This document shows, piece by piece, positions 1 through 64,000 of a stretch of 64,000 nucleotides of DNA. The notes under the pieces are model-generated. The model searched no databases, had not been told where the DNA came from, and saw only the letters and a list, made by a program, of their open reading frames with translations. The DNA is taken from NCBI GenBank assembly GCA_963422365.1, contig OY729426.1, positions 384,001 through 448,000 of the forward strand. The letters are read 5' to 3'. Numbering within the stretch: position 1 is the first letter of the stretch; every line of letters begins with the position of its first letter. The position numbers were made by a program, and so were the translations under genes. The stretch comes from Nitrospirales bacterium. Its GTDB lineage: Bacteria; Nitrospirota; Nitrospiria; Nitrospirales; UBA8639.

Positions 1-9
1 GTGGAGCCG

Positions 10-39
10 ACTATACGAGGCTCTGCCTAATCTCGTCAA
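10..39 (-). promoter_or_regulatory. sigma70-like promoter pointing out of the window's left edge
   Basis: Minus strand TTGACG (39-34), 18-bp spacer, TATAGT (15-10). Confidence 0.4.
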
Positions 40-305
40 GCCTCTCCCTGACACACAGACCCAAAAACCCTTTGAACGTCAATGAGTTAGACTCTATCAA
101 ACTGATTCGCAAACAGAAGGAAGCCTTGAAGAAGCCCCATGCTTTCCATGTCGAGGAGACCATCGTCAGCTCTTTATCCGATTGAAAGATTGTAAATGGA
201 ATGATGAGTGAGTACACTCTCATCCTGCTATCGTGGAGAACTCGTTTGCCAGAAACTCTCCAACTTCACCAGGAACTCTCGAACTTCGATTGAGGAGGAA
301 CGCTT

Positions 306-803
306 GTGGCTTCAGCAAAGGATAAACCCTTAGTCGGCATTATTATGGGCAGTAAAAGCGACTGGGAGGTCATGCGGCTGGCCAGTGAGACGCTGACTCA
401 GCTTGGCATTGCCAATGAATGCCGTGTGATTTCCGCTCATCGGGCACCTGATGCCCTATTCGAATACGTGAGCCAAGCCGAGTCACGAGGGCTTCGTGTC
501 ATGATCGCGGGAGCCGGAGGGGCGGCTCATTTACCAGGAGTGATTGCGGCCAAGACGACCTTGCCGGTTCTCGGCGTGCCCATGCAATCCAAGGCGTTAC
601 AAGGCCTCGATTCCCTACTCTCCATCGTCCAAATGCCCAAAGGCATTCCCGTCGCCACACTGGCCATTGGTGAAGCGGGCTCGGTGAATGCCGCCTTATT
701 TGCGGCAGCCATTCTGGCTCTCTCAGACTCAGCAGTCAAAAAAAGGTTGGAAGACTACCGCCGGAAACAAACGAAAAAGGTGTTGGCGGAAAAATTACTG
801 TAG
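306..803 (+). CDS. purE: N5-carboxyaminoimidazole ribonucleotide mutase
   Basis: [26 protein letters not shown] and [13 protein letters not shown] motifs; GAGGAGG RBS. Confidence 0.97.
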
Positions 804-833
804 CGGATGGTTTGAGTAGAGTGCCAGACCTTA

Positions 834-1428
834 ATGATGAACCGAGAAAATCTTGAGGAATTGCATTACGTCACTCCTATCGGAAATCTTGCTTCAAGCT
901 TAGAACACGGACTGTTGTCGCATAACAGGGCTGCACCGTTTTAACATGAAACGGTTGCCATGCCAGAAATCCAAAATTTAAGGAAAAACAAGATCGTTCC
1001 TAGAGGCAAACCTCTTCACGATTACGTGAACACATACATCTGCGCAAGAAATCCCATGTTGTAAGCGTCGGCCATCTCATTCGCATCTGTGCGTACTTCG
1101 TGTAAGTCCAACAGTTCTCGATATATCAGGAACTATCATTACAGACCGAAATACGGCCAGCGAATATGCTCGTTTCGGTTCGGCCCCTGATCGACTAAGT
1201 ATCGTGGATCAGGACTTGGTCCTTGCGGATGACTGGACGAACCCCTACGACCAAAGAGAAGAATGGCGATCCAAATCCATTCAGTGCGCTGAAGTCCTTG
1301 TTCCGGATCGAATTAGACCAGGTTACATTTTAGGTGCCTATGTGTCTGAAGCTAAACCATTACAGCAGATCCAAACGATTGCTCCATCAATTTCAGTGCA
1401 GGCCAACAGCCATCTCTTCTTTCGGTAG
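834..1428 (+). pseudogene. darT: DarT (DUF4433) DNA ADP-ribosyltransferase toxin, disrupted
   Basis: Manual translation gives LHYVTPIGNL..HGLLSHN, LHDYVNTYICARNPML, ITDRNTAS, QCAEVLVP; in-frame TAA at 942-944 and stop/frameshift at ~1062; directly upstream of a macrodomain gene. Confidence 0.85.
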
Positions 1429-1443
1429 AGACTATTTATTCCT

Positions 1444-2583
1444 ATGGAGAGACTCAACTTAAAAATACACGTGGGGAATTTTTTCGATTCCCAAGCACAA
1501 ACCCTCGTTAACACAATCAATTGTGTCGGTGTGATGGGTGCAGGTATTGCCCTTGAATGTAAGAAACGGTTTCCTGAGATGTGCGAGGACTACATCGAGC
1601 GGTGCATCCGAGGTGAATTGAAGCTGGGAAAGCCTTACTTCTATCGACGATTGTTCCCTCCTTCAATTTTAAACTGTCCCACCAAAGACCACTGGCGCTC
1701 GGTTTCTCGGTTGGACGATATTGTGAAAGGGTTGAAGTACCTGGAAAAGCACTACAAAGAGTGGGGAATCACCTCCTTGGCGATTCCACCATTAGGTTGT
1801 GGGCAAGGACAACTCGAATGGCGAGTCGTGAGTCCAACACTCTATCGCTATTTAAGCCGGCTGAACGCTCCCATTGAATTATATGCGACCTATGAAACAC
1901 CTGCCAGTGAATTGGAAGAGCATTTTCTCGCTCAACCAGTCACGGGGGACTCTGTTGACCGCTTAACCTTAGAACCATCAACAATAAATCCGGGATGGGT
2001 GGCTCTCGTGGAAATATTAGCCCGGATTGAGCGGGAACCTTTTCACTGGCCAGTTAGACGAACAATGTTCCAAAAGATTGCCTATTTTGCGACAGCAAAA
2101 GGAATCCCTACTGGGCTTAGGTATGGTCGGGGTAGCTTCGGTCCTTTTGCAGGGGAACTCAAATCCTTAACGACACGTCTAGTCAATCATGGACTGATTC
2201 AGGAAGAACCTTTGGGACGCATGGTTTCTGTCAAACCTGGCCCAACCTACCAGGACGCAGCCCAAGCCTATCCAACACAACTCCGACAATGGGAAGAGCT
2301 CATTGAGCGAATCACGGATCTGTTTTTGCGGATGCAAACGAAGCAGGCCGAAGTGGCGGCAACGGGGTACTTTGCAACTCACGAGTTACTGAAGGATGGG
2401 AACCCCAAACCCACTGAACTCGATGTATTGGAAGCTGTGAAACAGTGGAAGCAAAAACGGCATCCTCCTCTGAAAGAAGAAGACATTGCCGTGGCCATCA
2501 GAAATCTGAATCTCCTTGGATGGCTGGATCTTACCCCAAGTCAGCAGCTTCCGTTTCCCGAAAGAGAAATGGTCGATGCCTGA
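1444..2583 (+). CDS. darG: DarG macrodomain antitoxin
   Basis: N-terminal macrodomain ([32 protein letters not shown]) plus DarG-type C-terminal domain (FQKIAYF, GSFGPF). Confidence 0.88.
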
Positions 2584-2698
2584 ATCACACACAAAACTCA
2601 TCAAGGTGGCGTTGCCGCTGGAGGCGATCAACGCAGCCAGCGATCAAGAGAAGTCCGCCCGGCATGGCATCAATCACTCGACGCTGCACTTGTGGTAG
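2576..2698 (+). pseudogene. N-terminal stub of DUF1156-family DNA methyltransferase
   Basis: [34 protein letters not shown] matches the characteristic DUF1156 N-terminus (..STLHLWWARRP); start overlaps the darG stop; truncated before mdh. Confidence 0.75.
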
Positions 2699-2712
2699 AC
2701 AGGTGTAGAGGG

Positions 2713-3654
2713 TTACGCGCCAAGAGTGTGATCAACCTCTTCACATAATTCCCTGACCCCCCGGGCCGAAAGATCGAACGCGGCGCGTTCCTCGGGCGTC
2801 AGGTCATATTCGAGAATTGCTTCGACGCCGTTCTTCCCCAATCGAACCGGCACCCCCATATACGTCCCTTTTAATCCGTACTCGCCTTCACACAGCGCCG
2901 CACAAGGAAACACTTTGTGTTCATCCCGAATAATGGCTTCCACCATGTCGACCACAGACGCTGCTGGGGCGTAGTAAGCACTCCCCGTCTTGAGGAGATT
3001 GACGATTTCTGCCCCGCCATCGCGTGTTCGCTTCACGAGGGCATCGAGCTTCTCTTGCGACATCCATTGATCCACGGGCCGACCCCCAACCGTCGTATAT
3101 CGAATCAGGGGCACCATCGCATCCCCGTGCCCCCCCAGCACCATGGCATGAACATTGTGAACCGAGACGTTCAACTCCTGGGCAATAAACGTACTGAACC
3201 GAGCAGAGTCCAACACCCCAGCCATTCCTATAACTCGCTGCTTTGGAAATCCGCTCACGCGATAGGCGACATACGTCATGGCGTCCAACGGGTTAGCCAC
3301 GATGACCAGGACAGCCGCGGGCGACCGCGTGATGACTTCTTGCACAACGGATCGAACGATGTTCGTATTGGTCTCCAGTAATTCTGATCTGCTCATGCCT
3401 GGCTTCCGTGCAATCCCGGACGTAATCACCACTACGGCGGAATTCGTTGTGTCGTCATAACAATTCGTCCCAATGATCTGAGGGTCATATCCGCACACCG
3501 CTCCTGCTTGCGCTAAGTCCAAGGCCTTGCCCTGCGGGAGACCTTCCACAATATCCACCAAGACGATGTCGCACCCATTCTTTTCGGCCAGTCTCTGCGC
3601 AACGGAGCCTCCAACGTTTCCTGCCCCGACGATGGTAATTTTCTGTCGACTCAT
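2713..3654 (-). CDS. mdh: malate dehydrogenase (LDH-like)
   Basis: GAGNVG Rossmann motif, [32 protein letters not shown]. Confidence 0.96.
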
Positions 3655-3745
3655 GATTCACCTGACATTAGATTGTTGTTCAACTCGTATACGAACCATA
3701 AACGCGAAGACACCTTAAGAAGACTGCCGGCGGGCGTTCCGGACC

Positions 3746-4159
3746 CTAGTCATCGTCATGACTGCTCCATCCGCCGACTTTGAAATTGATGGTGCAGACA
3801 AAATTTTCTCCATAATAAAAATTCACTTTAATTTTTTTTCTTCCATATTCTCGGGCAAGGAACTCCTCTGGTGTATCGACCAATTCTTGATAGCCCCCTG
3901 GTGGATAGGACCCTAATTCCGTAAAACCCACAATCATCCCCTGTTTCACTTCCTGCAAAATTCGGGCAGATGATCGAGGATAGACTTCCCAGAATTTGGC
4001 ATCAATTTCCTCAAGAGACGGCTCAGAACTCGACTCGCCACGCTTCCGATCTTTTTTCTCAAATTTGGCCAAGCGACGGACATACGGATACTGATGCCCG
4101 GTAAACAGCTTATACAGCCATGGAGGGACCGTTCGTTGTTGGGATTCATCGACCATCAC
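3746..4159 (-). CDS. hypothetical protein
   Basis: 137-aa ORF with GAGG RBS, co-directional with mdh; no recognised motif. Confidence 0.7.
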   Translation of the reverse strand: MMVDESQQRTVPPWLYKLFTGHQYPYVRRLAKFEKKDRKRGESSSEPSLEEIDAKFWEVYPRSSARILQEVKQGMIVGFTELGSYPPGGYQELVDTPEEFLAREYGRKKIKVNFYYGENFVCTINFKVGGWSSHDDD

Positions 4160-4264
4160 GTTACCTCATCCGTGGCCCCGTGTAAATATTCACTCATTCG
4201 TTGACCATTCCCCACGTCTCCGCTTGTCATCTCCGACATTCAGCAATCGGGAATTCAGTGCCTG

Positions 4265-4401
4265 TGTAGGGCGCCATCCCAGGTCACCTGTCTGCGTGCA
4301 GACACGCACAGGCAGGCGGCCCAGGACATGCCTTCTGCCGCCAACGCAATGCGCCATGAGCCGGCCCTCGACGTTTGGAACCTGGTGATGGCGCCGCTAC
4401 A
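4265..4401. repeat. GTAG-type REP pair (REPIN-like) with a nested hairpin element
   Basis: TGTAGGGCGCCATCCCAGGT (4265-4284) is an imperfect inverted copy of ACCTGGTGATGGCGCCGCTACA (4380-4401); internal hairpin CCTGTCTGCGTG-CAGA-CACGCACAGGCAGG (4287-4316). Confidence 0.55.
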
Positions 4402-4443
4402 AAAGAATGAAAAGGAATATGCACAGGAGAGACGAACAACGAC

Positions 4444-7400
4444 TCACGTGCGTCCTGTCAATCGTTGATACACCCGGGGTAACCGTTCAGGCAAGGTCAG
4501 GACATCATCCAGGACAAGGTATTGAATGTCTCCATACATGCGTTTGAGATAGTCGCTCGCCTGTTGGTCAATGGTGAAACAAAATGGACTGATCCCCTGC
4601 TGCCGCACCTCTCGAAGCGCCATGCGGGTATCCTCCAAGGCATATTCCTCTCCATAGTCTCCGTCAAGGGGTCGCCCATCACTCAACAGAATGAGCAACC
4701 GGTGCCGGGCCGGGCAGCGCAGCAGCTTTTGTACGGTATGTCGAATCGCAGCCCCATCACGATTTTGCTGAAGCGGCGTCATGGCCGCAATGCGCTGCCC
4801 GATTTGATAGCGCTGGGTGTCGCTAAAGTCCTTCAACACCATAAAATCAACTTGATGTCGCCCTTGGCCGGAAAACCCATATAACGCATATTGATCCCCA
4901 ATGGCCTCTAGGGCCTCGGTGAGCAAGACCAAGCCTTCCTTCGCCACGTCGATCACGCGACGTTGTCCCGTTTCCAATTGCCGGCCCGTTGAGCCACTCA
5001 TATCAACCAAAAACGCCACGGCAACTTGGCGTTCACGTGTATCCCGCCGATCATAGATTCGGTCGGAGGGTTCCACTCCTGCCCGCCGTTCCGCCACGTA
5101 ACGAATCGCCGCATCCAAATCCAAGTGTTCGCCATGGTCATAGCCATGGACTCGCCGCATGGCCGTCGGCCGCATGGTTTCAAAATAGCGACGCAAGACC
5201 CGTATGGCCGGGGCATGTTTTTCCAAGACACGTTGTGCAAAATCTCGACCGCCCTCCTCTCCAGGACGCTCGACCACCCGACACCATTTGAGTCGATAGT
5301 CCTGAATCCCGCCATCCCATTCCGGATAGACATACGCCTGTTCTTGACCGGACGGAACAGGCAAAAGCCCCTCGCCTACACCTTTCACGTGGAGATACTC
5401 GTCAAGGACAGACCGCGGCGAAACTGGCTCGCTGGTGACTTCTTGATGAGCCTCCCGTGTCCGAATCTCTTCAATTCGACGCGTCGGAGAGAGAGAAGGC
5501 CCATCAGCATTTTCTCCATCCGGCCCTGCCGATTCCGATGCAGCCGATTCATCGCCTGACTCAGTCGATCCTCCATGGACGAAATCAGGATTCATTTCAC
5601 CTCGATAGGCCCAATTCGTAATGACTCGATAGCTTCCCGTGGTTTCTTCAGCCGCACGAGGGCCGCCGCCCAAATCCTCCGGCTCAGGCTCGTGAGTCTC
5701 ATCCGCCTCATCTGAAACAATCGCACGCAAGCTGCCGATCATCTCATCCAACACTTGATAGATCCTGTCAGCCAAGTCGATGGAATTCTCATTCGTCGCA
5801 TGAGGGTGACAAATCGTCCGTGCTAAGTCCCAACAGCGATCCACAACGCGCTGAAGATGGTCCGGAATCTGCCCTCCTCCCTGTCCTTGTTGTGTCAACA
5901 GAAGCAGTAGATGATCCAGCACCATCTCTCTAGCCGTCATGCCATGGAGCAAGGAACGAGTCTTCACCGACGCCTGGGACACGGCAACCAAATCATTTCC
6001 AAATCCTGGATATTCTTGCTGCAATAAAAAGTCCACGCGCGCGTCTTCCAGAATGGTCCACAGATCCTGAATCACCCCTTTTTGAGGATAGAGGGAAAAG
6101 AAATCCGTTAAGCAATTGATTTCCGGAACACTCGCATTGAGTTGAGGCCTGAGGCCTTCGTCCCTTTGGAGAGGGAGAAGAGACAGATCCGCTTCCCCAT
6201 CACGGCGTTGATATCGATCCATCACTTGTTGCGCCACGGTCCGAAGGAACGGCATATCGATTCGATACGTTCCAAACTCTAAATGTCCGACCTCATGCGC
6301 AACCATGACCGTATAGCTTCGCACGTTATGGTCTTTCTCCGAAAACTGATTCATGATCGAAGGTAAAGAGACCATGGGGCCTTCAGGTTTCATATCCAGA
6401 CGAACCCGCTGTGCTGAGTCGACCAAGGATTCGATCTGCACCGATTGGCCGCAGATCATGTGGGCAAACAGTTTCAGCGAGCGAGCCACTTGTCGAAGCG
6501 GCACGCCATTGATCGCCCGTTCAATCGAACTCAACGCCTGTGAGGTTTCAAGAGCGAAATACGCGCGAGCCCCCTCTAGGCTATACGCCAGCACTTCCAT
6601 GCCACCACGGAACCATGTTTCAAAGGCCTCATCTTGGCCCTCTGCCCCATCGGAAAGGCAGACCACCTCTGGAGCTCGACGAAAATATTCCATCGTCACA
6701 TCGGCATCTCGTTCGGCAAGCAACACGCCGTATTGGAGTACTTTCATGCGCCGTTCCACCGATGGCAGTATCGCCATGAGCCTCGGCGCTTCGGCCAAAA
6801 AGGTCAGGGCTCTTTCAGGAGACTGATCCGCAAGGGTCGAGCCCACACTCACAACTTTCGCGTGCAAGTCCGCATCAACGATTTCTCCGATCAGGCCGGG
6901 ACTCGTGCGAAAAAATTCAAGAACCCCCACATAATCGGGTTTCCCCAAACTATTTTGTGTGATCAGTTTCATGCCGAAGGCCACCCAAGGACGAACCTCT
7001 TCCAAAGCCAGTCCCTCAGCCACCCTCGGACATTCCCGAATAAACTCAATGCCTAACACGTGATTCCAGTCCGTCAGTTCCTGACCAATCTTTGCCCACT
7101 GGACCAGATCGGTTCGTGAATCGATGAGCAACAATTCCGGAGCCTTTCGGAAAAATTCAAACGCACAGTTGGCCGCAAACTCCGAGTCGTTATCAGCGAT
7201 TTCCAGCGTCGCATCGAGCACCTGTTGACGAAGAACGGCAGAACCCAGGACCCCCAAAAGACGTGGGCTCTCTTTCAGGTATTTCAAGGTCATCGCACCC
7301 GAAAGCCTGGCGAGCGTAATGGCCAAATCCATCCATGAGACGACCAGCTTGGGACCACACCGTTCCAGCATCTCAGGGAGCACTTCTATGACCTGCCCCG

Positions 7401-7560
7401 CGAGTTTCGCCGAACACGCCTGGAGTTCTTTCAATAATTCGGATACAGGGTCGGCCCCACCTGCCTCAAAGAAAGCCGTGGCGACTTTTTGCGCACTGTC
7501 GGCACTCAGCCGAGCCGCGAGTTGCGCCTGGAAAGCCTGTGGAAAGGAAGATCGGTCCAT
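4444..7560 (-). CDS. NorD/CbbO-like von Willebrand factor A domain protein
   Basis: C-terminal VWA with MIDAS DMSGST and LSDGRP, NorD-type YPEWD and NRDGAAIR motifs; internal HEVGH. Confidence 0.85.
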   Translation of the reverse strand: MDRSSFPQAFQAQLAARLSADSAQKVATAFFEAGGADPVSELLKELQACSAKLAGQVIEVLPEMLERCGPKLVVSWMDLAITLARLSGAMTLKYLKESPRLLGVLGSAVLRQQVLDATLEIADNDSEFAANCAFEFFRKAPELLLIDSRTDLVQWAKIGQELTDWNHVLGIEFIRECPRVAEGLALEEVRPWVAFGMKLITQNSLGKPDYVGVLEFFRTSPGLIGEIVDADLHAKVVSVGSTLADQSPERALTFLAEAPRLMAILPSVERRMKVLQYGVLLAERDADVTMEYFRRAPEVVCLSDGAEGQDEAFETWFRGGMEVLAYSLEGARAYFALETSQALSSIERAINGVPLRQVARSLKLFAHMICGQSVQIESLVDSAQRVRLDMKPEGPMVSLPSIMNQFSEKDHNVRSYTVMVAHEVGHLEFGTYRIDMPFLRTVAQQVMDRYQRRDGEADLSLLPLQRDEGLRPQLNASVPEINCLTDFFSLYPQKGVIQDLWTILEDARVDFLLQQEYPGFGNDLVAVSQASVKTRSLLHGMTAREMVLDHLLLLLTQQGQGGGQIPDHLQRVVDRCWDLARTICHPHATNENSIDLADRIYQVLDEMIGSLRAIVSDEADETHEPEPEDLGGGPRAAEETTGSYRVITNWAYRGEMNPDFVHGGSTESGDESAASESAGPDGENADGPSLSPTRRIEEIRTREAHQEVTSEPVSPRSVLDEYLHVKGVGEGLLPVPSGQEQAYVYPEWDGGIQDYRLKWCRVVERPGEEGGRDFAQRVLEKHAPAIRVLRRYFETMRPTAMRRVHGYDHGEHLDLDAAIRYVAERRAGVEPSDRIYDRRDTRERQVAVAFLVDMSGSTGRQLETGQRRVIDVAKEGLVLLTEALEAIGDQYALYGFSGQGRHQVDFMVLKDFSDTQRYQIGQRIAAMTPLQQNRDGAAIRHTVQKLLRCPARHRLLILLSDGRPLDGDYGEEYALEDTRMALREVRQQGISPFCFTIDQQASDYLKRMYGDIQYLVLDDVLTLPERLPRVYQRLTGRT

Positions 7561-7660
7561 TGGTCATAAGAGAGAAACGAAAAGTGAGATTATAAAAAAG
7601 CAGCCAAGTCGGTTGCAAATCTTTGCAACGCCTCTCTGCACACAATCTTTCAATAAGCTG

Positions 7661-7941
7661 TCAGATGTTCAAAGTCTCGCAGACTCGCGAGCGATTGATG
7701 CCAACGACCTTGACTCGCTTTTTCCGCTTGGTGTGCCCGGCTAATACGGAGACCAAAGACTTCGATATGAAAAACAATTCGGCAAGGCACGCACAGAAGG
7801 CAGCATTGGCCTCTTCTGCGACGGGAGACGCGGCGATTCGAAATTTCAACGCAGCACCATGGCTCCCACAAATTCTGTTTGGGAAGCCTTAGGTTGAACC
7901 TGAACGGTCAGGACGACGCCATCTCTGATCAGTTCGATCAT
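7661..7941 (-). pseudogene. DUF167/YggU family protein, frameshifted
   Basis: MIELIRDGVVLTVQVQPKASQTEFVG in one frame and HGAALKFRIAASPV..ANAA..LAELF..GHTKRKKRV in another; 1-nt shift near 7862. Confidence 0.75.
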
Positions 7942-7952
7942 GGTTCCGGTGA

Positions 7953-8256
7953 TTATCCTGCCGTATGGACTTCGGGTTGCCAGCGATGTATTTTGCGAAT
8001 TTTTATCCCCAGTGCGGCCTTGGCCTTGTCCAGCTCATAAGCCTTTTGAAGGTTAAGCTATAGCTCCGGCCCAGTCCCAAAAAACTGACCAAGGCGCAAG
8101 GCGGTATCCGCTGTAATATCACGCTGAACACGAACGATCTGCGAGATACGATTAGGCGGCACGTCGATCTGACATCGATAACTCAGTTGCCGTCGTTTCA
8201 ATTTCTTCCAACTCATCTGAAAGAAACTCGCCGGGATGGAGTGATTCTCTCGCCAT
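7953..8256 (-). pseudogene. higA: HigA-family antitoxin, disrupted
   Basis: LHPGEFL..EL / QIDVPPNRISQIV..RDITADTALRLGQFFGTGPEL*LNLQKAYEL; one frameshift (~8175) and one in-frame TAG. Confidence 0.8.
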
Positions 8257-8294
8257 GATCATCACCGTACCTTTCCGTCTTTCACTTCATTCCC

Positions 8295-8330
8295 CTAGTG
8301 GCAATCGACGATGTCCACATTATGCCGATC
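8295..8330 (-). pseudogene. C-terminal remnant of HigB toxin
   Basis: DRHNVDIVDCH* resembles the HigB terminal motif (..VEIVDYH*), just upstream of the higA pseudogene. Confidence 0.5.
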
Positions 8331-8368
8331 TCCCAAGCCGGGGATGGAAAATTTCTCATTTTTCTGGC

Positions 8369-8427
8369 TTGACAACCTGCCACCGATTCGACTAGTATTC
8401 ACATACATGATAACGGAAATCAATATC
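8369..8427 (+). promoter_or_regulatory. sigma70 promoter with Fur-box-like operator upstream of bfd
   Basis: TTGACA (8369-74), 18 bp, TAGTAT (8393-98); GATAACGGAAATCAATATC (8409-8427) matches 15/19 of the Fur consensus GATAATGATAATCATTATC. Confidence 0.7.
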
Positions 8428-8443
8428 GTATTCGGTGAGTAGC

Positions 8444-8650
8444 ATGTACCTTTGTGTTTGCAAAGGCATTAAAGAATCGGACATCGAGAGCCTCGGCCGC
8501 GCTGGCATGACCTGCCCTAAACAACTCGCGGCCACGCTGGGAATCGACGACGAAGAGAATTGTTGTGGGCGATGCCTCAACCATATTGCAGACTTGGTGG
8601 CGATTGCCTCACGAGAACACAAGCGCTGCGGTACTTCCGTTGAAATATGA
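8444..8650 (+). CDS. bfd: bacterioferritin-associated ferredoxin-like [2Fe-2S] protein
   Basis: MYLCVCKGI...CCGRC pattern (CxC..CGxC), about 68 aa. Confidence 0.85.
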   Translation: MYLCVCKGIKESDIESLGRAGMTCPKQLAATLGIDDEENCCGRCLNHIADLVAIASREHKRCGTSVEI

Positions 8651-8740
8651 GCCCTTCGCGGCAAGCCTCCTTCTTCGACTCCTTACCCTTGCCGGTTGTT
8701 TTCCTGACTGTTTACACCCGTAAACAGTCACGGGTACAGT

Positions 8741-10681
8741 ATGCTGAATCCGTTTATCGCTCCTTACGGGTCATGGAACTCCCCTCTCACCTCAGACCGA
8801 ATTGTCTCAGAAGCAATCAAACTCGGACAAATCGCCCTCGATGGGGATCAGGTGTTTTGGGTCGAAAGCCGTCCCTGTGAGGGCGGGAGGAATACGGTTG
8901 TCCAATGGGATGCCGAAGGGACCCTTCACACCCTTACCCCTGACCCATTGAATGTTCGAACTCGAGTCCATGAATACGGAGGAGGGGCGTATTGTGTTTC
9001 GGAAGGAGTCGTGTATTTTTCTAATTTTTCCGATCAACGACTGTATCGACAGCGCCGAGGTGACGTGCCTGAACCCATCACTGCAGACGCCGCTCTGTGC
9101 TATGCCGATGGGCTCACAGACCACAGACGCCATCGGCTTATTTGCATTCGTGAAGATCAGACCCATTCCGACCAGGAGCCCCACAACGCCATCGTCGGCA
9201 TTGCTCTTGACGGCAACCCACGTGAAACATCCGGCGATATTCTGGTTTTCGGGAATGATTTTTATGCCTCTCCACGCCTGAGTCCTGATGGGCAACAGTT
9301 AGCCTGGCTGACCTGGAACCATCCCAATATGCCATGGGACGGCACGGAACTCTGGGTCGCCGACCTCCGGCAAGATGGCTCGGTCCAAACTTCACGATGC
9401 GTGGCCGGTGGCACGGATGTCTCCATTTTTCAACCGGAATGGTCGCCAGACGGCCAATTGCACTTTGTGTCGGACCAATCCGGCTGGTGGAACCTGTATC
9501 GATTGGAAAACGAGCAGATTACCTCTCTCTATCCCATGAATGCCGAGTTCGGCGAACCACAATGGGTGTTTGGCCAAAGGCTCTATGGGTTCGAGTCGTC
9601 TCATCACATCATCTGTGCCTACACACAAAACGGTTTTGGGTTCCTAGGACGTTTGGACACAGCACAACACACCCTCGAACGATTTGAGTTGCCTTACACG
9701 GCCTTCGACGACATCCACGTGCATCGATCCAACATTGTTTGTACGGCCGGTTCTCCATCCGACCCCACGACACTCATTCAGATCGACGCGGGTTCGCAAG
9801 CCGTGACCATCCTTCGCCGCTCGGTAGATTTTTGCCTGGACCCCCGTTATATTTCCATGCCTTCCGCCGTCACCTATCCGACCCAAGACGGAGCGACAGG
9901 GCACGCGTTTTATTACCCCCCACACAATGCAGATTTTCAAGCTCCCCCTTCAGAGCGCCCTCCACTCTTTGTCAAAAGCCATGGCGGTCCGACCGGAGCC
10001 TCTTCCCCTACGTTCAACTTGATGATTCAGTATTGGACCAGCCGAGGATTTGCCGTACTCGACGTGAACTATGGCGGAAGCACGGGATATGGCCGGGCCT
10101 ATCGAGAACGCCTCAACGGTCAGTGGGGCATTGTCGACGTCGATGATTGTGTCAGTGCGGTCATGGCGCTCATCGACCGGGATGCCGTGGACCCGACGCG
10201 TGTGACCATCACAGGGGGGAGCGCAGGGGGCTTTACCGCGTTATGCGCCTTAACGTTTCGCGATTGTTTTACGGCCGGGTCCAGTTACTACGGCGTCTCG
10301 GACCTCGAGGCGCTCGTTCGGGATACCCATAAGTTCGAATCGCGCTACCTGGACCGACTCATCGGCCCGCTGCCCGAACGGAAAGACCTCTATGCTCAGC
10401 GATCTCCCATTCATTTCACCGACCGGCTTTCCTGTCCCCTCATACTGTTTCAGGGGTTAGAGGACAAAGTGGTTCCCCCGAACCAAGCGGAGAATATGTT
10501 CAACGTGGTGAAATCGAAAGGGCTTCCCGTCGCCTATATTGCCTTTGAAGGCGAGCAGCACGGGTTTCGCCGGGCTGAGCACATCAAGCAAGTCTTGGAC
10601 AATGAACTGTATTTCTATTCGAAAATTTTCGGGTTTATTCCAGCCGACCCCGTCGCGCCCATTCCAATTAAAAATTTGTGA
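8741..10681 (+). CDS. S9 family (prolyl oligopeptidase/acylaminoacyl) peptidase
   Basis: APYGSW N-terminus, HGGPT, GGSAGG nucleophile, QGLEDKVV, EQHGF. Confidence 0.93.
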   Translation: MLNPFIAPYGSWNSPLTSDRIVSEAIKLGQIALDGDQVFWVESRPCEGGRNTVVQWDAEGTLHTLTPDPLNVRTRVHEYGGGAYCVSEGVVYFSNFSDQRLYRQRRGDVPEPITADAALCYADGLTDHRRHRLICIREDQTHSDQEPHNAIVGIALDGNPRETSGDILVFGNDFYASPRLSPDGQQLAWLTWNHPNMPWDGTELWVADLRQDGSVQTSRCVAGGTDVSIFQPEWSPDGQLHFVSDQSGWWNLYRLENEQITSLYPMNAEFGEPQWVFGQRLYGFESSHHIICAYTQNGFGFLGRLDTAQHTLERFELPYTAFDDIHVHRSNIVCTAGSPSDPTTLIQIDAGSQAVTILRRSVDFCLDPRYISMPSAVTYPTQDGATGHAFYYPPHNADFQAPPSERPPLFVKSHGGPTGASSPTFNLMIQYWTSRGFAVLDVNYGGSTGYGRAYRERLNGQWGIVDVDDCVSAVMALIDRDAVDPTRVTITGGSAGGFTALCALTFRDCFTAGSSYYGVSDLEALVRDTHKFESRYLDRLIGPLPERKDLYAQRSPIHFTDRLSCPLILFQGLEDKVVPPNQAENMFNVVKSKGLPVAYIAFEGEQHGFRRAEHIKQVLDNELYFYSKIFGFIPADPVAPIPIKNL

Positions 10682-10734
10682 CCTGATGATCTCCGAAGGT
10701 CGGCTCCCCTCTTCCTTCATCGTGACTGAGCCGG

Positions 10735-11673
10735 TTATTGAAGCCGCTGAATCACCAACGCCCGATCAGTGGGGGTCACGGTCGCCTTGATGAAATCCCC
10801 GAATCGGAATTCTTCGGTCATCTTGGTTTTCAGCGTTCGTTCAACTCGAATTTCACCGTGCTCACCTCGGATGACATAGAAATCTCCATCGACCATCAAC
10901 ACTTGACCTTCGACGACTCTGATGTCGTCACCCTGAGCCACGGCTGAAGATGCGGCCGCTTGGACTCCACCCTCCCCGTCAGCCGCAGGCTTGCCTGCGG
11001 CCTGGACCGGAATCTGATCGGCACTCGGAAAGGAAGTTGCCTCATGAAGAACGACTCCAGACACATCATCTGGCCCGGCACGTTCGATCTTCAACGCCTT
11101 GTTGTTCATCAGGACCAAGGCTTTGATGCGATCCCCGTATTCGAATGCTTCCGTCACCTCGGTTTGATACGTGGCCTCGACGTGTATCTCGCCTCGTTCG
11201 CCCCGCACGATGTACAGGTCTCGATCAATATCCAGCAGATCACCGACGATGGTTTTTCTGTCCGGCTGTTGAGCGGGGGGGGGAGGCACAGAAGCTTCAG
11301 CCTTGTCTTTTTCCGCATTTTGGGTTACCGGCGCCTTGGCTGTCGCTGCCTTATTTTCCACCACTCCCGGCACGTCATCGGGCCCTGCGCGTTCGATCTT
11401 CAACGCCTTGTTGTTCATCAGGACCAGGGCTTTGATGCGATCCCCGTATTCGAATGCTTCCGTCACCTCAGTTTGATACGTGGCCTCGACGTGCATCTCG
11501 CCTCGTTCGCCCCGCACGATGTACAGGTCTCGATCAATATCCAGCAGATCACCGACAATGGTTTTGGTGGGTTGGTTCGATGCCCCGTCCTGCGCCAACA
11601 CATGAGGACCCTGCACCAAGAGGACAACACAAACGGCACTAAGAATTTTCAAAATAGCGACAGCCCCTTTCAT
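10735..11673 (-). CDS. secreted protein with three repeated ~65-aa domains
   Basis: Signal-peptide-like MKGAVAIL..VLA; domain TIVGDLLDIDRDLYIVRGERGE..KIER present twice, plus a diverged third copy; Pro/Ala linkers. Confidence 0.8.
   Translation of the reverse strand: MKGAVAILKILSAVCVVLLVQGPHVLAQDGASNQPTKTIVGDLLDIDRDLYIVRGERGEMHVEATYQTEVTEAFEYGDRIKALVLMNNKALKIERAGPDDVPGVVENKAATAKAPVTQNAEKDKAEASVPPPPAQQPDRKTIVGDLLDIDRDLYIVRGERGEIHVEATYQTEVTEAFEYGDRIKALVLMNNKALKIERAGPDDVSGVVLHEATSFPSADQIPVQAAGKPAADGEGGVQAAASSAVAQGDDIRVVEGQVLMVDGDFYVIRGEHGEIRVERTLKTKMTEEFRFGDFIKATVTPTDRALVIQRLQ
11081..11565. repeat. intragenic direct repeat, ~176 bp x2, 309-bp period
   Basis: 11081-11256 vs 11390-11565 differ at about 4 positions by manual alignment. 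Confidence 0.9.
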
Positions 11674-11752
11674 TCCGCCACCACCTTTCCTGATAAACAC
11701 CGTAAGTTGGACGAGCCCCATGGAAGGTCCGCAGCACGTCATCCTTTCTTGT

Positions 11753-12529
11753 TCAAATAGTACCATACCCGTTCATCCTCATCCAGAGACTGCCCAGCAC
11801 CAGCACGGCCATCGTGACGAGAGCCACGTAATCTCGCGCCGTCATGTTCGAAACAAACAGGGGGTGCCGAACTTGTCCGGCCCCAAATCCTTTTGATTCT
11901 AAGGCCATTGCGAGAAGATTGGTCTGACGAAGGGTATGACCGATCAAAGGCACAATCAACGGAGGGTATCGGCGAATTTTCCCAAACACGCCCTTTGATT
12001 GCATATCCAACCCTCTCGACCGCTGTGCCTGAATCACAGCCCCGATCGAGCCGAGCAAATTGGGAACCCATCGAAAGGCGAGCGACAACGAAAATCCCAG
12101 GGAGCGGGGCACGCCTAATCGATTCGAGGCCTCGCTAAGCTCTTCAATGGCCGTGGTCGACAAGAGCACAATGCCACTGATGAGCATGGCATTCAGCCGC
12201 ATGCCCATTCCCATGCCATGGAGCACACCTTCTTGCATGACGGTCATCTCGCCAATCGTGAACAACGAGGTGGTCCCTTCCACAAAAAAAGGCCAGAGCA
12301 CCACGTTGTACACAAACAATAACACCAGCAAAATCCATATCTTTTTTACATTATGGAGACTGTGAGCCCAGAGGACCAGCCCCAAGACACCGCCGGAAAG
12401 CCCCAACAAATACACCGGGTCTGAAAAAATCATGCTTAGCGAGAAGAGTCCAAGAAGGCAGAGGATTTTGGTCCGGCCATCGAGCCGGTGCATCCACGTC
12501 TGAGCATCGACATACAAGGAACGGTTCAT
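11753..12529 (-). CDS. ecfT: ECF transporter transmembrane (T) component
   Basis: HRLDGRTK N-terminus, AQRSRG and ALESKGF coupling motifs; ATGA overlap with the upstream gene. Confidence 0.9.
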   Translation of the reverse strand: MNRSLYVDAQTWMHRLDGRTKILCLLGLFSLSMIFSDPVYLLGLSGGVLGLVLWAHSLHNVKKIWILLVLLFVYNVVLWPFFVEGTTSLFTIGEMTVMQEGVLHGMGMGMRLNAMLISGIVLLSTTAIEELSEASNRLGVPRSLGFSLSLAFRWVPNLLGSIGAVIQAQRSRGLDMQSKGVFGKIRRYPPLIVPLIGHTLRQTNLLAMALESKGFGAGQVRHPLFVSNMTARDYVALVTMAVLVLGSLWMRMNGYGTI

Positions 12530-14952
12530 GGCACGTGCCAAGCCTTTCGCACCTCCCCAACTGTCAACAACGTCACGCCCCACCGATGCGCAAATCGAGT
12601 GAGTGACGGCAACGCCAAGGCCGCAGACCGGACGAGCTCGGGATCTGAAAAAATTTCTCGTGTCGGACCATCCGCCAATACTGTGCCGTGTCGCATCAGC
12701 ACACATCGTGCTGCATAGTTCGCGACGATTCCCATGTCATGTGTCATCATCAGAATGGTATGTCCTTGTTGATTCAGCAGGCGCATCATATTCAGCATGC
12801 GAGTCGATTCCTCTGCGTCAAGCCCGGTGGTGGGCTCATCGACAATCAAGATTTGAGGCTTGGCGGCAAGGATGGACGCGACTGCCACGCGCTGTCGTTC
12901 GCCTTTCGTCAGAGAAAAGGGATCCAGGTCTTCGGCCCCGGTCAAACCGACCGCCTGAAGTGCTTCGGTGACTCGGGCTTCGCATTCATCCGGGGAACAT
13001 CCCGCATTCTGCGCGCCAAAGGCGATTTCTTGACTCACGGTTTCCGCAAAAATCTGATGGTCGGGATTTTGAAAGACATGCCCAACGAGCGACGACAACC
13101 GACCGACCCCGGTTTGTTGCGTGTCGTTTCCGAGGACCAGAATGCGGCCTTCCGATGGCAACAGAAGACCATTGCATAATTTAGCAAGCGTGCTTTTGCC
13201 CGACCCATTCTGCCCAAGAATCGCCACAAATTCCCCGGCCCGAAACGATAAAGAAACCTGGGAGAGCACCGGAACGTCGGGTTGGTAATGAACCGACACC
13301 TTCCTGAGTTCAAGAACGTTTGCCGAAGATTCGGATCGGACAACGTCCGAACCCGTCTCGTGTAACTGTGACGCGACAACAGTCAGGCCAAGGGTATCGG
13401 CCCATTGCCAAGCTTCTTCAACCGTGGCTGGTAAGGCTTGAGCCCCATGGCCTTGAAAACATTCTGCTAACGGGTAGAGGCTCACGCCATATCGTTCTGC
13501 CAGATCAGGTTGACTGAGAAGGTCACGAGGGGTGCCTTGCCACATGATTTCGCCTTCATCCAGCACACACACTCGGTCTGCCTTCATCAAGGCTTCGACT
13601 CCATGTTCAGCAATGATGACCGTGATCCCTTTTGTTTTCAGATTTTCCAAGAGCAGGATACACTGCTGTCTGCCAGCAGGGTCGAGATCGGTCAGCGGTT
13701 GGTCCATGACGATCACCGGAGGTTCCCGAACCAAGACCGAGGCCAGCACCAAGCGCTGCCGTTGCCCTCCGGATAAAGAACAGGGGTCACGCCGTTCCAA
13801 ACCCGACAGCCCAACCAGATTGAGAAGGTGTCGCAGATGCTTGCGGAGGGACTCTTCGTCAGTGAAGTCGCGCGTTTCTCCCTGAGCTTCCAAGGCGCAT
13901 CGAAGTTCCGCCTCCACGTTGGTCGAGACCAATTGCGTTTCAAAATCCTGAAACACCATTCCGACTCTATTCGCCTGTTCCCACACCGGTGATTGGGTCG
14001 TGGATTGTCCGTGTACCATCACCGTGCCGACAAAGTCGCCTTGCACAAATTGGGGAACCAGCCCATTCAAGGCATAACACAACGTGGACTTCCCTGATCC
14101 GGTCCGGCCCATCAACACGACCAATTCTCCACGTTGAACGTCTAAGGAAACGTGTTTGAGGACGGGATACGCCGCATGAATCGGGCGAAACGAGAGACCC
14201 TGAATGGATACGGCAACGGACGCGGCTTTCGTCGATTGCGACGATGATGGTGAAACCGAAGGAAATGGACCGTCAGAAGGATCTTGCCTCTTTCTCACTC
14301 GACCTCCGAAAGCCAGATCACCGTAATACAGGTTCCATTGTTTGACTCGTGGATAGAGGAACAACAGAAGCGGTGGGCCGAGCAACAGAGCCATCACCAA
14401 GTTGTTGAAAAAAATGGCCGGCGATAAAAGCCAAAACGGGAGGAGACCCAGGAGCTCCACGCCCCACCCGATCGTGACTGCACACACCATGGAAGCCGCT
14501 GCGCAGATGACCACGTATTCCAAGCCTTGCTTCCAAGAACGTACCATGGGTTCTCGACCGGACGACAACCACCCCAAGTTTCCCCACAACAGATAGGGCA
14601 CGTACCCATAGAGAAAATTTCCCAGAAACCCGAACACACTGGCCGGCCCCAGCGTGCCAAAACAATCCCCGATCACATTGCCGATTCCCGCACCCCACGC
14701 CGCGGCAGGGCCAAAGAGGAGCGAACTGACAATGGGAATGACGTTAGCCGGTCGCAGCTCCACAAAGCCGGGGATAATGGGAATCCCCACCTTAAAAGGA
14801 ATGAGCACGGCCGCATAAATTGCCGCAATCTGCGCGGATAAGACCAACAGCCGGGTATCGCACCAGACGTGCCGGAGTTCCCTGTACCATCGACGCGGAT
14901 TCCAGGACGAAAGGGATGTATCCACTGGTGGCTTTAAGAAGTCATGAAACAC
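12526..14952 (-). CDS. fused QueT-like ECF S component + tandem ECF ATPases
   Basis: Hydrophobic N-terminal ~200 aa (IAAIYAAVL, ELRPAN, LLFGPAAAWG.GIGNVIGD), then two ABC domains (GRTGSGKS, LSGGQRQ; GQNGSGKS, LTKGERQ, DEPTTGLD). Confidence 0.88.
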   Translation of the reverse strand: MFHDFLKPPVDTSLSSWNPRRWYRELRHVWCDTRLLVLSAQIAAIYAAVLIPFKVGIPIIPGFVELRPANVIPIVSSLLFGPAAAWGAGIGNVIGDCFGTLGPASVFGFLGNFLYGYVPYLLWGNLGWLSSGREPMVRSWKQGLEYVVICAAASMVCAVTIGWGVELLGLLPFWLLSPAIFFNNLVMALLLGPPLLLFLYPRVKQWNLYYGDLAFGGRVRKRQDPSDGPFPSVSPSSSQSTKAASVAVSIQGLSFRPIHAAYPVLKHVSLDVQRGELVVLMGRTGSGKSTLCYALNGLVPQFVQGDFVGTVMVHGQSTTQSPVWEQANRVGMVFQDFETQLVSTNVEAELRCALEAQGETRDFTDEESLRKHLRHLLNLVGLSGLERRDPCSLSGGQRQRLVLASVLVREPPVIVMDQPLTDLDPAGRQQCILLLENLKTKGITVIIAEHGVEALMKADRVCVLDEGEIMWQGTPRDLLSQPDLAERYGVSLYPLAECFQGHGAQALPATVEEAWQWADTLGLTVVASQLHETGSDVVRSESSANVLELRKVSVHYQPDVPVLSQVSLSFRAGEFVAILGQNGSGKSTLAKLCNGLLLPSEGRILVLGNDTQQTGVGRLSSLVGHVFQNPDHQIFAETVSQEIAFGAQNAGCSPDECEARVTEALQAVGLTGAEDLDPFSLTKGERQRVAVASILAAKPQILIVDEPTTGLDAEESTRMLNMMRLLNQQGHTILMMTHDMGIVANYAARCVLMRHGTVLADGPTREIFSDPELVRSAALALPSLTRFAHRWGVTLLTVGEVRKAWHVP

Positions 14953-14988
14953 GATTCCGGATCGAGAATGATTGTCCAGTCCATGTTT

Positions 14989-15552
14989 TCAGCATTGGCT
15001 TAAAGGACGATCAGTGAGTCGAGTCCTTCTGCTCTTGGGCGCAGGAAACGGCAGACTTTTTATTGTGTCAAGAGTGATAGTTATTGAAACGGAAGTTTTT
15101 GCCTTTTCGGCAATCTTTTCCAAGATTTCTTTGATGGCAATCTCCAAATACATTCTTTCGTTAATCGCTTCCTCTCTCAACCTGACGACCAATAGCAACA
15201 TCTGATGATGCGTGGCTGGGGTAATGGGAATTTTGTCATTTTCCCATCTGGATATGGTCCCGCGCTTGACAGACCCAAGGAGTCTGCCCAATTCCTCGGC
15301 GGTAAGGCCGACCCACTTCCTCAAAAACCTGAATTCTTGGCCTCGCCAGATGGTTTTTTTATTTAATAACCTATAAGCAATCGCATCGTGCAGGCGTTCT
15401 ATTTGAGGAATTTCCATAAATTTTTGTCCGCACACACAGGCATGGAGCCGTGCGCCGTCTTTTAGATACACATTATCTAAACCAGATTCCTTATAGTGAT
15501 AGCGCTTGATGACTGAGCACTCAGCCTTCTTTCCACAAGTAGGGCAGACCAT
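14989..15552 (-). CDS. MqsA-like antitoxin (zinc ribbon + XRE HTH)
   Basis: CPTCG..YKESGLDNVYL..CVCG, then EFRFLRKWVGLTAEELG..TISRWEN; GGAGG RBS. Confidence 0.8.
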   Translation of the reverse strand: MVCPTCGKKAECSVIKRYHYKESGLDNVYLKDGARLHACVCGQKFMEIPQIERLHDAIAYRLLNKKTIWRGQEFRFLRKWVGLTAEELGRLLGSVKRGTISRWENDKIPITPATHHQMLLLVVRLREEAINERMYLEIAIKEILEKIAEKAKTSVSITITLDTIKSLPFPAPKSRRTRLTDRPLSQC

Positions 15553-15874
15553 TTGCTGGTACCTCCTCCCCCTAGAAAAGCGAAAACCCGTTATTGCGAC
15601 GACGCTTGAATGACTGTTGACGACTACAACGACAGCCATCCATTGATGGTCACAATTCTATCCACATATTTTGTAACGCCAGGAAACGCCATCCCAACGA
15701 ACATCCTCTAAGACTTCCCACTCTCGGCAAACGTGAAGCAAGTCTTGAATCGTCACTCCATGTTTTTCCAATTTTTCAAATAAGTCTGGTTGGTAAACAA
15801 ACTTTGCGCGATCCTTCTCTGCCAAAGTTTCCTCGATTACCCCTCCTCAGCTCTTCGTTTCCTCGTTGTGGCAT
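15553..15874 (-). pseudogene. putative DUF4258/RelE-like toxin partner, disrupted
   Basis: Reads ..EKLEKHGVTIQDLLHV..WRYKICG*NCDHQWMAVVV..VVAITGF; in-frame TAG at 15658-60 and frameshift near 15841; upstream of the antitoxin. Confidence 0.55.
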
Positions 15875-15887
15875 AGAGATCTCAGAT

Positions 15888-15943
15888 GTAACAAAATGTT
15901 ACCTTATCCTAAGCAAATCGGTAAATACGTAAACCCGTTTACG
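15888..15943. promoter_or_regulatory. two palindromic operator-like sites upstream of the TA locus
   Basis: GTAACA-AAA-TGTTAC (15888-15902) and CGTAAAC-CC-GTTTACG (15928-15943). Confidence 0.5.
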
Positions 15944-16112
15944 ATCCTTTGCCTAGCGAGCTTTTGCTGCCTTTTCAGCAATTGGGTTGAATTTCCTGGC
16001 AGAAAGTTTTTCAGAGTTCGTTTTGCCACCCTTCAAGTCCTTCAAGACGACCGAAGGCTACGCAGCGGGATTCTTAGGGAAGGTTTCAGTCGGTACGGAT
16101 AGACAAGAAAGG

Positions 16113-18772
16113 TCAAGCGACGTACGAAAAAGAACTGGCTAATGCTTGAAGCGTTTTGTTTTCCGCAACGGCATCATGCGGGATCAGCAGATAGGACCAG
16201 GATTTTCCGTCGTGCGTCTTCTCGTGCTCAGTGGCCCGTTGGCACCAACCCACAGCCGCGTTGGCTTTGGCCAGAACATCTTTTTGGTTCATTTGATTTG
16301 CACGCGTGGGTTCGCAGAGATACTTGCTGATTTTTGTTTCGACAACAAAATCAGGTTCATAGGCTTCATTGTCATGGGAGTCAATCTGAAAGTCTCCCTT
16401 TCCAGGCTTGACCCATTTCAAGATGTCGTCGTCATGCTCCAGAATCACCGAAAACCGCCGTTCCGTGTCCGAATCAAACTTTTGAATCGAATACAGACAC
16501 TTCTTGAATCCTTCAAAAAGCATGTCCCGAACCAAGTGCTTTTCATCCACCGGCTGACGAAAGTTCCTTGCGGTCTCGTGTGCAGGCGCAGAATAGTGAT
16601 GTGGCGGTAAGGTGGTGAAGCCTTTGCTGACCACTGGCGCATAGTCCGTCGCGTTTTCCTGATAGTGGTCCTGCATTTGAGTATGGATACGGTTTACGAG
16701 AGTTTGCTGGTGGTATTGCAACACATTCAGCACGTCTTCTTCACGACCCAGGTAGGATGTGAGGTGGCTGACGACCTGCCCTGCAAGGGTATAGAGTAAC
16801 TCCGCGTGATCATCATAATGAACGTCGTCGAAGTCGATGAGCCCGCGGACGAGGTAATCTTCAAGCCTGTTTTCAGAAATCATGCCGCTTCCGCTGACCA
16901 GACGATATTGCTCGTGATCATGAAGGTGCTGAATGAGAATGTCTTGGGATACTGGTTGAAGGCAGATTCCCCTCACGTCGAGATTGAAGTCGTCGAATCC
17001 ACACGTCACGTTCCCTTGAGGGATGACAATGATCTTGGGAATATCGATGGACGACTTGATATACGCCTCCGTGGTTTCAGCCACCACCTCGCTGATATTC
17101 ACGGTCTCGTTGATTCCTTCAAGCCCGTACCGAATCGGTCCCATTTCCGCTGAAACCTTATCGACCATTTCCCGTTGAATCTCTAGTGACCTCAAATCCG
17201 CCGAGCAGGGCAGGCGTTCATACTGCTGAATCACATGGAAAGCCGCCGCCGCAATGTTCCGTTCTTCGGGTTCAGAAAACAAAGCTCTCTGGCCTTCGAG
17301 TGTCCCCGCTAAGGAGTCACTGATCCGATTGACGATCACGGGATCGACTCGAACAACCCGTGTCGGCTTGTCGGGAATATCTTTGCCGATGACGACGCCC
17401 GTCCGAATGATCGAATCCGGCCGATTTGCATTGTCAACGATTTCCTGAAATCGATCATGTGAAACGATGGTCAGCCGATCAACCGTCGGCACGCCCACTC
17501 GTGTACCGTAAGGGAGTCGGAGCCCCCGCCCGATGGACTGCTCCACCAGCGTTTTGGAATTCGCCGCCCGAAGCGGGACAATCGTGTACAGATTGGTGAC
17601 GTCCCACCCCTCTTTTAGCATGTTCACGTGAATCACGATTTCAGTCGGGTTGCCGGGGTCTTCCACCGACAGGAGTTGCTGAACGGTTGCATCCCGTTCT
17701 TCTCCCGTTTGGCCGGAGTGGACCGTAATGACGCAGCCCTTGTAGCATCGAAAAAAGACTCGTCCTCTATGATCTTCACAAGGCTATCGGCATGGTCGGT
17801 ATTTTGGGCAACAACCAGCATAAAGGGCTTGACGAGAGGCTTGTCGTGCTGTCGTGCAAACACAGCCAATTCGGTCTTCGTGTGTTCGTAGATGCGAATC
17901 CCATCTTCCAGCTTTAACTGTTCCAGGCTCTCGTCGGTGTAATGTCGTGCCTCGAAATTCTCACGAGTGGCCACCGCCGGCTCTTTGACAAACCCATCGG
18001 CCAGTGCACGGGACAAAGGATAGCTGTACCCGACGTTCTTGAACGGTTCCGTACGAGACCCCTTTTCCACCTGAGGCGTGGCGGTGAGTTCGAGGCCCAA
18101 GATGGGTTTCAATTCATGAATAGCCCGTACCCCAGCGGAGGCGCGGTATCGATGGGACTCATCCATCAGCAAGACCAGGTCATCCAATTTCGAGAGATAG
18201 GTAAAAGAACTCTCGCCGATAGATTCGCTCAGGCGCTTGATGCAAGGAGACTTTCCCCCACGCACTTCGGCATTGATTTTCGAGACGTTGAAGATATTGA
18301 CCTGGATGGGGCCGGTATCAAACAAATACCTAGGTCGCACCCCTCGGCCGGTTTCATAATTATCGCCGGTGATGATCTTCGGCGGATCCGTGGCAAATGC
18401 GGAAATGCCTTGGAACACGTATTTGGAAGTATTGGGAGTAAAGTCGAGGAAGAGTTTGCTGTAAATCGTCAGGTTGGGAGCCAGAACAAAAAAATGCCGA
18501 ATCCCTTTGACTTCATACAAATAGGCGATGAACGCGCCCATCAGCCTCGTCTTGCCCACCCCTGTCGTCAGCGCAAAATATAAAGAAGGAAAGTCCCGCT
18601 CGAAATCCGTCACCGTGAGGAACTTCTGCTTGAGAATCTCCAACGCTTCGGCCGAATCCACTTGTTTCTCCAGTGGAATCAAATCACACACGTGGGCGAG
18701 AATCTCCAGCGAATCCCGCTGCGGTGAACGCAGACTCAAGCGGTCGGCAATGGCATTGACGTGATGACTCAT
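16113..18772 (-). pseudogene. res: type III restriction enzyme Res subunit, frameshifted
   Basis: TGVGKT, DESH, LTATP in 17633-18772; LKEGWDV, EQSIGRGLR, YEPDF in 16113-17666; frame broken near 17745; nuclease ExK position reads EPT. Confidence 0.88.
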
Positions 18773-18787
18773 AAGGAAGTATCCGCG

Positions 18788-19104
18788 TCAGCTCGTGGAA
18801 GCCAGTTTTTTGGGATGAGTCTCAAACTGAAAATTCATCAAATTTACCGGCTGTGGTCGTCTCGAGAGATAAAGCACCTCGATACCAACGACCTGATCGG
18901 GTTTGTCTGTTTTCTCACAATGACGCGCAGCACACGCCCCTCGTATTCCTGAATTCGACTCAGGCGATGCTCTAGTTCCAAATCAAAATGATCCGGTTCC
19001 ACGTGCTCAGGTTCCGCAAGCACCCGTTCAATCCACTCCATCTAGATAATCGGACGTTTTCGTAAACTTTCACGTGCATGTTCGGTAAAATTGTAGTGCA
19101 TCAT
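18788..19104 (-). pseudogene. fused remnants of a DUF4258/DUF2283-type TA pair
   Basis: FTEHARESLRKRPII*MEWIERVL..GRVLRVIV (DUF4258-like, TAG at 19042-44) joined at GATC to DQVVGIEVLYLS (DUF2283-like tail). Confidence 0.6.
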
Positions 19105-19119
19105 TCAGTGTCCATCACA

Positions 19120-20764
19120 TCAATCCAACCCCAACGCCTGTTGCCCTGTCTTGGGTGGAGCCTTCGGTAGGTTCTCCACCCGCAGGCGATAGTCGTCCTT
19201 GCCCCACTCGCAGCGGCTCAGCACGGCTTTCGGGATCTTCTTGAGCGTCAGATTGGGAAACGCATCGGACTTGACGCGAAAGGCTCCACAGCAAATGAGG
19301 AGCGACCGCTTTTCACCGACCTCTTCGCTGAGCCTGGCCAGTTGCTCACGGGTGAGCGTTTGCGTGGTCACGTACATGAAATCACATTCCGTGGAATGCC
19401 CATGCTGCCAGTACATGGTTTCGCTGGGGGCATACGTGAACCCCATCAGCTTGCACGTGGCTTCCGCAACCATGGCTGCGTTGTATTGCTTACTGATGAC
19501 GGGGTTGCCGAACTGATCCTGTTCAAGCAGCGACGGAGCGAGCCGGTAATACCGGAAACCACCGCCCCTTCCAGCCCACGGCCCCCGTGATGCCACCCTG
19601 GTCCTCCCCATCGATGACCTTTTTCAGCCGGGGAATAATGTGCGTGTGGCAATGCTCACCCAACTCGACCATGACCCACCGACGGCCCATCTTATGCGCC
19701 ACCGCACCCGTGGTGCCGGAACCCGCAAAGGAGTCGAGGACGAGATCACCGGGCTGTGATGATAACTCTAAGACTCGTTGAAGAAGGTGTTCGGATTTTG
19801 GTGTTGAAAAGATTTCGGTAGCATTGAAGGCCGTTACCTCACGCTTGGAATCTTGATTATCGCCTACTTCGTCTCTCAACCAAATCGTCTTTGTAACGTT
19901 CTTGTCCTGTACTTCTGACAAAAACAGCTTTGACGCAGGAACATTCTTGCCATACTTGCCAAACCAAATGCGATTGTCTGCTACTAACTGCTTATCCCTT
20001 TCTGGAGATGCTCCCCAACATCTTCCCCTTGCTGGTAAAAGCTTTCTGCCCGACGGCGTCTCAATCTCGAAAATATTCGAGGATTCACCGGTTCTCGCAA
20101 ACTGCGCCCCTCTTTGCCCGCCCGTCAAAACTTATTGTGAAGTCTGCAAATTTCCAAGGCCCTCTCGGATCATTGTCTGGATTTTTGTAACGCTTATCCA
20201 TTGCTTCGGTACGCGGAGGGGAAACAGGCGCCAGATTTCCTTGTTCCTGGCATAAAGGAGAACATGATCGTGACTGTCAGAGAGCCAGATAGCGTTGGGT
20301 TGGGGGGAGTATTTCTTTTGCCATATGACGTTGCACACGAAGTTCGCTCGACCAAACACTTCGTCACACAAGGCCTTCATGTAGTGAGCTTCATTGTCAT
20401 CCACCGTCATCCAAATTGAACCATCCTCTGAAAGAAGGCATCGTAATAGTTCGACGCGGTCCCGAATGAGAGACAACCACAATGAGTGTTCTATGCCATC
20501 ATCATCATGGCTGAAGGCTGATCCCGTATTGTACGGCGGATCAATAAAAATGCACTTGATCTTGCCAGCAAACTCCTGTTCCAACGCTTTGAGCGCCAGC
20601 AGATTGTCACCAAAGATGAGACGGTTATCGAACACGTCATGGTCGGTCACGAGGTGTGTCGCGTGGTAGGACTGCTCCGGATCTTCCAGCAGAATCCGCG
20701 GCTCCAGCCTTGGCCGGTGCTCCTTCCCAATCCAGGTCAACTCAAGTTTCTGCTTCCGATTCAT
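19120..20764 (-). pseudogene. mod: type III RM Mod (adenine methyltransferase), three frameshifts
   Basis: GDNLLALKAL, IDPPYNTG, DSFAGSGTT, GGGFRYY; shifts near 20216, 20130 and 19568. Confidence 0.9.
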
Positions 20765-20840
20765 GATTCAAGTCATTCTCAGCCAGTCTGCCCGCCATAG
20801 CCGTGGCGGAGGCACGTGCTCCTTCCCGATCCAAAACAGT

Positions 20841-21101
20841 TTAAATTGGTCTTGACGGGCATCTTGTTTCGTTTATTGCCGCTGTGTAGTGACGAACGTC
20901 CACTTGCACCCTAGCACGCGCAGCCTCTCCAGCGGTCTTGAGCAGGTCTGATGTCATTTCCTCATCCACGTACTTTTCTCCGCAATTCACGCAGACCTGC
21001 GCCGGCACCGACTTGATCACCAGAGTCGTGTCCTCACGTTCAAGAGCGACAGTCGCCTTCCCCAATCGAGTCTTCCCATTTTTACAAATCACGCAGGTCA
21101 T
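20841..21101 (-). CDS. YgiT-type zinc finger antitoxin (MqsA family)
   Basis: MTCVICK..VIKSVPAQVCVNCGEKY. Confidence 0.82.
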   Translation of the reverse strand: MTCVICKNGKTRLGKATVALEREDTTLVIKSVPAQVCVNCGEKYVDEEMTSDLLKTAGEAARARVQVDVRHYTAAINETRCPSRPI

Positions 21102-21307
21102 GCGTCCGTTCTCCTTTTCTTGAAGTCTTGTTCCCATTCCTCGCAACTAGGCTCGTCTGCCGTCATCACGATTGTTTCTCCGGACTCCGCATTCTCAGCA
21201 GCCACAACATGGAATGGCCACGCATGCCGCCATCCTCATAACAATCGGCTCGGGTATGGCTTGTCACCTGGATACGTTTCAATCGGCTCGCCGGTCTCCA
21301 GCACCTC
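21098..21307 (-). pseudogene. DUF4258 toxin, 5'-truncated with internal stop
   Basis: EVLETGEPIETYPGDKPYPSRLL*GW...HVVAA..W..DFKKRR; begins immediately after the vsr stop. Confidence 0.75.
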
Positions 21308-21757
21308 CTAGTGCTTTTCTTCAAGTTTACGTCGGATCCTCTGTATACACCGATCAGGATTTTTGTTTAGACGGCACTCCCAAATCCGTACAACCTTCCA
21401 GCCGAGTTTTCGGAGGACGCGATTAGTGCGCCGGTCCCTAGCCCGAGTCGTGTTTAGCTTATCTCGCCACGCCTTCACGTTCGTCTTTGGCGTGACGTTC
21501 TTGCCACAGTCGTGGCCGTGCCAAAAACATCCATCAACTAAGACGGCGACTTTCATCTTCGGCCACACAAAATCCGGACGACCGGGAAGTGGTTGGTGTC
21601 TACGCCAGCCGCTCAAGCCCGCTTCACGTAATAAAAACACAAGTCGCTTCTCCGTTGTTTGATTCCCAGTGCTACGTACACGCGACATAAGTTCACTTCG
21701 GCATAGTTCGCCAAACGTCGTGCGTTCTCGCTGGGCGTTGCCAGGCCACCAACTCAT
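21308..21757 (-). CDS. vsr: very short patch repair endonuclease
   Basis: [37 protein letters not shown] overlap with dcm. Confidence 0.93.
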
Positions 21758-22860
21758 CGCATTGCGCCAACTCTCCGGCAGACGTGGGCACTCAGCGCGG
21801 CCAAGACCTTCTTGGCGGCCTGCTTTGCATACAGTGGTGGAACCGCGTTGCCAATGAGGTTGCACACGGCGTCCATCTGGTCCGTGATGAAGCCATAATG
21901 CTCTGGAAACGTTTGAAGCAACGCCGCTTCACGGACGGAAATCGTGAGCCGCCGCTTGTCCGGGTGCCCAAACCGGCCTTTACTCGACGTCGTGCACCCG
22001 CCCGTAATCGTGGGGGCGACGTGATCCCACGCCATCCGGCCGTACACGTTCGTGAATCCCTGGTATCCGTTCCGATGACAGTGAGGGCGAAGGGACTCAT
22101 TGATCTTCAACCACGGTTGTCCTGGTTCCGCCGCTTGGAGGCGTTGCTTGATTTGTGGACTCAGATCTCGAGTTACGTGCCAGTTATACGACTGTGGGCT
22201 GCTCTCGCGAAGTGATTGTTTGAGCGTGATTGGTGCCTTCATGTGTCCGATGGCGTCCCTTACCGTATTCCATGGGTGTTGGTCAGCACCGCTTTTCGGT
22301 AATCGTGCATGAGTTGGTTCAGGAAGGGAAATGCTGAATCCGCGTCCGGCCAAAAGAACCAAACGCCGTCGGGACTGCGGCACGCCGAAGTTGGCCATTT
22401 GTTCGACGCGCCACTCGGAGTGGTATCCAAGACGAGAGAGGACATTGAGAAACGCATCGAAAATCGGCTTTCCACGATTCATGAGTCCAGGAACGTTTTC
22501 CATCATCACCGCCTTGGGGCGGATCCCTTCGATGAGGTGAGCCATCACGAGAAGCAGTTCGTTGCGCGGGTCGTCCCTTTTGTACTTCGCCGTCAGAGAA
22601 CAAAATCCCTGGCAGGGCGCGCAACCGGCCAAGAGAGAGATTCGCTTACTTTCAGCCGTCCGCAGGAGTTCGGTCGCGGATACGTCACGGATATCCTTTT
22701 CGAGCAACCGGGTTCGTCGATTGTTCCATCTATACGTCCGCGCCGAGACGGGATCGATTTCCACCGCCGCCGAGACGCGGAATCCCGCGTCTCGGAGTCC
22801 CTTGGTCAAACCACCACACCCGGCGAACAGGTCTATGGCAATGGGTTTCTTTTCGTTCAT
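21754..22860 (-). CDS. dcm: DNA (cytosine-5) methyltransferase
   Basis: Motif [49 protein letters not shown]. Confidence 0.95.
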
Positions 22861-22887
22861 TTCCTTAAGCATCTTCTTTTCAGCCCT

Positions 22888-24861
22888 TCAGTCTGACGCA
22901 CCCTTTCCGTTTTCTTGTGATAGTTGAACTATTCTCGGATCATCATGCGGAGCGCGCTTCGTAACGGCATCAAGAAATTCTTTGTGCATCGATTCGGTGG
23001 TTGCCAGAAGGTTTCTCCACGTTCGAACGTCGAATATTGCAGCGTCCTGCCCGACCTTTGCGTACCCTTCGTCGCCCGGCCGAATTCGGTCTGCGATTAG
23101 CAGACCCTTTACGGTAGATCTTCGGTGTTCGCTGTCCGTTGCTTCTTCCTGGAGTTTGCGACGGAGGAACAGAACATAATCTCGAATCTGATCACATTCC
23201 TTCTGACCCACAAGATCACCCGGACGCTTCGTCTCTATTACGTGAGCCGTCTGATAGCGATCTCCAAGACAGAAAAAGTCGAGACGTCGGGCACCTTCCT
23301 TACTTTTTGGTCCGGAAATCTCGAACTTCTCACAAATCATTCGATCTAACGACTGTTCATGCACCAAAACCGTCCATTTGGGATCAATTAACCATGGATG
23401 ATCCCGGAGGTATTTCTGCATATCTGGTTTTTCCGGGACTTTATCCTTGATCATTTGCGCGAACTTTTGGATGATCTCCACGCGTCCCTTGACGAGGTGT
23501 GCTGTATTTACGGCTTCAATGATATCCCACTCAGAAAGGACTTGATTGAAATGCGCAACGTCGTCCGAAGACGCAGTGTTTAATCTTCTTATCGCGTCGA
23601 GAAAACTTCGATTTGTCAGCGCGTTATAGACAAACTCAATGAGTTCATCTGTAATGTCTTTGCCATCCTTGTGCTTGTCGAGTTGAGGAATAGCGCAAAT
23701 GCGGTCAACGACCTGTTTGAAAATTCTACGTTCGTTTTCGGGCAACCTCTCCGCCTGTTTTATGTACAAGGTTACTTTGGGGCTCTTGGTCTTCGCTTCG
23801 CGCCTCTTGTCGGTCCACTTTTCCAGCAATTCTTTTATCTTCTTGCGCCCCCATTCTTTCAAATGTGCTGCGGTAGGGTCTTCCCATCGAACGGTTCCTC
23901 TGTCAGTGGCAATGAGGTCGATGTTTTCATCCAGGAAATCCGCTTGAATTTCACCCGTGAGATACTGCATCCCGTGCTGACCCCACACGCCACCGCTCAG
24001 ATCGAAAAACCAAGGCGTTTGAGCCAATTTGCCGCGCACGTAGACGACGAAGCCGCGTTGCTCTTCATCTGGAATCGTATTCTTGCAAAAGCCCGCCCAC
24101 CACTGAATCTGGTGACCATTTCCAAGATCAGCCGTCTCCCATTCGCTGATATTTTCTGGAAACCGAAACTGAAAAGGAATCTCTTGCCTTGATATAGACG
24201 TTCCGTTGACGTGGACCGTAAAGTTTTCATCAAGCACCAGTAATCTTCTGGCGATACTGCTTTTGAATGGCTGTTCGTCGATAACGCGACTGATTTTCAA
24301 CTGTGACAGCGTTACGGTTGTAGCAGGGTTCTCTTGCGTGCTCCTGCCGTCCTCGGGCAACAATTCAGGTGAGTATCCCTGCGCGTCAGTGAAGTCGGCG
24401 CTCTTAGTTAATTCGTCAAAATTCAATGCAAAGTGGGAAATTTCGTTGTCCTTGATCGTTCGTATGCTAATCAGGTTAGCGATGCCAAAGCCAGCAAGCT
24501 TGCCGATGCCTTTTCGTCCTTGTACCTTTCGATGACTCTGGCCCTTATAGGTCTTGGTCCATCCACTTTGACTTGAACGACGATCCCTGCCAACCGACAG
24601 ATAAAACGAATTGCATTCATCAAAACTCATTCCGCAGCCATCGTCCCTGACCACTATTTTATCGTCCTGCGCAATCGAGCGTCCCGTAGGAATCTCGATC
24701 CATACGTTCCTCGCCATCGCGTCGTAGGCGTTTGAGATAAGTTCGGAAATGGCGGGAACGGCTCCGGAATACATCTGCAACCCGAGATGCTTAAACAATT
24801 GTCCGGCAACGGTCATTTTGTACTGGCGTTCTTCAGGCGTCGTTGTTTGTTGACTTGTCAT
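22888..24861 (-). CDS. GHKL/MORC-type ATPase fused to a C-terminal PD-(D/E)xK nuclease
   Basis: ELISNAYDA, DDGCGM, GRKGIGK, TTVTL; C-terminal HPWL..RLDF..VIETKRP..DQIRDY. Confidence 0.85.
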   Translation of the reverse strand: MTSQQTTTPEERQYKMTVAGQLFKHLGLQMYSGAVPAISELISNAYDAMARNVWIEIPTGRSIAQDDKIVVRDDGCGMSFDECNSFYLSVGRDRRSSQSGWTKTYKGQSHRKVQGRKGIGKLAGFGIANLISIRTIKDNEISHFALNFDELTKSADFTDAQGYSPELLPEDGRSTQENPATTVTLSQLKISRVIDEQPFKSSIARRLLVLDENFTVHVNGTSISRQEIPFQFRFPENISEWETADLGNGHQIQWWAGFCKNTIPDEEQRGFVVYVRGKLAQTPWFFDLSGGVWGQHGMQYLTGEIQADFLDENIDLIATDRGTVRWEDPTAAHLKEWGRKKIKELLEKWTDKRREAKTKSPKVTLYIKQAERLPENERRIFKQVVDRICAIPQLDKHKDGKDITDELIEFVYNALTNRSFLDAIRRLNTASSDDVAHFNQVLSEWDIIEAVNTAHLVKGRVEIIQKFAQMIKDKVPEKPDMQKYLRDHPWLIDPKWTVLVHEQSLDRMICEKFEISGPKSKEGARRLDFFCLGDRYQTAHVIETKRPGDLVGQKECDQIRDYVLFLRRKLQEEATDSEHRRSTVKGLLIADRIRPGDEGYAKVGQDAAIFDVRTWRNLLATTESMHKEFLDAVTKRAPHDDPRIVQLSQENGKGASD

Positions 24862-25139
24862 TGGTGGATGACCTCCATAGAAGTGCCGGATTCTCGAAGT
24901 TTTCCGAAGATAATTTTTGGTGGGAGTTTGTTACACAAGGTGTAGGATTCGTGGATCACGAACAGCATACGATCAAACGACGCGTGGCTCAATCCTTTGA
25001 ACACCTCGGCTCATTTCGTCGGGCATTAACATCGCCTCAATTTCGAAATCTGTTGAAGACCCGGGTCCTCCGTGAGACACATTGCTTCAGTTTGCTCAAT
25101 TTCGATGATTCCCTGCTCTCACGAACCAACGACTGGCAC

Positions 25140-26429
25140 CTATTGACGAATCGAATCGTCCCCCTCGACCGTCGGCGCATCCAACGCCCGCAGTTCCAAT
25201 CCTTCAATTTCCTGCAATGTTTTCCCCGCAATGCCTTGCAGGTCACCGTACATGCCGACCGTGGCCTGCATGACGCGGTCGATTTGCTCGTCGCGCTTGG
25301 CCCATTGCTTCATGATGGCTTTTTTCTCTTTGTCAAGATCCTCTTTCATGGAGGAAAAGGCCTCCACAATGGCCTCGACGCGTTGGCGGAAACGTGAGCC
25401 AGTTAAATATTCGTACACCATCTCCATCTTGGTCTGCTGGCCCTCAGAAGCCTGACGGGCAGTTGCGATCTCGATCAGCGTATAGCGAAGCATCACGGCG
25501 ATGGGCAGGGCCGCTCTCGGATGTGTCACCCAGACGCCGTCGATGAAGTCGAACGTCTCCACGCTGTTTGGAAGCGCCTGGCTGACGATCACGGCCACTT
25601 CCGCCTTGGCTGCGCGCTGGTCATCGCGGAGCTTGGTCAGCCAGCCGTCGCTCCAGTTCTTGGTGCGTTTGGACTCCCACAAGATCGTACCACACGCCTG
25701 GCCCGGCGGACCCATGACAACATGCAACACATCCCCACCGTGCTCCCCTTTCCGGACGGGTTGGATCATATCAAGTGGGAACTTCCCCCCTAACAGCGCT
25801 TCGAGCTCAAGTTCCTGCACCTCACCTTGAAGTTGCTGTGAGCCTTGTTCCGCCTTGCGCTTGAGATCCTCGATTTGTTTCTGCATCGAGGCGATGGTCT
25901 GCTCCTTCTCCTTCACTTTGAGGTTGAGCGATTCTTCTGCCTCTTTCTTTGCCTGATCCCGCGTAGCGGCTAGGTCCGCCTGCACTCGTTTCTCAACGGT
26001 GAGGTCTAATTCACGCTTGGCATCGTCAAGCTCACGCTGTTTGCGAAGCAGGTCGGCTTGGGTTTGTTGCGCCTCGGCCAGTTTCTCGTCACGCCGTTTC
26101 AAAATATCCTGAAGGTCCGTGATTTCCTTTGCTTGTTGAGCAAGGTCAGTTTCCAGGACCAGTCTGGCTTTCTTCGCTTCTTCAATAGCGATTGTGGCAC
26201 GCGCTTTTTGCAACTTTTCCGCCACCTGGTCGTCTATCGTCTCTTGTGCCTTGGAGAGCGCTTCTTCGCGCTTGTGCAGTGCGCGTTCCCATGTGGCGAT
26301 ATCAGCGTCCTTCCGGGCCAGACGTTCTTCAAACTCACGCCGGGTGGACTCGATGAGCGGAGCCGCGAGCGATTCGGTGAGTTTGATCTCAGCCTGACAT
26401 GTTGGACACGTAATAGTTGGCTCTGTCAT
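25140..26429 (-). CDS. DUF2130 family coiled-coil protein
   Basis: ITCPTC..EIKLTESLA, long coiled coil, GSQQLQGEVQE, ILWESKRTKNWSDGW. Confidence 0.85.
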   Translation of the reverse strand: MTEPTITCPTCQAEIKLTESLAAPLIESTRREFEERLARKDADIATWERALHKREEALSKAQETIDDQVAEKLQKARATIAIEEAKKARLVLETDLAQQAKEITDLQDILKRRDEKLAEAQQTQADLLRKQRELDDAKRELDLTVEKRVQADLAATRDQAKKEAEESLNLKVKEKEQTIASMQKQIEDLKRKAEQGSQQLQGEVQELELEALLGGKFPLDMIQPVRKGEHGGDVLHVVMGPPGQACGTILWESKRTKNWSDGWLTKLRDDQRAAKAEVAVIVSQALPNSVETFDFIDGVWVTHPRAALPIAVMLRYTLIEIATARQASEGQQTKMEMVYEYLTGSRFRQRVEAIVEAFSSMKEDLDKEKKAIMKQWAKRDEQIDRVMQATVGMYGDLQGIAGKTLQEIEGLELRALDAPTVEGDDSIRQ

Positions 26430-26481
26430 AGGAACTCCAAGCAATTTCTTATTGACACGACTTTGATCTTATCTTGATCTG

Positions 26482-27699
26482 TCATGAGGTCTTGTTGACA
26501 CACCGAAACCCTGCATGCGCATAAGCATACTCTTGACGAAACCAATTTCGGAATGATCGACGCAACAAGCATGAAGCCGTCGTGGGAGATCCCCCTTTGA
26601 CAATGAAATGATCCTCGTCGAAGAATCGCGAGGAGTATCCGGGATAGGTGGGATAGGGCTCGAAGCCTTCAAAGGGATGGAACCGAGTCGAGGTCCATTC
26701 CCAGCCATTCCCGACTAATTGGGACACCCCGAAGGCACTGTCACCTTGCGGATTTGCCGTGACCGGGATCGGATCCCAAAACCGAAAATGGAAATTCCCG
26801 TGAACCCCATTGGCGATCTGGTTTCCCCAAGGATAGGCGCGTTCTTCACCGCTTGGCGTGCCGTACGCCGCCCGATGAAATTGCGCTTCAGTCGGCAGCG
26901 AGAGGTCGGCCCATTGCGCATAGGCCCGCGCTTCTCTCAGGGACACATAGACGGGCCAATGCAGAGGAAGCGGAATTTCTTCGAACATCGTCAACAAGAA
27001 CCAGCCATCTCCCCGTTTGACCCAAAACGGGGGGATGGGACCGCCCTCTTCAACAAACGTTACATATTGTTGATTGGTGATTTTATATTTGCTGATCGCA
27101 AAGGCCGGCACGTCTTCTTGCTGTTCGCCAAATTCATTATCCCACCCAAACCCGCCACGACGGCCAAGCGTCACCACGCCTTGGGGAACGTCGAGCATGA
27201 CGTGCCTAGGGGGCGAACCTTCAAGCCGTGGTGACAAAGGCAGCGAATTTTTCCCTTTGCGAGAAGTCTGATGCAGAAGGTAGGCTGTGGTTTCGGCGTG
27301 CATCCAACGATGCTCGATCGCCATGCGAAGGACGGTGTCGGGAGCTTGTTCCAGTACGTGATCAACGGACTCCCTCGCTCTGACGTTATAGCGCAGGATT
27401 TCTTCGAGCGAAGGCCATTCTGAGGGAGTATCCTCTTGTTCTGAGCCTACCGCTGGATCAATGCCTGCCTCGAACAGCGAATCAAATGTGTCGTGAAAAG
27501 AGGACTGCCCCAATGTCCAGCGACAAATTTGATTCCAATCAAAGGCTTCTACATGACCAACGTAAAAAATCACCCGATGGCGCTCCGGAATGGGTCGTTC
27601 ATAGAGCATCTTGGGTTTAAACAGGGTAAAGATACGGTCGGTGCAGGCACGCGCGGCGGATAATTCCTTTCGTATTTCGACGAAACGCGGCATAATCAT
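26482..27699 (-). CDS. EgtB/OvoA-like non-heme iron sulfoxide synthase (DinB + FGE domains)
   Basis: RHRVIFYVGH and EHRWMHAET iron-ligand motifs; FGE domain FGWDNE, LPTEAQ, GNGWEW, RRSFRNW, AGFRC. Confidence 0.88.
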   Translation of the reverse strand: MIMPRFVEIRKELSAARACTDRIFTLFKPKMLYERPIPERHRVIFYVGHVEAFDWNQICRWTLGQSSFHDTFDSLFEAGIDPAVGSEQEDTPSEWPSLEEILRYNVRARESVDHVLEQAPDTVLRMAIEHRWMHAETTAYLLHQTSRKGKNSLPLSPRLEGSPPRHVMLDVPQGVVTLGRRGGFGWDNEFGEQQEDVPAFAISKYKITNQQYVTFVEEGGPIPPFWVKRGDGWFLLTMFEEIPLPLHWPVYVSLREARAYAQWADLSLPTEAQFHRAAYGTPSGEERAYPWGNQIANGVHGNFHFRFWDPIPVTANPQGDSAFGVSQLVGNGWEWTSTRFHPFEGFEPYPTYPGYSSRFFDEDHFIVKGGSPTTASCLLRRSFRNWFRQEYAYAHAGFRCVNKTS

Positions 27700-27908
27700 T
27701 TCTTCAACCAAACACCTGACTTCTTATAATGAAACGGCATGCAACACGTCATCCCGTCATTCTAGGTTGCCGTCGATCACCTGGAATCGACGGGTCTTTT
27801 GTAATATATCCATAGTCGAGCTTGTCAAGAAAAAAAGCTGGATTGTTGAAAACCTGTCCTGCTTGACCTGATCGGATTCGAAGGGAGCAGAACAACGGAG
27901 AGCGCCTT

Positions 27909-28045
27909 CCCTTCGCGGCTCCCTTCGCTCTCGCTCAGAGCAGGCGCTTGGCTCAGGATGACAAAGATTCCGCTAGGCGGATGAGATCCGCCGCTACCCC
28001 CTGCACAAGACCCCAGTGTATCATCCTGAGCAACGCAGTCGAGGG
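27909..28045. repeat. inverted REP-like pair with central hairpin
   Basis: GCTCAGGATGA (27951-61) / TCATCCTGAGC (28021-31) perfect inverse; CCCTTCG twice in the left arm; GGCGGAT-GAG-ATCCGCC (27976-92). Confidence 0.6.
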
Positions 28046-28099
28046 TAGAAGGCGGGGGCAGCCCACTATCGAGAAATTTTTGAAGTATTCAACGGCCCT

Positions 28100-28855
28100 A
28101 TGATGAACCCACCTGTCCTCAGTGTCCACGAGGTGAACAAGGAGTTCGGCTCTGACGTTCGAGTCCTTGAGCACGTCGATCTCGACGTGCTTCAAGGTGA
28201 AACCCTGGTCCTGATCGGGGAAAGTGGATCAGGTAAAACGACCCTGCTCCGCATGTTTAATGGATTGACTTATCCGAGTTCGGGAGAAGTCCGCATTCAT
28301 GGAGAATCGATACGAGCCAAAGACCCCATAGCGCTCCGTCGCCACATTGGGTATGTGCAGCAGGATGCCGGATTGCTGCCGCATTGGACCGTCGAAGACA
28401 ACATAGGCCTTGTGCCGTTATTGCTCGGATGGGAGCCGAAACGAAGAACAAGCCGAGTGCACGTTCTCCTGGATCTCATTCATCTTGACCCGCATCAGTT
28501 TCGAACGCGTTATCCCATTGAACTGTCCGGTGGACAACGACAACGTGTAGCCTTTGCCAGAGCCCTCGCGGCCGATCCCGAGATCGTCTTGCTCGATGAA
28601 CCCTTTGGCGCCCTCGACGCGATTACTCGTCACGAACTCCAACATCAATTCCTCGGCCTGAAGCACCACCTCAAAAAAACCATGGTCATGGTCACCCATG
28701 ACATTGATGAGGCGTTGCATCTCGGTGATCGCATCGCGGTGTTGAAGGAGGGGCACCTCTTGCAGATCGGCACCCCGACAGAACTTCTCAACACCCCGGG
28801 CCACGACTACATTGTGCAATTGCTTCACCATCGATCCCCTGGAGATCATACGTGA
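28100..28855 (+). CDS. osmoprotectant/betaine-type ABC transporter ATPase (OpuA/EgtV-like)
   Basis: GESGSGKT, LRRHIGYVQQ, LSGGQRQR, LLDEPFGALD. Confidence 0.92.
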   Translation: MMNPPVLSVHEVNKEFGSDVRVLEHVDLDVLQGETLVLIGESGSGKTTLLRMFNGLTYPSSGEVRIHGESIRAKDPIALRRHIGYVQQDAGLLPHWTVEDNIGLVPLLLGWEPKRRTSRVHVLLDLIHLDPHQFRTRYPIELSGGQRQRVAFARALAADPEIVLLDEPFGALDAITRHELQHQFLGLKHHLKKTMVMVTHDIDEALHLGDRIAVLKEGHLLQIGTPTELLNTPGHDYIVQLLHHRSPGDHT

Positions 28856-30423
28856 CCAGGTCTATCCGATCGATTCGTTTTCTGAGCATGCTGGGGCTGG
28901 TCTTCTCCATGCTGATTCCCTTGACCACACCGGCCTTTTCCCGGGAAGGCCGCATTGTCGTTGGCTCAAAAAATTTCATGGAGAACAAACTTCTGGCCGA
29001 AATATTCGCTCAACTCATTGAAGCCCGCACGAATTTAGCCGTAGAACGGCGATTGGGGTTGGCAGGTACGCAGGTCTGTTTTGAAGCCCTTCACACTGGA
29101 GCCATAGACCTCTACCCCGAATACACGGGCACCGGGCTCGTCAGCATTCTTCAGCATACGCCGACTGGAGATTCCCGAACGGCACTCAATACCGTTCGTT
29201 CAGAATTCTTAAAACGTTGGGATTTGTGGTGGCTGAATCCATTGGGGTTTGACAATTCCTATGCGCTCGCGGTTCCTCGCGCTCGAACGGCCGACGTTCC
29301 TCTGCAAACCATTTCAGATCTTGCCAGGATTTCGCCTTCCCTGACGGCAGGGTTCGGGTATGAATTTATCAACCGGCCTGATGGATTACCCGGTCTTGAA
29401 ACCCGGTATGGTCTCACCTTTCAACGTGTGCAGGCCATGCAACAATCTCTCAAATACCAGGCTGCCGCTGCCGGCGAGATTGACGTGCTTGACGTGTATA
29501 CCACCGATGGACGTCTTGCCGTGCACGACTTCGTGGTGCTCGAAGATGATCGACAATTTTTCCCGCCCTATGAAGCTTCCGGACTCATTCGAGGCGCCAC
29601 GCTTGAGCAGCACCCTGAATTGGGATCGATCCTGGGGTTGCTGGCCAACGCATTTGATGCCAAGACGATGCGGCAATTGAATTATCGTTTACAAGAAGAC
29701 GGAGAGCCGCTAGAGGTGGTGGCACGCGATGCCTTGTCGGCCCTCCACCTTTTTGTCACCGATGATGCCGGCCCCGGACCAATTCCTCATCAAGAAGGGC
29801 TCTTCGCCTATGTGTGGGCGAAGCGAACCACGCTGATGAATCGAACCCTCGAACATCTGACCCTGGCTGGTCTGGCTTTAGGGTTGGGGATCCTTGTGGC
29901 CGTCCCATTGGGATTGCTGCTCGAACGTCACCATGCGGTTGCCGAACCCATCATCCGAGGCATTGGACTCACGCAAACGGTCCCTTCTATCGCGTTACTC
30001 GCCTTTATGATCCCAGTGTTCGGGATCGGCAGGCTGCCGGCCGTGATCGCCTTATGGATGTATTCCCTGTTTCCGATTGTCAGAAATACCTATTCAGGCC
30101 TCCGCGATGCCGCACCTCAGGCCGTGGAAGCGGCTCGTGCGCTCGGCATGACGGAACGGCAAAGACTCTATTGGGTGCGACTGCCATTAGCTGCACCCGT
30201 CATCATGGCAGGCGTCCGAACGGCCGGCGTCATCACCGTCGGCACGACCACGCTTGCCGCGTTTATCGGAGCGGGGGGCTTAGGCGTGCCGATTGTCGCG
30301 GGGTTACAAATGGCCAACACCACCGTGATCCTTTCCGGGGCATTGCCTGCAGCGGCCCTGGCGTTAGTGATCGACGGGTTTCTCGGCAAGGTGGAAGCAT
30401 GGGTCAGACCGCGTGGTGTATAA
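28852..30423 (+). CDS. fused betaine-type substrate-binding protein + permease
   Basis: VGSKNF.E, YPEYTGT, DNSYAL, YTTDG, FFPPY, then permease QTVPSIAL, EAARALGM, IGAGGLG. Confidence 0.9.
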   Translation: MTRSIRSIRFLSMLGLVFSMLIPLTTPAFSREGRIVVGSKNFMENKLLAEIFAQLIEARTNLAVERRLGLAGTQVCFEALHTGAIDLYPEYTGTGLVSILQHTPTGDSRTALNTVRSEFLKRWDLWWLNPLGFDNSYALAVPRARTADVPLQTISDLARISPSLTAGFGYEFINRPDGLPGLETRYGLTFQRVQAMQQSLKYQAAAAGEIDVLDVYTTDGRLAVHDFVVLEDDRQFFPPYEASGLIRGATLEQHPELGSILGLLANAFDAKTMRQLNYRLQEDGEPLEVVARDALSALHLFVTDDAGPGPIPHQEGLFAYVWAKRTTLMNRTLEHLTLAGLALGLGILVAVPLGLLLERHHAVAEPIIRGIGLTQTVPSIALLAFMIPVFGIGRLPAVIALWMYSLFPIVRNTYSGLRDAAPQAVEAARALGMTERQRLYWVRLPLAAPVIMAGVRTAGVITVGTTTLAAFIGAGGLGVPIVAGLQMANTTVILSGALPAAALALVIDGFLGKVEAWVRPRGV

Positions 30424-30533
30424 CTCTGAGTCTTGCACAAATGGAGGCAACCCGTTAGAGTGCGGACTCTACGAATTCGCTCCTCCCAATTCCATCACCC
30501 ATCACATTATCATAGCCGCACAGATTCGATTGC

Positions 30534-31517
30534 ATGCTTGATCAATTCAATATTATTATCGACGTGCACCTGAGCAACCAAGATCCCCGTGCCGTCAAGG
30601 AAGAGATTCGCGTGGGACTGCTTTCGAATCCACCGACGATTCCTGCCAAATATTTTTATGATGAACGAGGATCTGAGCTTTTTGAACAAATCTGCGAATT
30701 GCCGGAATACTACCAGGCACGCACGGAACACGCATTGCTGAAAACCATGGCCGATGACGTTGTGACCCAAACAGGTGCTGAAGAATTAGTGGAATTAGGC
30801 TCTGGAGCCGCGACCAAAACTCGAGTCGTGTTGGACGCCATGGCTCGGGCGAAACAACTCCGCTTCTATGTCCCGTTCGACGTCAGCGAAGGCATTGTGC
30901 GACGAGTGGCCCAAGAGCTTGTTGAGGAATACAAAGAATTACAGGTTCATGGCGTCGTAGGAGATTTCCTGGCCCATTTAGAACACATTCCGCAGGGCGG
31001 CAGACGCCTGGTCATGCTTTTGGGCGGGACCATCGGCAACTTGGGACCTGAAGCCGCTCAGACATTTCTGTCGTCGGTCTTTTATGAAATGGATCAAGGA
31101 GATTTTTTTCTTCTGGGGGTGCAACTCATCACTGACGTGAACCGCTTGGAAGCGGCGTATAATGATTCCGCCGGGCTCACCGCCGCCTTCAACAAGAATA
31201 TATTGCACGCGTTACAGTCGGTGATTAGAGCCGAATTCGACCCTGACGCCTTTGACCACGTAGCCCGATTTAATCAATCCGAGCACCGGATTGAAATGCG
31301 CCTTCGATCGGTACGAGAGCAAGTGATTCCTATTCCCGAATTGGAATTAACCCTTTGCCTCAAAGAAGGGGAAGGAATCCTCACGGAAATCAGTACGAAA
31401 TATATGCGTCCCCACGTGGAAGCACTGTTAGTCCGTGCAGGATTCAGCCCCGTTGCCTGGTATACCGACCCTGACCACCTTCACGGTCTCGCCTTAGCCC
31501 AAAAGCCTTCCGGCTGA
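30534..31517 (+). CDS. egtD: L-histidine N-alpha-methyltransferase
   Basis: PAKYFYDERGSELFEQICELPEYY, ELGSG, GGTIGNL, AYNDSAG, TEISTKY. Confidence 0.95.
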   Translation: MLDQFNIIIDVHLSNQDPRAVKEEIRVGLLSNPPTIPAKYFYDERGSELFEQICELPEYYQARTEHALLKTMADDVVTQTGAEELVELGSGAATKTRVVLDAMARAKQLRFYVPFDVSEGIVRRVAQELVEEYKELQVHGVVGDFLAHLEHIPQGGRRLVMLLGGTIGNLGPEAAQTFLSSVFYEMDQGDFFLLGVQLITDVNRLEAAYNDSAGLTAAFNKNILHALQSVIRAEFDPDAFDHVARFNQSEHRIEMRLRSVREQVIPIPELELTLCLKEGEGILTEISTKYMRPHVEALLVRAGFSPVAWYTDPDHLHGLALAQKPSG

Positions 31518-31624
31518 GGTATTCCTGTGAATGTGTCCCTGTTCTCCTTTCCCCTTTTTGTCTTCTGCTTTGCTAGAGTCCCTGAAAGATCTTTTCCACC
31601 TCAATCCTTCATTATGGGCCGAGC

Positions 31625-32710
31625 ATGATCTATCTCAACTACGCCGCCCTGTGCCCAACCAATCCGGACACCGACAGGGAAGTTCACCGTACACTTGCAG
31701 AATTCAAACGGTATTTGTATTCCGATGCCGGCATTGAGTGGTACCTTGACAAGGTTCATGATTGTCGGCAAAAAGTCGGCACCCTGTTACATGTGGATGA
31801 TCCTTCGACCATCGCGTTTACCACGAATGCCTCCACCGCACACTACCTCACGCTTTCTTCTTTGAAATGGGAACGGGGCGATACCATTCTCACCACCACG
31901 CACGAAAACCCTTCCATTACGAGACAGCTTTGTGCGCTTGAACGCAATGGAGTCCACATTCATGCCGTCGGACCGGCCTCCCCAGAAACGTTTCTGAATG
32001 TGCTGCAAGAACAGTTCGACGAGCCCGGCGTCAAAGCCATCGTGCTGAGCCATGTGTCGCACGTTGACGGGCGTGTCTTCCCGGTCAGTGAAGTGGCCTC
32101 ATTGGCCAGAGCAAGACAGTGCTTGGTTATCATCGACGGGGCTCAAGCCGTTGGCCACATCCCGGTTGATCTGAATGCGCTCGATTTCGACAGCTATTTT
32201 TTTACCGGACACAAGTGGTGTGAAGGCCCGCTCGGTACGGGAGCAATGGTGGTGCGTGAAGGACTATTTACGCATCCTCGCTACCACGCGATTGAAGGAA
32301 AACACCAAGGTCGGTGTCCAGCATTCCAATTTGAAATCGGGACGCACAACATCGGGCTCATTGGGGGGCTCGCCAAAGCCTGCGAACAACAGCCGCGGAG
32401 AAGCAAAGCCGAACCACAGCCGACCTTTCGAGAAACGGCAAAGGAACTGCTGGGCGGGCCTCCACATTGTCATTTCATGGAATGGCAGGGCCCTCATGCC
32501 CCCGGCATCCTCACGTTGCAAGGAGCGGATGACCTGGATCATGGGCTCTTTGCCAAACGGCTTGCATCCGAATTGGGGATTATCGTGAAACCCTTTCTAG
32601 ACTATCCGGAAGGTGACGCGCCTGCGATTCGGCTGTCAGGGCCTTCGACGATGAATCAACAGGATTTTCAGAAAGGCGTTTCAAAGATTGCGCAACGACT
32701 CGGGGGCTAA
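31625..32710 (+). CDS. class V PLP-dependent enzyme, probable C-S lyase (EgtE/Egt2-like)
   Basis: YLNYAA, HENPS, DGAQAVGH, TGHKW; no SufS/IscS catalytic-Cys motif seen; follows egtD. Confidence 0.75.
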   Translation: MIYLNYAALCPTNPDTDREVHRTLAEFKRYLYSDAGIEWYLDKVHDCRQKVGTLLHVDDPSTIAFTTNASTAHYLTLSSLKWERGDTILTTTHENPSITRQLCALERNGVHIHAVGPASPETFLNVLQEQFDEPGVKAIVLSHVSHVDGRVFPVSEVASLARARQCLVIIDGAQAVGHIPVDLNALDFDSYFFTGHKWCEGPLGTGAMVVREGLFTHPRYHAIEGKHQGRCPAFQFEIGTHNIGLIGGLAKACEQQPRRSKAEPQPTFRETAKELLGGPPHCHFMEWQGPHAPGILTLQGADDLDHGLFAKRLASELGIIVKPFLDYPEGDAPAIRLSGPSTMNQQDFQKGVSKIAQRLGG

Positions 32711-32833
32711 CCTCTCTGTATTTGGGTGGCATCTCATTCTGCCCAGAAGACGGGGCCATGAACCATGTCCCTGTCTCCGTGTAGCTGCCGCATCTCATGC
32801 GGCCCTGTACGGGCACCGCATGTGCAAACGCCG

Positions 32834-33646
32834 TCAGGATGCATCTTCGCCCTGGCGGTTTAATCGTTCCTCTAATCGTCGCAAGGCCTTCTGGGTTGAA
32901 CGAAGGTCGCGTAAGATTTCTTCTCGCGAGACGGGTTGCTCCAGTTCTCGAAGGCGTTCAGCCTTGGCTTCTTCCAGATTGTTGAGCACCACTGCGATAA
33001 AGAGATTGATCACCACAAACGTCCCGACCACCACAAAGCTGACAAAATACATCCAGGCCAGCGGATGCAATTCCATGGCGGTATACATCATGTCCGTCCA
33101 ATCTTCCAACGTCACGACACGAAACAATGACAACAGAGAAATGCCCAAACTTCGCCAATGGATGGGATCATGTTCGTGAAACAGCTGGTAGCCCGTAATC
33201 GCATAAATATAAAAGATGATGCTCATCAGGAGCATGACGTGTCCCATACTCGGGATCGAGCGCACGAGTGTCGAGACAATCAGGCGCAATTCCTGAATGG
33301 TGGAAATCAACCGCAGGACTCGCAATAACCGAGCCAGCCTGGCGATCATGGCATACTCCCCGGTCGCAGGAAGCAGCGAGAACACAATCACCGAACAATC
33401 GAAGACATTCCACCCATCCCGAAAATATCGATCAATCTGCGGGGCCACGGCTATCATCTTGAAGGCGGCTTCGAGAATGAACACGGCCAACACGATGTGA
33501 TTCCCCAGATGCATCCATTCTCCATATCGACGAACCAACGCAGGAGACGTCTCCATGCCCAACAACGCCCCGTTCCCGATAATGAGCGCGACAATCACAT
33601 ATTCAAAACCAGGAGCACCGACCAGCCGTTGCGCGAACTGTTTCAT
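32834..33646 (-). CDS. bacterial voltage-gated cation channel (BacNav family)
   Basis: S4 RLARLLRVLRL, filter TLEDWTD, S6 INLFIAVV, C-terminal coiled coil. Confidence 0.93.
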   Translation of the reverse strand: MKQFAQRLVGAPGFEYVIVALIIGNGALLGMETSPALVRRYGEWMHLGNHIVLAVFILEAAFKMIAVAPQIDRYFRDGWNVFDCSVIVFSLLPATGEYAMIARLARLLRVLRLISTIQELRLIVSTLVRSIPSMGHVMLLMSIIFYIYAITGYQLFHEHDPIHWRSLGISLLSLFRVVTLEDWTDMMYTAMELHPLAWMYFVSFVVVGTFVVINLFIAVVLNNLEEAKAERLRELEQPVSREEILRDLRSTQKALRRLEERLNRQGEDAS

Positions 33647-33762
33647 CGTCTGTGACCTTTACCTGAGGGAATCCCCGTGCAATGAAAAAAATAAACAGCG
33701 GGAGGTCCCTGAGAACCAGGGACTCTTACCTTACCCCACCCGACGTTGTCTGAGCCGATGCC

Positions 33763-33794
33763 TGTCATTCCCCCGGGTTTTAGCGGGAATCCAG
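33763..33794. repeat. GTCATTCC..GGAATCCAG REP-like palindrome
   Basis: TGTCATTCCCCCGGGTTTTAGCGGGAATCCAG; degenerate relatives at 4225-4258 and 27755-27788. Confidence 0.5.
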
Positions 33795-33808
33795 AAAGAA
33801 AACTTGCC

Positions 33809-34720
33809 TTACCCCAGCCCATACCGGCTCAGTCGATCCTCTACAACATGATCCCGGAGCAAGGAGTCAAGCTGAAGATCATATCCCTCTGCTTGGACAA
33901 AGGCCTCCCGAGGAATTAACCCCACCAACTCGCTGCGCGCCACGGCCACACCTCGAAGAGCGGCCTCTCGTTTCACCGCGTCAAAAGCTACGTGAATGGG
34001 CGTGTGGCGATAGTTCGTCAAATTCATCGACACCTGCACGGATCCTTGACTTGTCAGTTCCAGCCCGATGGCCTTGACGGCAGGGAGGCCTCCATTCGCG
34101 GCGCGAAGGGTGTGAGCAATCGTCTGCGCGAGAGACAACTCTCGACTCTGCAACATCACATTGAAGGCAATCAGCGGGAAGCGCGCACCCACGGCAAGCA
34201 CGCCTGTGGTCGGGTGTAGTTGGCCGGGACCGAAATCCGGGACCCACGCCGGATCCGTCTGCATGCGTTTCATCAAAGCCTCCAGCCCACCTTTCCGAAT
34301 CTGTTCTAATCGCTTTCGAAAGGGTCGATTACAGGCTTCCTCATAGAGAAAAACCGGTATCCGAAGGTCCTGTCCAATGCGAGCACCGACCTGCCGAGCG
34401 AGTTGGACGCATTGGTCCATGGTCGAGCCTGACAGCGGAATAAATGGCAAGACATCACACACCCCGAGACGAGGGTGCTGGCCCACGTGATTCTTCAGGT
34501 TGATCAATGCCGAAGCCTTGGCCACCACCGAAAAAGCGGCTTCTTCCACCGCCTCAAAAGACCCGGCAACGGTCAGGACGCATCGGTGGTGGTCCATGTC
34601 CTGGTGCTGGTCAAGCAGGGAAACCCCTTGAACCGAGGCAAGCGCGTTCTTGAGTTTCTCGATCACCCCCGGATTACGCCCTTCACTAAAATTGGGAACA
34701 CTCTCGACTATGCCAGTCAT
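33809..34720 (-). CDS. ftcD: glutamate formimidoyltransferase
   Basis: ESVPNFSEGR, HPRLGVCDVLPF, GARFPLIAFN, QVSMNL, SELVGL. Confidence 0.93.
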   Translation of the reverse strand: MTGIVESVPNFSEGRNPGVIEKLKNALASVQGVSLLDQHQDMDHHRCVLTVAGSFEAVEEAAFSVVAKASALINLKNHVGQHPRLGVCDVLPFIPLSGSTMDQCVQLARQVGARIGQDLRIPVFLYEEACNRPFRKRLEQIRKGGLEALMKRMQTDPAWVPDFGPGQLHPTTGVLAVGARFPLIAFNVMLQSRELSLAQTIAHTLRAANGGLPAVKAIGLELTSQGSVQVSMNLTNYRHTPIHVAFDAVKREAALRGVAVARSELVGLIPREAFVQAEGYDLQLDSLLRDHVVEDRLSRYGLG

Positions 34721-34747
34721 AGCCCTGTTTACTGAAATCGTGCTTTG

Positions 34748-34777
34748 TTGACAACCCCCAAAAGGGGATATTATAGT
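34748..34777 (+). promoter_or_regulatory. sigma70 promoter with C-tract/G-tract inverted repeat in the spacer
   Basis: TTGACA-ACCCCCAAAAGGGGATAT-TATAGT upstream of dsrE/tusA. Confidence 0.6.
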
Positions 34778-34851
34778 CAAAACTACTGACAGTTTTTCAT
34801 GTTCACAAGCATCAAGCTCTAACCCTCTAGCCGCTCAGAACAGGTGATCCT

Positions 34852-35382
34852 ATGACGATGACGCAAGTCGAACCCGCGACGACCCTTGCCGAGCTTCAAG
34901 AATCCAAACCGGATCGGGTGACCATTGTGCTCCTGAGTGGCGAGATGGACAAGGCCATGGCCGCCTTTATCATTGCCACAGGGGCCGCGGCCATGGGCAT
35001 GCGCGTCACGATGTTTTTTACGTTCTGGGGCTTGAACGTGATTCGCAAACCCGGCGCCACGAGTGCAGCCAAAGACGTTTTGCGCAAGGCCTTCGGCTGG
35101 CTCAACAAAGGCGGTGCCGACGGCCTTCCTCTGTCCAGGTTTAATTTCGGCGGGATGGGCACCACGATGATGAAAAAAGTCATGCGAGCCAATCACATGC
35201 CTGAAGTGCCGGAATTGATCGAAACCGCCCAGGACCTCGGCGTCACCATGATCGCCTGTACCACGACGCTGGGCTTGTTGGGCATTTCAAAGGAAACCTT
35301 GATCGACGGCGTGGATCAACTCGCCGGTGTCTCAACCTACCTCGCGGAAGCCAAGGACGGCTCAGTGAATTTGTTTATTTGA
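34852..35382 (+). CDS. DsrE/DsrF/DrsH-like (DsrE2-type) sulfur carrier
   Basis: SGEMDK, MFFTFWGL, LSRFNFGGMG, IACTTT. Confidence 0.88.
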   Translation: MTMTQVEPATTLAELQESKPDRVTIVLLSGEMDKAMAAFIIATGAAAMGMRVTMFFTFWGLNVIRKPGATSAAKDVLRKAFGWLNKGGADGLPLSRFNFGGMGTTMMKKVMRANHMPEVPELIETAQDLGVTMIACTTTLGLLGISKETLIDGVDQLAGVSTYLAEAKDGSVNLFI

Positions 35383-35439
35383 GCAACACAACGCAAGTCT
35401 TCGCTTCTCCCCTTGAGGGAGGGAAGGGTGAGGGGAATT

Positions 35440-35685
35440 ATGATCGAATACGATATCACACTCGATACGCTGGGGTACTTCTGCCCCATGCCCATTATTC
35501 TTACCTCCAAAAAAATGAAAGAACTCACCACAGGCCAGGTCCTCGAAGTCCTCTCCGACGACGAAGGGATTAAAAAAGACATGCCCGCCTGGTGTCAAAC
35601 CACCGGCCACGAATGGGTCGGGCTCGAAGAGGAAGAGACGGATCCCAAAACAGTATATAAGGTCTACGTAAAAAAGGCCAAATAG
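35440..35685 (+). CDS. tusA: TusA family sulfurtransferase
   Basis: LDTLGYFCPMP, GQVLEVLSDD, DMPAWC. Confidence 0.9.
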   Translation: MIEYDITLDTLGYFCPMPIILTSKKMKELTTGQVLEVLSDDEGIKKDMPAWCQTTGHEWVGLEEEETDPKTVYKVYVKKAK

Positions 35686-35890
35686 AGTCTCCCGCCAGAT
35701 TTCTGCATTTCGAGAGCACTGATCAAGGATCATCGGATCAAGGAGTGCATAGTCAAGTAGATAAGTCCTGATAAGATCTTAAGGTCGTATGAAGAATAAA
35801 ACGACATTCAATTTGTCGTACACTCTCCCGCAACAATGCTTGAGATGCATCCTAAGCCGACCAAGAAAGACCTAGGGAGGCATCCTAGGG

Positions 35891-35925
35891 TTTTTATTGA
35901 CCAATAAAAAAGGCCAACCTAAGAT
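35891..35925 (+). promoter_or_regulatory. sigma70 promoter with palindrome over the -35 box
   Basis: TTTTTATTG-AC-CAATAAAAA (35891-35910) contains TTGACC; TAAGAT lies 17 bp downstream. Confidence 0.55.
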
Positions 35926-36005
35926 GGAAGAAATTCAAGGGCAGGAATAGCCTGCCTCCTTATCAACTTTCCTTGATAATTCCCATCGGAAAGGAGCCAG
36001 TCGCT

Positions 36006-37154
36006 ATGCAAAAGGACATGCACTACTTCGGCACCTATGCCATGGCCCGGGCTGCTGGTCTGTCACCGCAGGCGTGCCAGACCATTGCAACGGCGGCCGA
36101 GTTCGTTGACGACAATGGGGATAAGAAAACCATCGAGTTCCCGGACGGCGGACGTCTCGATTTCGTACCCACAGCACACCATACGATGGATATCAAGAAC
36201 ATAGACCATCACGATCAACGCCTCATCTGGGTTCCATTTCACTTTATCCCTGGCAACCAAGGCAGGGTGATGTCCGAACGCTTCTTGTGCCGGAAGGACA
36301 GCGAGATTGCTCGTGAGATGATCGAACACAATCTGTCTCTGGCCGACAAACCGTTCGGCCTCTACCTCGCCGGTATCTCGGCGCACGTCTATGCCGATAC
36401 CTTTTCGCACTATGGCTTCTCCGGCGTGAGTTCGCGCTGGAACCGGGTCGACTCGTCGTCGTTCGAGTTCATCGAAGTCGATCCGAAGATTGAGAGTTAT
36501 ATTAAGGAAAAAGCGAAGCACTTTCGAAAAAAATACGGTCGGGAAATTGGTCGGCTTCCCAATTTTCGCAACCCGGAGAAATGGAACGATCATCTGTCGA
36601 ACGTGATTTCGAAACTCAAGGACCGTTTTATGAGTGACGTTGCTGAAAAACTATCCGGGGCACTTGGGCACGCCGCGGTGATGACCTATCCCGACCGCCC
36701 GTATCTTCGATGGCGGTTCAACTATGAATATCCTGGAACGCGATCATCAGGGCTTCGGGACAACCCCGCCACGTTCCTTGAAGCTTGCGAGAACATGCAC
36801 GGCATGTTCCGCGGTCTCGGCGAGCACTACCAAGACGCAAGGCAAGACGAAGGTCGGCAGTTTGATGAAATTCGAGAAGTCGTCACGCAAATTCTCGCTA
36901 TGCAGGCACCGCGCAAGGACCGAGAAGCGGCTTGGAAAAACGCCGCCAAGGACGGAAGGCTATTCTCCGCAGCCGAGAACATTCGGCCTTACCAGGGTTC
37001 TCAATGGAAGAAAGGGCTCGAGAGCTTGAGGAAGGCCACGGACTCGCGCAAAGCCATCGAGAAGCCGATCTTCCGTTTCTACCAAGCGGCCGCAACACAT
37101 CGGACTTTCGTGCTTCGTGATCTTTTGCCGAAGTATGGGTTGGTGGTCGATTGA
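36006..37154 (+). CDS. DUF6765-like hypothetical protein, putative metal-dependent hydrolase
   Basis: MQKDMHYFGTY, FVDD, WVPFHFIPG, HVYADTFSH, LGH..YPDRPY; AAGGAG RBS. Confidence 0.75.
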   Translation: MQKDMHYFGTYAMARAAGLSPQACQTIATAAEFVDDNGDKKTIEFPDGGRLDFVPTAHHTMDIKNIDHHDQRLIWVPFHFIPGNQGRVMSERFLCRKDSEIAREMIEHNLSLADKPFGLYLAGISAHVYADTFSHYGFSGVSSRWNRVDSSSFEFIEVDPKIESYIKEKAKHFRKKYGREIGRLPNFRNPEKWNDHLSNVISKLKDRFMSDVAEKLSGALGHAAVMTYPDRPYLRWRFNYEYPGTRSSGLRDNPATFLEACENMHGMFRGLGEHYQDARQDEGRQFDEIREVVTQILAMQAPRKDREAAWKNAAKDGRLFSAAENIRPYQGSQWKKGLESLRKATDSRKAIEKPIFRFYQAAATHRTFVLRDLLPKYGLVVD

Positions 37155-37176
37155 CCTGTTTATGAAAACAGGTCAA
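37151..37176. other. perfect 11-bp inverted repeat at the gene end
   Basis: TTGACCTGTTT-ATGA-AAACAGGTCAA overlapping the TGA stop. Confidence 0.7.
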
Positions 37177-37313
37177 AGCCATGCCGCAGGACGATAAGAA
37201 CCACACCGGTTCGAATAATAACAGGGCAAAGGCGGAGATGGCCTTGAACAGGCTAGGTCTGACCGAAAATTGAAAAATCCTTCTATCTTTCTAGTGGGTA
37301 GGGATTCTAAGCA

Positions 37314-37790
37314 TTAACTGTGCTTTTGTTTTTCTAATGCTACCCATTCCTTGACAAGTTTCGGTAGCCTTTCAATAATCTCGTATCCAAACAGAACTTC
37401 ATCCACGTAACCCATATGTAACATATCTACTATCCTGCATAGATAGGACTTGCCACATTCCCACCATGTATAGTGGGAATCAATTATAAGGTAGTACAAA
37501 ACCTTTATATTTTCGTGCTCATGAAGTTCTTCTAATTCCATCCCATCTAGCAAGGTTTCATAGACTCCATCCGCAACCCTGCTACCGAAGGTTGTTGTGT
37601 GGTAATACTCCTTGATTTCCCATATGGCAACTGGGTTAACCGCACCAGGAAATGCAGCATCAACCCTTCGAGCAAGAGTGCGTAATGGTGCGCCATTAAA
37701 AGTAACAGTGGTCAATTCACTTGTGTCATAATGCGCAACGCATTCCTTCAGCGTTTGCTTCGACAAGCATATTAATAATTTCAGTTAAAT
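37314..37790 (-). pseudogene. C-terminal half of a putative type II restriction endonuclease
   Basis: RRVDAAFP..IWEIKEYY (D..ExK); no credible start; AT-rich; back-to-back with an MTase remnant. Confidence 0.6.
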
Positions 37791-38308
37791 ATGCATGTGC
37801 CATTTTTCCCCCTTTTAGGGCTTGCTACGGGGGAGTTGTAAGGTTCCGCAAGCAAGATGGATGGATGTCAACTCCATGGGGTGCACATCAACCAGAAGAT
37901 TTTAACAACCGTACAAATCTATGGCACGATAGAGTTCAGCACATCCAGTTTGAACTAATGGGTTACAAGGATGCTATGCATAAGGCACAAAAAGCAGACA
38001 TGATTGATTGTGACCCACCGTATAAACATAGTCAGGCAATTTTGTATGGTGGTCAGGACTTCAAATTAGAAGAACTTTTTGAAGAAATAGAATACTGCAA
38101 AAACCGTGGCGTGTATGTTGCTTTGAGTCTTGATGAAACAAAGAAGTCGGGAAAGATGGTTTGTGACCTTTCTAGTCCTGATGGAATATTTGAAGAAGAA
38201 ATTTATGTCAACCGGGGCAGGTCAATGCTAAAACGTTTTCAAATGGGTGGTCAGACCCTTGAAAGTGAAGTGGTTGCAGATAGGCTTTTACTTACCTATC
38301 TGTTGTAA
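37791..38308 (+). pseudogene. C-terminal half of a Dam/D12-class adenine methyltransferase
   Basis: DMIDCDPPY, ACYGGVVRF; SAM-binding N-terminal half absent. Confidence 0.7.
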
Positions 38309-39229
38309 GACTAACTTGGTTTCCTCCGCACCTTCTCCATTCTGAAGGATTCTGCAAGTTTGGTATCTGTTCATTAGTGCTGACAGCGCCTTCGTTAGTT
38401 CTGCCTTATCTTTCAAGGCTTGTGACAACCGATCAGACCGTTCGCCTAGTACAACCCTAACGCTTCCCGCCAATTCCAGGCATCGCTCATCAGTGAACGC
38501 ATGCACGCCCTCGCTTAAGGCAGCAGGTAAGAGCGATATTGGACGGTGACCATTTATGAGCAAGCTCTCAGGCATTGCATCTTTTTGCCATATCTAATGC
38601 CTTACTGAATTGTGTTTCTGTTATGGCTGATTTTAATTTTTCAATCTTGTCTTCCTGTTGCCCCAATTTTTTAGACACCTTAACGATTTCGTCAAGAATA
38701 CGATTTTTCTGATTTTCACCAACTCTTCGAGAATATATGAATGCGCCAACTCCCAAACCTTGATTTTCACGCATCCTTCCTTTTAAGAATGCATCACGGT
38801 CCGGGCCAATGAGTTTAATTAACTTTGGTGAGACAGGTGAGCCATATGTTGGTCGCTCGCCGAATGTACAACACGTTCCTTGAGGTCTGGTATTGGCATC
38901 AAGCTTGGCTGCAAGCAAGAATGTTTTTCAACACATTGGCAATTTGAACAGCGATATGTAACATAGAAAAACTCGTGATTTTTGCTCTTCAATTGATTCG
39001 TTCCGCCTGATATGCACCGGAAGAACCGTACTCCATTGCATTTCTCATGACCACAGTGCATCCGTATTTCTGGTGTATGCATTGGGCTCAAGAGGCTATA
39101 GGGGTCTTGTTTCGATATTGAGAGATCCGAGACGTGGATGAGTTGATTCGGCGGAGTACTCTCAAGAAACTCAGCAATCGTTTGATATCGAATTTCTTCT
39201 TTTACTGCATCTGTATTGTTGTCAGACAA
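38288..39229 (-). pseudogene. hypothetical protein broken into three ORFs (HEPN/DUF4145-like tail)
   Basis: Overlapping ORFs 38819-39229, 38568-38918 and 38288-38575 read as one protein with two frameshifts; Cys pairs, then YSRRVGE and LSEGVH. Confidence 0.6.
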
Positions 39230-39398
39230 TTTGGTTCCTCTTGAATCGAATGAGTTCCGCTACCCACACAAGCAAGTGAAACATAGTGTGGTGAGTCCAG
39301 CCAAGTGGCTTTTTTGCCGTCATTAGAAGAGGGGGCAGACCACGGTTTCTATAAAATCCTCATAGGATTAGCATCCTGTTATCGACCTACGGAAATAA

Positions 39399-39494
39399 TC
39401 GGCTATTTCCAGAATTGAAAATCATGCCGAAGATATTCGCTTGTCCACTTTAGAAAAATTTGCATCCGCACTCGGACGTAGGCTTGAAATATCA
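39399..39494 (+). pseudogene. XRE helix-turn-helix fragment
   Basis: [31 protein letters not shown] with no start codon. Confidence 0.65.
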
Positions 39495-39564
39495 AGACAA
39501 GGAGGTCTGCAAGGGGGAATAATCGTTCTGCCTATTCTTCTGAGCCAGCAACGTTCGTAGGGGG

Positions 39565-41061
39565 CTATCCGCCCACCAAGGCCGTCACCGCAGGGACTGC
39601 AGCCGTGGGAGCATCCACATTCGAGAACATCAACGTGGAGGCCACGGCCCAGTCGATGAAGGGTTTGGGGTAGATGCCGAGAAGCAGGGTGCCGGCGATA
39701 CTTACGAAAATAACGGCTTTCAGTGGGGTTGATACCGAGAGCGGCGTGGGATCGGTGGGTTCGTTGATATACATTTTTTTGACCACGACCAGGTAGTAGT
39801 ACAGGGAGATGACGATATTGATCAGCCCGACGATTAACAGCGTGTAAAGTTCTTGTTCGATCGCTGCAACAAAAAGATAAAGTTTTCCAATGAATCCCGC
39901 GAGCGGTGGCACACCGGCGAGTGACAACAGAAAGAGCAGCATGGCGGCCGCGAGAAACGGAGATCGTCGATTCAACCCATTGTAATCTTCAATCTCATTG
40001 CTTTTGATCAGATTGCTGACGCCAATGACGACGGCAAAGGCGCCTAAGTTGGCAAACAGGTAGGTGAGCAAATAAAAGAGCATCGCATCACTGCCTTGTT
40101 TGGTCCCAGCCGCCAGTCCGATCATGACGTTGCCGATTTGAGCAATACCGGAATAGGCGAGTAATCGTTTAATGTTCTTCTGAGCGATGGCCACGATGTT
40201 GCCATAGGTCATGGACAAGATGGAGGCCACGATAAACAAGAGTACCCACATGGGTTTAAATGTCACGAGCGCGACGTAGAACATTCGAAGAAGAATGGCC
40301 AACGCCGCACCTTTCGGCGCGATCGACAGAAAAGCGGTGATGGGGGTGGGAGCCCCCTGATAGGTATCGGGAATCCAAGAGTGAAAAGGGACGGCGCCAA
40401 TTTTAAAGCCTAAGGCGGCAAAGATCATGAGAAAGCCAATGGCTAACCCATAGCTGCCGGACATCGACACCATCTCGGAAAACACCAGCGTTCCCGTCTC
40501 TCCATAGACAAGACTGATTCCATACGCGAGTAACCCCGCAGCGAACACGCCCAAGATAAAGAACTTGAGCCCCGCTTCGTTGGATTTCTGATCTTCCCGC
40601 AGATAGGCCACCAAAACGTAAAAACCGAAGGTGGAAAATTCCAACGTGACGAATACGGAGAGTAGGTCTTGCGCCGAGGCCATACACATCATGCCCAAGG
40701 CCGACATCATGACCAGAAAGTAATATTCGCCTCTAAAAAACTTGAATGACTTGACGTAATCGATCGAAGCCAGCACGACCAGCGCCGTGGCAATCAAAAC
40801 AAAAATCTTAAAGAAGATCGCCACCCCATCCAGGACAAACATGTCTTGAAACAGCGCGCCCTGGACTCCGGTGTAATCAAACCAGATCAGATGAATGAGC
40901 GTGACGATGATGCCCCCCACACTCAGGTAGGCCAGGGTTTTGTGATCGATATGTTGAAAGGTAAAGTCGACGGCCAACACCACACACAACCAGATGGTGA
41001 GGAAAATCTCAGGTGCCAGGAGGAGGAGGTCTGAGCCCGATAAAGTGAGATTAAACGTCAC
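39565..41061 (-). CDS. nuoN: NADH-quinone oxidoreductase subunit N
   Basis: EAGLKFF, FKIGAVPFHSWIPDTYQGAP, IKRLLAYSGI. Confidence 0.95.
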   Translation of the reverse strand: MTFNLTLSGSDLLLLAPEIFLTIWLCVVLAVDFTFQHIDHKTLAYLSVGGIIVTLIHLIWFDYTGVQGALFQDMFVLDGVAIFFKIFVLIATALVVLASIDYVKSFKFFRGEYYFLVMMSALGMMCMASAQDLLSVFVTLEFSTFGFYVLVAYLREDQKSNEAGLKFFILGVFAAGLLAYGISLVYGETGTLVFSEMVSMSGSYGLAIGFLMIFAALGFKIGAVPFHSWIPDTYQGAPTPITAFLSIAPKGAALAILLRMFYVALVTFKPMWVLLFIVASILSMTYGNIVAIAQKNIKRLLAYSGIAQIGNVMIGLAAGTKQGSDAMLFYLLTYLFANLGAFAVVIGVSNLIKSNEIEDYNGLNRRSPFLAAAMLLFLLSLAGVPPLAGFIGKLYLFVAAIEQELYTLLIVGLINIVISLYYYLVVVKKMYINEPTDPTPLSVSTPLKAVIFVSIAGTLLLGIYPKPFIDWAVASTLMFSNVDAPTAAVPAVTALVGG

Positions 41062-41088
41062 GACTGGGTACGGTTTTTCAACATCAGG

Positions 41089-42684
41089 TTACGGTAACAG
41101 CCCGGTGGTATTTTGCGTAACCATCGGAGCGACTTGGTTGATCCGGTCCAACATCGGCACGACCGTCGATCTCACGACGTGATAAAAATGCATGGGGAAG
41201 ATGCCAAAGAAGATGCTGCAGCCAATCATCATGAGAAGAGGAAGACGATCCACCCATTGCGACGTGTCACGGGCCTGCGCATATTCAGGCGACAGGTTCC
41301 CATAAAACAACCCGCGCATCATTTTAAAGAGATAGGCCAACGTCAACACGATCCCCAACACTGCCACCACCACCTGGAAGGGATATTTCTCCCACGAGCC
41401 GACAATAATCATGATTTCGGCAATAAAGTTCACCGTACCAGGCATACCGACCGATGCCATACAGGCGACAATAAACGCCCCGGCCAAGAACGGCATGTTC
41501 TTGACCAGTCCTCCCAGGGATGGAATATCGCGGGTATGGGTTTGGTCATACACCCAGCCTGCCATGGCGAAGAGCATGCCCGTGGCCAAGGCATGCGCAA
41601 ACATGTAAATCACCGCCCCGGTCAGGCTGATGTAATCCAAGGCGGCCATGCCCAAGAACACGTAGCCCATGTGACTGGAGCTGGAATAGCCGATGACGTA
41701 CTTCGTATCTTTGGCGAAATACGCGACAAACCCGCCATAGACAATGCTGAACACACACAACACCGCGGCGATGGGCATGAGCTCTCGTGTGGCTTCGGGA
41801 AGGATTTCATACGCCACGCGAATAATCGAGAAATGGCCAAGTTTCATCAGCACGCCGGCATGCAACATGCTAGTCGCGGCCGGGGCCGCGGCGTGGCCGA
41901 CGGGAGACCATGAATGCAGCGGCCAAATGGGCGCGATGGACGCAAAGCCGAAAAAGACCAAGACCCAAATAATCGTCGCCATCGTTCCATCAAAATGGGC
42001 CACTTCCCGCAGCACCAGAATATCGAACGTGTGGACGGGCGAGAAATGATAAATCAGCAGGATGCCCATCAACGCGAACACCGCCCCCGCCGAGAGGAAC
42101 AGCGTGAGCTTCATCGCGGCGTATTCTTTGCTGTTCGCCCCGAAGTTCAGAATGAACCCGACCGAATCCCTCAGCTTGCGTCCTTCGGAATCGGTCATGC
42201 CCAAATACCCTTTGGTATGACTCCCCCACACACCCAGCAACAAATACATGGGCAACACCGACATTTCATAAAAAAAGTAGAGGAAGAACAGATCCAGCGA
42301 CATGAAGACCCCGATAGTCGCCGCCGCCAGAATCAACAAGAAGATATAAAATTCTTTAGTGCGATCCTTGATGTGCCACGAAACAAAGATACCCGCAAAC
42401 AGCAGAATGGCCGACGCAAAGACCAAGGGAGCCCCGATGCCATCCACTCCAAGATGAAACGCAATGCCCAGTTCCTCGGACCACGCCCACTTGGTGATAA
42501 ATTGAAAACCGCCTTGGTTGGGATCATAGGCCAGGAAGACGTACAGAGAGGCAAGCAAGGCCATCCCGGCTGAGGCTGCAGCCACGGCACGCACCAGAAG
42601 CGGCTCACGATTGGGAATAAACAGCAACACGACCGCCCCCAGGAACGGCGCAAACAAGGTTGCTAGTAAAGCCCATTCCCCCAT
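41089..42684 (-). CDS. nuoM: NADH-quinone oxidoreductase subunit M (second copy)
   Basis: LGVDGI, FYEMSVLPMY, PLHSWSP, LMKLG, SHMGY. Confidence 0.92.
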   Translation of the reverse strand: MGEWALLATLFAPFLGAVVLLFIPNREPLLVRAVAAASAGMALLASLYVFLAYDPNQGGFQFITKWAWSEELGIAFHLGVDGIGAPLVFASAILLFAGIFVSWHIKDRTKEFYIFLLILAAATIGVFMSLDLFFLYFFYEMSVLPMYLLLGVWGSHTKGYLGMTDSEGRKLRDSVGFILNFGANSKEYAAMKLTLFLSAGAVFALMGILLIYHFSPVHTFDILVLREVAHFDGTMATIIWVLVFFGFASIAPIWPLHSWSPVGHAAAPAATSMLHAGVLMKLGHFSIIRVAYEILPEATRELMPIAAVLCVFSIVYGGFVAYFAKDTKYVIGYSSSSHMGYVFLGMAALDYISLTGAVIYMFAHALATGMLFAMAGWVYDQTHTRDIPSLGGLVKNMPFLAGAFIVACMASVGMPGTVNFIAEIMIIVGSWEKYPFQVVVAVLGIVLTLAYLFKMMRGLFYGNLSPEYAQARDTSQWVDRLPLLMMIGCSIFFGIFPMHFYHVVRSTVVPMLDRINQVAPMVTQNTTGLLP

Positions 42685-42687
42685 CGC

Positions 42688-44259
42688 TTAGTCCTTCCCT
42701 CCGGGTTCATGGGTTAAGGCATGAGACAGCAGCGTCCGATCTCGTTCAACACTCACGAGCGACCCTCGATCCAACCGATCCACCACGGCCTGCACCGATC
42801 CATTGACCATTCGCAAAAACGGTGAAGGGTAGAGCCCGATCCAGAAAATCATCACACACAGAGACACGGCGATTATCGATTCGCGTTGCGTCAGATCCTT
42901 GAGCACTTGAGGAACTTTCTCGCCAATGGGTCCGAACATCGCCCGCTCGTAATACCACAAGAAATAGATTGCCGCGAAGATCACCCCCGAGACGGCCACG
43001 ACACCATACACCCAATGAGCTTGAAAGGCGCCAAGCAGGATCAAAAATTCTCCGATAAATCCATTGGTTCCGGGCAATCCTATCGAAGCCATCCCGATGA
43101 TCAAGAAGAACGTGGCCAGGACGGGCATTTTTGCAGCAAGCCCCCCACAATTCTCGACAAGCGTATGGCCGAGCCGGTCATAGAGAAACCCTGCGAAGAA
43201 AAAGAGCCCTGCGGTGGTAAAACCCAAATTGATCATTTGCAGCAAGCTGCCTTGCAGGCCCTGGAAATTCAAGGCAAACAAGCCCAACACGACAAACCCC
43301 AAATGGCTGATACTGCTGAAGACGAGCAGGCGTCTGAAGTCAGGTTGCATGATGGCGATCAGCGCGCCCCAGACGATGGCGGCCAAGCCCAAGCCCATGA
43401 CAGTCGCCACCACGGTTGCATGTGTCGAGGCTTCCGGCAACAACGGGAAGGTAAACCGAAGGAACCCATACGTTCCCAACTTGACACCCGCCAACACCAC
43501 GGACATCCCGATCGGTCCTTGCACAAGCGCATCCGGCAACCACGTGTGGAAAGGAAAAACCGGCGCCTTAAAGGCCAATCCCATAAAGATGAGCCAAAAG
43601 ATGAGAATCTGATCCTCGACCGGAACGGGAACTTGCAACAAGGCTAAGAAGTCGAAGCTGTAGGTATTCGTGACCTCGTAGTAATTCAAACTTAACAGCG
43701 CGAAGCCGACCAACATGAACACACTGCCCAACAAGGTGTACAAAACATACTTCAGTGCAGCATATTCTTTTTCCTCGCCGACGCCCCACAGTTTAATCAT
43801 GAAATAGCTGGGCACGAGCATGAGTTCCCAGAACACAAAGAAGAGAATCAGGTCGATGGAAACAAAAATCCCCATAATCGTCGTTTCCAACACCAAGATA
43901 CTCATACAGTACGGTTTGATGTTTTCCTGAACGGCATCCCAGGAATAGAGCATGATCAGGACCGTGATGAAAGCCGAGAGGCCGACAAACAAGACGCTGA
44001 TGCCATCGACGGCAAGGTGATAGGAAATACCGAGAGCCGGCATCCAATTCAGTTGTTCGCTGAATTGCATGGCCGCAGATTCCGGTATGAACCGGAGCAA
44101 CAAGAACACGGCAAGGCCTAACTCGAGTATCGCGATTCCCAAGGCAGACTTCTTGATCAGATCGGCATCCCGTTGCGTCCACAACCAGAGGGCCCCGAGA
44201 AGCGGAAGCCAGAGCAGTATCGACAAAATCGGGAATCCAAATTGCAGTTCTTCAAGCAT
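42688..44259 (-). CDS. nuoM: NADH-quinone oxidoreductase subunit M (first copy)
   Basis: LAVDGIS, FWELMLVP, KAPVFPFHTWLPDA, SSISHLG. Confidence 0.93.
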   Translation of the reverse strand: MLEELQFGFPILSILLWLPLLGALWLWTQRDADLIKKSALGIAILELGLAVFLLLRFIPESAAMQFSEQLNWMPALGISYHLAVDGISVLFVGLSAFITVLIMLYSWDAVQENIKPYCMSILVLETTIMGIFVSIDLILFFVFWELMLVPSYFMIKLWGVGEEKEYAALKYVLYTLLGSVFMLVGFALLSLNYYEVTNTYSFDFLALLQVPVPVEDQILIFWLIFMGLAFKAPVFPFHTWLPDALVQGPIGMSVVLAGVKLGTYGFLRFTFPLLPEASTHATVVATVMGLGLAAIVWGALIAIMQPDFRRLLVFSSISHLGFVVLGLFALNFQGLQGSLLQMINLGFTTAGLFFFAGFLYDRLGHTLVENCGGLAAKMPVLATFFLIIGMASIGLPGTNGFIGEFLILLGAFQAHWVYGVVAVSGVIFAAIYFLWYYERAMFGPIGEKVPQVLKDLTQRESIIAVSLCVMIFWIGLYPSPFLRMVNGSVQAVVDRLDRGSLVSVERDRTLLSHALTHEPGGKD

Positions 44260-44275
44260 CGCCGATGACTCAACC

Positions 44276-46258
44276 CTACAAAAGAGATGTTCCGGTGAAC
44301 CACACGAAGAGAAAATGCGTGAGAAGAAAAAGACCGATAACAATCACGGCGGCATAATGATTGACTGCCCCGGTTTGCAATTTCCGCCATGACCGGGCCG
44401 CCAAATGATTGGCATACCCCATCACGTTGAGCCCCCCATAAATCACGTGTTTCTCGGCCCAGGTCACTCCTGCCGCGCTGATGTCCGTCCCATGACCGAT
44501 CCCCCTGATGAAGCGATCGATCATGTGTCGATCAATCCAATCCCATATTCGGCCAAGACGTTTACAGGGCTCGACAAAGATGGCATCGTACAGTTCATCT
44601 ACATAGTATTTATTCAAAATAATTCGATACGCTCCGGCATACCGTTTTGACCAATTCTCTGCCATCGTGGGGTTGATCGCGTACATATAGTGCGCCAGCC
44701 CCCACCCACCCAACGCGATACTGATGGCCACCACCATCAATCCGAATAAGGTCCCCATGCTGACGTCATGAGGCACCACGCCTACGGGCGTGGCCACGGA
44801 TTCCAAAAATCCCTGGAACCAGCCATGTTCCGGTGGCACGCCCAGAAACCCGCCCAGCACGGAGAGCCCCGCCAAGATCATTAACGGCCGGGTCATGACC
44901 TGTGGAGACTCATGAATATGACGTTCCACCTTCGGGTCAACCCGGGACTGCCCGTAAAACGTGAGATAAGTGAGACGGAACATATAAAAGGAAGTCAGAA
45001 ATGCCCCAATCGCCGCAAAGAGATACAGCACGTAATGGTGCTGGAGAAAGGCATGGGCCATGATTTCATCTTTACTCCAAAACCCTGCCAAAGGAGGAAT
45101 GCCGGCAATCGCCAAGGTGCCGATGAGAAACACGGTGTACGTGATAGGAATTTTTTTGGAGAGCCCTCCCATTTTTCGAATGTCCTGTTCCCCTTCAAGC
45201 GAATGGATCACCGCACCGGCGGAAAGGAAAAGGAGTGCTTTGAAAAAGGCGTGGGTCACAAGATGGAAAATAGCGGCACTATACGCCCCGACCCCACAGG
45301 CCAAAAACATGTAGCCCAGCTGACTGACGGTTGAATAGGCCAGCACCCGTTTAATGTCGTTTTGCACCAGTCCGATCGTTGCGGCCAATAGCGCGGTGAG
45401 GCCACCGATGATCCCCACCGTGGCCATGGACACGGGGGCCATATCGAATAACACGTGAGTGCGTACCACCATATACACCCCGGCCGTGACCATCGTCGCG
45501 GCATGGATCAACGCACTCACTGGCGTCGGGCCCTCCATGGCGTCTGGCAGCCACGTATACAACGGAATCTGGGCGGATTTCCCGATCGCGCCGACCAACA
45601 GACACAGCGTAATGGCAGTGACGGTTTCGATGGAGAGTTGGTTCGCACGTTCGAAGACTTTCAAGTAATCCAAGGTCTTGAAATTGACGAAGACGAAAAA
45701 GATCGCGAGCAGGAATCCGGCGTCGCCAATCCGGTTGACCACAAACGCCTTGGTGGCAGCCTTGGCCGCAGAGACCTTATTGAAGTAGTACCCGATCAAG
45801 AGATAGGAACAGAGGCCGACCCCTTCCCATCCGATGAAGAGCACCAAGAAATTGTTCCCCATGACGAGCAACAACATGGAGACCATGAACAAATTCATGT
45901 ACACGAAGAAGCGGGTAAATCCGTCTTCTCCATGCATATATCCGACGGAATAGACGTGAATCAGAAATCCAACCCCCGTCACGACCATCAACATCACGGC
46001 GGTCAGCGGATCAATCAGCAATCCGAAATTGACGTGCAGGTCGCCGCCGAAAATCCACGAATAGGCAATGACTTCACGGGGAGTGGGATCGGAAAGAACA
46101 CCTAGGAATACCGTGATGGCACAAAGAAAGGAGAGACCAACGGATCCGACCGCAATACGGCCGGCCAAGTCCGCGGCATACCGATGACCGAGCAGGCCAT
46201 TGACCAGCACCGCAATGAGAGGGAAAACCGGTACGAGAATCACGAGAAGATCGGACAC
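44276..46258 (-). CDS. nuoL: NADH-quinone oxidoreductase subunit L with extended lateral helix
   Basis: GWEGVG, GKSAQIPL, AMEGPTPVSALIHAATM, HAFFKA. Confidence 0.96.
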   Translation of the reverse strand: MSDLLVILVPVFPLIAVLVNGLLGHRYAADLAGRIAVGSVGLSFLCAITVFLGVLSDPTPREVIAYSWIFGGDLHVNFGLLIDPLTAVMLMVVTGVGFLIHVYSVGYMHGEDGFTRFFVYMNLFMVSMLLLVMGNNFLVLFIGWEGVGLCSYLLIGYYFNKVSAAKAATKAFVVNRIGDAGFLLAIFFVFVNFKTLDYLKVFERANQLSIETVTAITLCLLVGAIGKSAQIPLYTWLPDAMEGPTPVSALIHAATMVTAGVYMVVRTHVLFDMAPVSMATVGIIGGLTALLAATIGLVQNDIKRVLAYSTVSQLGYMFLACGVGAYSAAIFHLVTHAFFKALLFLSAGAVIHSLEGEQDIRKMGGLSKKIPITYTVFLIGTLAIAGIPPLAGFWSKDEIMAHAFLQHHYVLYLFAAIGAFLTSFYMFRLTYLTFYGQSRVDPKVERHIHESPQVMTRPLMILAGLSVLGGFLGVPPEHGWFQGFLESVATPVGVVPHDVSMGTLFGLMVVAISIALGGWGLAHYMYAINPTMAENWSKRYAGAYRIILNKYYVDELYDAIFVEPCKRLGRIWDWIDRHMIDRFIRGIGHGTDISAAGVTWAEKHVIYGGLNVMGYANHLAARSWRKLQTGAVNHYAAVIVIGLFLLTHFLFVWFTGTSLL

Positions 46259-46259
46259 G

Positions 46260-46562
46260 TTACCACTTCAACAGATTAATCTGGTCAACATTCGTTGCAA
46301 TTTTTCCACGGAACACCACGATAATAATCGCCAGGCCGACGGCGGCCTCACCGGCCGCAATGGCAATCACAAACAACGCGGCCAATTGGCCGGCCATCGA
46401 TGAGAGATAATGGGAGAATGCGACAAGATTGATGTTCGCCGCATTCAACATGATCTCGACCGACATCAAGACAATAATAAAATTCCGGCGAATCAGGACG
46501 CCCAGCAACCCCGTCATAAACAGGATGGAACTCAACGCCACATAGGCTGAAAGAGGAATCAT
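46260..46562 (-). CDS. nuoK: NADH-quinone oxidoreductase subunit K
   Basis: [22 protein letters not shown]. Confidence 0.95.
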
Positions 46563-46572
46563 GATGATCCGC

Positions 46573-47103
46573 TTACGTTGGCTTATCGGCCCCGGGAGCC
46601 GGAGTAGACGGGGGTTTCGCCAAAACAATCGCCCCGATAATTGCGCCTAAGAGAAAGACCCCCACGATCTCGAATAACAACAGGTAGTCGCTAAACATGG
46701 TGATGCCCACGGCATGACTCGGTCCGGTCTGTAACACGACCGCCGGGGTCGCGGTCCCTTTGGCCCCGCCATAGGGGGTATGAAACACCAAAATGAGTAA
46801 TTCGCCAAGAATCGCGACGCCGGCGAACAGGAAAAAGGGATATTTCTTGTGCAGATACTGTTCTTCCGTTTTCAGGTTGAGCAGCATCAAGACAAAGAGA
46901 TAGAGCACAAGGATGGCCCCGGCATACACAATAATTTGCACGGCAAAGAGAAACTCGGCATTGAGTAGGATGAAGAGCCCTGCCACGTGCAGGAGGAAGG
47001 AGAGCAGGCTCAGGCCGCAATGGACAGGATTTTTCAAGGCAATCGTGAAAATCCCGGACAGGATACTCACGGTCGCAAAGTACCCAAACAATAAATAGAT
47101 CAT
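46573..47103 (-). CDS. nuoJ: NADH-quinone oxidoreductase subunit J
   Basis: [24 protein letters not shown]. Confidence 0.95.
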
Positions 47104-47112
47104 CGTGAAAGA

Positions 47113-47688
47113 CTACGAGTCGGAGACCTTGGTTTTTCTTATAGGTTGCGGAAAATGATAGCGGTAGGCGCGACTCTCCTCATCATCTTGTTCCTGATTA
47201 TGGGCATAGAGATACTTTTTGGCGTCGGCTAGATGTTGCTCGCCTATTTCGTAAAGTCGCTTTTTGTCGAACAGGAGGGTTCGTTTATCATGAGTCGAAT
47301 ACTCATACATCTTCGTCATGGCCAACGCATTGACCGGACAGGCTTCGACGCAATACCCGCAAAACACGCATTTGGTAATATCAATATAAAACTCGGTCGC
47401 ATACCGTTGCAGCGGCAGAGCCTTATCTTCTTCACTGATGACTTTGATGCACCGAGACGGACAGGCCACCTCGCAGAGGTCGCACCCGACGCACCGTTCC
47501 TGTCCATTGTCGTACCGTAACAGGCCCAATGCTCCACGATGCGCATCAGGGATCGTTCGCTTTTCACGAGGATACTGGAAGGTCATCGGGTGATGAAACA
47601 TATGCTTGAACGTGACCTTCATCGCTTTCCAGATTTCTCGAAAGAAGACCGCGTCCAGGAATTTTTTCGTTTGAGTCGGCGTATCCAT
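47113..47688 (-). CDS. nuoI: NADH-quinone oxidoreductase subunit I
   Basis: Two CxxCxxCxxxCP ferredoxin motifs; TFQYP. Confidence 0.95.
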   Translation of the reverse strand: MDTPTQTKKFLDAVFFREIWKAMKVTFKHMFHHPMTFQYPREKRTIPDAHRGALGLLRYDNGQERCVGCDLCEVACPSRCIKVISEEDKALPLQRYATEFYIDITKCVFCGYCVEACPVNALAMTKMYEYSTHDKRTLLFDKKRLYEIGEQHLADAKKYLYAHNQEQDDEESRAYRYHFPQPIRKTKVSDS

Positions 47689-47703
47689 AGAAAAGAGACT
47701 TTC

Positions 47704-50396
47704 CTAAACTTTTTCGATCGTCACCCGCGTCAATTTGAAATAGGGCACGCGCGTCACGGGATCCACGGCAACCCGGACTAAATCTTTGACCGGAGGATCA
47801 GTGAAATGTTCAGGAAATGCACAGGTTCCCGGCAACACACTGCCATCAGCTTGCACCCCTAACTCCAGGCTTCCTTGATCCGAGGTCACGCGCACACGTC
47901 CGCCTTCAGCAACCCCCAAGCGTTCCCATTCTTCCAGGGACATCCGTAACGCTTTGGTATTCGGCGAAATCTCCATCAACCCGGAAGCTTTCGTAGACAG
48001 TTTCCCTGAATGATAGATGAGTTGAATCAATTTCAGCCCATAGGGACGACCAGACCCTTGAGCCTTGCCATTGACGGCATACCGGGCACCGACCGAATCC
48101 TGATAGCCGTTCCGAAGATACGCAGCAGGATCGGCAACGACAGGTTGAGGTTGGCCGAGATTATAGTAGCCGGGGAGCAGCTTTCGAATTTCTGCTTGAA
48201 TATCTTGCGTCGTTTCATAAGGAAGCGAATGCCCCATGCTGTTGGCAAGGCCCACCACGATATGCCAATCCAACGCACTCTCGCCCAACGGGTCCAACGC
48301 CGGCCTGACAAATTGAACCATCCCCTCCTGATTGGTGACGGTGCCGTCCTTTTCCGCAAACGTACACGCCGGGAACACCACGTGCGCACGTTGCGCCGTC
48401 TCCGTCAGAAAGGGATCCTGACAGATCAACAATTCCAATTGGCTCAATGCCTCCTCCACGCCGAATGATTTCGGCAGCGTGGCCAACGGATTTTCTCCTA
48501 CCACGTAGAGGGCTTTAATTGTTCCGGCACGACAGCCCTCTAAAATTTCGATAAGGGATTTGCCGGGTTGTGCACTCGGCAACATCGTGTCCCACGCCGC
48601 AGAAAATTTTTGGTGCGCCGCGGCATGATCATAGGCCACCGGTCCCGGAAGGAATTCCGGCGCGACCCCCATATCCACGGCTCCCTGTTCATTCCCCTCT
48701 TCGGCGAACGTGTTTATCCCACACCCGGGCTTATGCAATTTTCCCGTCACCCAAGCCAGATCGATCAGCGATAACAGATTGTCATAGCCATTGGGCTGGC
48801 GCACGATCCCTTCTCCACACACAATGACGGAGTGCGAGGCTTCCGCAAACACTTTGACGATCTCATGAATCGTCTCGATTGAGACCCCCGTTTCCTCAGC
48901 CACGGTGTCAAGAGAAACCGCATGAGCGGCAGCTTTCAGGGCCGCCAATGCTTCAGGATTTTGAACGGTGACATCAGGAACAATGAGATCTTGCTCCAAG
49001 ACCGATTTGACCAATCCCTTGATGAGCGTTCCCTCCGTACCCGGGTTGACCATCGTCGGATGCGACGCCAACTTGGCCAGATTGGTTTGCATGGAATCCA
49101 CCACAATGACCGACGCTTGATAGGTCCCCAGCGCGGCTTTCACTCGCAGACTGGCCACGGATTCGTTTCCGTCACGTTGGCCCCCACCACCAAGATGGCC
49201 TTGGCGTTTGTGAGATCCGCCGAGGTATTCATCATACGAGTGACCCCGAGGGCATGATGAACGGCCCGCACAAAATTCATATGACCATACCGTGCACTAC
49301 TGTCGACATGATTCGTCCCGAGCACGGCCCGCATGAATTTTTGGAAAACATAGAGTTCTTCATTCGTGCATCGTGCGGTCATGACACCCGCAATAGCATC
49401 AGACCCATATTGACCTTTGATTTGCGTCAGCCGGTCGGCGGCCGTATCTAACGCTTCAATCCACGGGGAAGGGACCAGTCCCGTCTCTTTTCGAATGAGC
49501 GGCTTCTTCAGTCGATCTTGACTATCAATGAATTGGAAACCGAACCGCCCCCGCACGCAGATCCCTGCATGACCGTTGATCGTATCCCCTCGATCGCCCC
49601 ATTTATTTTTCCAGGATAAGGGAGAGGTCACCCGCACGACTTCCGTATCCTTGGTTTCCACGTACAGTTGACAGCCATCACCACAGTAATTGCAGGTAGT
49701 CGTGGTTTTTCGGAGTTGCCAGGGTTTATACACGTATTTTGAAAATTTATTGGTAATCGCTCCCACGGGACAGACAGCGAGGCAATCACCGCAAAATTCA
49801 CAATCCAAGGCGTGATCACCCTTCGCCACCACTTGTGTAAACCCGCCCTTCTTCATGAACTGCAAGGCGTCAATGCGCTGAACGTCTTTGCAAATATTGA
49901 TGCATTCCCCGCACGCAATACAGCGATTCATATTGAAGTCGAGCACCAAACTGCGCGTATCTTCAGGAATATTTTTCTGTTTGGCGTTGGCCAGATCGGT
50001 GACCTGATGCTCGAATGCCATGTCTTGCAGTTCGCAATGCCCATCGGCGTCGCAGACCGGACAATCCAGCGGATGCACGGACAGATGTTTTTCAACGGCT
50101 TTCTTCCGAGCCGCAAACAGATCGTCCCCATCCGTACGAATCACCATCCCTTTGGTTGCTTTGGCGGTGCAAGAACGCACCGGCGACTTCTTGCCTTCTT
50201 GCAGCACCAAACACATGCCGCAAGAGCCAAAGGGATCAAAGGTATAGTGATAACACATAGCCGGGACAATTTTGCCCATACTGGAAATCACGTCATACAG
50301 CGAAACTCCTTCTTTCGCGGTGACGGTTTCACCGTCAATGCTCAGCTCAATCGTCGCGGCTTCAGTACCGGGTGTCGTGACTGGTTTGAGTGCCAT
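47704..50396 (-). CDS. nuoG: NuoG/FdhA-like Fe-S subunit, split by a 1-nt frameshift (possible sequencing error)
   Basis: [2Fe-2S] CGMC, HPLDCPVC, two ferredoxin motifs, CNYCGDGC; ..ETNP|VASLRVK.. needs one extra base near 49160. Confidence 0.85.
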
Positions 50397-50636
50397 CTCT
50401 CTCTCCTACCCCTGTGCTTTAGGAACCCGTTATGTTTTCTCACTCCTGACCCACCTTTTAAGAAAGTCATGCCCGCCGTGGAACCGTGATCCTGTTGCGC
50501 TACGTGGCCTGAAAGCGCCATTGATTGCTACTCATAGCGGGTTTTTGGTTGGGTGGCCCAGTCGCGGATATCACAACCCTTTTGCTCTGCCAACTTTCTC
50601 AGTCTCAGGTACGTTGAAGCCTGAAATTCACTCAAT

Positions 50637-51656
50637 TCATTCTTGGCTTTGGCAAGAGCTCTTTGACGCAGACGCCTGAAATTCACTCAGTTCCTTCTGT
50701 GCTTTGGCCAGAGCTTTCTTCGCTTTTTCCCTTCGAATGTAGTAACGGCCCAGTAGCCTATTATTCTCGAACCCTCCCTGCTGACTCAGTTCTTCAATCC
50801 TCTTATTCAGCACAGGAATATCATGAGTGACATCCCCGATGATCGTTTCCCGTCGAGACTTCCAACTTTGAAGAATATTCTCACATGTCGGCATAATAAA
50901 TCCTTCATCCTGTGGACTATTGCCACCAGTTATCTCGATTCCCTTCCTTGCTTCCTCTCCTATTAACGATGGATCTTTTTCTTTCGCTTTATTTTTTGCA
51001 GATCCAGTCATTTTACGACTTTCGGCAACTAGTCTATTAATTAATGATCTTTTTTCTACTGCTCTTCTATTCGCCTGAATCACAGCTAAGGCTTCTAGAA
51101 GTGCCTCCTTTTTTACAGCATAATCACGGTCAACATGCCTTGGGTCAATACCCTCTTGTCTGGCATAATTCTCAACACGCTTCAGGTCCCTATCCAGATT
51201 TAATAACTCTTGATATCTTTCGTTAAGTACGCTACTTTCAAAGACCTTACTTCCTCCAGGAGTATCAACAGTTACCGTTCTATACAGTGGTACCTCACCA
51301 CTAAATATATCTCCATACGCCCTCTTTAAAGCATTAAAATAATCATCTTTAGTGCGAGTAGGAGGCTTAAATTCACCATGTGTACCATCATAATAACCGC
51401 CACTACTGTATCTAGGATCTTCTACCCACTTAACAGGCAAACTTTTAATCTTATCCTGCTGATTATTATAAGCATTCAACTTCCCAAAATAATTCCTCAT
51501 GTTTTTATTCCCACCACCGAAATTATCTCCAATCGCACCAAAGATTGCCTCTACCATTCCTGGTTTTTGTCGCATCATGTTGACGGGATTCGGGTCCCGC
51601 GTATGAACACAGGCGGACAACCCCAGACCTAGCACCAGCACAAAAATGCCTCGCAC
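50637..51656 (-). CDS. AT-rich putative lipoprotein inside the nuo operon
   Basis: Lipobox-like GLSAC after a hydrophobic stretch; AAGGAG RBS; body visibly more AT-rich than nuo genes; alternative start at 51680. Confidence 0.7.
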   Translation of the reverse strand: MRGIFVLVLGLGLSACVHTRDPNPVNMMRQKPGMVEAIFGAIGDNFGGGNKNMRNYFGKLNAYNNQQDKIKSLPVKWVEDPRYSSGGYYDGTHGEFKPPTRTKDDYFNALKRAYGDIFSGEVPLYRTVTVDTPGGSKVFESSVLNERYQELLNLDRDLKRVENYARQEGIDPRHVDRDYAVKKEALLEALAVIQANRRAVEKRSLINRLVAESRKMTGSAKNKAKEKDPSLIGEEARKGIEITGGNSPQDEGFIMPTCENILQSWKSRRETIIGDVTHDIPVLNKRIEELSQQGGFENNRLLGRYYIRREKAKKALAKAQKELSEFQASASKSSCQSQE

Positions 51657-51698
51657 AAAACAATCTCCTTTGGTTCGCACAAAATCTCCTTTGTGTCG

Positions 51699-52949
51699 TT
51701 ATCGATCACATTCTCCCATCACGATGTCGTACGATCCGAAGATCGTGACCGCATCGGCGATCATGTATCCTTTGGCCATATAATCAAACGCGCCCATATG
51801 GATAAAGGACGGGGACCGTATCTTCAAGCGATACGGGTTCCCGCCTCCCGTGCTCACGATATAAAACCCCAGTTCACCTTTATGCGCTTCCGTTCCACAA
51901 TAAATTTCCCCGGGTGGCGCATCGAACCCTTGCGAAAACAGTTTGAACTGCTGAATCATCGATTCGAGATTGGTAAACACCCGGTTCTTGGGCGGCAGCG
52001 TGACGCTGGGCACGTCAGCCATCACAGGCCCCTCCTTCGGCATGTGCTCCATGCACTGACGAACGATCTTGATGCTCTCGCGCATTTCTTCAATGCGGAC
52101 CCAATACCGATCATACGTGTCACCATTTTTGCCGACCGGCACGCTGAACTCGCACTTGGGGTAGGCCCCATACGACTCGTATTTGCGTAAGTCATAATCG
52201 ACGCCGGAACCCCGTAGCGTCGGCCCACTCAACCCATAACCCAACGCATCCTCAGCCGAGATGACCGCCACGCCCACGGTCCGAGCCAACCAAATACGGT
52301 TTTTTTCCAGGAACACCACATATTCATCAATCTTGGCAGGAAAGTACGCAAGAAAGTCCCGAATCTTGGTCTCCAGTGAGGGGGTAAAATCCCGTTCCAC
52401 GCCGCCGATACGATACCAACTGGTCGTCAGCCGCGCCCCGCACAGTTCATCGAACCAGTCAAGCAGAATCTCGCGGTCACGGAACGTGTAGAAAAACACG
52501 GTCATCGCACCAATATCGAGCGCCTGCGTCCCCAACCAAAACAAATGCCCGATAATCCGCTGGATTTCCGCCACAATGGTGCGTAAATAGTCCGCCCGCT
52601 CGGGCACGGTCACGTTCATCAGTTTCTCAACGGCCCGACAATACGCAAAGTTGTTGTACATCGCGCAGACGTAGTCGAGACGATCCGTATGAGGAATAAA
52701 TTGATGATACGTCCCATGTTCGGCGAGTTTTTCCACGCCCCGATGGAGAAAGCCCATCACAACCGTGGATTTCGTAATCCGCTCTCCTTCAAGATCAAGA
52801 ATCACTTTCAGCACGCCATGCGTCGCAGGATGCTGCGGCCCCATGTTCAACAGCAATTCCTCGGTCCGGAGGATCGGAAGATTCTTGGTCTCCGGATGCG
52901 CCGGATCGACTTTATAGACGGTTTCGCGTTGGTCCTGTAAGTGCGCCAT
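51699..52949 (-). CDS. nuoD: NADH-quinone oxidoreductase subunit D
   Basis: NMGPQHPATHGVL, HRGVEK, DRLDY, GECDR. Confidence 0.97.
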   Translation of the reverse strand: MAHLQDQRETVYKVDPAHPETKNLPILRTEELLLNMGPQHPATHGVLKVILDLEGERITKSTVVMGFLHRGVEKLAEHGTYHQFIPHTDRLDYVCAMYNNFAYCRAVEKLMNVTVPERADYLRTIVAEIQRIIGHLFWLGTQALDIGAMTVFFYTFRDREILLDWFDELCGARLTTSWYRIGGVERDFTPSLETKIRDFLAYFPAKIDEYVVFLEKNRIWLARTVGVAVISAEDALGYGLSGPTLRGSGVDYDLRKYESYGAYPKCEFSVPVGKNGDTYDRYWVRIEEMRESIKIVRQCMEHMPKEGPVMADVPSVTLPPKNRVFTNLESMIQQFKLFSQGFDAPPGEIYCGTEAHKGELGFYIVSTGGGNPYRLKIRSPSFIHMGAFDYMAKGYMIADAVTIFGSYDIVMGECDR

Positions 52950-52984
52950 GGTTGCACTTGCTCTCGAAGGATGCCGCCTACTCG

Positions 52985-53485
52985 TCAGGAGGCTGTGCCT
53001 TCATTCAGAAAATCAAACGTATCGCGCCATCCCTTCCCTTGCAGCGGGAAATCTTTTCGCAGCGGATAACCTTCGGGAAAGTCATCCGGCATCAAAATCC
53101 GCCGCATGTCCGGGTGGTTGTTGAAACGAATGCCCATCATGTCAAACACTTCCCGCTCCATAAATTCCGCACCCGGCCAAATATCCGTCAACGAATCAAC
53201 AGAACAATCGTGTTCCGGAACCCGTGCTTTCACGCGAAGGCGATGGCGATGGCGAATGGAATAGACTTCATAGACGACTTCAAAGCGCTCGTCTTCATCC
53301 GGCCAATCCACTGAGCTGACATGCACGATATAATCGCAATCCATGGACGGATCATCCTTCAGGAACCGGCAGATCGCATGTAAGGCTTCGCGTTTCACCG
53401 TCACGGCCAGATCGCCTCGCCATTCTTGGGCATTCACGAACCCGTCGGAAAAGCGGGCTTGGATTGTTTCAGCAAGGGGAGGCAT
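52985..53485 (-). CDS. nuoC: NADH-quinone oxidoreductase subunit C
   Basis: RFEVVY, EREVFDMMGI, HPDMRRIL, PLRKDFP. Confidence 0.96.
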   Translation of the reverse strand: MPPLAETIQARFSDGFVNAQEWRGDLAVTVKREALHAICRFLKDDPSMDCDYIVHVSSVDWPDEDERFEVVYEVYSIRHRHRLRVKARVPEHDCSVDSLTDIWPGAEFMEREVFDMMGIRFNNHPDMRRILMPDDFPEGYPLRKDFPLQGKGWRDTFDFLNEGTAS

Positions 53486-54021
53486 TATCCGATTAGCTTC
53501 TCCTTGGGCCTGACCTGCTCGGGCTGTTTGGTAAAAACCCGCTTCTGCATGATCTGATCCTGCAGTTTGAAAATCCCATCGAATAAGGCTTCGGGGGTCG
53601 GCGGACACCCAGGCACATAAATATCAACCGGAACAAATCGATCCACGCCTTGGACCACACTATAGCTATCGTAAATATTACCGGACGTCGCGCAGGACCC
53701 CATGGAAATGACATATTTCGGTTCCGGCATCTGGTCGTAGATTTTTCGAATGACCGGAGCCATACGCCGACACACCGTCCCCGCCACAATCATCAAATCG
53801 GATTGACGCGGAGAACCACGAAACACGCCGGCCCCGTACCGATCGATATCATACCGGGAGGATACCGCGGCAATCATCTCGATCGCGCAGCAAGCCAACC
53901 CGAACGTCATCGGCCAAAGCGATCCTTTCCGCGCCCAATTTGCGGCTTTTTCCAGAGACAGCGTGATGATCCCGATGTCGCCGTCTTTCTCATGCCTGTT
54001 CCCTATTTGTATCAGTCCCAT
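53485..54021 (-). CDS. nuoB: NADH-quinone oxidoreductase subunit B
   Basis: [25 protein letters not shown]. Confidence 0.97.
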
Positions 54022-54034
54022 GGATTCCTCGTTT

Positions 54035-54421
54035 CTAGTCCCACTCCAACGCGCCTTTTCTCCACGCATACACATACGCCACCACGAACAGCCCGATAAA
54101 AATCATCATTTCAATGAGGCCGATCACGCCAAGTTGGTCAAAGGTGACGGCCCAGGGATAGAGAAAAATGACTTCAATATCAAAAATAACAAACAGCATC
54201 GCGATGACATAATACCGGACGGGGAACGGGATACGAGAATCAGAAAACGGCTCACTGCCACATTCATAGACGCTTAATTTTTCAGCTTCCGGGTATTTCG
54301 GTTGGACAAGATAACTCAGGACAAGCGTCACCAGACCGAATCCCAACGCCAGTATCATAAACACGACAATTGGCGAATATTTTGCCAAATAGTCTAACAA
54401 CAGATCGAACTCACTGGCCAT
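54035..54421 (-). CDS. nuoA: NADH-quinone oxidoreductase subunit A
   Basis: YECG, FVIFDIE, YPWA, KGALEW. Confidence 0.96.
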
Positions 54422-54501
54422 GAAAATTTGACCTCGCAAAAGCTGTTCCCCGACATCTTGGATCGGGGGCCAAAAACTTCAATCTTTTCGCAGGAGTTTG
54501 C

Positions 54502-54531
54502 ATCGTAGCACCCTGTTTTCTGACGAATCAA
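54502..54531 (-). promoter_or_regulatory. candidate nuo operon promoter
   Basis: TTGATT, 18 bp, extended -10 TGnTACGAT, about 80 bp upstream of nuoA. Confidence 0.4.
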
Positions 54532-54794
54532 GAGGACAAAAGACCTACCATCCCATTAGCAAAAGCCCCAAGGCCCTGCCCTGTTTTCTCTCGTCCGGCC
54601 TTCCCATGCCTCAGAGAGGCGCCGGCCTACGCTCGAACTACCCCTCTTGGTGGTTTTCAGCAGTCACTCGCCGGCGCGTTGGAAGCAATCCCGGGAGCGA
54701 GAGAGTGAGAAGGAGGACATACGGAATTCAGTTCGTCTGGACATGGGATCAATCTGTTGGTTGGCACGCGTACCGGAATACGGTCCATTACCTT

Positions 54795-55074
54795 ATGACC
54801 CTGATGCTCCGACATCGCGGGCTCAAGCGATTTGTATGAACGCGGAGGTCCGAGCAGCGTGCGTGCCGATCAGGCGGAACGCATTGCACTCGCTTGGGCT
54901 GATCTCGACGACGCCGGCAAGCCCTTGGACCTCGATTTGCCTAGATATCGGCTTCACCGGCTGAAGGGCAAGCTGAAGGGAGTTTGGAGCATCTCGATTT
55001 CCGGAAACTGGCGGCTCATCTTCGGCTTTGAGGAGGGTGATGCGTACGACGTCGACTTGATCGACTCTCACTAG
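54795..55074 (+). pseudogene. higB: HigB (RelE/ParE-type) toxin, frameshifted
   Basis: RHRGLKR | [40 protein letters not shown]; extra T near 54831. Confidence 0.85.
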
Positions 55075-55088
55075 CAGGAGGCAAAAAC

Positions 55089-55391
55089 ATGGCGATGAAA
55101 AATCCACCTCATCCCGGCCGCAGCATCAAGGAAAACGGCTTGGACCCGGTCGGTTTGAACGTTACCGAAGCGGCGAAGGTGTTGGGTGTGGCCCGTCACA
55201 CGCTCTCGCGCGTCTTGCGCGTCTTGAATGGACGCGCGGCTATTTCACCGGAGATGGCTATTCGACTGGAGAAGGCAGGATGGTCCAATGCCGAGTTCTG
55301 GTCGCGCAGGCAGACCACCTACGATCTAGCGCAAGCGCGCAAAGGCGAAGACCGGATCAACGTCGAACCCTGCCAGCCACAGGCGGTTTGA
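55089..55391 (+). CDS. higA: HigA antitoxin
   Basis: [29 protein letters not shown]; in-frame 9-bp duplication CGCGTCTTG (55209-55226). Confidence 0.88.
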
Positions 55392-56805
55392 TGAAACGAA
55401 AATTGCACGCGGCAACGTGGTCATGTTTGCAGCGTTAGGTCCGCCTGAACTGTCATTCGGTTTATTGCTTGGTGGGCCAGATCGGTTTGGGTGACCAGTG
55501 TCTTCTCTGACGGACCTATCAGCAAGATCCAGGGGCATTTTCACCTAAGAGGGTCTCCTTCGTCATCGAACCGCCCGAAGAATTCGATCCGCTTCAGGCG
55601 ACTCAAGCCAGAATATCTCGACTGGATGAAAGATTTTGCGGAAAGGGCAAACCAAGTAAAGGTTCGAGGGAAAGAGAGCGGAAAACCTTTGGATCGAAGC
55701 GATTGACTGGGAGCCGTGATCCGTTGCGCAAAATCGATCGGCGATCTCGGCATGAATCAGACTGCAGCGAGATACAGAAAAGAGCGCACCCCGGGTACCG
55801 ACTCTACACTAACAGAGATACCAGAGGAAGATGGCGCGGTCATCTTCGAGATGAGTAAGCAGGATCGAATCACAACGTCCTGGGATTGGGGGAAATCCAC
55901 TTGCCGGAGCGAGGCGAAGGTCTGTTCCATTCTATGGGGTAAACGTAGAGACGACTGGTTTCGGGAACTAGACAGCGGCAGGCATTCTCCTCCGGTGAAT
56001 GATTTTATAAGAGATGAAATTCGTACGATATTCTATCGACCACCAGAGGAAGTTGCACTCCCGAGAGACTTTAACAAGACAGAGGCTGGTAGAAGAAAAG
56101 AGAGAGCAACGAGGCGAGAGAGAGGCCGTTGCGCTTCAGGAGAAAAGGCATAGGATGATTCGGATACAGGGCATGGAGTAAATGGACTTCATCGAGAATG
56201 GCTTGGCCTGGCAACCTGAAATACATGGGAGCAGACGATGGACAAAGTCGGGTGAAGATGCGGTCGTCGGAGCCAACCGTGGAGAAAAGCCTTGGTCGCA
56301 CCTCGCCAACATGAAGGAACTTCGCTTCTTGACACCGATGTAAGCTCCGCCTGAGCACCCAGGGAGTCGCGGGGGGGCTCCGGCAGGAACCGGACGGACA
56401 TTTCCTCAAATGCATCGAAGAGACAACGTTTCAAAAAGTCAGGGAAAGAATGGGGAAGGGCTCTTTACGATTTCCGCATATCCTGCGGGGACCGTTTCAA
56501 ATTTTTGGGAGGCACCCCTTGAGAACCTTCCCATTCATTCGTCAGGGGAGCGACCGCCTTGGCCTTTTTCCGCCGATGGATTTGGGTTTGAATGCGTCGC
56601 GGCGCTTTTCCGTCAGATGGGTTTTCTCTATCCGGCTGCACGTGATTCATAGATAAACGGTATGGTAGTCGCAGTTGGCGACAGGAAGCAACACAGGCCC
56701 AAGACACCTTCGCCACGACAGTGGCCAAAGAGACGCAGCCAAATGCGGATCAACGGGAGGCGCGATTCGTGAAAAAGCACGGCGGAAACCGTGCGGGGAA
56801 ATTTG

Positions 56806-57027
56806 TCAGGATCGTGGTCGTTTTCCGTTTTTCGCCAAGTCTTTGATGGCAAGCTGCAACTCGGATTGAATCATCCCCTTCAGCGGCTCACGAAAATTTT
56901 TCGTTTTTAAGGACGTCCGTAATTCTTCCTCGGTGACTTCCTGAATGACCGATGCCAGTGTGTTGTGGATCGCAGTCCGAACGCTCTCTCGAATGACGGA
57001 CTTTATTCCGGCGGTTGAACTTGGCAT
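56806..57027 (-). CDS. small helical hypothetical protein
   Basis: 73-aa ORF with a strong AAGGAG RBS. Confidence 0.65.
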   Translation of the reverse strand: MPSSTAGIKSVIRESVRTAIHNTLASVIQEVTEEELRTSLKTKNFREPLKGMIQSELQLAIKDLAKNGKRPRS

Positions 57028-57183
57028 TGCTCCTTCTCCCTTCTTTCGTCAAGACACCGGCTTCAAAGGAGTTGAGGCCGTCAGTCTACCCATGGTTGCC
57101 TGACGGCACAAGAAAGCTTTACCGGGTTTTTCGACAAACAGCAAGACGTTCAATACCAAAAAGTCGCAACAACCGACACGGGA

Positions 57184-57735
57184 TTACGGAGAGGGTGCGG
57201 ACCACTGTGGCATACGCGAAGGCTGCTCTTCTAAATGGCTGGTATCATAAATCCGTTCATTTCCGGTGATGCCGTCCTCATCGGGATCCGACCACATCTC
57301 GCCTTTGCCTGTTTCAAATTCCCCATTCCCGTTGCGATCCAACCAATAGAACAACGGAGCCCCGACCGTCACGACGACGGGTGTACCGAATTCATCCAGC
57401 CAGACTTTGTAGGTTCGTCGGGCTGTCATATAGTTCACCACACTATCCCCGTTCATATCAAATTCACGGAAAAACAGGTCATTGCGCCAATCGTAATACG
57501 CCTTGACCTCACGATCGTCAAATTCTTCGGGCTCTTCCGGAAGAGGCGAGAAATCTCGCAAATGCGTTTCCTGAGAAGACTGGGAAGGCGACCGAGAAGG
57601 CGAATGACTCGGGGGCGGGGTCGCATTCAATGAAGGCTCTTGTCCATACACCTGCAAGGTCGGCATTCCCACAGTCTCAAGGAGAGCCCAGATCATCACA
57701 GGGAGCACACCTGTCCATGTTCTCTTTTTAGACAT
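57184..57735 (-). CDS. exported hypothetical protein with Dx[DN]xDG-like loops
   Basis: N-terminal hydrophobic stretch, Pro/Ser linker, DMNGDS, DRNGNG, DPDEDG. Confidence 0.7.
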   Translation of the reverse strand: MSKKRTWTGVLPVMIWALLETVGMPTLQVYGQEPSLNATPPPSHSPSRSPSQSSQETHLRDFSPLPEEPEEFDDREVKAYYDWRNDLFFREFDMNGDSVVNYMTARRTYKVWLDEFGTPVVVTVGAPLFYWLDRNGNGEFETGKGEMWSDPDEDGITGNERIYDTSHLEEQPSRMPQWSAPSP

Positions 57736-57940
57736 GACCTGTCACCCGAGTCTAGGCCTCATGAAGCCTGTTCCACATGAGTATTATAATAGAAAAACCG
57801 CAACTCGGCAGGTACAAGGGCCAGACCCACGAGTTCAGTTCACCCTGCCCCCACGGATTCAGACGAGATTCAGGCTTTTGTCTCAGGAACCTGATTCCCT
57901 TCGTTGTGAGGTCATGATTCCTTTGGCACAATAGCCTTGT

Positions 57941-60166
57941 ATGCCCTCATCATATGCCGACGTCGTCTTTCCCCCCAGACTCTCGCAATCCTTTACTTAC
58001 TGTATTCCTCAGTCGTGGAGTTCCATGCCCAAAGTAGGACAATGGGTCCTGGCGCCATTCGGGCCACGTCTCAAGCCGGGGATTATTGTCTCTCTTCGCG
58101 AGAACGCGAAGCAACCTCCTGTCGATCCGAGCCGCATTCGCGAACTCTGTCTCATCACGTCCGCGCACTGGGACCCGAATCCCAATCTCATCGCCTTGGC
58201 GCAATGGATGGCCGACTATTATCTGGCCCCGACAGGAAGCTGTCTGGCACTTGTCCAGCCGCCGAGGCTTCCCTTTCGCCGTCGCACCCGCTGGGCCATT
58301 ACCCCGCAAGGACAACAACGCGTGGAAACCATTCGGCCCGGCACCTCCACGCACAAACTCCTTGCCGCTCTTGCCAAACGTCCCAAAGGCCTGGCGCAAT
58401 CAACCATTGACACGCTTCTGGACAACCCCTCCACAGTGCTGAAAAGGCTCAAACGACACAAATGGATTCAGGACCAGCAAGACTGGACCGAACTGCCGTT
58501 TCAAAGTAGCCCCGCACCCGCATCCCCGGCGAAGGGGGTTCTCGACGTCTCGGATGAAAGTCCCGGCCTTCCCTCATGGTGGAACCGTTTTCAGCAACAC
58601 CTTCAGGCAAAACGATTCAGTGAGGCGCTGACCACTGAATTGGAATTCCCGCATGCTCTGTTAAGCACAGTCATCCGAGAAACGATGGCCCACGCACGCA
58701 TGGTCCTGGTGATTACTCCGAATATCAACCTAGCGGCGCACTTGGTCTCTTATCTTCAGCACTCAGTGAAACGTCCGATAGGAGAGTTTCACAGCGGCCT
58801 TTCGGAAAAACAGCGTTTTCAACAATGGCAAGCCATCAAACAGGGGCTCTATCCCGTGGTCGTGGGGACCAGATCTGCGCTTTTCCTTCCTCTCCCTGCT
58901 CTAGGCTGCGTGTGGCTCGAACATGAAGGGGATCGTGCCTATAAAGAAGATCCCAGTCCACACTATTATGCTCGGGAGGTCGCACGAAAACGAGCCGCGT
59001 TGGACAACGCCGTGCTCGTACTTCATACTCCTTACCCCACACTTGAAACCGTCCATCACTTTGCGAACCACGACGAGTCTTCGCAGTCTCTCCCTAGCCG
59101 GACGAATGCGATTCAGATGGTCAGCCTTCACGATACCGCTTTCGGCACGATTTTCTCCGATGCCTTGCAGCACGGCATCCAGCAGGCCCTGGCCCAAGGT
59201 GGCGGGGCCATTGTCTATCACAATCGCAAAGGGTTTTCCTCGTCCCTCACCTGTCGGGATTGTGGAACGGCACCACAATGCCTGCGCTGCCGGATTTCGT
59301 TGAGTCTCCGACCCTCACAACTGCAATGCTCCTATTGTGGGCAGGCCGAGCCCATGCCGGCCACGTGTCCATCCTGTTCCGGCATTCATCTAGAGCCGGT
59401 TGGATTCGGCACCGAACGCCTTGAAAAAGAATTGCGACGTCTGTACCCCCAGGCAACCATCGGACGCTGTGACGGAAACACGATCAAGAGCGAATCCACT
59501 GCACGCCACATCCGAGAGCAATTTTCCCAAAGGAAGATCCAGATTGTCGTTGGGACACAAATGCTCTTTCAGTCCTCACCCTTCACGCCGGTGAGATGCG
59601 TCGGCATCCCCTATGCGGACGCAGGCCTTCACGTTCCGGACTTTCGATCGTCTGAACGCGTGTTTCACCATGTCCAACAGGCCGTCGATCTGCTAACTCC
59701 CGGCCTCTCCGGATCCGCGATTATTCAAACACGGCTGCCTTCCCACCCGGTGATGCATGCCATCGGCCAACAACAACCCAAGCTCTTCTATGACCACGAA
59801 TTGGCCTTTCGCCAACTGGCGGGGTACCCACCCTTTGGACATCTCATTCAGTTGCACGTCTCGGGCCAAAAGGCAACGGAAACCGAGGAGGCTGCAAAAA
59901 CATGGCGGGAGCACCTCACAAGACAGCTCGCACACATGATCGCAAGAGGAGAGATGCAACGACATGAACAGGACGCCATCCTGGGCCCCCTTGCCTCCCA
60001 TGGGCCCAAAACGCGAGGACTGTCCCGCTATCATCTGTTGGTCAAATTCAAAGACGGGATCGCCGCCAGAAACCTCGTGCGACAGACGCTGGATCGGATG
60101 ACCAAGGAAGAACCCTCTCGACGCATGAAATTTGGGGTGAACGTGGATCCACTTGACGTGATCTAG
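57941..60166 (+). CDS. priA: primosomal protein N' with degenerate helicase motifs
   Basis: PriA N-terminal domain, HSGLS, GTRSALF, four CxxC pairs, GTERLE, GTQM, PDFRSSER, YPPF, VDP. Confidence 0.9.
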   Translation: MPSSYADVVFPPRLSQSFTYCIPQSWSSMPKVGQWVLAPFGPRLKPGIIVSLRENAKQPPVDPSRIRELCLITSAHWDPNPNLIALAQWMADYYLAPTGSCLALVQPPRLPFRRRTRWAITPQGQQRVETIRPGTSTHKLLAALAKRPKGLAQSTIDTLLDNPSTVLKRLKRHKWIQDQQDWTELPFQSSPAPASPAKGVLDVSDESPGLPSWWNRFQQHLQAKRFSEALTTELEFPHALLSTVIRETMAHARMVLVITPNINLAAHLVSYLQHSVKRPIGEFHSGLSEKQRFQQWQAIKQGLYPVVVGTRSALFLPLPALGCVWLEHEGDRAYKEDPSPHYYAREVARKRAALDNAVLVLHTPYPTLETVHHFANHDESSQSLPSRTNAIQMVSLHDTAFGTIFSDALQHGIQQALAQGGGAIVYHNRKGFSSSLTCRDCGTAPQCLRCRISLSLRPSQLQCSYCGQAEPMPATCPSCSGIHLEPVGFGTERLEKELRRLYPQATIGRCDGNTIKSESTARHIREQFSQRKIQIVVGTQMLFQSSPFTPVRCVGIPYADAGLHVPDFRSSERVFHHVQQAVDLLTPGLSGSAIIQTRLPSHPVMHAIGQQQPKLFYDHELAFRQLAGYPPFGHLIQLHVSGQKATETEEAAKTWREHLTRQLAHMIARGEMQRHEQDAILGPLASHGPKTRGLSRYHLLVKFKDGIAARNLVRQTLDRMTKEEPSRRMKFGVNVDPLDVI

Positions 60167-60225
60167 CAGGAGGATTGTTACGTGCTACGAAAGATACGCT
60201 CGACAAGCACAAAATCTTCATCCGT

Positions 60226-60254
60226 CATCATGCGCCCGGTTCGGGCGCATGATG
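60226..60254. terminator. 13-bp perfect hairpin downstream of priA
   Basis: CATCATGCGCCCG-GTT-CGGGCGCATGATG; no U-tract. Confidence 0.45.
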
Positions 60255-60300
60255 GTCGAGAAATCCGGCCACGCTTGCTCCTGTTGTCGGTTTAACCGAT

Positions 60301-60563
60301 GATCTAAGTATTATGGATGGAACGAAAGTCAATACAACCTGTTGACTTCGTAACGAATTTCATGTTCTGGCTGTTGATATTTTTGCCTTCGAAAAGAAAT
60401 GGAAATTCGTTTTGCAAAAAAACAGCGACCTGCCGTCTTCCAACTACGCCATACTGAATATCAACGAAGTCAGTTACGTGCTACTCTCGTCACCGTTCAT
60501 TGGCCGCCCAAGACGCCGTTCGATGAGGAACCCTTTACTTTGATGAACGAGAGGCTTTCGTAA
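60301..60563 (+). pseudogene. C-terminal remnant of a probable restriction endonuclease
   Basis: DGTKVNTTC*..EFHVLAVDIFAFEKKW / ATLVTVHWPP..PF; convergent with the MTase remnant. Confidence 0.4.
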
Positions 60564-61107
60564 ACCGCATCTGCGACGCTTTCTTGCCTCTTTTTGCAAA
60601 GACAAGGAAGTATGAATGGTTCTTTCTGGCATGCATCTGATTGATAATCCTGCTCATTCCGGGTTTATTCGGGAGAACAACGATAAACAAATCTTTGCAG
60701 AAGAATCCGATGGTGTCGTATGAGTTGATGATTTCCATAACCCGCCTTCGTGGTCTTCCCTTTCCTGTAAAACCCTTCCATGTAGGGTGGATCGAAGATT
60801 GTCACATCAAATGAATTATTTTGTAAGGGAGGTTTCGGCAGTCTATGCCTTCCGCAATATCGGACGGGGAAAAATCGTAGTTACTCGTATCGATATTTCT
60901 CCAAAAGACTCCTTTGCCATACGCCACATCCGCAATGTTTGCTCCATTTGTAACATGAAGCTTTAACGCCTTTGGGAACACGTCTGCATTCGTTCCGACA
61001 TACGCAGAGAAGATAAGATCTGATGTTGCTACGCCATTGGGTCTTCTTCCTGAAGGCGCATGCTGTCTCGTTAAGTCAAAAAACATTTCAACGTGTTTCG
61101 TCTTCAT
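60535..61107 (-). pseudogene. amino (N4/N6) DNA methyltransferase, disrupted
   Basis: ADVAYGKGVFW, then after a frameshift [10 protein letters not shown], then [12 protein letters not shown] in a third piece. Confidence 0.7.
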
Positions 61108-61322
61108 CACTCCTCGATATTTCCAAATTTCTCTTCCAGAAGTTCCCTTATCGCCTCTGCCATCTTCATACCTGGTCTTGCACACCCTACCTTGATATTG
61201 GCATGAAGAGAAGCTGGAACGTCAATGGTGAGACGTTTCATTTCAGTCGCCGTTATTCCGAACAGAGGGGACGGCTCACGCACCACCCATCCCCGATTAC
61301 CAATGTCGGGGACAGGGTTCAA
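61107..61322 (-). CDS. ParG-like ribbon-helix-helix protein
   Basis: MKRLTIDVPASLH..IK..A...MAEAIRELL; TGATG coupling to the MTase; start uncertain. Confidence 0.6.
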   Translation of the reverse strand: MNPVPDIGNRGWVVREPSPLFGITATEMKRLTIDVPASLHANIKVGCARPGMKMAEAIRELLEEKFGNIEE

Positions 61323-61338
61323 TGTCGGGGACAGGGTT
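61301..61338. repeat. 19-bp perfect tandem duplication
   Basis: CAATGTCGGGGACAGGGTT x2. Confidence 0.9.
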
Positions 61339-61424
61339 GCGAGATGTGTTTACTGAATCGTATTTCATGATTTACGATTTTACAGAAACTAGCCTCCTCA
61401 AATAAGATGTTTCGCGAAAGTTCT

Positions 61425-61853
61425 TTACCGTTGCTTCTTTCGCTTGGCTTTGGCCTGATTCGGCGTTAATGGAGAATCGGACTCTTGTGGTGGGGATTGG
61501 GTTCGACGGTAAAGCCCATACGCAAAGGTCAGCCAGAAAATCCCTGAAAACACCCCGAACAGCACCGCCGTAAAAACATGGCTCATCTCTTCGATCGGAG
61601 GGTCGGGACCGAATTGCCGGAGTTCGCCTAGCATGAGAAAGGGCCACGCCAGACTTTCAAGCCCCAACAGCAAGGTGGCCCACATCCAGACGTGAGCCAC
61701 GCCGGGACAGATTTTCGCCAATACCACCGTGAGCCCCACAACCACCAGCACGGTCACGGCTAAGGAGAGTCCTCCTTGCAGAAGCCACAGCCCTCCAGCC
61801 ACGGCCATGGCGCCGAGCACGGCATTGACTAGCAGCTTGGGATCGTTCGGCAT
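61425..61853 (-). CDS. membrane protein
   Basis: About four hydrophobic segments and a basic tail. Confidence 0.75.
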   Translation of the reverse strand: MPNDPKLLVNAVLGAMAVAGGLWLLQGGLSLAVTVLVVVGLTVVLAKICPGVAHVWMWATLLLGLESLAWPFLMLGELRQFGPDPPIEEMSHVFTAVLFGVFSGIFWLTFAYGLYRRTQSPPQESDSPLTPNQAKAKRKKQR

Positions 61854-62283
61854 AGCACCACCGTAGCATATTTATTCTATACACGCACAGCACTATGGCA
61901 GTCATGGAAGGACACATAGGGTGGAGCAGCCAGTGAAGACGTTGCGAAACGCCGGATAGCCTTTGTGGCGACTTTTTCTCCGTCTTTTGTCGCTGGGGGA
62001 TCTCATCACGCCCTCTTCCTGGCCGCATAAAGGCATGTCCCTGCCTCTTTACTTGGCGGCAGAAGGCGAGCAGGGGTGTTGCCGCTACAGGGAAAGGCCG
62101 CATGAGATACGGCTCTACAAATACAGAGAAACGACTGTAGCCGCGCGCGCCATGCTCTGAGGCAGAGCCTACCCCATACCCTGATACGGGGGACATGCAC
62201 TATGGCGACTTCCCATACGCTTGATGACGTGCTGCTGTTTCGGGAATGACGCAACCAAGAACATCGAAGGAAGAACGGAACCC

Positions 62284-62979
62284 TTAAACGGTATCGGTGG
62301 ACGATGGTTCTTCTTCCGTTCCAGAATAAGAAGAAGGACGAATCGAAGACAATTCGTTGGGATGGAGTAAGGTCAAACAGTCTTCGGCCACCGGATCTTT
62401 ATGAAACAACGCATAGATGGGGAACACCTGAGGAGACTCTTCGCCGTGCGCTGAGGGAAACAAGACCGGCACTTCAATCCATGGCATTAACGTTTGTAGG
62501 CTGGCGAGTCTCAGACGAACGGCCAGCAACATGTCCCGGACCCGGAGATCCCATTCATGTGAATCGAGATCCACGGATTTGGTGATGCTCCGATTCCATA
62601 ACGACTTGGTAATCCCCACGGCCACATTAAAACCGATGCGTTGGGCCTTTTTAGTCACATCCACAAGCAACCCGGCATCGATGGCGTCTTGGCGGGAAGT
62701 CACGTGGCGGGCTGGCATCCTGGACTCACCTATCTGCTCCGATAAGACCTCACGATTCACGGTCTCCGCAACCACCGTTTCGTGGGATTCCACTTCCCTT
62801 GATAAGTCTTGGCTGGCCTCGATTGTGTCACACGCATCCACCGCATACCCTCGGGCTGTCAGCATGCCGTCATACACGGCCCGAGCAGACTGCGACCACG
62901 AGGCATCGAAGGGTCGGCCCCGGTAGGCCGCCTCGGCAGCTTTTTTCTCATCATGGGTTAAGGGACGAGACGGATTCAT
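62284..62979 (-). CDS. hypothetical protein with DUF6573-like C-terminal domain
   Basis: SRQDAIDAGLLVDVT..GF.V.V.IT..LW..RVRDML. Confidence 0.6.
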   Translation of the reverse strand: MNPSRPLTHDEKKAAEAAYRGRPFDASWSQSARAVYDGMLTARGYAVDACDTIEASQDLSREVESHETVVAETVNREVLSEQIGESRMPARHVTSRQDAIDAGLLVDVTKKAQRIGFNVAVGITKSLWNRSITKSVDLDSHEWDLRVRDMLLAVRLRLASLQTLMPWIEVPVLFPSAHGEESPQVFPIYALFHKDPVAEDCLTLLHPNELSSIRPSSYSGTEEEPSSTDTV

Positions 62980-63057
62980 ACTAAAATTGATAAGGCTCAA
63001 CAGGAAACAAGTCAAGGGAGACGAAAATTTTTACTTGACAGAAACCATAACGATTTG

Positions 63058-64000
63058 TCAATGGCCGAGCGGAAGTTGGGAAACCGCAAGTGCATGCCCC
63101 CTTGTCGTTTGTTGAATGAGAGACGTGACACTCGCATCCATCACGTTGAGTAACGGCCCCGGGTACAACCCAACCCAAAACACAACCACCACCAAGGGAA
63201 TCAGGGTTGCGGTTTCTCGCCAGTTCAGATCGGAAAGCCGTGCGGCAACCGACGTTCGAGGTGGTCCCAATGCGACGCGCTGTAACATCCAGAGCATGTA
63301 CGAGGCAGCCAAGACAATGCCGACCAGGGCCAGCAGCACCTTCACGAAACTTTCGTAGGACGTGCCCACGAGCACCAAGAATTCACCGATAAAGTTACAC
63401 GTGCCTGGCAGGCCGAATGACGCCACCGAGAAGAGACAAAACAGCGCCACAAACCGAGGCATGGTTTTGTGAAGACCGCCATAATCATTAATGGACCGAC
63501 TGTGCGTGCGGTCGTACAATTGCCCGATGGCCAAAAACAAAGCGCCGGTGGTGACACCGTGATTGAACATCTGGAGAATCGCGCCCTGGATGCCCTGACT
63601 GTTGAAGACGAAAATGCCAAGGGTCACGAATCCCATATGGGAAATCGAAGAATACGCCACAAGCTTTTTGAGATCGGACTGCGCCAAGGCCATGTATCCG
63701 CCGTAAATAATGGCTGCGATGGACAACCATAAAATAAACGGGGCAAATTGTGCCGAAGCCTCAGGAAAGACGGGAAGACAAAATCGCAGAAATCCATACC
63801 CACCCATTTTCAACAACACGCCCGCGAGAATAACGCTTCCCGCAGTCGGTGCCTCTGAATGGGCAGCGGGGAGCCACGTATGGAAGGGCAACAGGGGCAT
63901 CTTAACAGCAAAGGCTAGAAAGAAGGCGAGGAAAATCCAAAACTGCGCTTCCGATGAATACGTTTGGCCGGTGAGGGTAAGAATGTCGAAGATGCGTCCA
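63058..64000 (-). CDS. nuoM: NADH-quinone oxidoreductase subunit M (third copy, cut by the window edge)
   Basis: AVKMPLLPFHTWLPAAHSEAP, LLKMGGYG, YSSISHMG. Confidence 0.93.
   Translation of the reverse strand, partial: GRIFDILTLTGQTYSSEAQFWIFLAFFLAFAVKMPLLPFHTWLPAAHSEAPTAGSVILAGVLLKMGGYGFLRFCLPVFPEASAQFAPFILWLSIAAIIYGGYMALAQSDLKKLVAYSSISHMGFVTLGIFVFNSQGIQGAILQMFNHGVTTGALFLAIGQLYDRTHSRSINDYGGLHKTMPRFVALFCLFSVASFGLPGTCNFIGEFLVLVGTSYESFVKVLLALVGIVLAASYMLWMLQRVALGPPRTSVAARLSDLNWRETATLIPLVVVVFWVGLYPGPLLNVMDASVTSLIQQTTRGHALAVSQLPLGH

Follow-up and report, generated by a model that had tools for sequence, protein, structure and literature searches.

Sulfoxide synthases of the non-heme iron type occur in several described pathways to ergothioneine and related thiols. 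The mycobacterial EgtABCDE system uses EgtB-I, a gamma-Glu-Cys enzyme. In the fungal system (type III EgtB; Egt1/Egt2 of N. crassa), the substrates of NcEgt1 are hercynine and cysteine (PMC13547098). Cyanobacterial EgtB-IV (8vig/8vih) is recognized by a published motif rule, RxYH--DxHxHYxNWFx (PMC11030361, methods). OvoA itself yields the C2 product when given hercynine, TgiA-II and AshA are OvoA-branch enzymes with EgtB-like contacts that are able to act on free histidine, and transplanting the N-W/Y residue set for hercynine and C2 switched OvsA to hercynine and C2. The pairing of ergothioneine synthesis genes with importer genes is already tabulated in PMC13674229. Our searches of the literature, which was mostly non-subscription, turned up no account of ergothioneine genes in Nitrospirales or of a bacterial branch resembling Egt1.

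The window analyzed here is the whole 64,000-nucleotide stretch of a Nitrospirales contig. At 26482..32710, it holds five ORFs, a sulfoxide synthase gene divergent from genes for an ABC ATPase, an SBP-permease fusion, EgtD, and a PLP enzyme, as an earlier note had read them from the sequence (Table 1). The ATPase stop and the fusion ORF overlap by 4 bases. We consider it likely that the five genes serve to make ergothioneine directly from cysteine and to salvage a related compound by import; the reactions, product, and cargo are predictions. Hercynine would be formed from histidine by the trimethylase EgtD. Using O2, the iron synthase would then attach cysteine at C2 of hercynine, and cleavage of the resulting sulfoxide by the PLP enzyme would yield ergothioneine. 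The expected cargo of the ABC system is a carboxylated betaine connected with this pathway. Pathways of this type are known; the enzyme branch is under-described.

Table 1. Features of the locus, in window coordinates
Feature	Position	Strand	Basis
Non-heme Fe sulfoxide synthase	26482..27711	-	DinB_2 + FGE-sulfatase domains; 409 aa
Conserved intergenic element	27799..27831	-	Column conservation among intergenic regions
ABC ATPase, ProV/OpuBA type	28100..28855	+	Domain match; 251 aa
OpuAC binding domain then BPD_transp_1 permease, one fused ORF	28852..30423	+	Domain matches
EgtD, histidine N-alpha-trimethylase	30534..31517	+	TIGR03438 above cut-off
Fold-type I class V PLP enzyme, predicted C-S lyase (C-DES/EgtE/Egt2-like)	31625..32710	+	Domain + structure-relative matches

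Host genome and conservation of the locus

The host genome (98.58% complete) contained no match to GCS2 or Glu_cys_ligase, and its single match to GATase_4, the EgtC family, scored under the cut-off. The absence of egtA and egtC that had been noted for the window therefore extends to the whole genome. GSH-S_ATP, BshC, and the histidase/ergothionase families had no match in this genome either. The lack of gamma-Glu-Cys families, the presence of EgtD, and the synthase motifs support the short, three-enzyme, cysteine-dependent route to ergothioneine proposed in the earlier note. That note had also called the host a probable nitrite oxidizer. In agreement with that assignment, a 1156-aa ORF outside the locus matches NxrA (7b04) with 1550 bits, and Nitrospirales are the nearest relatives that have a name.

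Conservation of the neighborhood in Nitrospirota had been suggested as a check, and it was found in Nitrospirales. The synthase, SBP, and EgtD genes lie ≤10 kb apart in 53 of 62 same-family genomes. The order synthase-SBP-EgtD-PLP gene, judged by coordinates, is identical in 33/33 same-genus genomes, which is more than chance. In a second family (f2), the synthase is present in 7/62 genomes, the identical seven carry EgtD, and the SBP lies within about 5 kb in all of them. The synthase/SBP/EgtD cluster recurs in Acidobacteriota. EgtD adjoins the synthase in 70 of 80 GTDB loci, and among the 52 loci of at least 14 kb, EgtD was found in 51, the ATPase in 35, and the binding domain in 29. Near-universal retention in the family, together with the absence of glutathione and bacillithiol families from the host genome, suggests that ergothioneine is the redox buffer of this nitrite-oxidizer family.

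Motif class and phylogeny of the synthase

The synthase contains the motif RHRVIFYVGH at residues 44-53 and the composite motif RHYH--DVHMHYYNWFY. It has the Fe triad H53/H134/H138, the catalytic Y356, the cysteine-binding residues R44/Y50 (counterparts of OvoA R62/Y68), and the hercynine/C2 residues Y359, N389, and W390. Homologues are mostly 402-405 aa, and the true start is probably an ATG 4-6 codons downstream of the ORF start. Ca. Nitronereus thalassa has a homologue (P0017) with 73% identity. Because the enzyme combines the published hercynine/C2 residues with OvoA-type cysteine residues, ordinary ergothioneine is the likely product. The earlier note had held that regiochemistry (C2 versus C5) could not be read from sequence; published composite motifs do class this synthase as hercynine/C2, and the non-standard N-methylated thiohistidine that the note allowed for is therefore unlikely.

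The composite motif equals that of fungal Egt1. The pattern RHYH--DxHMHYYNW(Y/F)Y is common to 18 aligned fungal sequences, and the predicted use of cysteine and hercynine at C2 without EgtA/EgtC is the same. The host synthase differs in being a stand-alone bacterial enzyme of ~404 aa that is not fused to EgtD and is only 30-35% identical. As had been expected, it is nearer to OvoA and fungal Egt1 than to mycobacterial EgtB. It shares with the mycobacterial system an EgtD orthologue, the fold (Z 39.2), and the YY...NW hercynine residues, but EgtB-I identity was rejected: the motif xSDH--RRHQHYYNWDR is absent, including the gamma-Glu-binding Asp/Arg pair of NWDR, as are egtA/egtC, and the PLP enzyme is not an EgtE equivalog.

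The EgtB-IV motif rule fits the host synthase and 144 of 150 aligned proteins. EgtB-IV (8vig/8vih) and OvoA (8khq) are its best solved relatives by PDB sequence search, and an egtD neighbor and the predicted reaction are further likenesses to EgtB-IV. Its structural model aligned over 389 residues with EgtB-I and EgtB-IV (Z 38-39, rmsd 2.5-2.6). Neither the 31 PDB sequence matches nor the 50 fold-search rows included a chain described as fungal Egt1. Compared with EgtB-IV, the host synthase has HMH rather than HIH and a final Y rather than F, its FGE domain is ~20 residues shorter, and it scores 179-184 bits against 8vih/8vig, compared to 633/531 for a true EgtB-IV homologue.

The enzyme was below all NCBIfam cut-offs (ovoA 239/400 bits, TIGR04344; SenA 178/420; EgtB 173/360). 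Its best score was with ovoA_Nterm, and its N-terminal motif, the RxYH...D cysteine-binding set, is of the OvoA type and is shared, with the catalytic Tyr, by TgiA-II/AshA. This would suit an enzyme that acts on free histidine or at C5 to give 2-thiohistidine, 5-thiohistidine, or an N-alpha-methylated ovothiol-like product, and AshA/TgiA are exceptions to the motif rules. We regard such a product as very improbable, since N389-W390 and Y359 are the set whose transplant redirected OvsA, and NWF differs from the YAF of OvoA and the LWF of TgiA-II-like sequences. EgtD adjacency and the C2 product of OvoA with hercynine also argue against it, as does the domain content of the locus, which includes neither an ATP-grasp nor a methyltransferase of the OvoA type. 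OvoA identity itself was rejected, as this 409-aa protein has NWF in place of YF(Y/F)AF and no C-terminal N-pi-methyltransferase. Selenoneine as the cluster product is more remote still. The SenA score, a Met at SenA's Met position, and a tRNA-Sec call in the genome are what favor it; the SenA motif xNEH--HRH is absent, there are no senB/senC neighbors, the best selD match is sub-cut-off, and selenoneine needs no C-S lyase. SenA identity was rejected on the motif and the missing neighbors.

A phylogeny against EgtB types, OvoA, SenA, and Egt1 had been named as a check. The synthase falls outside the OvoA/EgtB-IV/TgiA-II clade (100/100), and membership was rejected (AU p 6.36e-64) in a tree where homologues stand in for characterized cyanobacterial EgtB-IV. 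Sisterhood of the synthase branch and fungal Egt1 had support of 97/94 under LG+G4 but 74/44 under LG+C20; the alternative was rejected only at p 0.046, and the fungal Egt1 sequences were placed closer to other unnamed EgtD fusions. The synthase sits in a broad, uncharacterized bacterial branch around Egt1, outside the characterized bacterial types. Raw identities (fungi 30-35%, EgtB-IV stand-ins 26-35%, OvoA 30-32%, outgroup 25-37%) overlap and were rejected as placement evidence. An extra residue after NWF was dropped as a sign of kinship to fungi because the outgroup has the same residue. The motif rule bins the synthase as EgtB-IV despite its separate phylogeny, a point of relevance to the proposed origin of EgtB-IV from OvoA by convergence. 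With the active site of fungal Egt1 in a single-domain bacterial protein of 404 residues, the enzyme is also a simpler object for structure work and for cysteine-direct ergothioneine production.

EgtD, the PLP enzyme, and the intergenic element

EgtD scored 328.2 bits against TIGR03438 (cut-off 290.9) and 283 bits against M. smegmatis EgtD. It keeps the histidine-pocket residues F50, Y59, T166, N169, Y209, N220, M255, E285, and S287, for which we assume the M. smegmatis EgtD numbering.

The best solved relative of the PLP enzyme is C-DES, whose ring-stacking His is replaced by Asn. Its C-terminal loop has no Cys at what we take to be the desulfurase persulfide position. D171, Q174, K197, and R336 are invariant in 19/19 sequences. 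The protein therefore has the PLP Asp/Gln/Lys and C-terminal substrate Arg described for EgtE (PMC10805701), with R336 equated to that Arg by position, not alignment. At 60.4 bits, it is far below the EgtE cut-off (TIGR04343, 400). This score would agree with a cysteine/cystine desulfhydrase or aminotransferase unrelated to the pathway and a borrowed lyase for the last step, as would the distribution of the gene: among 80 GTDB loci it occurs in only 8, each labelled Nitrospirota. Unrelated lyases or free PLP are able to complete the pathway (PMC4020840). We consider this reading improbable, because 60 of the 61 relatives carrying the PLP enzyme at E 1e-40 also have the synthase (the exception is G120), and in the four f2 genomes having it, where the genes are ordered differently, it directly adjoins the synthase. 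At the same threshold, the enzyme was absent from 5/62 same-family genomes and found in 0/21 genomes of family f3.

The intergenic element was delimited from 41 intergenic regions as the columns conserved in 80% of them or more, with 30 of the 42 input loci from one genus. A perfect TTGACA (27828-27823, minus strand) faces the synthase, and an AT-rich block follows 14-17 nt downstream. The element is likely the synthase promoter. A sigma-70 scan was at chance level (4 versus 4.7), no Rfam family matched, and no regulator gene was conserved beside the locus in the neighborhoods viewed. Co-regulation of synthesis with uptake, which the earlier note had inferred, was not borne out, as the single element conserved in the intergenic region is oriented toward the synthase.

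The importer and its predicted cargo

The fusion protein has an N-terminal signal, an OpuAC binding domain at 34-296, and a permease at about 332-519. Like EgtU/EgtUV and AfProX/OpuF, it joins a Cluster F-III binding domain to a permease, is accompanied by a short ATPase, and keeps the K40, T94, and R175 carboxylate clamp and aromatic cage. Identity with S. pneumoniae EgtU was rejected. The invariant G244/F293/Y337 are replaced by the AfProX-type residues F42/Y91/F133 (F42 and Y91 mapped via an ungapped offset to 7txk, F133 by motif), N stands at I243, and Q stands at P401. Furthermore, EgtUBC has its permease N-terminal and binding domain C-terminal, the reverse of the host order, and the host importer differs in sitting with biosynthesis genes. 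The F/Y/F substitutions lower ergothioneine affinity in SpEgtU. Lacking the EgtU signature, the SBP does not bear out ergothioneine as the expected cargo. Our guess, somewhat better than even, is a histidine betaine, with hercynine first because its import saves three SAM per molecule, and ergothioneine or oxidized forms second.

An appreciable but lesser possibility is that ergothioneine is made as proposed while the neighboring ABC genes encode a general glycine/proline-betaine importer for osmolytes and only travel with the cluster. The AfProX-type residues at all three diagnostic positions fit this, as do the top solved relatives of the binding domain (OpuBC-derived sensors, then EgtUC, OpuCC, and ProX). 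A near-identical pocket occurs in an f2 genome (G089, L036) with no synthase or EgtD, and a related one occurs in five f4 genomes without synthase. Against it, synthase-importer linkage persists through several gene orders, both SBP/permease domain orders, and two phyla, and the SBP follows the synthase in f2 (7/8 SBP genomes). The 251-aa ATPase, which scored 265 bits against TIGR01186 (cut-off 326.6), had no CBS domain in a domain search, and osmolyte betaines have a BCCT carrier of their own in the host genome.

A wider reading can be offered tentatively, and as a whole it is rather doubtful. The large bacterial branch (Nitrospirales, Acidobacteriota, and others) would be the stock of fungal Egt1, keeping the ancestral cysteine plus hercynine/C2 chemistry of the OvoA-like half; EgtB-IV would reflect retention, not convergence, and ovothiol synthesis would be derived. 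Hercynine or ergothioneine would have a second importer, independent of EgtU, in the linked ABC system of the ProX type, and these nitrite oxidizers would rely on ergothioneine as their main dedicated low-molecular-weight thiol. The binding protein allows the question of what producers import via ProX-type ABC systems to be tested. Such systems lie beside 5-14% of these synthases.

Conservation and genomic setting of the cluster

The five-gene cluster is real and conserved. The earlier note had placed its open reading frames from the sequence alone, and all five were recovered at those positions. The genome (G000), a single 2.50-Mb contig that is 98.58% complete, holds one copy each of the synthase (full length), the substrate-binding protein (SBP), and EgtD. 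Because two sequencing runs of separate studies cover the stretch, one (possibly the source run) in a single contig and the other as five pieces at 99% identity or more, the gene layout is not an assembly artifact. An NxrA homolog (1550 bits to 7b04) and closest named relatives labeled Nitrospirales support the probable nitrite-oxidizing host proposed earlier.

Features of the cluster and its flanks in the window
Feature	Coordinates	Strand	Basis or remark
Restriction-modification-like island	19523-26444	-	adjoins synthase
Sulfoxide synthase	26482-27711	-	DinB_2 + FGE-sulfatase (Pfam/NCBIfam)
ABC ATPase	28100-28855	+	Pfam/NCBIfam
SBP-permease fusion	28852-30423	+	OpuAC + permease (Pfam/NCBIfam)
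EgtD	30534-31517	+	family model above cut-off (Pfam/NCBIfam)
Class V PLP enzyme	31625-32710	+	Pfam/NCBIfam
Prokaryotic voltage-gated ion channel-like gene	32834-33646	-	PF00520
Glutamate formimidoyltransferase	33809-34780	-	TIGR02024 above cut-off

Relatives were surveyed in 150 genomes of the order, from the window's own family (f1, 62 genomes) and three others (f2, 62; f3, 21; f4, 5). In f1 to f4, respectively, matches were found to the synthase in 61/62, 7/62, 18/21, and 0/5 genomes, to the SBP in 61/62, 8/62, 18/21, and 5/5, to EgtD in 62/62, 7/62, 17/21, and 5/5, and to the PLP enzyme (E 1e-40) in 57/62, 4/62, 0/21, and 0/5, counts that carry no statistic, related genomes not being independent. 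The neighborhood conservation proposed as a check held: synthase, SBP, and EgtD lie inside 10 kb in 53 of the 62 f1 genomes (coordinates read by hand), the remaining nine showing separations of 16-40 kb, contig breaks, or missing matches. Within the genus, these three and the PLP gene occur together in all 33 genomes. In f2, synthase and EgtD occur in the same seven genomes, and the SBP is close by in every one of them. Gene order varied among 40 fetched regions.

A GTDB scan covered 12 of 64 parts, and the best 80 of 587 loci were retained, mostly from Nitrospirota and Acidobacteriota; the figure of about 3500 stretches that it estimates does not apply to the branch of this synthase alone. 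Among these best 80 of 587, EgtD was present in 70, the ATPase in 51, the permease in 46, the binding domain in 40, and the PLP enzyme in 8; for the 52 loci of 14 kb or longer, the counts were 51, 35, 34, 29, and 7. Outside f1 the permease precedes the binding domain, and EgtD is just 33-39% identical to that of the window; a mosaic make-up of the f1 locus is therefore likely.

Synthase type and predicted product

A cysteine-direct ergothioneine pathway is known from fungi and from types II and IV. The absence of egtA and egtC noted in the window extends to the whole genome, where GCS2 and Glu_cys_ligase had no matches and GATase_4 a single one below cut-off; no EgtA/EgtC route was thus found. 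Glutathione and bacillithiol families likewise had no matches in this genome.

Sulfoxide synthases have been sorted by a 17-position motif (PMC11030361, partial text), which reads RHYH--DVHMHYYNWFY here (position 8 is variable and its mapping approximate). The EgtB-IV rule held in 144 of 150 aligned proteins; of the six others, two are variants with NWY and four are rows that are truncated or misaligned. R44 and Y50 correspond to R62 and Y68, which contact cysteine in OvoA (PMC10696552, partial text), and the gamma-Glu-binding motif NWDR is absent from the synthase. The earlier note had considered regiochemistry unreadable from sequence, but Y359, N389, and W390 match the residue set that made OvsA a hercynine/C2 enzyme (PMC11030361, partial text) and, with the published motif classes, point to predicted C2 chemistry. 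AshA, TgiA, and TgiA-II are exceptions that form the C2 sulfoxide on histidine; all three have ATP-grasp partners, and the NWF of this synthase is LWF in TgiA-II (PMC13674229, partial text). An AlphaFold model (pLDDT 84.4) matched EgtB-I (4x8b) and EgtB-IV (8vih-8vil) equally (Z 38-39).

A search for longer homologs recovered EgtD fusions, many of them named fungal Egt1 proteins, whose motif RHYH--DxHMHYYNW(Y/F)Y is near-identical to that of the window synthase. In contrast, HIH and a final F replace HMH and the final Y in EgtB-IV, TgiA-II-like, and OvoA rows. Trees were built from hand-picked rows (102 in FastTree, 46 in IQ-TREE under LG+G4, and 36 under LG+C20). The rows came from the 128 domains that were full length in a set of 216 proteins, from the loci, and from plasmid OvoA/EgtB records. 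EgtB-IV was represented by stand-ins, P0424 and relatives (P0424 scores 633 bits to 8vih, versus 179 for the window synthase); the IQ-TREE sets omit one stand-in carrying LWF. In all trees, OvoA, EgtB-IV, and LWF rows formed one long branch (100/100) that left out the window synthase, and forcing the window synthase into the EgtB-IV clade, as represented by stand-ins, was rejected (p 6.36e-64). The phylogeny suggested earlier thus separates the synthase from OvoA/EgtB-IV, but its kinship to fungal Egt1 depends on the model (97/94 under LG+G4, 74/44 under the mixture model LG+C20), the alternative being rejected at p 0.046 only. The synthase appears to fall outside the EgtB-IV clade, within a wide grade of bacterial enzymes surrounding Egt1, and we conclude that it is predicted to work like EgtB-IV and Egt1. 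NW is common to EgtB-I, EgtB-IV, fungi, and this grade, and the earliest branch within the OvoA clade is EgtB-IV (support 91/69 only); hercynine/C2 chemistry is thus possibly ancestral.

A partial literature search returned no description of a bacterial Egt1-like branch, which may already be described, or of a near-fixed synthase in one nitrite-oxidizer family. The accessible portions of PMC10903977, PMC8433421, PMC13348415, PMC13547098, PMC4020840, PMC13645936, PMC5915273, and PMC6282198 hold nothing on such a branch. The likely product is ordinary ergothioneine, from an under-described synthase variant.

Partner enzymes and transporter cargo

EgtD pocket residues, at positions we take from M. 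smegmatis numbering, agree with M. smegmatis EgtD in pairwise alignment and are retained in f1. The nearest solved relative of the PLP enzyme is C-DES (E 5.7e-24); f1 enzymes have Asn where C-DES has a stacking His. The enzyme scores well under the EgtE cut-off and has no Cys in its C-terminal loop, and 19/19 homologs retain the Asp, Gln, Lys, and Arg reported for EgtE (PMC10805701, partial text). Many relatives lack the enzyme. It is likely a separately recruited, predicted C-S lyase.

OpuBA-type ATPases adjoin 13.6% of these synthases and OpuBB/AfProX-like genes 5.4% (PMC13674229 Table 1, partial text). EgtU-specific residues G244, F293, and Y337 are F, Y, and F in AfProX, and G244F weakens EgtU binding about 100-fold (bioRxiv 2022.05.02.490363, partial text). 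The window SBP has F42, Y91, and F133 there, as do all 36 SBP-matching loci of the 40 fetched, where covered. It thus fails the residue test for an S. pneumoniae-type EgtU, whose domain order is also the reverse (bioRxiv 2025.07.28.667264, partial text). With K40, T94, and R175 for a carboxylate, these AfProX-type residues predict a carboxylated betaine as ligand. A generic betaine importer is a possible alternative. Linkage across two phyla, a separate BCCT carrier, no CBS domain found in the ATPase, and no histidase/ergothionase family for catabolism in the genome favor predicted salvage of a pathway compound. Hercynine cargo would suit family f4, whose genomes have EgtD and a related SBP, in most cases at separate places, but no synthase. 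Co-regulation of synthesis and uptake gained no support: the only conserved intergenic element found (27799-27831, a perfect -35 hexamer and an AT-rich block) faces the synthase.

Neighboring and related genes

Five f4 genomes (L041-L045, L051) pair a ProX-type SBP-permease fusion with EgtD-family genes and no full synthase match; three of the five carry an EgtD copy 63-65% identical to the window type. Hercynine might be their end product, or sulfur might enter by another route. Seven Acidobacteriota loci (L101, L113, L115, L124, L129, L130, L144) have ATPase and permease past egtD and no binding-domain match (E 1e-8), the binding protein being either divergent or missing. In many f1 genomes (L055-L059, L061-L062, L064, L066, L069-L070; e.g., L057:3188-6372), an ECF-type transporter lies downstream of the synthase on the same strand. 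It combines CbiQ with a protein of about 800 aa in which two ATPase domains are joined to an S domain resembling QueT, and a 5'-nucleotidase sometimes accompanies it; the transporter is not at the corresponding place in the window.

In 13/13 fetched loci (L167-L179, e.g., L172:4800-6972), from five f4 and eight f1 genomes, another methyltransferase of the EgtD family, 332 aa long and about 30% identical to window EgtD, is divergent from a 353-aa heme-oxygenase-like iron enzyme (PF14518); this pair is not in G000. The pair is a possible novel two-enzyme pathway to a modified betaine.

The restriction-modification-like island, not conserved at relatives' loci, presumably comprises an adenine methylase as two ORFs (19523-20128, 20132-20764) and Vsr-like, cytosine methylase-like, and ATPase-nuclease-like genes; a domain search adds a DUF2130 gene. 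The channel-like gene directly follows the PLP gene and is near the locus in four further regions. The window is one of eight fetched regions with glutamate formimidoyltransferase near the locus, even though no histidase family match was found in G000; a role in folate repair is possible.

P0129-P0132, P0135, and P0139, some labeled non-fungal eukaryotes, fuse a class I/II aminotransferase to a sulfoxide synthase, mostly with EgtD, possibly an entire pathway in a single protein. P0122 fuses a synthase to a PRK06370-type FAD disulfide oxidoreductase and might represent either a reductase that recycles thiohistidine or an artifact of read-through.
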